A DNA stretch of 33,267 bases from Klebsormidium nitens (lineage: Eukaryota; Plantae; Klebsormidiophyceae). Below are positions 1 through 33,267 of this stretch, piece by piece. Position 1 is the first letter of the stretch; each line of letters starts with the position of its first letter. A program made the translations under genes and the position numbers. The stretch spans positions 8,467 through 41,733 of the forward strand of contig DF237672.1 in the NCBI GenBank assembly GCA_000708835.1. The letters run 5' to 3'. The notes beneath the pieces were generated by a model. That model did no database searches. It saw nothing but the letters and a program-made list of their open reading frames with translations, and had not been told where the DNA came from.

Positions 1-560
1 TACTTCATTTGCTTGCTGCCAACTAACATCTGAAATCCGGCAAAAAATTGGCCAATCCTCGCGCCACGTTACCTCGTCCCAAACACCGCGGTGAGCCGGA
101 ACACCCGCTACGGGTCTGGCCCGACCGGGTCTGAACGCGAGGCTGCAATTCCACCCGAAATATGGCATATAGCCTTGCAAGAAAGGGGTGCGCCCGGGAG
201 GCCCAATGTAAGGTCGCGCCAACTGGCCTCTTGCAATGCTTGATTGAGTTCTGCACCTAGCGTTCTTGCTTCGAAGTGGCCAAGTGGGCTAGCGGAGGCC
301 CTCCTCACTCATACAGTGATATCAAGTGCATGGTGTGGTCGGAAATGGTGCCATGTAGTCTATGTACGTGCTTTGGATTGCATGGAAGTGGACACTTTCC
401 CATTACCAAGACTCCATTATTCCCAGCAGAGAATGCGCAGCAGATTATCCTCCGGAACTGCTCACAAAGTGGGAGCATCAGGGATGCAATCAGAGAGTAA
501 AGTCGGGGAGCATCCATATTTGAAATTAAGGCCTCTTTGACAGCTCTCGCTAATACCAGG

Positions 561-2115
561 CTATCTTCCCCCTCGCTTCCACTTATCCACCTGTCCTAGC
601 TTTCCATCTAGCTGGCCAAAAGCTAACTCTATGTGAGTATGCGCAACGATCTGTACAGACCCCGTTTGTCCTCGTTCGGTCCCCAACTTTGCCTTTACTG
701 ACTTTGTATGCCGTGGAATAGGGCCCGTGACAAGACCACCCGGCACGATGTAGCAGAAATCTACGTCCACGGAATTAAGCTCGGCACCGCCCAGCCAAGG
801 CTTCACGTTGCTAATATGCATTGCAGTCTGGGTCGAGCGACGATGGTCGTGCGCTGACTCCAGTGTCATCTGAACTTTCGTGAGCCGCTCCACAGCCCCT
901 GCAAAATGGCATGGATGAGCTTGGATCAAACTTAGCCCGTCTCTTCACACAACCTTGGAATTGCAGACATTGCATCCGCACGTCTTGGCATCTAGCAACT
1001 CATTGAGGACCTTGGGTAGGTAGTGACGAAGCTGCTTGAAAGTTCACGGGTCCCACAGACAGTCAATACAAACCAGCAACACTTCGGATTTCTGTCGGGC
1101 GCTTGGTGGTACCACTTGACTGTATCGACTGGTCAATGACAGCAGGTAAGGGCCATAACCAGAAGCTCGTGAATGAGTAATTACCTTGCTGGTCCTTCGG
1201 CTTTTTGAACACCAGGATGGCCATATCCATGGCAGGGTAGAACGGCGTCCGAGGCACGAAGCAAGCAATCCGTGTTTCAAGTCCGCTCTTCCGGAAGTCC
1301 TCTTGTTCGGTCAGCACAGCAGAAGCCTCTGCGTCGCGGTCGAAAAACACCAATTTGGGATGCTCCGTCTTCTCCATCTTTAGCACAGCCTTGTAGCCCT
1401 GACCATCAATGATTGCGCCGCTGGCGCAGCGCTCCGTCAGAAGCCCAGCTACCGCCGGTACCCGCTCCCCCGCAAGCTCCTGGGACAGAGCGGCCCAGAC
1501 TGCTTGGTCACTGTAAAAGACAGCCCGACCTTGAACCTGCTCCACAAAGTGGGCGATCGCTTCTCGTACTAGCGGGTACGCTGGCCGCACTTTGCGCCCT
1601 TCTACCGCTACATGCCGTAAGTCGATGTCGTTCCAGCTGGTGAGACCGAAGTCCACAAACGAGTCCGTGTAAACCATCTTCTTCATCTGGTCTATCCACT
1701 TTTTGACATCGGCTGCCCCTTTCGCCTGTACCCTCTCATAGATGCGCTGCAAACTCAAGGTGATCTGCACCACCCGCTTGCACTCCAGGAATTTCTCCCA
1801 GGCTTTCCAGTCACGCTCTTCGGCAAGCTCCATCTTTCCTGTCCGCTCACTCTCAGCCACATGCTTGCTCTTCCCCCCCAGCGCACTCGTACCTGGCTCT
1901 TCTTCCTTCAACGGTTCCAATGGCCCCACTTGAAACGCTGGACTCTGCCCAAAGACTCGATACACTGAGTAGTCCGTTGGAGGCTCTCCGTAATAGGCCT
2001 CATACCAGTCCGCCAGGCACCCTGCTACTCCCCCCAACTTCTCCATCACAAGGCGTTGGACAGCCGGGGTGGTGCACTCTGTCCCGTAGATGACATCATA
2101 GGACTTCTGCTCCTC
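561..2115 (-). CDS. Two exons (2115-1185, 898-561) encoding a helical region and a restriction-endonuclease-like (PD-(D/E)xK-derived) C-terminal domain
   Basis: FVPRTPFYPAMDMAILVF (PxxxxxPxxD) is followed after splicing by KVQMTLESAH (QxT...H), the motif spacing typical of Crinkler-type REase domains. The phase-1 intron 1184-899 (G|gtaatt ... ttttgcag|GG) joins them in frame. Confidence 0.7.
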
Positions 2116-5100
2116 CTGCACGGGGCCACGTCCGATTAGAAGTTTTTAAGGGGAAAAATCTAAGCCTGCCCTAATCTGATGGAGGTACCGCATCCCTGAC
2201 CCTGACCTCGAAGAGCTCGTTAGGAGAAGCTTAGGGACTGAGGCTGTTACTCAATCTAGCCATGAGACAACTGGCAGCATTTTCTGATAACCACTCAAGC
2301 AAGACTCCTCCTCCACCAGAACAAACGTGGACACTAAAGAGGCCCCTCTGCGCACTCATGCAGGTGTATACACCTAAACATCTACTTAGTCAAGGAAAGC
2401 ACAATCCTTACTTGAAGAAAACAAGGTCTAAATGCCCAGACTCATCTTGAGTTTGAACGTAGAGAGAGCGGTTCAGGAGATACATCAACTAAATCAGAGC
2501 GCATTCGAAAGGATATCAAAGATCTTGACTGCATACCTGACTCAAACCAGAGTGCACCGGGAACATGCTCGCCTGGGCATGTAGTGTCTCGTTTTCTGTT
2601 GTGAGCTCCTCACCCCCTGCGCTCGTCACCACTATTGTCCTGAAATGGTAAAGCCGGGCATCTAACTCCTGTTTGGCCTCCGATTCTCTTTCGAGCTCCT
2701 GGTACTGATCCAAGCAGAAGAGAATCTCCTCCTCCCTCCCGCTGAGAAATCCCTTCACGTCTCGCATCGATTCGAGGTTTGCGATGGTTTCAACAGTATT
2801 CTCTTCCCCAGAATATGCCCATGCAAGGGCCTGCTTCATCGCCTCAACTCTATCCGCCTTAAAGAAGGCACAGTCCAGGAGGGGCGCCACCCGCTGCTGC
2901 TTTGTTTCCAACGCTGCTGTGAGGTAGATGATAAGTTGCAGGAGGAGGTGTGTTTTGCCAAACCCTGCAGGCCCGTGCATGAGGATCCTCCGCCCACCGC
3001 CCGGCAGCTTCCCCTCCATAAGCTTGATCGCACGATCTACCAAACCCCTGAAATGGGAGCGCCCCATCACCGCAACTCCGAGTTTCTGCTCTGCCTTCAG
3101 CACTAGAAAACGCAAATCCCTTACACCCAAAGGTTTTGCCTGCGGCAGGATGCTCCAGCCAATCTCGAAGACGTCCTTTTCCGCTTCTCCTGCTTGCTCA
3201 AGTTCCAATTTCCTTCTTTTCACCAGACCCTTCGCAAGAACCCCAATGTCTGATGTGGCAAGGCACGTGGAACGTTTCAAGCTGGGTTTAGCGTGGCTGG
3301 ATGGATCCCCTGCAGAGCACCAAGCCTTTGGTCAGGTCGAGCTTGTCTGGAAACAGCATACTATTCAGACTTCCCTGTAGGTGCATGCTTTGGAAGATAG
3401 GTTTAAACCATGTGTATCACCTCAAGGAAACACTCGATGCAACAAGCAGCCCACAGATCGCAGACTCTATGAGGCACGTGTTCAGACTTAGCCACAATGC
3501 AGGCATTGCTTGTCAGAAGAGCGGCTTGTGGGCAGAGTCGATACCAGACAATAGCAAAAGGCAGCCACATCAGCAGAAACCCCAGAAGAGAGACAAGAGC
3601 CAGGTACTTGGAATGGTGCTGGGTTGCTAGACCTATTTTGAATTGTCGATCGTGCACAAGAAAGTAAGGCGGCAAGCGCAAGCGGCAAAGCAACCTCAAG
3701 AAGCACTCTGCAGAAACAAGTATACCGTAACGCAAGAGCACAGAAGATGAGCGGCAGAACTCACGAGTCTGGTTCCCCTTATCAGCATCCTGCCGCTCCA
3801 TATCCCTAGAGTGGCCCGCATGTGCATCCTGACTCCTCTTGACAACTGCGCAGCAGAAAGATAAGCAGATCTGGGTCTCGTGTCCATACGCTCTTGAGGC
3901 AGCAAGCAAAAGTGAAGTCCAACTGTGGAGACCCTAGCCTTTGAAAGATTGCATGAGGGTGACGGCTGACAAGCACCCTAGTGCTCATGAGTTGCACCTG
4001 GTCTGCACAGCAAACCACTTTCTAGTTAAGAGCAACACAGCTTCTGCTAGGACACACCCCATGTCTGCCATGCACTAATGTCCTTAACAAGATCGACAAA
4101 GAAGCGACTATATCACCTGGCAACACCTGCCAATCAGCAGAAGTCCCCTGTCATGCCATCTTCTCCAAGCTTCCCCGCCGCTACATGCTAAAGCACAGTA
4201 ATATACAGCTCAAGTCTCATTTACCACAACCTCTGATTTTGCTGGTCAAACAGGCTCCCCAGTAGCTAGCATACTAAATCTTACAGAGGGAATTGCTTAC
4301 TTGGAACTGCTCTGAGGAAGACACTCCAGCCATCTACCCACTCCCCTGGGCCTTCGTACTCGGCTCTCCATTGGGTCAGAAACTCCTTCCGGTCTTCACG
4401 ATCCGTTGCTTTCCAGTCTGCCACGTCGACTTCCTTCCGCATTAGGTGGTCCAGCAGCGCGGTACTAATCTTCTTTTCCGGAAAAGCTTCCCGCCAACCT
4501 TGTGCAATCTGTGGTAGGAAGACATTGAAGATCAGCACAACAATGAGCAGCCCGCTCTTTGATAGCATGGACACTGTGAAGAGACACGAAGTTGCTGCCT
4601 GATGCTCGAGTCCTCAACTGCAGGATTTCCCCTGTCCAGGCTCACCTCCTCTGCAGTAGGTCCCGGGTTGCGTTCGACTCCGCCAATCATGAGGAGCGTC
4701 GCTGCATGGGAGGACGCCACGTTCAGATGCTACATGTGCGCCGCGCTGGCCTCGTCCAACAGCAATCAGCAGTTTCCAAACAAGACATATCAGATACATC
4801 GTAGAAGCCCAAGTGCTTTACACATGTTTGCATGTTCAAAGGAAGGCCACCTGCTTCACAAGCGGACTGCAGATCCAAAGCTGCTATTGCAATGCCTTAC
4901 CTATGAGCGACTGGCTCATGGGTGTCGAAGCCCAAACCCCCTTCCTCTGGAATCCTTTCCAAGCTGCAGGCGGAAACAGTAGAATTTTTCTTGCAGTCAC
5001 TATTGAGTCGTGTGTCCATGCCAGCAGAAGGAGCCATAACGCATTAGCGGCATTACCGGGGACTTGCTGCCCTTGATTTGTGTACAAGAGAACAACCAAC

Positions 5101-6303
5101 CAGTTGAGTCAGATTGCGCCAAACACTCACTTGATGTCGGTTTTGCAGTGAACGAGGCCCCTCCAAGTCCCCGCAGCTCTGCTTCCAATGTCCTCTCCTG
5201 TGCTCTCAGGCGGCGCATCTCTCGGTCCTCTGCCCATGCTGCAGGAGCATGCAGAGCAGGTAAATTTCTCGACAGTCTTTCTAAAGGCTCATCGCTGACC
5301 AATGGGAGAGCAGCTATGAGCGTTGCATGAGATTTAGACCATGTCAATAGCAGGCTCCCCAAATGCTCTCACCTGCGCGGTCTCGGTCGACTCGAAAGCA
5401 ACCACATGACGTGGCGTGCGCTCTGCACGTGTACTTGACGCTGCCCCCCTCCTTGCCTCCCCTCAGCCCAAACTCTGCAATGGCGCCACAAGCTTGGCAG
5501 TGAAGACTGTGCAAGTCTGCAATGAAGAAGTGCATAGGTTGGGTATTGCACCTGGACTCAAACTTGGAGATGCAAGCAAGACTTAGTGCGTGCACCTGCT
5601 TTTGCAGTCATGTCTCTTTCGCAGTGGGTTGGAGGTTTGTGATTGCCAACATGTACCAAGAATTGGCCTTTTATACTCTAAAGAGAAAGAGGCTGATCTT
5701 GGTACCCCGCAAGGACGGCCATACCCGCTAAGACTCCTCAAGGACTTTGTACTTGACAGCACGTACCAATAATCAGGCTTTTATACTCTAAAGAGAAAAA
5801 GGCTGTTCTGGTACACCCCACCCATCACAGAAAAGACGCTCTTCTTGGTACATCACTGCAGGCGCACCCTTCACTTTTCTGATGGACGCTAAAGTTGCAG
5901 CGCACCGCGTCCCAGCTTCTGCCTGGCCCCTGCTTGACAAGTCAAAACACTCCACCTAGAAGCACATGCACCAGAACTCACCTCTTTCTGCGGCTTTGCC
6001 AAGCGTTTTCCCAAGGCGCTCATTTGCTTTCTTCTTTCCACTTCCAGACGCTTTGCAAGACCCGCGCTGTGCTGACCCACAAGCAGTCCATGCCTCTTTC
6101 TTCCGACCACTGGACTTCTGGCTTCTTCGTTTCTGAGGGGCATCTTGAACATCGCACTCAGCGTTCACAGCAGCAATGCGCGCCTCCTGCTGCTCAGCGC
6201 TGATGCTAATCCGCTCCCTGTACTCAGCAGCTTGCTCGTACCGAGCTGCCTGACACACCCGGTGATCAGACTTGGACCGGCCATGAGGCCGGCCTCTTGC
6301 CAT
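561..6303 (-). CDS. Crinkler/RHS-type effector-like protein (basic N-terminal region - 2A-like peptide - SAM-like header - P-loop NTPase - REase-like nuclease); 10 coding exons, about 973 aa
   Basis: Hand-built exons (minus): 6303-5982, 5474-5373, 5238-5131, 4963-4901, 4701-4646, 4508-4301, 3845-3765, 3249-2537, 2115-1185, 898-561. All introns are GT..AG and intron phases (1,1,1,1,0,1,1,0,1) match at every junction, giving 2922 nt of open frame ending in TAG. The ATG at 6303 has a good context (ATC ATG G). The last three exons are best supported; the first four are less certain. Confidence 0.7.
2537..3249 (-). CDS. Exon encoding the P-loop NTPase domain (CR-NTPase-like) of the gene above
   Basis: Walker A RRILMHGPAGFGKTHLL (2974-2951) and Walker B-like EEILFCLDQY in the 2516..3280 ORF. 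Acceptor ccacatcag at 3250, donor CAG|gtatgc at 2536. Confidence 0.85.
4658..4701 (-). other. 2A/StopGo-like ribosomal skipping motif (A)TLLMIGGVERNPG|P
   Basis: GGC GGA GTC GAA CGC AAC CCG GGA CCT at 4684-4658 matches (V/I)ExNPGP, with G instead of the canonical D and a hydrophobic run upstream. It lies in a 56-nt exon (tcctcccatgcag| ... GAG|gtgagc) that is in frame with the NTPase-REase exons. Confidence 0.7.
5650..5819. repeat. Two-copy direct repeat (about 58 bp, period about 110 bp) in an intron
   Basis: cttttatactctaaagagaaa(g/a)aggctg at 5668-5695 and 5778-5805, with similar flanks (gtaccaa...). Confidence 0.85.
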
Positions 6304-8155
6304 GATGACAAAATTCAAGAACCAGCTTTCCGGCACCTGCAAGGTCAAGAGGTAGGTAACTAAAGAGTGAATCACTAGTTTCTCTCAACGAACATTCGCA
6401 GGCACCACTTCTGATGCATTTGCAATTCCACTGCGTATGCAACTCCATCAGTGCGCACTCATGAAGAATCAGGGGTTGTTTCCCTTCAGCGCGCACTCAT
6501 GAAGAATAAGAGGAACAACCCCTAAAATCACAACTAGATTGCTCAGTTGCGTACTTGGCAACTTCCATATGCTGTGTCATCCTGATGCCTTTGAAGGCTG
6601 CTCATAACAGGCCAAGAGCAAAAGTGACCTGATAACTATAAAAACAGCATGCAGTTTTGGCATAACCAGCGCCACGCTTATGATGGTTTCTAGAGCTCTC
6701 AGAGGGTCTTGATAGCGCTGCGCGCCTTTTCCAAATGCTGAAGATTGTGGCAAGGGCCACCCGATTCCACAGACTTACGTCTTCTTAGATCAGACAGAAG
6801 CGGCAGAGCCAATCTATGCCTGACACACTATTCTAAAGTACAAGAGCATCTAGAGGCAACCAGGGAGCAACTTACCTCTTCTACAACATTCTCAGGAGCA
6901 CCTCAGGGATGCGCCAACACAGCAGCCCAACAAAATGCCTCCCTCCTGTTCATATCAATTGCCGGCCAACCTGAAAACGGTGAGCCACACCAACCTGCCC
7001 TGCAGCCCGCCCGCTCTTAGCTCTGTCAGCCCACAACAGGAGGCCTAAACCTATAGGGAAGCCGCTACGCGCTCAGAAAAAGAGCCAGGAAAGAGAGTGA
7101 GCTGGAACTTCCGACTTCCTGAATGGGAACGGGCTGTGACTACTTGGTAACGGCATGGCCTGAGCCCCTACGACAAGCAAAGGACCATTGCCGAGCGTTT
7201 GACAAACGGGAGGGTCCGGCAGATACTTGACCCTGATATAGGCGGCTGGATGGCTCCATAGCCTATGAGGTGGCTGTCCGCACACCAAGTGTGCCATCGA
7301 CGGTCCGAGAAGACTTGGCAGTGCCCCCACGGAATTCGACGGCATAGTGAATTCCGCGGCATTGCGTTATTGCGTGACCCCCGCCGAATCCAGCAACCGC
7401 GCCGCTCCGCGCGCCAGTCTACCATAAGTCTGAAACGTTATATGGGAACTTTTCTCCATTTTCCTGTACGTTTTATCGTCGAACGTCGGGCATTCGAGCA
7501 AGGTCGAAGAACCTCGATTGCCAGGGCCGCGTCGCGGCGTCGTACAGTGCCGAAATCGGCGAACCCTATGTCTCCCCAAGCCAATATACGGTAGGTAGGT
7601 GCCAATTGTATATATCCAGCGTAGAAAAGCAATTGTCCGCTTTAGCGGCGCATACATATGATAATAATACTACTAGTCAGAGTCATGTGACAGTGTGCTA
7701 CATATACAGTGCATGTGCATGGTCCAAAACAGTTGTTACGCGATGCACAGCCTCGATGTCGTGTAGCTAGCCGGCAGAAGGCCCCAGTTCGTTTTAGAAC
7801 CACTCGCAAAAAGAGGGCGAGTGAGACTTTGAGGCGGCAATCCCGCTGTACTAAGATCCTGGCGAACTTACATGCAATGAGAATCCAAGCGTCATCACAT
7901 AAGCAGCCGCATGCAGTTCGTACAACTTTGCATGACAAGGTATGATATAGAAAGTCAGCCACGTCGACTAGCTGAGCGACGATTGCATGCCGGATGCACT
8001 AAGCTAGCATTACCTATGCACACTGTTGTTAAGATGGTCGATCATACTAATTGACAATGAAGCAGGGCATCAACCTGACCATCGAGGTGCCAATCAAATT
8101 TTAAATGTACATCAACGCTGAGCCAAGATGGAGAGCCGTTCCCTTCTTCGACGAC

Positions 8156-11100
8156 TCATCTAGGCACCTTGCGGCTCAACACCCTTGCCGGTCTTTTGTC
8201 GGTCACGCTATATGTACCCCTTTCTCCAGAGGCCAAGATAATCCGACCCCACTGCCATTGCTTATCTTCGAGCTCTTGCAACAATCGTTCTACGTCGCGC
8301 TCGGCCCGCCGCCGGCTCTCTCTCAATGCGTCCGACTCGCACTCGACCTGCATGCTCGTCTCAACTTCCTGACCAGCTGCGCTTGCATGTATACTTCCTT
8401 TCCTCTTGTGCGGGTTGTTTCCTAGTAATACATTTTGCTTTTGGCTGGTGCTTTCCACCGGCCGCCCAGACCCGCTTGCCTCCTCGGCCATGAGCGACCG
8501 GTAATGGCACGCCTGGAGGACCCCAGTGATGACGTCGGTGGCTTCCGCGTCCTCACGGAGGGACAGGACAATGTCGGGCTGCACGTAACAACAACAGAGA
8601 GTCAGCTCTAGCCTTGATTTCAAAAGTCTTACTGGTCCAATAAATCTTCGCATCAGGCCGATTTCAATAAAACGGCAAGGAACGAGGTCTAGATGCTAAG
8701 CGGTTGACTGCCTTCGACCACGCACAGCCTGAGCATACCAGGAGGTTGCTCTCTTTTCAAGCGCCACTTCTCTGCTTCTTTTCGCTTGTCCACTGATCGT
8801 GTCGGTTGGGATGCTGAACCCACACATATCATGAATGAGAAAGCTCAGAAAACCAATCAGAAAGACTAACAGCCCCGGAAATTTTCCATATTGAAGGGTC
8901 TGAACGGGGAATGCTTTATTTGTTCCACCGTTCCAAGAATCTATTAGAACCACTGAGGTCGAACGAGAATGTAAGCAAGATCCCTTCGATCTCGTCGTCC
9001 TATCCACGCCACAACGTGCCGCACTAAGTCGCAAACATACTCACCTTTCTGTGGGTGAACGGCAGCCGTCCCCGCCCCTTTCTCCGGGGCTGTATCAAGT
9101 ACTTCTGACTTCGATGCCGCTCCAGCAACTCCCCCAGCCCCTCAACGCTCGCGGCCGCTTTCCGCAGGGGGAGGATGCGCAGGGGGAGTGCGCCGTTATG
9201 GATAGGCGTCGGCAGGAGCAGGTTTTCGGCGTCGCTGACTTGCTTCTGGTCGGGGACGCTTCCCGTGCGCAGCCAGTGGTCCACGATGATCTCTGTGCGC
9301 TCCTGAGACGAGAGAAAAAATCAACTTCGTCAAAAGGCAGAATCGGACAGTCAAAGTCTGCAGCAAAGAAAGCCGTCTGAATCGAGTCCGACACAACCTT
9401 CAAGGAAGGAAGCAATCACACAACAAATAAAGAGAGATGGAAAGGGAGCGGAAAAGAGAGGAAGGACAACGAAGAGGGGGACTGGGTGAGAGACAGAAGA
9501 GCGCTACGTACAGGAACCCACAAGACTGGAAAATGAGTCATTTGACGATACCAAATTCTGGAAACGATTGAAAAGAATGTCTCTTTTATCGGAATTTGAA
9601 ACAGATCCCATCAAAGTTCACGTACCTTATTGAGCGTGCGCAGGTGCACTGACTTGAGCTCCTGCCGGATGGCGAACAGGTCCATGGCAGCAATGACGGG
9701 GAACGTGACCAGCGGGATGAGCGACCGCATCTTCTCGTTCTGCCCGCACGCCGAGCTCAGCCCGACAGCGATGGCAAGCCCGATGTTGTCGGCAACCACC
9801 GTTTGAGCCTGCACAAAAAGATATGCGAACGGTTCTTGCTTCGATTCGGCACGATATTTTGTACGCAAGTCGACAAACAGATTGCAAAGAGGCCAACTCT
9901 CAGTCCAGACCCCTCGTCTTGAGTATAGTCCCCTTGTAAACTGAGGGAAAAAACGTAAGAGATCGAGGCAGTGCTCGTGAAGCAGTCCGGTCGCAATACG
10001 GCCCGACGACGCTGAAGTGCCCGTCCGTCCATTGTAACGTGGCAAAGGGACCCTACACTATCAGCGGCAGCTGGCGCGCAGTCCTTTCTTTCAAGCTTCA
10101 GATCGAACGCAGAAAAACCTTTCCTTTGTTCAGTTTTTCTTTTCTTACTCTACTCTGTTGAAAAATTTTCCTGGCCGCAACCACCGCGGTAAGACCCTGA
10201 GGCCTGCGTTTGCCCTCGAGAACAACTTCGTCGACCGCTCTTTGAACTCCGATCCGATGAAGCCGTGTGTCAGAATGACTCCAGGCCTTTCAGCCTGGGT
10301 CAGCTGGCAAAGTGCAGCAACACTTTTTGCCTCGAGCACGGGATATTGAACCGAACGGAACAGAACAGAAAGGAACGTAAAACGGCCGCTATCTCACCTA
10401 ACCCCTGGCAACAATGTCTGCGAGGTTTCCTCCAAAGCGACGCTCTTGAGTCAGCTTGTGCTCTCCGTTCCCTTTTTCTCGCCAGGCCCTTGACCGAGAT
10501 GTCTACAAAGTTTTCCACCAGCGCAAAGCTCTTGCGGATGCTGAGGCTCGTAGAGACGACGACTGAAACTTTGAACAGGAAGGAACCAATCGAACGAAAC
10601 AGCCGTTGGTCTCACCTGGCCTTTGGCGGAGATGTCTGCGAGGTTGTCCCCCAGTGCGAGGCTTTTGTGAATGCTGGGGCTCGTGGAGACGACGTGCAAA
10701 ACATCGAACAGAGCGGAACCAAATTGAACGGAACAGACGAATGCAACGGAACAGCCGTTCCCTCACTGGCCCTCGGCCGAGGTGTCTGCGAGGTTCTCCC
10801 CCAGCGCAAAGCTCTTGGTGCTAGGGCTCGAGGAGACGCCGCGCGGAAGATTGGACGGAACGGGAACAAACGGAACGGAACGGAACACAAACCAAAAACC
10901 TTTTTCTCTCACCTGACCCTTGGCGGAGATGTGTGCGAGGTTTTCCCCCAGAGCAACGCTTTTGTAGATGCTGGGGCTCGTGGAGACGACGCACAGAACG
11001 AAGACAAACAGAACGAAACGGAATACAAGGAGGAAAACCTTTCGTCTCACCTGACCCTTGGCGGAAATGTCTGCGAGGTTTTCCCCCAAGGCAAAGCTCT

Positions 11101-14100
11101 TGTGGATGCTGGGGCTTGTGGAGACGTAGGTCGTGAGCCCGATCGATTTGCCCACGTTCGCAAGCGTCGCAATCGGCAGAAAGTACTGCGGGAAGAGCGG
11201 GGTGACCATCTCGAGCCCCACGCTGAGCGTGAAGATGGCCGCGGTCAGGTAGCGCATCCGCTGCAGGGGGGGTGAAGACAATTCACATTCAATTACTTTG
11301 AAAGACGCAGAAATGCTGATCTTCCGGGAGGGCACGAATGGACGAGCGGGGTGGCCGGCTCGAGCACGATGCTGACCGTAGCTGGCGGCCGTTAGGTAGG
11401 GCATCCGCTGTTGGAAGGAAGAGAAAAGAACGTCGATCTTGATTCGACGTAAACGAAACCGACTGAAAGCAAACGACCATAAGAGTGAGCTTTCGAGGGC
11501 GTTCGCAAAAGAGACCGGAAAAGGGTGACCATCTTGAGCCTCACGCTGAACAGGAAGATGGCCGCGGTCGAGTGGCGCATTCGCTGCCGGGAAGTAGAGA
11601 AGACACAACTCGTGACCGTTAGTTTGAGAGATGCAGGAGTACAAAAGCTCTCGAAAGTGGGCCTTTGGCGTGACGAAGATAAGGGCGGGGTGACCACTCA
11701 AGCCCGATGCTGAACTTGGAGATGGCCGCGATCCGCTGCGGGGGAGTAAAGATGGAACCTCTTAGAGCTAACCGAATGAGGGAGTAACTTGCACGGATGT
11801 AAAGTACACGAAACGAAAGTAAACACCATCTTTCGATGCAACACTGGCTCCGCATTGAGGAAGCACATCTGTTGCGGGTTGGACGTAGACAAAGGCGACT
11901 GTTTTGAGGGTCAAAGACAAACTCTGACAAATGCTACTTGTAATCACAAGCTATTTGAGCCGTTTCTCACTCACAATCACGAACAAATAGAGCTCAGGTA
12001 AGAGCGGTCTACAGATAGAATATGCAAAAGCGGGCCACTGAAAGAGCTACGTCCTAATCTGGAATGCAGATTAAGCGTTGACTGTCTTATGCTGCGTTGA
12101 CCACCTTGTGAGGGTGTTGGCCTGTCGTGCAAACCTAGTAAAGTCCAAACGAGCCTGATAGCCCTACCTTAATGTCAATCCGGAAGGTGCGCTCACCACT
12201 TGCCGCTTGGACTAGCTTTCTGGAGCCGATAGAAAACTATCGTTCAGCATTGAAACCAATAAACAACGAAACAGAAAGAGGAAGATGGAAAATGGACAGA
12301 CTGTCGTCAGTAAGCATCGATGTTCGCAAGCCTTACCTTGAGATCCGAATCGAACGTGCGCCCATAACCAGCCGCATACCCCAGCTTTCCGAGCCGCCCC
12401 AATCCGTCCTTGAGCACCCAGTTTAGGGCCGCAACCCCCGGGATCGAGCGCCGTCCGCCGACTCCCACCGCACGCAGGAGAGACTGCGTCCCATTGGCAT
12501 GCGCAACGGAGCTGACCATTCGCTGCGTGCATTTCCAGCGCGCGTAGGGCCAATAGTCCGCCGTCACGTCCTGCAGAAGAGATGGGGATGATTACAAGAG
12601 GCGACCTTCCCTGTGTGAGTTGGGCTAGGGAAGGGGGCGTTCAATAAGACTAGGGACGTGAGCAAATGAGGACGCATGATCCGTTACAGGAAGAAGAAAG
12701 GTCAATTCGAGGACATGGATGACGGCCAGCTCTATCAGTCCTGACAGGCAGGAGACGTGCCCATTTGTGCGCAGATTGTCATTTAATGCAACTCATTGGA
12801 AAACAGACATGTACGTCAATTCTGTAATAATCTGATACTAATACTAGTCCTAAGCAGCCAGACTAGGTGGCGGATTCACTTGGATTGAGCAGCCAAAATT
12901 GGAGTCCTTGGGACGAACTCAACAAAGCCAAAACCTCGTTCACTGGCATCCGTAAAAATCATGATCACTTCGAAGCTTACCTCCGGGATGAAAGCCCGCT
13001 TCAGGAAGCTCTCAAGCCCCTTCCAGGCCTGCTTCAGGGGGTCTCCAGCTCGGCCGTTGATCTCGTCCTCGTCTGGCGGATCAACGGCCACAATCTGCCG
13101 GCCATCCCAGGCATACTGCTTTCTTCTACTGCCGTCGTTTTCCCAGACCGGAAGCAGCTCCAACCGCTGAAAGCCCCTCTGCAGAGAAGTGGGGCCGTTG
13201 ACGCCGGCACTCGAGGTCCTGAAGTCTCCCCAGTCACCACCACTACTGCTGATGTCACTACTGCTAGTTTGCCTCGCTATTCCATCGCTGGATCTGCCAG
13301 ACAAGTCGTCTCTCCTATCGACAGGCCTAGGACTCTCCGCTTCCGAGCTACTTAACCCCTCTGTAACAAATTGGCTCAGAGGCTGATCATCTGATCGCCG
13401 TTCTGATCTTCTCCAGGCCTGATCTAATCTCGCCGCTACGGCTTTGCAGCGCCGAACTAGAGACGCTCCCCTTCTCAGATCCAGGCTCTCTTCCGACCCC
13501 TTCGCTTCCTGTATGGACATCGACGCTAGCTGTGCCTTTGATCGCCGTTCGCTTGAGCTCTCTTCACTCAGCAGCTGATCTTCCCTTTTTCGATGTGGAA
13601 CACCGGTTTTAACCGCTAACCTGCCCGTCAAGAACCCTAATTTCGATTCACCATTACCAAACCCCGTGCAATTTGAACAACCAATCACACCCCCCCAATT
13701 GTGTGCACCACCCTTTCCTTTGTGCAGATCGCTGGCGAGCTCGCTAGATCTGCCCCCCGCACTTCCTCTGCCTCGGAAAGCCCCCCAAGACAGCTGTTCC
13801 ACCAAGGGGGGGGCAGCGAGCCTATCGGCGGTCTGACTAAACTGCCGCCCCAGCATATCAGCGTCCCCTTCCTCAAAGGGAGTCGCCATCGACAGGCTCG
13901 CAAAGCGCCCCTGCCAACTGGGCGGGGAATCAAAACCCTGCGCGCTTGATGAGATAGCTTTCATTCTGCCGCTCAGTTCATCTGTTGAAAGCACGCTCCG
14001 CTGTCCATCTGCATGCATAGCGCTGACAAAAGCACGGGAATTATCATCCTCAGCGGCATCAGCATCTACAGAAGGCCGATCCAGGCACAGGAGGACGTGC

Positions 14101-14138
14101 TGAAACAGGGCAAGCTTCTCAGCATCTTGTGCCTCCAT
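8156..14138 (-). CDS. RUS4: ROOT UV-B SENSITIVE family (DUF647) protein, RUS4-like, with a long low-complexity N-terminal extension
   Basis: Exons 14138-12981, 12570-12337, 11260-11051, 9808-9626, 9302-9045, 8578-8156, all phase 0 and GT-AG. Family motifs: FIPEDVTADYWPYARW, TQSLLRAVGVG, AALNWVLKDGLGRLGK, FDSDLKRMRY, LEMVTPLFPQYFL, HKSFALGENLADISAKGQAQTVVADNIGL, ELKSVHLRTLNKER. The start codon is uncertain (an acceptor near 14170 suggests further upstream exons). The RUS4 subfamily call is from recalled similarity. Confidence 0.85.
10398..11050 (-). repeat. Degenerate tandem array of the RUS exon 3' half plus 5' splice site plus intron start (five extra copies)
   Basis: Copies of STSPSIHKSFALGENLADISAKGQ|gtgaga end at 10913, 10766, 10616, 10483 and 10398, after the real donor at 11051. 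Spacings are 138, 147, 150, 133 and 85 nt, with (GAACG)n-like spacers on the plus strand. Confidence 0.9.
11261..11760 (-). repeat. Degenerate tandem array of the 3' splice site plus RUS exon 5' half (three extra copies)
   Basis: Pyrimidine tract-cag|CG(G/A)AT.. copies start at 11735, 11583 and 11407, upstream of the real exon start at 11260. They translate RIAAISKFSIGLE, RMRHSTAAIFLFSVRLKMVT and RMPYLTAAS, versus RMRYLTAAIFTLSVGLEMVT in the real exon. Confidence 0.88.
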
Positions 14139-15234
14139 TTTGTCGTGCAGTTCCTCGGACTTCCTCCCCTGAATCAGACAAGTGACCACGCAGCGCAATT
14201 GAGCACTGCGTTCAGCAGCTCTGACCTTTCTGCTTGACCCTGAGTCAGCCTCCAGCTCTGGCTCTGACTTTCAAGCTGAAAACCCTAAACTGGTTTGTGT
14301 GGCGGGTTATCGTCCTCGGGGGGAGATTTCAAAGCCGGGGACCTTATTCCGGGCTCAAATTGTTGGTTTTTCTGTGCAAGCTGTAGTCGGAGGCACGAAC
14401 CAGGCATCATAGGCAGGACTTTTACATACATAGGTGCGGTTACCTGCATGGTTTGCGGTGGAGCAGCACCATCTCGATCCTCTGGCACACATTTTGCAGA
14501 GTGAATGAACACGAGAAGACCCTGGACACACATCCGGCACAGACTCAGAGGCAGGATATGCCCTGTCTGCCACTGTCAGCTCCATGCCACATTTGGTTTA
14601 CCACATCTCAACTGCAGGAGAAGTGGTAGCATGAAGAGATGCTCACGATGTAACTTGTAAGGGCGTGTACTATCAGGATTGATGCAGATGGCGCACAAAC
14701 CAGGTGCTCAGGTAAGTCATCAAGGAAGGTCTCAGTTGCTTGCGAAGTTGCCATCTTTGAAGCCTACATGTTACAGAATGTTACTTTCCATTTTTACCCC
14801 CAATCCCAAACTGCATTGCCACAATGCTTGGGGGCTTTCAAGGTGAAGACTGTTGTGGGTTGGGTCTTCTCATTTCACCCGGTCTAGCTGTCTCTCTTTC
14901 CGTCTGCTTATTCAGTGCTGAGAGCATGTTGCAGCCTCTGAAAAGATTCTTGCTTGTTTGGTGCTGCCAACTATGTTGGGACTTCAAGGACTTCAGGGAC
15001 TAAGTACTGAATGGGTAAAATATTGTGACTGAAGGTAAACGACTTCTCAGCAACTTGTGGAGAGCAATGCTGCTCAAAAGCATCTCTGATTCTTGTGTTG
15101 AGGTCACGTTTCAATTTCTCCAATCCGTTTATACCTCAAGGTTCTGCGAACGGGGTGATTGGCCTTCCTCCTTGCTGATGGACCTCGTTGCAATCTTTCC
15201 TAATCTCTCCAAACCCTTCGATTCTATGTTGCAG

Positions 15235-18200
15235 GTCAAGAGGCGCTTTGAAGTTCACCTCCCAGTGTCTCAGAAGAGGCACCGGCCGAACGAGGCAGAG
15301 GAGCCCCAGCAAAACCCCCTTCAAGCCTGGCTGACCAAGAGAAAGACCGCGCCCGGTTTGGAAGCCATCCTTTCTGAGGCACGGAAGGAGAACCCGGTAG
15401 TTGTAGGTAAGAATAGGGTCAATGAGGAACTAGACGCGGGGCCAAGCTCCCGCACTCTTCAGCGGCCGCCTCCAGTGAGTGTTGCAGCCCAATCCAGCAG
15501 GACTCTTCCAATCACAGCTAGCCTGCGTCAAACTTCTGAGTTCAGTGCGAAGAACGGCAGGGGCAATGGAGAGGGGGGGGGATTGACCCAGGAGGCGGGG
15601 AAGGGTTTGCAAAGACAAACCGTGGAAGGACAGACGAATGGAGGCATGAGGGGTAGCCACGTACAAAACGACGGAGCTCTGAGAAAGTCGGAGGGCGATG
15701 ACACGCAGGCGGGCACGGCAAAGAAGAAGAAAAGGCGTAAACGGGCATCGGTGGTTTGCAAAGCGGTTACCACGCTGGTTAGCGGCCAGCCGAAGGCTTC
15801 CGTTAGTAAGCTGAAGACGGGTTCTCCCGTTGGGGGCAAAAAAAAGCCCCCACTTCTGGGGGGATGCAAGGGGGGGACTGTTGGTAAAAATGGGGGCCAA
15901 ATGGGGGAGCCTGCGGTAAAACCCATAGTCAACCCCAAACCTCCTCAGGTTGGGAAGTCCACAAAACCCGTAGCCCCAAGAGATACGAACCGCCTGTCCA
16001 GAGATCGGGCCAACGGCGGGACTGGTTCCAGCTACGCGATTGGAGGGCCCGCTGACGTCAGCACGAGGTCGGCCCCGGAAGCCGCCGAGCGGCCGCTTCC
16101 TTACGAAACACGGGGACCAAGGGAGGGGAAAGCACCTCAGCCATTGGTAAACCATAGCGTTAACCAAGGGTTAGGAAACGGGTTAACCGGAGGTGGAAAC
16201 GCACAACCCGGTGTGGCTGCGCCTCAGAAGGCCCCGTCAAAGAGCGGTTGGGACGTACCAGGCCCACTCCCAGGCATGGGGTTCGTGCCAAACCCCCCAC
16301 AAGGGCCCTGGAATTCCGAAATGCCAGGGGCTTTTCACACTGGGTTTCAACCTGGGTTTCCACCAGATGTTCCCAGGGAGAATGCGTTCACGGACGGCCC
16401 TGGGCCAGTGGGAGAGTACGGTGTGAACTGGCCCGGGCAAGCGGGACATCGGTCGATGCAAGCGCGGGAGTGCCAGCAATTGTGGGAGACGCTGCAACGG
16501 TCGATGCAAACATGGCACAGGTATGGATGTTTTCAACATCGTTTTCGAAAGCTCCTGATTCAGCGACATGGTCGGACTCTGCAGGTTAAGGTCATTGCCA
16601 TGTTGATGGCCCACTAGTCGGATCTTGTATGCGGAATTCAGTAATGGATGCCAAACGAGATGCGGAAGCTCAGAAGCCGATTTTTTACGAAAGCTGGTTG
16701 TTTCTAGCGGTTTACGAGTCTGCAAGTCCTGGTAGGTAGAGAGCTGAGCACTTTTCGGCCCGAGGATGAATGTGTCCGTTGCTACCAGTTTTTGCTTCTA
16801 TCATCCGTCGAAAGCGACGTCGTCCCCCTGAAATTTGATGATTGTAATCAAAAGCTGAGGGCTTACTGTTGGATCAGAGCTTCCACTCTTGTCAGCCTAC
16901 TGAGTTGTTGATTGTGACGCGCGCAATGTCAAGATGCACACGACTTGTCGTCTCTGCGATTAGGACCGCTTAAGCTTCTGAGCGTCTTAATTTGCTTCTG
17001 TGGTTCTCAACACAATCGGGGAGAACGGAAGCAGGATTTCATCACGTTCTTCTTGTATGCTGCGCTCTGAATCCCGAAACACTTCCATTTAAGCTTGACC
17101 TTCTATTTCAGCCTGTTACTAGCGATTCATTCCATCGGTATGCAGGCACCATGATATTTTTGCGTCCATCTCCTCGTAACTTGTACTCGTTTCTTCCACC
17201 ACTATAGCATGTCTTCTTTGCGCGTTGCCAGCGTGTTGCTCAAAGGACCACGCAGCACGCGACGTCTTTCAATGAGAGACGCGCTGATCTCTTTCTTTGC
17301 CTTCATCCTCCATCACCAGCTTGTACTTAGTAGAGACGCCTCGTAGCAAAATTTCGATCTGCACTTATTTCTGTCTCTTCCTCCAGCCTGTTGCATCGAC
17401 GGGACATGTTTTGCGATCTGGACAAAGTTCACCTTCTCTGTCCGTTGTTTACCAGCTTGCTTGAAAAGGGTGACATCTCCGCGCATTAGAATCTGTTTCT
17501 CCTAATACCGTTTCCAGCATGTCGCTACACGAGACCGGAACGCGTTCGGGGAATAGAGAGACCTCATTTTCACCAGCTTGACCCCAAAACAGACTCCTTC
17601 TGTTTCATCAGATTACACCTTACCCGACTCTTCAGAAGGGCGTAGGCCATGCATGGACACCCCAAGGCCATCTACGGTGGTGGGGGCCCGGATTGGCCGA
17701 AGTTGCAATCTGGTCCGTACATAAAAGTCTCGGATGCACGGAGTGTGCATTTTCGGAGGTTTGAAATCGGACGCCCACTTTAAGACTCGATACCATTTCT
17801 CTCCTGCATCTCGCCACAACGGTTGCTGCAACGGGACCTCATCTTCACCAGCTTGGACCCCAGAACAGACTCCTTCTGCTTTTAGCAGATTACACTCTTT
17901 CCAACTCATAAGACTCGATACCATTTCTCTTCTGCACAGCGTGTTGCTCCAACGGGATACCGACGCTGCCCAGCGAAGCGCCCACCTGCGACAGCAGACC
18001 GCGGCGTCGAAGCTGGCCCAGGAGACCGCTGCGGAGCAACTAGCGGTGGCGAGAAAACTCAAGCATGCGGCCGAGGAGATCTGCGAGGCGGCCGTGGAGG
18101 AGCGGCGCAGTGCCGCAGCGGCGGTGAGGGTACGAGTGAAGCTGTCAGTGGGGAATGTTTGGAGGACGATTGATCCGGATGATGCAATGACTGTACGACG

Positions 18201-21200
18201 TTCTCTGAGCATCCGTTTTGTATGATAGGAATAGGGCGAAAAAAGCCGAGCGAGGGAGTTTTTTCAACCTTTGGCAGCACTTCTGAACGCATCGTTCAAC
18301 ATTGAGAGCTTCGGGCTAGCAAGATGACATAAGCCCTTCTGGCCAGCAAAACGATACCGTGAAACGGCTTGACACTTTTGCACCTTTCCTCTAATCTCGA
18401 CGACCTCCTCTTCTCGATTTCATGTTGACTAAGAGCATGTTGACTAAGGATAGTGATCGGGGGAACGAACAAAACTAACAACCTAAAACCGACAAATGAC
18501 ACGCTCCGCACCCGTACCCACCCTAACCCCCAAACCAACCCTACCCGTACCCCGGGCATTCTCCATAGTCAACATGGCCCTTAGTCAACATGAAATCGAG
18601 ACCGTATTTAAAGCTGGAAGTTGAGTGATTATCTTTTTGCAGCTACGGGAGGCCCGAGACGAACGGGCGGCCATTGAACGAGCCAAACAGGAGCTCGAAA
18701 CGAGGAGAGAGGAGCTCGCAACTGAGGTGAAGAATCTTCAACGCATTTTGTAAAAAATAGATCTTCCGACTTCGCAACGAGCTGTCATCTACCCGCATTT
18801 GAACATCGCAAGACCGAGGGTGGATGTGCCGCTCCTGCGGGCGATTCCCAGCCGCTGATCAGATTTTCGACTGTGCTTGACGGAAGGTTTGTCGGAAGGT
18901 AAAGCAATAATGCGCTTGACGTAGTTCGGGCGGTACTTTGGAGTTGAGATGGAATGCAGCCTCCGTTGCACGCATCGTGCAGAGCGCGTTCGAGGCAGAT
19001 TATGCGGAGTAGACTTACATTGACGAAGCTTTCTTCAGAACTTTACCGAATGGATAGCTAGAAAGGTACATTACTTGTGATGCTGTTCGTTAGCTTGGGG
19101 AAGGCACCCAGCCAACAAGGCGTTTGGATACCTCAAAATGCAGAAGTTACCCTTTTGGAAAGCTGGCTAAGCTGCCGTGGTCCTTTGTGACGTCAGGCGA
19201 TGGAGCTGGACCAGAAGCGACGGCTGTGCGAGGAAGCGCTGGTGAGTGCGCTCTGCTGACGTCATGCTCGCTGTATTGGGACCTTGTGCGATGCCCTTGG
19301 TCCTGATAGAAATGTGGGAAGTGAGAGTTTTTGATAAAACTCTCTTGTAAAGCAGAATTCTTTGCCCGTCTGCGGGTTGCTTGAAGTCTTTGGTAGCGCA
19401 CGGTCCCAGAGCCATCTGTCGTCCCATGTTACCTAGAAGCCTCTCTGGTTGTGATTATCACTGAGTGGTAGGTTTGCCGACCGCTTCAGGCTCGTATTCG
19501 TGTTTTGAAGTAGGCTTAGACGAAACCTTGTTTCACTGTCTGAGCTTAGAGCAAGTGCCCGATTCGGGTCAGTGCGGGGGTCTGATTGGCCCGCTGTACA
19601 TCAAATACAAAAGGCTTACCAAGTCATGAAAATGCCGAAACTGCCAAGCGGATTCAGGCTTGCCTCTCTTTACCGCAATGGTTAGTGCCACTTTTCTCGC
19701 AGAATTTGCCCTTCTGCACGTTTGCACTGAAGTGGTCAGGCTTTCGCTTAGTGAGGGCCTTTCACAAACCAGTCCTACAAGTGGAGCCGATTCTTTTGCA
19801 GGCACGACTCGCCGAAACGGAGAAAGCGACGGCGAGGGAACGGCATGCTGCCGCAACCACCGCTCCGACTTCCTCACTCAGACCGTCCCCCTTTCCCGTG
19901 GAACACCCCACCCATCCAGCCGCCTCACCAGCGGAAGCCTCCCCTCTCTTCGAGGCTCAGTCCCTGGCTGACGTCACCGGCCGCCCCGCTGACGTCAGCA
20001 GTCGCGGCGCTGACGTCAGCGGAGCAGCTGAGGCTGACTATTCCCGAGGTCGAAGGCCGTTTTTGGGCGTAGTCAGTAATCTGATGCAAGAACGGGAGGA
20101 GAGCGGCAGCCCCTCGCCGTTGGGTCTGTACCGGGGATTCACTGGCTTGTCAGCGGTTAAGATAGAAGACGAGGACATTTTGCAGGAAAGGGGGGGTGCT
20201 GAAGCCGGCACTCAATGGGGTGGTGATGACGAGAGGGCGTTGCGCGGAACTGTAGATGACGGGTCGGCAGCAAGGAGCGTTGGCGAAGTGGTTCGGGGGG
20301 TGGGCTTGGGTGCTAAGTCGGAGCCCCCCAAACCGGAAGGCGATGGTCTTGCGGATATGTCGATGTCGGACGAGGACATGCCGCTGAGCTTCAGAAGCGC
20401 TCTTCGGAAAGACGGGATCGTGGTCCAGCGAGGAACCGGTTCTGCACTGGGTCTGGATCGGGGCACGGATACCAAGGAGGGGTTCCGCCAGACTGGCCAA
20501 TTCTGGGGCCATTCAGGTGAGCAACGGGAAGGGGAGTGGATTAACGGGGAGAGGGAAAGGGGGGGGCGCGAGCGGCAGCAAGAAGCGGCGCAAATCGTGA
20601 GCGACGTCAAGGCGGAGCTCGCAGCTGGGCGTCGGTCAGAACCAGAATCGGTACTCAGGGGAGTGGGAGTACTTAGTAACCGCGAGCCCAATTCTAATCA
20701 CAATACCGGCAACCCGGATTTCCCGGGACTCGGCCCGCTTGGCCGATACCCCAATCCCCGACCGTCGATCTCACATCCAACGGCAAAGGACCTATCAAAC
20801 TCCGCTCGGGAGTCTGCTCAAACTGGAAAGCAACTAGAGGCGGGCAAGAAAAAGAAGCGGACGGCGGTGGAAGTCCTGCGGAAGGACGCGCCTGAGCTGC
20901 TGGAATCGCTGAGCAAAGCGGGCATGCTGGACGACATGAAGTTGTACGGGGACGATTTTGACGGAGACGAGGAGGCGGCAGGAAGCGCGAGCTTTCGCGC
21001 GCTACAGGCCGTGCTTAACAAGGTGAGTTTTGAGCTGGATCGATCAACATTTTGAGAGGCGGAGTTTGAGGTCTCGATTCTTGAGAAGAGGTCTGGGTTC
21101 GTTGAGACACGACGAGATTTTGGGCACTACATGCCGTGCTTAACAAGGTGAGAGTCGAGCGGTTTCCTGGACTCTCGTAAGAAGTAGAAGCTTGAGGTCT

Positions 21201-23124
21201 TGGTGCGTGAACCGAGGTCTCTTTTTATCCGGTCCCTTGATGAGCTTCCGCCCTACCGGCCGCGCTTAACAAGGTGACATCTGAGCGATTTGCTTTACTA
21301 CTGTAAGAAGGAAAGACTTGAGGATGTAATCCGTATTTCGAGGTCTCGGTTAATCGGAGCCCTGATGAGCTTCCGGGCTCTGCAGGCTGTGCTTAATCTA
21401 GGTGCGATCTGGCTTGATCTGGTTGACCTCAAAAGCCAGAAGCCCTGAAGTTTTGGCTTGGGTTGATTTGGACCATTCTGAAGGACTCTAAGGTTTCGTT
21501 TTGATACAATCCTGTGAGCTTGCGGGCATTCAAGGCGGCGCTCGACAAGGGAGCATAATATTTTGGTGCGATGTTGTTAAAGTATTACACATCTAGTACT
21601 TGATATCACTTTGAGGGGCTCTAAATGGGTTGCGGGTGTTTTGATGAGTCCGATCATTTCGTTGCTCTTTATGAGGCCTTGAATGAATGTTGAAGGCGAT
21701 GGAATCTTGGAGGGACTTGATCATCATGAAAAGAGGGTCACTTTCCATCTGATCAGAAGAGGCGCAAAGAAGCCCACATACTACGAGACAAGCTTGCTCC
21801 GGCTTGTTCGAAAGAGCCTCTCTTTCGTTTTTCCCAAGCCCGCTGATGGTTTTGCAAGGAACTCTTCTGCGTCATCAACGACCGCTTTTCACTCCCGCTC
21901 CTCCTCGCAGATCTACGACGGCTCCGCCTCGCGCAACGGCGCCTCCTGGACCTCTTCCGGGAACCTCGGAGCAGCCCACCTGCCCAAGTACTCCATGGGC
22001 GCTCTAAAGGTCCTCACCGACGAGGCCAAGCGGCTGCGGCGCGGGGGGCGCCCGGTCGAATGGGGGTGGTGCCACAAACTGCACGCGTTTCTGTTCGTGT
22101 TTGAGGAGCAGAACCGGTTCGTACTGGAGTGGCCCCAGTACGGAAATGCGACGTACTTTTTCAATCTAGAGGCGGGGGATGTGCAGTTCCAGCTGCAGCG
22201 GCTGATCGCGGTGATGGCGATCGGGACGGTGACCAAGAACGACATCGTCGATGATCGGCCGCTGGAGGTGAGGCGGCAAATGTTGGGTTCCAACCGATTG
22301 CGGACATTGATATTCGTGCAGAAGGTTCTCAGTGGCCCTCAAGGAACGAATTGATTGTGTTTTTCACAGACAGGCCTATACGAAGCCGTGTCAACTGGTC
22401 AAAGCCGGGGTACCGAAGCAGCAGTACTTTGCATCTGATTTCCGTTTCGTCTTCTTGATCAGGGTCATTCTCAGCAGATCCGATTAGCCCGGGTAATGAT
22501 CACGGTCCCGCCTTTCCTTGCATTTGCTGAAGGTCCTAAGCTTCGAGAGCCGTCATCGTAATGGTACTGTATTAACAGGCGGCTTTTCTGCGGACGCTTG
22601 TTTGAATCTTCAAAAGCAGAAACCAGCGGCAAGATCCAGAAGCCATATGCGAAGGAAGGCAGCTCTGTGGAAAGAAAACCGAGCCCGAATGCATCTGGAC
22701 CCAGAATGCCAAGCGCAAAGGGCTTTCAACTCAGCACGTTTCTTCGACCCCTCGTAAGACGTGTCCTCCCTACCCTTTGTAGCGGATCAGGGGGATCCCT
22801 CCCGACGAGCTGCGAGTCCTGGAGGAGTTCGGGCGCAAGCCGGAGACGGGCCTCGGGTCGTTCCTTAACTTCGCCAACCGGGTCGTCCACGACTACAAGG
22901 ACGAGTGTACCCTCGAGCAGTGGCAGACCCGGATACGGGAAGAGCTGCACCGGGGAAGAAATACCGGGCAGATCGAAAAGTCGCCCCGGCCACTTCCGTG
23001 GGCCGGGCTGCTAGGCGAGGTTGCCCCGTTGGCGCTAGAAACGGCAGCCCCGGTGACTCGGGAGGAGCTGCTGGTCGTCAAGGCGGAGCAGAATGAGGAG
23101 TTGGGAAATGCCATGCGGACGTGA
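15235..23124 (+). CDS. Large protein: disordered N-terminus, coiled coil, and a plant-conserved uncharacterised C-terminal domain
   Basis: Exons 15235-16520, 17940-18123, 18643-18726, 19197-19241, 19802-21022, 21911-22267, 22783-23124, with consistent phases (2,0,0,0,0,0) and GT-AG introns. The C-terminal motifs LDDMKLYG, SFRALQAVLNK, HLPKY, RLRRGGRPVEWGWCHKLHAFLFVF, EWPQYGNATYFF and ETGLGSFLNFANRVVHD resemble a land-plant family of unknown function as recalled. The start codon or first exon is not resolved. Confidence 0.75.
17200..17939 (+). repeat. Degenerate tandem array of an acceptor site plus exon start, upstream of exon 17940
   Basis: ccag|cgtgttgctcaaagg (AG 17230), ccag|cctgttgcatcgacggg (17385), ccag|catgtcgctacacgag (17516) and caca-acggttgctgcaacggg (about 17818) precede the real cacag|CGTGTTGCTCCAACGGG (17938). 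Shared motifs: caccagctt, cagactccttctg, actcgataccatttctct. Confidence 0.8.
18412..18601. mobile_element. MITE-like / foldback element (190 bp) in an intron
   Basis: Perfect 22-bp terminal inverted repeat (tctcgatttcatgttgactaag at 18412-18433, cttagtcaacatgaaatcgaga at 18580-18601), an internal second atgttgacta/tagtcaacat pair and a non-coding C-rich core. No clear target-site duplication. Confidence 0.7.
21008..21555 (+). repeat. Degenerate tandem array of an exon end plus donor site, downstream of exon 19802-21022
   Basis: gccgtgcttaacaag|gtgag ends at 21022 (real) and 21147, gccgcgcttaacaag|gtgac at 21273, gctgtgcttaatctag|gtgcg at 21401, gcggcgctcgacaag|ggag at 21549. Period is about 125-148 nt, with a shared gaggtct motif. 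Confidence 0.88.
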
Positions 23125-25309
23125 CTTGCAATTCTTAGCAACGTTCGGTTTGAGAGTCTGCAAGGTTACCTGAATCAGAATTGATTGTACATAGGCTGAG
23201 GTTGACGGTCGTTGTTCATGCCGTCAGTACACGGATCCTCGAAGACGAGCAGCAATATCATGAAAATGCTGGTGCGCCATTTTTCTTGCCAAGCTGGCTT
23301 GGAGATTGCGTGCGGATTAGAATTCACCAACGAGGGACTGACCGGGCGACTTTCTCGGTGCGATGCTTCGAACCACACTACGTGCCTACGAGGAAGCCGG
23401 GTACAGTGAAGCTTTTTTTGACCAGTACGGAAGTACAGAGGAATCAAGACCCCGAACCTCACGAACGGGTATCAGAACTTGGCAATGGGCGGGTTCCAAA
23501 AGGGCGAGTTGGTCCACGTTCTCCTTCCACGCATTCCGATTCTGACATGATTTGCGATCGACCGTCGGCGCTTCAATGTGGGCGGCAATCGCGTGAGGAA
23601 CGTGGGGTCATTACAAACTTAACATGAGCCTGAGGCTCTTCAGATCCATATGGAGATCATTGTGCACACATGTGACAATTCATTTGCATAGATTCCACCT
23701 AGAGTATCTCATGATATTGCACTGCGAATGGAATATCATTCCACTTACATCAGTCCCGTATGGAACGCTCGCAAGTTTCCAAATAGCTGTGCAGTATCCA
23801 CGCACATGCATGTGTATGTCGCATGAGATCCCAATGCTGCGGCGCGATGGTGGACTCAGGTCTAATGCCAAAAGCGTGCTTTATACATGCAATGATGCGG
23901 GATCCTTGGCAGCATGCGGAAGCCATCCGTTCATATTCAAGGCAAACCGTATTGGCGGCTATAATGTGCAGGTGCTTTGGCGCCACTAAGCCCGCGATAC
24001 CATTGCATTCTTTGCTCTTTGCAGGCTTCAAAAATCCACTCTCAGTATGCTACATATATGAAACCTGTTCGGAGTACCGTCGCTACCAGGCAGGAATACG
24101 GTAACAACCTTATGAGCAGTGCAACTCCTACAAGTGGAAACAAAGGCAACGTTTAAGAAACAGTTCGTCTAACCTGTGCACCTTGACAGATCCTGGACCA
24201 TTGCGACGCCTTATCGAGCGAAACGCCTCTGGTATACTAGCTAGGCGTTGCTGATGATCCTCGCTTGCTTGAAGTCCGCAGGTAAGTCGAGGATGGAGGA
24301 TCGAGGAGCGATATGTGCCGTACATACAAAGACGAAGCTGTATGCTGCTGTATATATGCTGCTCGCTTTACTTTTTAGAGTATTCAAACATCTGCAATCT
24401 GCAATCCTGCACATAACAAGATCATCCCTGCCTGTTGACGTCTCTTTACTACAAAGGCTGGATACTGGAGAAATATTCAGGGCTCCCGGCACAGGCGCTA
24501 GGCTGTCAATCGGTGGCCAAAATCACAAGTGGACGGGATTGCGCTTTCTGCTTGCAACATAATCGTTAAATTGATATTTTTGAGGTCCGTCATTTCGCGC
24601 CCTGATCTAGCCATCCATGCGCGGCCGCGCTGATTGGTGAGTCGTTTGATACGGATCGAAGGGTTTTGGGGTTTGGCAAGGAAGCTGACCGCGGGCACAC
24701 TTGGGTATCTGGCTACTTGGGTACACCTTGACTACTCTGAGTCTGGGTGCGCCCAGGTGCGCCGTTTTGAATTGGTCTGATCTGGCCAACCAGCTCGCTT
24801 AGCTTGTGCATCTTTTACCTCATTTCAATTTTCTGTGCAACCGGCTCGTCTTCAACTTCGCTGTGTTTAACCTTGGAAGTGTGCGCGTTGCGCGTAAGAA
24901 CGCGGCAGTTCCGCAGATTTGTCGAAGGGATGACAATGTCGCGGGAAGTTCTGCTGTTTGTGCGCCGTATGGGTTTGATGTTGTTGATCCAACCAATGCT
25001 CATGCTAGCTTTTCCGTGAGGGTTCCCGAAGCAGCCTGCGCTGGACAGTGGTCTATACTGTATCCAGAGCTGCTCAAGAGCATTCCTTGGCTCAGAAAAT
25101 GTCATTGCTTAGGCCGGGATCACGAGCGGTCAAAATGGCTCCTGCAAATCAGAAGGCATCCGTTCCAAGTTCCGTCCAACCAGTTTCCGCTCTTTGTGAG
25201 AGTGCTTCCTAACTTTACATCCCCGGGTGAGTAATGGTTTTGTTCATGGTCCCGGTTGTGGATCAGGCTCGTGCAATCTGGAATGGTGAGACCAGGACAT
25301 GTGTTGCTT

Positions 25310-25560
25310 ACTGTTTCAGAGACTGTACTTACGCCATCGACTGCAAGAACCACCATCGGTTTGTCTTGAGAGTTTGTCTTTAGTAGCCGGTTCTTTTTAA
25401 GGAAATACAAATTCGTATTCGGTAAATTCAATATGCAAGGACTTCATCCACTCCTCAGTGCCCTGGTAAGTGCTCCTCAGCAGTCAGCCATAAGCATATT
25501 CCTAACTGATCACATAGCCTTTCTTCGAAACGTTAAGGGATCCAGTGACTCGTCTTGACA
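25310..25560 (-). pseudogene. Possible decayed Ulp1/C48 cysteine-protease-like fragment (transposon-type)
   Basis: A broken frame reads SHW (frameshift) SLNVSKKGYVIS*EY ... EFVFP*KEPATKDKLSRQTDGGSCS, reminiscent of the HW...D...QxxGxxC order. It contains stops and a frameshift. Confidence 0.25.
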
Positions 25561-26034
25561 CAATAGTATGTAACCTAGATTCATCGAAGATGCTTTGAAC
25601 CCCGTATTGCTTTAGCTCCATGTTCATTGGTGGAGAAAGCCGTTCCTTTATTTGGAAGTTAGCCTGCTTCAATTGAATACGTGCCTGTCAAATTACCCGC
25701 AGAACTGATGAAGGCGGAAAGAGAGCTGGGCTTGCCCAAGGCACAGAGAATGAGCTCCAAAATTGAGGATCCTATCTTGTTGGAGATCTGTGATGGGCCA
25801 AGCTCGTGGCTGTCTTGCTGCTAATTGGTCCCCCAAACAAGTCTAAGTTATTTGCTTCACTTCCAGCAGGCCAGTCCATCTGCTCCATGATCCTCTGAAA
25901 TGCAGAGTTCCGGTGGTCCTCATCAGTTGCTCTTGCTTGCGTCGACTTTGACAAATCAGCTGTCTTATCATGCTAGCTGTTTGACTGCTTATGACACGTC
26001 CAAAATACAAAGCCTTTGGAATTGTTTCCTGCAG

Positions 26035-27383
26035 TGATGGAAAACGGCCCCCTTTCTGTCGGCCTCCTCTACTTCGAAGGACCTCCCCAGAATATCCCTG
26101 ATAAACCTCCCAGGGGGCTTGTGGTTGCATGGCGGACGGGCTACAACGGGATGATTGCGAAGCTTGACAGCATGCCTGGACTTGGAGACGATTACACGTA
26201 CCAGCTATTTCGGAGCAACGAGAGGGGGGACAGCTATCAAGAGCTTCATGAAGACACGGATAGAGTGCTCGGCACTGTCTACATTTCCGCCACATGGATA
26301 CGTGAGTTGAAGCTTTCAGAAATTGGACCCGAGGTCCGATGCTTCTATTGATATCGCAATTCCCTGTGCTGAAGCATGTTTTCATGGTCTGTGCACAGCA
26401 AACATGACAAGTCAATGTTAACTCAGTCCCTGCTGAAGGAGGAACGGAAACTCTGCTGCTTTTGATTCATAGCGCTTTACAGATCCACATCAAGTCAATT
26501 GAGTCGGTGTTTTTGTGCTGGAACGCCTGCAGCGCTCAGCCTCCGAGACTCCATAAAGGAGAGCTCTGCAAAGTCCCTTGATCATCATCTGGTCAGCAAG
26601 CAAGACTCGAGGCCACAGCTCTCACGTAATGAGGTGCGTTTTGACCAATTTGTCGCTATACGTGCAGATCTGAGTCTGGGTTCCCCTGCATCCCGTGCTA
26701 TGCCTCTATTGCTTTATGGTCCACCTTGCTTATTCTCGTGTTCGAAGTTGAGAATCACTTTCAACTGTCCTCCGAAGATAATTGTATGGACCACTGAGAG
26801 CCCTCACCGGAATCTCATGTAGTGAATCATGGTCCTGTCTCAGTCTGCAAGCCCTCCCTTCATTGTCCAGGTAAGATTGCATCATAGACAACATGATTAC
26901 ATGCAGGCGCAAACTTTCCAAAACGCCACGGTCGACCTTCAGAGTAGCTCTCAAAGTGCTGGGAGCAATCGGGGCGACAAAAAATGGTCGGGACCACTGA
27001 GCTTGCAAAACCAGGTGAGTTCGAGGGTGCTGGTCATACCCCACTGACAGTTCCCGATGCAGATTCCTCGATGTTTGTCCTGTAATTTGCCCGCTTGGTC
27101 TTCGCTTCTTGGTGTCGTCTCTTGCTTTCAGTAGCTTCTGACTGCATCAAATGGTGTTCCTCTCTGATTACGTGCCCTACCTTATCCAGCGTTCTTCACT
27201 TCTCTTCCCATCACATTACAATTTCACGCAGGGGCACAAATTTATAAATGCGTGAGTCGACTCACGCCATCTTTGCAGGCGCGCGTCAGGGATGAGAAGG
27301 AGACGAGGTCTCATGAAAAACCGTTCCGTCTTCGGCTAGGGCTTTGGCTGGACAGAATGACTGGTCGGGGCGCTCGCGCAGAG
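26035..27383 (+). CDS. Partial spliced gene of unknown function (four internal exons)
   Basis: Exons 26035-26301, 26533-26633, 26907-27014, 27279-27383 have good splice sites (cctgcag, gtgagt, gtgcgt, gtaagg) and consistent phases (1,0,0). The joined frame is open for about 193 aa (MENGPLSVGLLYFEGPP...RMTGRGARAE). First and last exons were not identified. Confidence 0.5.
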
Positions 27384-29132
27384 GTAAGGGCATGCAGCCC
27401 TCTTATTTGGAGTTGTACAATGGTGTTTGCGGAAGGTCTCGCTGCAGATCTCCTTTAGCTTCTAAAATTCAGAAGAATCGAGAAACGACTAAGACGATCT
27501 GAGTTCTGGTTTCTGCGAGATTGATGCCCTTTAGTTGTACGTCTATTTTCATGGCCGACTCGGTGCATTCTGAGGCAAAATCTCACAAAGTCTGATGCCA
27601 TTGGCATTCCAGAAGATGACGGCTTGGGCTAAATCTAGTCGAATCTGACCATTTTCCCCCAAATCCTACAAGGTGTTCCAAGCTGCTTGCCATTCCAAGC
27701 CACGTCTTTCTTATACTCTAAATTGAAATCCAAAATGGACTAGGTACAGTCATTGGAAGCTGCCAGCTGAGATCCTGTAGTAGGCTGCTCCGCTTTGATC
27801 GCTTCCGTGTCGTGCTGACAAATAGCCGAAAGCTTCGCTAAACGGGTAACTTTGCCACGGAATCCAGGCAGCCTACGTAAGGACTTAACATCTGGGTATC
27901 TCTCCATCGTTGATCAGTGCAGTCCATCTAAAGTAGCCAATTAGCCCCAAGTACGGTTCGAGCGTTTTGGCGGCACGCGCATATCATGGGAACCGAGCCG
28001 TTTGACGTCTAGTATGACTGCCGTTTGAAAAGAAACTTCCACCGTCAGGCCCGGCCCCCAAAGCAAGGTCCCAACTTTTGTTGAAGCTGGCCGCTGGCAA
28101 TACGCATCTAACTGGAAGTATGTGGTTTTGGACTTTACCGCTAGCTAATCTGCTATCAGGATGTTTCAATCAATTGTCTGAAGCAGAGACATCGGTTAGA
28201 GCTGCACGCGAGGTGCTGTGCGGATCATTGCATGGTGAGGGCATGGTTCATGCCTGCCAGAATTCGCCATGGCCGTTCAGACGGGTGCCAATGAAATCTG
28301 CTAATTATTAGTACAGGACAAAATCCGACTAGACGTACGCGTGAAACTGCATGGGCCGCCGATATTCACAAATAGACTTACATTCATCATGTTGGATTCT
28401 TTAACCTTGTCCATCAACACGAGCTAGTTGAAAGGTCGACTTCAGCGTTGGCGTCACGGTAACACTATCCAGCGAGGTTGCATGTGCTTGATCTGTTTAT
28501 ACCATCAAATAATGCTCCGGCCGTCGGATGCATCAAAATCGTACCTGCATATACATTGTCACAATTCATACATGCAGTACTTGGACGGGCCTAGCAGGCA
28601 GCTTCCTAGCTGTACGAGGCGCAAAAGGAGGTTCGAGTCACTGATCCTGACGGTCCACGTCGATCCAACCCGCCGGGCTGCATCGAAAAGAGGACAAACC
28701 ATATCATGGACTAGCTCTGGCTGGCAGCCCAGGATGTACGAACAGTTTTGGCAGGCAAATTCGGAAAAGCGGTCATGCATAAGATCTCATTGATTAAATA
28801 GGTTGCGTTCAAAAGCTCCACTCACACGGGGCCAAAGACCATGCCCCCTCTACTTTAAGCCGATTAAAGTTCAATCATATGCAGGGCCATTGCAGACCCC
28901 CTACAATCAATAATTTAAGCCTGGCCGCTTCTATATCTCGCCTCTAGCAGGGTTAGCGAACGTTGCCGCCTTCAAAGTCACTCTCGCGTGCGTATTCATC
29001 AGCTTTCTTATATCGACACATATGCACCGAACAGCAGCAGGTTTGGACTTCGAATCGCGTGCAGCTATGCATTCCAAACCATCTTTTATGCCGTTAACCT
29101 GACCTCCAAACTACCGCTACTTTTGTAAACAC

Positions 29133-32100
29133 CTATATTGTGACGGAATCGACCAAACGAGCTCCCCTGTAAGACATGATGTACAGCCCCATGTAGTGCG
29201 TCGGTCCCTGCAACAGGACAGAGAGGCGCGTGAGAAAGCGAACCGCAGATATTCGGAAAAGCGACTGGTATACATGGCTCTAAGGCCTCTGTGATTTGCC
29301 GATGGCTGCCGGAAGAAGTGGAGTTGCTTTCGAAAGATAGGGCACGAGAGTTCTGGCAAACAGCCACCAACCCCTTCAGAAGAGACAAACTCTCTTTGAA
29401 TCGTGCTAAAGGAATAGGGATATTCTCTCCGAAAGGGAGAAGAGTCAAAGATAGGGCTATTGCCGCAGTACTGCTAGCTACGCGAACGGCGACCCTGAAA
29501 GCGCGGGGCCTGACAATTGCAAGGTTCACGGCAATAGCCCTCGCGACCCACGGCAAACTGGGAAAAACCAATGTTCGTACGTAGACGCTGGTTGAGAGCG
29601 CCCGCTGTTAAGCAACGATGCGCTTGTTGTGCACCGAAGACTCCGTTCGGACGCATCTAGAAGAAGTGACGGACACGATATACATTTGTCAAAAGGAGCC
29701 CAGTGCGACCCGCGCATCAGTGTGCCCCGTCGGATTTGGCTTCGACAACGGAAGCTACAACAGCAACTCAATAGAGAGGACGCAAACGACAACCGAAAAG
29801 GAAAACTTGAAAGCATTATCACTCACTTGCGGATGTGCGGAGTACGGGCTCTTCCCGTTCTTCTTGACTTCTTCGAGGGGCATATCAGAAGTGGCGCAGC
29901 CGTCGGCGTAGACGTAGACCTCGGAGAGGGGGGGGATCATCTTGTGGTTACGCGCGGAGAGGGCGCTGACGACAAAGTCGAGCACGCAGACGTCAGTGCA
30001 CGTGCCCACCACCAGAATCTGCGCAGGAGAGACTGAATCGAGTGACTTGGCGTCTCGTGACGCCTTCGGCGGATGTAGCGTCTTGGGGAGAAACTTTCCG
30101 CACGCCCTCGAAGAAATTTTCTGTTTCTGTTGGGCGTACTTATTGTGTCACGTCGAAGGGCAAAATTCCTGGAAGAAAGTGGGAGGGGGAAGAAGTTGTC
30201 GTGAACAAGAAGGATCAACAGAAACAACGAGAGCATCCGCCCAACAAATTGAGAGATACTTTTACTTGTTTCGTCGTAGCAAGGAAGCAACAGCAGAAGA
30301 CACAGCATCGTGAATGTGGGGTTGATATTCATTTGTCTAGAACGTGACGTACTGAGTGACAAAGAAGAGAAGCGAAGGAGAACGAGACTCGCAGAATCTC
30401 GTTCCGCTTCAGCGTAGCAAGGAACGGGAAACGTCAGAGTTCGCTGTAGTTTTCGTAAGTGGGAAAGGCAATGACACCGTCCTGCTGAAAGGGGAATGAG
30501 CGGAAGCTGCGACGTGGCCAGACGACGACAACGAACAAAGCGGCGATGGGAAAGCAACAATTACGGCCGAAATTTCACCAGGAACGTTCGGAAGGTTCTC
30601 ATGTTGCTTCTCAAACAGCTAACCTGTGCGAACCTTCATAATCGAAGTACTCACGATTTTCTCCATTATTTTCGCAAAGCCTTTCCCAAAAAGCAAATCA
30701 ATGCACATTCCGAAAAGAGCTTCCAGGAACTCACATGCTCAACCTTGTTCTCTGCAACCCAGTCCACGAACCCGTTCGACCGGTCCTTTCGGAACGCCCC
30801 CACAAAACCGTCCGCGCAGTCCTTGTAGATCTTGACGCATTTCTCGGTGTTGTCCAGCCATCGCAGTTTCTGCACGAGTAAAGCCATCCAATGTCAGTCT
30901 CGGGCTGCTTGGAGGCCCCGTGTCACATAAAGACGGCAGTATTGGTCCCATTCTTTCGCGCCCTTGAAACTTGAAAGACTTACCAACAAAAGCTGGGCGA
31001 GCTACGGCGCTGTGTAATCTGCAAAAGAAAGCGCTGCGTTTGGAAACGCGCCAGTCGAATCGACACGTGTGTTCTGTTTGCAGGGCCGTGAAGGCCACGG
31101 GGGTGACCGCTCGGTGTCGTGCCCGATGGTGATCTCGTGACTGCTCAGGTGACGTCAGCATCCTCGACATCCAACACCCTTAGTACCACTACTGGCCTCT
31201 GACCTAAAGTTGACATCGTTGAGCCCTTGACTGCGACTGACAAGAGACGGCTATCGAAGCCACCGCCAAAAAGTGCATCACTTTATCCTGATGATTCGAG
31301 TCGCTTTCCTCCTTTCACATAGCAGGAAGCATTTGAAAAGCTTTGTCAAAAAGCATCAAGCGACGGCACGAGGTCTGTAACCACCAGCGTTTGACCCAAA
31401 CTTGACCGGCAATGGATCAGAAAACAGAAACCAAAACCTACCGGCACAAAATCCTCCTCTCCGCTTCCCCGCTCGCAGTGCTTTGACCAGGGCGGTTCTG
31501 ACACCCCCATTTCGTGCAGGTCCATGAACGCCAAGACTGGCCAACCCCGGTCCAAGAACTGCCGCGCTAGCCTGTCTGTTTCATCAATCATCCTGTCAAT
31601 CTGCTGGCTGGGGCGAAGGGGTGCCTGGGGAATGAGGGAAGATAAGGGTTGAAGATGACCGCCAGTTTCGAGGATACAATTGCCACTGTAGCTGGAGTGC
31701 ACTTGGTTTTTTCTGATTGTAAGATCCGGATTGATATTGTGGGTGTTTTCCTACTCCCTTTCTTCTGAGTCTAAGTTTATGGGGGGCATTCTGTGATGAC
31801 ATTGAGGCTGTTCAGGCTCTGCGCTTCATTGCAGAATCAGAAACTTTAACAACAAAGGCTTTCAGTTGCAAGAGCGAAGGCCTCGATCAAAGCGTTGAGA
31901 AAAGTATCTCCAACTTCAGCGCAGAGACCGTTGACACTGGTCCACGACCGTTTGAGGATGACCGCTTGCTGAGAGGAGCGAGCTGACTGCAGGCAGGTGT
32001 TGCAGACTAGTTTCCGTAAAGCCCAAACTTTCTTCGAGGCGCTTTGACTCTTTGCAACATTTTTGGAAAACTGATCAAGGACAGGACCTCCTTTGATCTT

Positions 32101-32765
32101 TTCAGCCTGGTCTCCCTTTATGCTGCTTTCAATGTAATGCTAGTTCTGATTTGTTCAAGGCACTACTATGCACAGATCAAATGGTCCAAGAAGTCGAACC
32201 TGCTGACCTTTACTATCCGTTGCTGGGGATCCTTTCAATAAACCGGTGTGCAAGCTTTAGGACTATCAAAATAAAGAGGACTTGGCGCAGGGCTGTACTG
32301 GACAGAAAGACCATCGTCTACATCAAACTTCCAACAACTTTTCCATTGTGTATTATTTCTCTTAGCAGCTGATGTTTTGATTCTTGGATTGTGCTTGTCA
32401 CATACTCCATCTTTTTGCAAAGATTCTGAGAGACTCCCAACTCGTATGCAATTAGCGAAATGGACGAAACAGGACTGACAAGAATAGATTAGAATGGTCC
32501 TCATCTTTGCTTTCCATACACAGAGCTTTTGTTTCCTTGATTGAGTAGCCATTGGTCAGTTGACGTCATGCATGGCTGAGACAGTGGTATCAATTCCTGC
32601 ACCATGGAGGATATGCACACTCACTGAGTTCCCAGCGCCGACGGTGGCAAACCCATTCACTTCATCAACGATGACCAGGCCAACCCGCTTGTCTCCTGCC
32701 TTGTACTGCTCATGCAGCAACGGCAGCTCGCTGTTGAGCAAACGCATCAGACCCTCGGTACTCAT
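29133..32765 (-). CDS. NIC1: Nicotinamidase (isochorismatase-like hydrolase), plant NIC1-like, 241 aa
   Basis: Exons 32765-32625, 31624-31442, 30869-30735, 30018-29827, 29207-29133, all phase 0. Motifs: GLVIVDEVNGFATVGAGN (catalytic D), AFMDLH and EPPWSKHC (metal ligands), KDCADGF (catalytic K), VVGTCTDVCVLDFV (catalytic C), C-terminal HYMGLYIMSYRGA. Confidence 0.93.
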
Positions 32766-33267
32766 GGCTGCAGACCAACTCTAAAACAACGAAGCATCAA
32801 CCCGCAAAATTGCTGTGCGCCTCCAATTTTGGCTCGCTGGACCTCAGAACAAGCTGTGCTACCTTTGCATGTCGATTTTCTGTGTGGTCGCCAAAAGGAA
32901 CTGCATTGCGGCAGCTCAAAGAGCTGGGTGCTGTTGTTGCGAAGCGCCATGTGTCCTCCACGTGATTATGCTCAGCAAAAGCACTGCAGTGCAGAAGCCC
33001 AGCTCGCCAGCTTGCTGATCAATGAAGTTAAGCGCGGCGTTCATCTTAACATTTCAGTCCAGGTCAGATCCTAACCCGGCTTAAACTCGCCATGTCCACG
33101 CCGATTAAGTTTCACGGCGGGGCGAAATCTGATCTACTGAGGTCGGAGCACGTCCTGAACGCTGCCGTTTACGACAACGGGCAACGACGGTCGTTCAGAC
33201 CAAAGTCGGTTAATTGCTGCCCGGTGTTAACTCCAATAGCCAATAACTCCAATATATGATTGTGACT

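Follow-up and report, generated by a model that had tools for sequence, protein, structure and literature searches.

The window analysed here, a stretch of 33,267 nucleotides of genomic DNA from Klebsormidium nitens, carries on its minus strand an intron-rich gene whose RNA-supported model comprises 11 exons, one of them 5' non-coding, and encodes a chain of 1007 amino acids (Table 1). Spliced translation gave one uninterrupted frame of 1007 codons across the 10 coding exons, and an in-frame stop sits 5' of the first ATG. Contigs of four RNA runs from four studies contained the joints 4701->4901 and 4508->4646 with GT..AG ends, plus all other introns, and the intron bins had zero depth in these contigs, which therefore derive from spliced RNA. 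Among the RNA-derived contigs of the four studies no variant letters were listed within the two small leader exons. Both junctions flanking the 56-nt exon (4901/4701 and 4646/4508) had been proposed in a preliminary description of this DNA, and both were present in the contigs of all four studies. The same description had arrived at 973 aa, with a break between residues 212 and 213 and products of 212 and 761 aa; the transcripts correct this to 1007 aa, G226/P227 and products of 226 and 781 aa. Its gene end was also revised: the last intron (1184-899, GT..AG) and the final exon (898-561) belong to the gene, as loose contig ends at 1184 map to 868-897, and this last splice junction is identical to that of K. 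nitens GAQ86377.1.

Table 1 Exons of the gene in the window, in order of transcription
Feature	Position	Strand	Evidence
5' non-coding exon, at least this stretch	6874..6990	-	spliced to 6334; joint 6334->6874 in three of four runs
Start-codon exon, ATG 6303-6301; basic N-terminal part of upstream product, aa 1-108	5982..6334	-	spliced model; joint 5516->5982
Cys/His-motif exon, C-x2-C-x22-C-x2-H, aa 108-156	5373..5516	-	translation
Charged, probably coiled-coil exon, aa 156-192	5131..5238	-	joints 4963->5131 (four runs) and 5238->5373 (two runs)
63-nt exon; 3' half WASTPMSQSLI forms the conserved context ahead of the StopGo peptide	4901..4963	-	joints in four runs
56-nt exon encoding (A)TLLMIGGVERNPGPTAEE; predicted skipped bond Gly226-Pro227	4646..4701	-	joints in four runs
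SAM-like exon, five helices; first domain of downstream product	4301..4508	-	AlphaFold2 model, structure matches
Short linker exon	3764..3845	-	joints 3308->3764 and 3845->4301 in four runs
NACHT-like (STAND) P-loop NTPase exon, Walker A GPAGFGKT	2536..3308	-	Pfam
Exon with acidic linker, winged-helix domain and start of C-terminal domain	1185..2114	-	joint 2114->2536
Last exon, stop codon 563-561; completes C-terminal domain	561..898	-	loose ends at 1184 mapping to 868-897

The StopGo/2A peptide

The two small exons (4963-4901 and 4701-4646, minus strand) together encode ...WASTPMSQSLIATLLMIGGVERNPG, followed by PTAEE; translation of 4646-4699(-) gave TLLMIGGVERNPGPTAEE and that of the stretch 4902-4961(-) of the preceding exon WKGFQRKGVWASTPMSQSLI. 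The core octapeptide GVERNPGP lies in frame (aa 220-227) and is preceded by SLIATLLMIG, an L-rich class context ending in G-G; the codons at the predicted skip site are GGA for Gly226 (4663-4661) and CCT for Pro227 (4660-4658). Coding sequence flanks the peptide on both sides in a single open frame, on an mRNA that was found spliced in four studies and whose translation is predicted. Thus, the 2A/StopGo-like motif noticed in the preliminary description is present in the DNA as well as in the transcribed, correctly spliced frame, and the break indeed precedes the header domain, the motif lying 4 residues ahead of the exon for the first downstream domain. The doubt raised there over Gly in place of the canonical Asp is outdated: the published StopGo core now reads (D/G/C/N)(V/I)ExNPGP, which the octapeptide fits, G is as frequent as D at p12 among ~2,500 viral StopGo sites and upstream motifs rich in L that end in (A/G/S)G at p12 form a recognised class (PMC12846837). 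Judged by its sequence, the motif truly belongs to the L-rich StopGo/2A class.

The DNA pattern for ExNPGP occurred once in the 33 kb window (0.04 expected) and LLxxGG(V/I)ExNPGP once in the window but never in 100 shuffles; these counts and the peptide-level selection described below rule out a chance occurrence of the peptide. NPGP is encoded at two further sites of the window (17684-17694 and 31543-31553), which are out of frame or lie after a stop and are therefore ascribed to chance. Metagenome contigs scanned for LLxxGG(V/I)ExNPG, without constraint on the codon that follows, gave 120 matches, of which 102 continue with Pro. The 15-mer ATLLMIGGVELNPGP was also present in unrelated contigs or elements among the metagenome contigs, and LLMIGG(V/I)ExNPGP was found in RNA-virus contigs of a PNAS data set.

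We consider it likely that the two small exons specify a 26-residue, leucine-rich StopGo/2A peptide, with Gly-Gly before (V/I)ExNPGP, that separates two proteins. When the ribosome reaches ...LLMIGGVERNPG, formation of the Gly226-Pro227 bond would be blocked by the nascent chain within the exit tunnel, and the 226-aa upstream protein, basic and with both a Cys/His motif and a coiled coil, would be released with the 2A tail attached. From Pro227 onward translation would yield a second, separate protein of 781 aa, in which a SAM-like domain is followed by a NACHT-like NTPase, a winged helix and a C-terminal domain, so that skipping on one spliced mRNA would deliver the two proteins in a fixed ratio. 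StopGo is functional in plant cells, and we know of no plant virus that uses it. In Klebsormidium, skipping would proceed with some efficiency and the two products may cooperate, one perhaps regulating and the other serving as an oligomerising NTPase effector of conflict or immunity type.

Selection on the leader and its reuse in related cassettes

The pair of 63- and 56-nt exons is kept in four loci, and an equal 63-nt exon was found in L006, L002 and L131. Between the window and L006, whose C-terminal module is 30-45% identical to that of the window, the 26 codons from W to NPGP had a dN of 0.11 and a dS of 0.98 (dN/dS 0.12), and the core differed by V->I and at the free x position, with no other changes. 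The 9 codons before this block had a dN/dS of ~1 and the 4 codons after it were unrelated. Over the 26-codon block dN/dS amounted to 0.12-0.35, versus ~1 in flanking codons. Purifying selection on the peptide is strong and limited to the 26 residues ending in NPGP, a segment of tunnel length.

The introns of the cassettes, too, are ~70% conserved between loci with far more diverged payloads, and part of the conservation therefore reflects recent cassette spread, of which the dN/dS contrast is independent. Such introns, the damage to key residues in half of the sampled cassettes and the occurrence of an identical 15-mer in unrelated elements would agree with a leader that is an inactive relic of a retroelement or virus, spread by duplication and persisting as the copies are young. 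However, a core dS of ~1, which is near saturation, combined with a dN of 0.11 and neutral flanks in the same exon, is unexpected for a young neutral copy, and we hold a relic to be improbable.

Conservation of ExNPGP in paralogues, which the preliminary description had put forward as a check, turned out to be real in three of six related cassettes, in which the core is intact; the other three have lost a critical residue (p14, p18 or p19) while the rest of the leader is kept, namely L002 with NPGA, L132 with GDIKGNPGP (E14K) and L131 with NPES. These altered cassettes count against the StopGo reading and are either decaying copies or carry a leader with a second role.

The N-terminal protein and the leader are reused in paralogues: in L132 homologues of both share a frame, and its GT-AG introns fall at corresponding places. 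Within 8-10 kb upstream of the NTPase-module paralogues L004 and L127 no leader was found, so either the payload exists without a leader too or the leader lies further away. The payloads of L132 and L133 had no Pfam match beyond one Herpes_ori_bp-like ORF 6.6 kb downstream in L133, whose membership of the cassette gene is that of a candidate only. Protein searches for full-length relatives returned 11 fragmentary matches for exon 10, 1 for the header and 0 for the leader ORF, in databases that represent the family mostly by exon-sized fragments. We tentatively propose, as a possibility that is rather less favoured than not, that a conserved head (the basic Cys/His-motif protein and the StopGo exon pair) is reused in Klebsormidium before different payloads as a two-protein module; these payloads may be SAM-NTPase proteins or have other headers. 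If true, head reuse would constitute a natural exon-shuffled bicistronic StopGo system in the plant lineage.

The upstream product of 226 aa, with its basic part, Cys/His motif and coiled coil, is itself conserved. For the N-terminal exon protein 12 homologues with 54-84% identity were found, and the Cys/His motif is conserved in L132 and, by eye, in the annotated K. nitens protein GAQ93188.1. The Cys/His exon, which had no Pfam match and gave weak zinc-ribbon-type leads in Atlas (score 0.90, low recognition), probably encodes a small zinc-binding module. This conservation bears on the start of translation. Were Met206 (MSQSLI...) the true start, the 2A would stand at the N-terminus, like that of sea-urchin NLR genes, with the 205 upstream codons separate or untranslated, and indeed a Met stands at or near this site in five of six cassettes and eukaryotic 2A-like peptides mostly lie near the N-terminus (PMC12338488). 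But the 205 codons, spread over four spliced exons, form an open frame that continues into the leader, and the upstream exons, conserved as protein in the 12 homologues, are also in frame in L132 and in GAQ93188.1, which makes a start at Met206 very improbable.

Reporter data on a sister peptide

A 20-mer of GAQ93188.1, SQLLIATLLNIGGVEPNPGP, which is identical to the window peptide at 17 of 20 positions, is classed as 'skipping' in a human-cell reporter screen of eukaryotic 2A-like peptides (Snell and Matreyek 2026, bioRxiv, 10.64898/2026.06.17.732966, supplementary file 7). Among the entries of the same screen, LLVIIILLLMIGGVETNPGP is likewise classed as skipping, LLVIITVLLMIGGIESNPGP is listed as non-skipping, with protein levels lowered, and skipping was abolished by a D->G change in another peptide (10.64898/2026.06.17.732966). 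Peptides with G at p12 thus depend on their context, which counts against the StopGo reading here. In the screen table, 'skipping' is also assigned to some bacterial peptides that lack NPGP (10.64898/2026.06.17.732966), so its classes contain errors.

The leader could alternatively be mainly a brake ('reduction' or 'falloff'), or be read through to leave the chain fused at 1007 aa, and the downstream protein would then hardly, if at all, be made as a separate product; as a brake, the leucine-rich helix together with NPGP would stall ribosomes and keep down the amount of an NTPase protein that may be harmful. Many eukaryotic 2A-like peptides are reported to lower protein abundance or fail to restart (Snell and Matreyek, 10.64898/2026.06.17.732966), the close LLMIGGIESNPGP peptide is entered there as 'nonskipping, reduced protein', and the NPGA, E14K and NPES paralogues retain the remaining leader, all of which would suit a brake or a fusion. 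Against both, the closest tested relative, K. nitens' own, is classed as skipping in that table, the skipping-critical residues including NPGP are preserved by selection in three divergent cassettes, and a long, intact downstream frame is expressed. We judge a brake or fusion to be unlikely and keep to the separation of two proteins.

GAQ93188.1 (KFL_013500020) resembles the window gene, by eye, in its Cys/His motif, coiled coil, ...KGVWASMPMSQLLIATLLNIGGVEPNPGP and LEAFY/SAM-like domain, and its Foldseek labels in the preprint are 'Floricaula/leafy' and 'AAA+ ATPase'. It differs in its locus and its N-terminus, and its annotated model ends shortly after the header. The preprint contains no discussion of gene structure, splicing, family or payload, and the window's exact peptide was not found among the supplementary entries listed. 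No paper was found that has '2A-like' and Klebsormidium together in its main text, the link being made in the supplementary table only. The sister peptide is nevertheless catalogued and reporter-tested and the window gene therefore not a first; 2A-like peptides have been reported from green-algal retrotransposons as well. The preliminary claim of novelty was too strong, since the peptide of a K. nitens paralogue with the same leader and header is already among the entries listed as 'skipping'.

The downstream product and comparison with known systems

The AlphaFold2 model of the SAM-like header, built from 3 sequences, had a pLDDT of 73.5, and its five-helix bundle superposes on solved SAM domains. 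The best match, calculated on the model, was the LEAFY SAM domain 4ude_B (Z 7.9, rmsd 2.2 A, 67/69 residues, TM 0.72), followed at Z 3.6-4.6 by the SAM domains of ASK3, CASKIN2, tankyrase, p73 and BICC1, which upholds the SAM assignment of the preliminary description. Its NTPase domain is confirmed by Pfam NACHT (PF05729, E 1.4e-6, 28.7 bits with a cut-off of 26.7), with further matches to AAA_16 and nSTAND_NTPase5. For the winged helix after the NTPase, residues 25-110 of the model of paralogue P0002 matched 3h92 (Z 8.4), further Can2, Cdn1 and NLR WHD, and the WHD regions of NLRC4, NRC2 and Avs3 at Z 5-5.5. Pfam detected no C-terminal sensor repeats (LRR, TPR, WD40) in exons 10-11 or P0002. 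The C-terminal part had an AlphaFold pLDDT <50 over its last 115 residues and reached NotI at a Foldseek E of 0.25; no convincing REase emerged from Pfam, a PDB profile search, Foldseek or VIA-align. The REase domain proposed earlier, lacking Pfam and PDB sequence matches and falling where the model is poor, is not confirmed, nor is the label of a Crinkler-type effector. Crinkler (CR) effectors share the order of header, P-loop NTPase, helix-turn-helix and C-terminal domain, but as described for them (Zhang et al. 2016, in PMC5289972) the header is ubiquitin-like and the C-terminal domain an REase, whose fold and catalytic residues are putative here; the window gene belongs to a free-living alga and gives no sign of secretion or host delivery.

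The prevailing view of StopGo is that of a viral and retroelement device, used by cellular genes "never or only rarely" (PMC12846837). The class A or L-rich StopGo peptides of viruses and retroelements (Li et al. 2026, PMC12846837; Rao et al. 2025, PMC12338488; Odon et al. 2013, PMC3708506) have, as here, a G(V/I)ExNPGP core after a Leu-rich segment. In contrast to these, the window peptide is split over two spliceosomal exons of an intron-rich nuclear gene of a streptophyte alga, and no reverse transcriptase or capsid was found near that gene. An expressed, intron-rich streptophyte-algal gene family keeps a StopGo peptide under selection, placed exactly between a conserved small protein and an NLR-like NTPase. 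The value of this is tempered by the sister gene's peptide being already in a public reporter data set, but the family offers a tractable natural case in which to ask why a cell would employ skipping rather than two separate genes, and whether the NTPase is under the control of the upstream protein.

A parallel is SpNLR2A of the sea urchin (Roulston et al. 2016, PMC4981915), in which StopGo likewise occurs in cellular, non-transposon NACHT NTPase genes of an expanded family. There the 26-aa peptide lies at the extreme N-terminus, doubles as a signal peptide and has Asp at p12 (PMC4981915), whereas the window peptide lies within the chain, behind a conserved protein of 200 aa, with Gly at p12 and a hydrophobic run below membrane-span length. 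By analogy, this parallel suggests that StopGo may be recurrently linked to expanded NACHT families.

Transcript structure of the leader gene

RNA contigs from four runs, one from each of four studies, were compared with window 1000-6900. The joints 4701->4901 and 4508->4646 on either side of the 56-nt exon, postulated in the preliminary description of the stretch, were present with GT..AG ends in all four runs, and the joints 2114->2536, 3308->3764, 3845->4301 and 4963->5131 were likewise found in the contigs of four runs; two or three runs carried the joints 5238->5373, 5516->5982 and 6334->6874. Depth in the intron bins was zero, showing that the contigs stem from spliced RNA, and no variant letters were listed within the leader exons in the contigs of the four runs. 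Loose contig ends at 1184 mapped to 868-897, which indicates a last intron (1184-899, GT..AG) followed by a final exon. Of the eleven exons in the resulting gene model, all but the first are coding; the model starts with ATG at 6303-6301 and encodes 1007 residues, with the predicted skipped bond between G226 and P227; the earlier numbering, based on a 973-residue model, was slightly off.

Low-depth contigs (4-8 vs 95-364 for the spliced form) ran unspliced through window 4484-4658, over the intron that follows the 56-nt exon and leads to the header exon, pointing to some intron retention or pre-mRNA. Over window 1388-2100 (minus strand), a stretch of exon 10, several very-high-depth contigs differed at 8-13 positions, indicating that near-identical paralogues or alleles of the C-terminal module are also expressed. 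The closest named relatives are Klebsormidium nitens proteins, e.g. GAQ86377.1 with 89% identity over exon 10.

Features of the leader gene and leader peptides of the related cassettes (exon contents of the leader by direct reading and translation)
Feature	Position	Strand	Content
Leader exon, 63 nt	4963-4901	-	3' end encodes WASTPMSQSLI
Leader exon, 56 nt	4701-4646	-	encodes (A)TLLMIGGVERNPGPTAEE
Gly codon of predicted skip site	4663-4661	-	
Pro codon of predicted skip site	4660-4658	-	
Next exon (header)	4508-4301	-	starts with IAQGWREAF
Final exon	ends at stop codon 563-561	-	loose ends 1184 -> 868-897
Cassette L006			ATLLMIGGIETNPGP
Cassette L133			AIQLKIGGVESNPGP
Cassette L002			VTLLLRGGVESNPGA
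Cassette L132			VTLLMIGDIKGNPGP
Cassette L131			EKLLMIGGVERNPES

The leader and the StopGo consensus

The DNA pattern for ExNPGP matched once in the window (0.04 expected), and the longer pattern LLxxGG(V/I)ExNPGP also matched once, with no match in 100 shuffles. Two further NPGP-coding sites in the window were rejected, being out of frame or after a stop codon. Among ~2,500 viral octapeptides G is as frequent as D at the first position, the core was redefined as (D/G/C/N)(V/I)ExNPGP, and Leu-rich upstream motifs ending in (A/G/S)G at the D/G position were described (Li et al. 2026, PMC12846837). The window peptide GVERNPGP, preceded by LLMIG, matches both the redefined core and the Leu-rich class, and the worry that Gly in place of the canonical Asp weakens the site was not borne out. 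As an independent check, metagenome contigs were scanned for LLxxGG(V/I)ExNPG with the following codon unconstrained; Pro came next in 102 of 120 matches. ATLLMIGGVELNPGP was found repeatedly in unrelated metagenome contigs, and LLMIGG(V/I)ExNPGP is also present in RNA-virus contigs (supplement of Li et al. 2026, PMC12846837). A large family of metagenome contigs (L026, L058, L098, L106, L107 and others) carries ...A(V/T)(I/L)ATLL(M/V)IGGVELNPGPVDNIVQVLCSGC..., the last 15 residues ahead of the skip site being a nearly exact match to the algal leader.

A two-exon cassette under selection

Five related cassettes were recovered from public contigs (six with the window); in four of the six, the window, L006, L002 and L131, the leader is split over exons of 63 and 56 nt. 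The C-terminal modules of window and L006 are only 30-45% identical. In this pair, the 26-codon stretch that begins with W and closes with NPGP had dN 0.11 and dS 0.98, the core differing only by V->I and at the free x position; dN/dS was ~1 in the preceding nine codons and the following four codons were unrelated. The other two cassette pairs gave 26-codon dN/dS of 0.16 and 0.35. Selection thus acts at the level of the peptide and ends at the skip site, and the selected stretch matches the ribosomal exit tunnel in length. The conservation of ExNPGP among paralogues, proposed earlier as a check, was found in part: selection acts at the peptide level and the motif is intact in three of six cassettes, but a critical residue is altered in the other three (P19A in L002; E14K in L132; G18E and P19S in L131).

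The cassette introns (window 4509-4645 and 4702-4900, minus strand) are ~70% identical to those of L006 and L002 vs only 30-65% for the payload proteins encoded downstream. This suggests a spread of the cassette later than the divergence of the payloads and calls for some caution about the conservation. Long blocks close to the acceptor sites are common to these introns. L006 has lost the acceptor leading to the SAM-like exon, and the splice-donor region of the 63-nt exon is tandemly duplicated (L006:1020-1075; TCCTAGGTAAGGCACTTC twice, 27 nt apart); use of the second donor would introduce an in-frame stop. At L131:8100-10400, exons 3-7, which include a leader damaged to NPES (minus strand, 9347-8125), lie directly beside a plus-strand copy of the N-terminal exon (10001-10264), giving a head-to-head or rearranged arrangement.

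Predicted products and published precedents

The predicted upstream product has 226 residues with the leader at its end. Its basic N-terminal part has 12 homologues (54-84% identity), and a charged, helical segment separates the leader from a C-x2-C-x22-C-x2-H motif, a region with weak zinc-ribbon leads and no Pfam match. In L132, homologous upstream exons and leader are joined in a single frame, and the GT-AG introns sit at corresponding positions.

The predicted downstream product begins at Pro227 and its first domain, the header, is a predicted five-helix bundle. The top match was the oligomerisation domain (SAM) of LEAFY, which is a transcription factor of streptophytes (TM 0.72; Z 7.9, rmsd 2.2 A, 67/69 residues), followed by many SAM domains; this structural match stands well clear of the second (Z 4.6) and may reflect common ancestry or a shared fold alone. 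A NACHT-like NTPase above the Pfam threshold follows and then, as modelled in the paralogue P0002, a winged helix. Sequence and fold searches gave no restriction-endonuclease domain, and the last ~115 residues are of low confidence in the model. Of the earlier labels 'SAM-NTPase-REase' and 'Crinkler-type', the SAM-NTPase part is supported (LEAFY SAM fold, Pfam NACHT); REase and Crinkler-type are candidate assignments. No NTPase module follows the leader in L132 and L133, and no leader was found within 8-10 kb upstream of the NTPase-module paralogues L004 and L127. In L133, 6.6 kb downstream of the intact cassette, the ORF at L133:14341-14820 matches a helicase of the Herpes_ori_bp type (E 2.4e-8).

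The leader is real, and StopGo, considered probable, is its best explanation; skipping in the alga itself is a prediction. The main rival, a leader that mostly lowers output or is simply translated through, is rather unlikely. None of the papers searched mentions 2A-like peptides together with Klebsormidium in the main text. However, Snell and Matreyek (bioRxiv, 16 July 2026, 10.64898/2026.06.17.732966) list K. nitens GAQ93188.1 in a supplementary table with the 20-mer SQLLIATLLNIGGVEPNPGP (residues 208-228), classed as 'skipping' in a human-cell reporter; the Foldseek annotations given there read 'Floricaula/leafy' and 'AAA+ ATPase'. According to this table, a peptide ending LLMIGGVETNPGP is skipping and one ending LLMIGGIESNPGP non-skipping with protein reduced; some bacterial peptides without NPGP are also labelled skipping there, so single entries are to be read with care. 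The peptide family has been catalogued before, and a reporter test exists for one paralogue. New here are the gene structure validated by RNA, the cassette of two exons, the selection signature of tunnel length and the full predicted SAM-NACHT-winged-helix payload with its conserved upstream partner. 2A-like peptides are also reported from green-algal retrotransposons by Snell and Matreyek (10.64898/2026.06.17.732966), and sea-urchin NACHT proteins carry StopGo peptides at their N-termini (Roulston et al. 2016, PMC4981915). The closest precedent listed, GAQ93188.1, shares the Cys/His motif, leader and header of the window gene, as judged by eye, and its peptide is identical at 17 of 20 positions.
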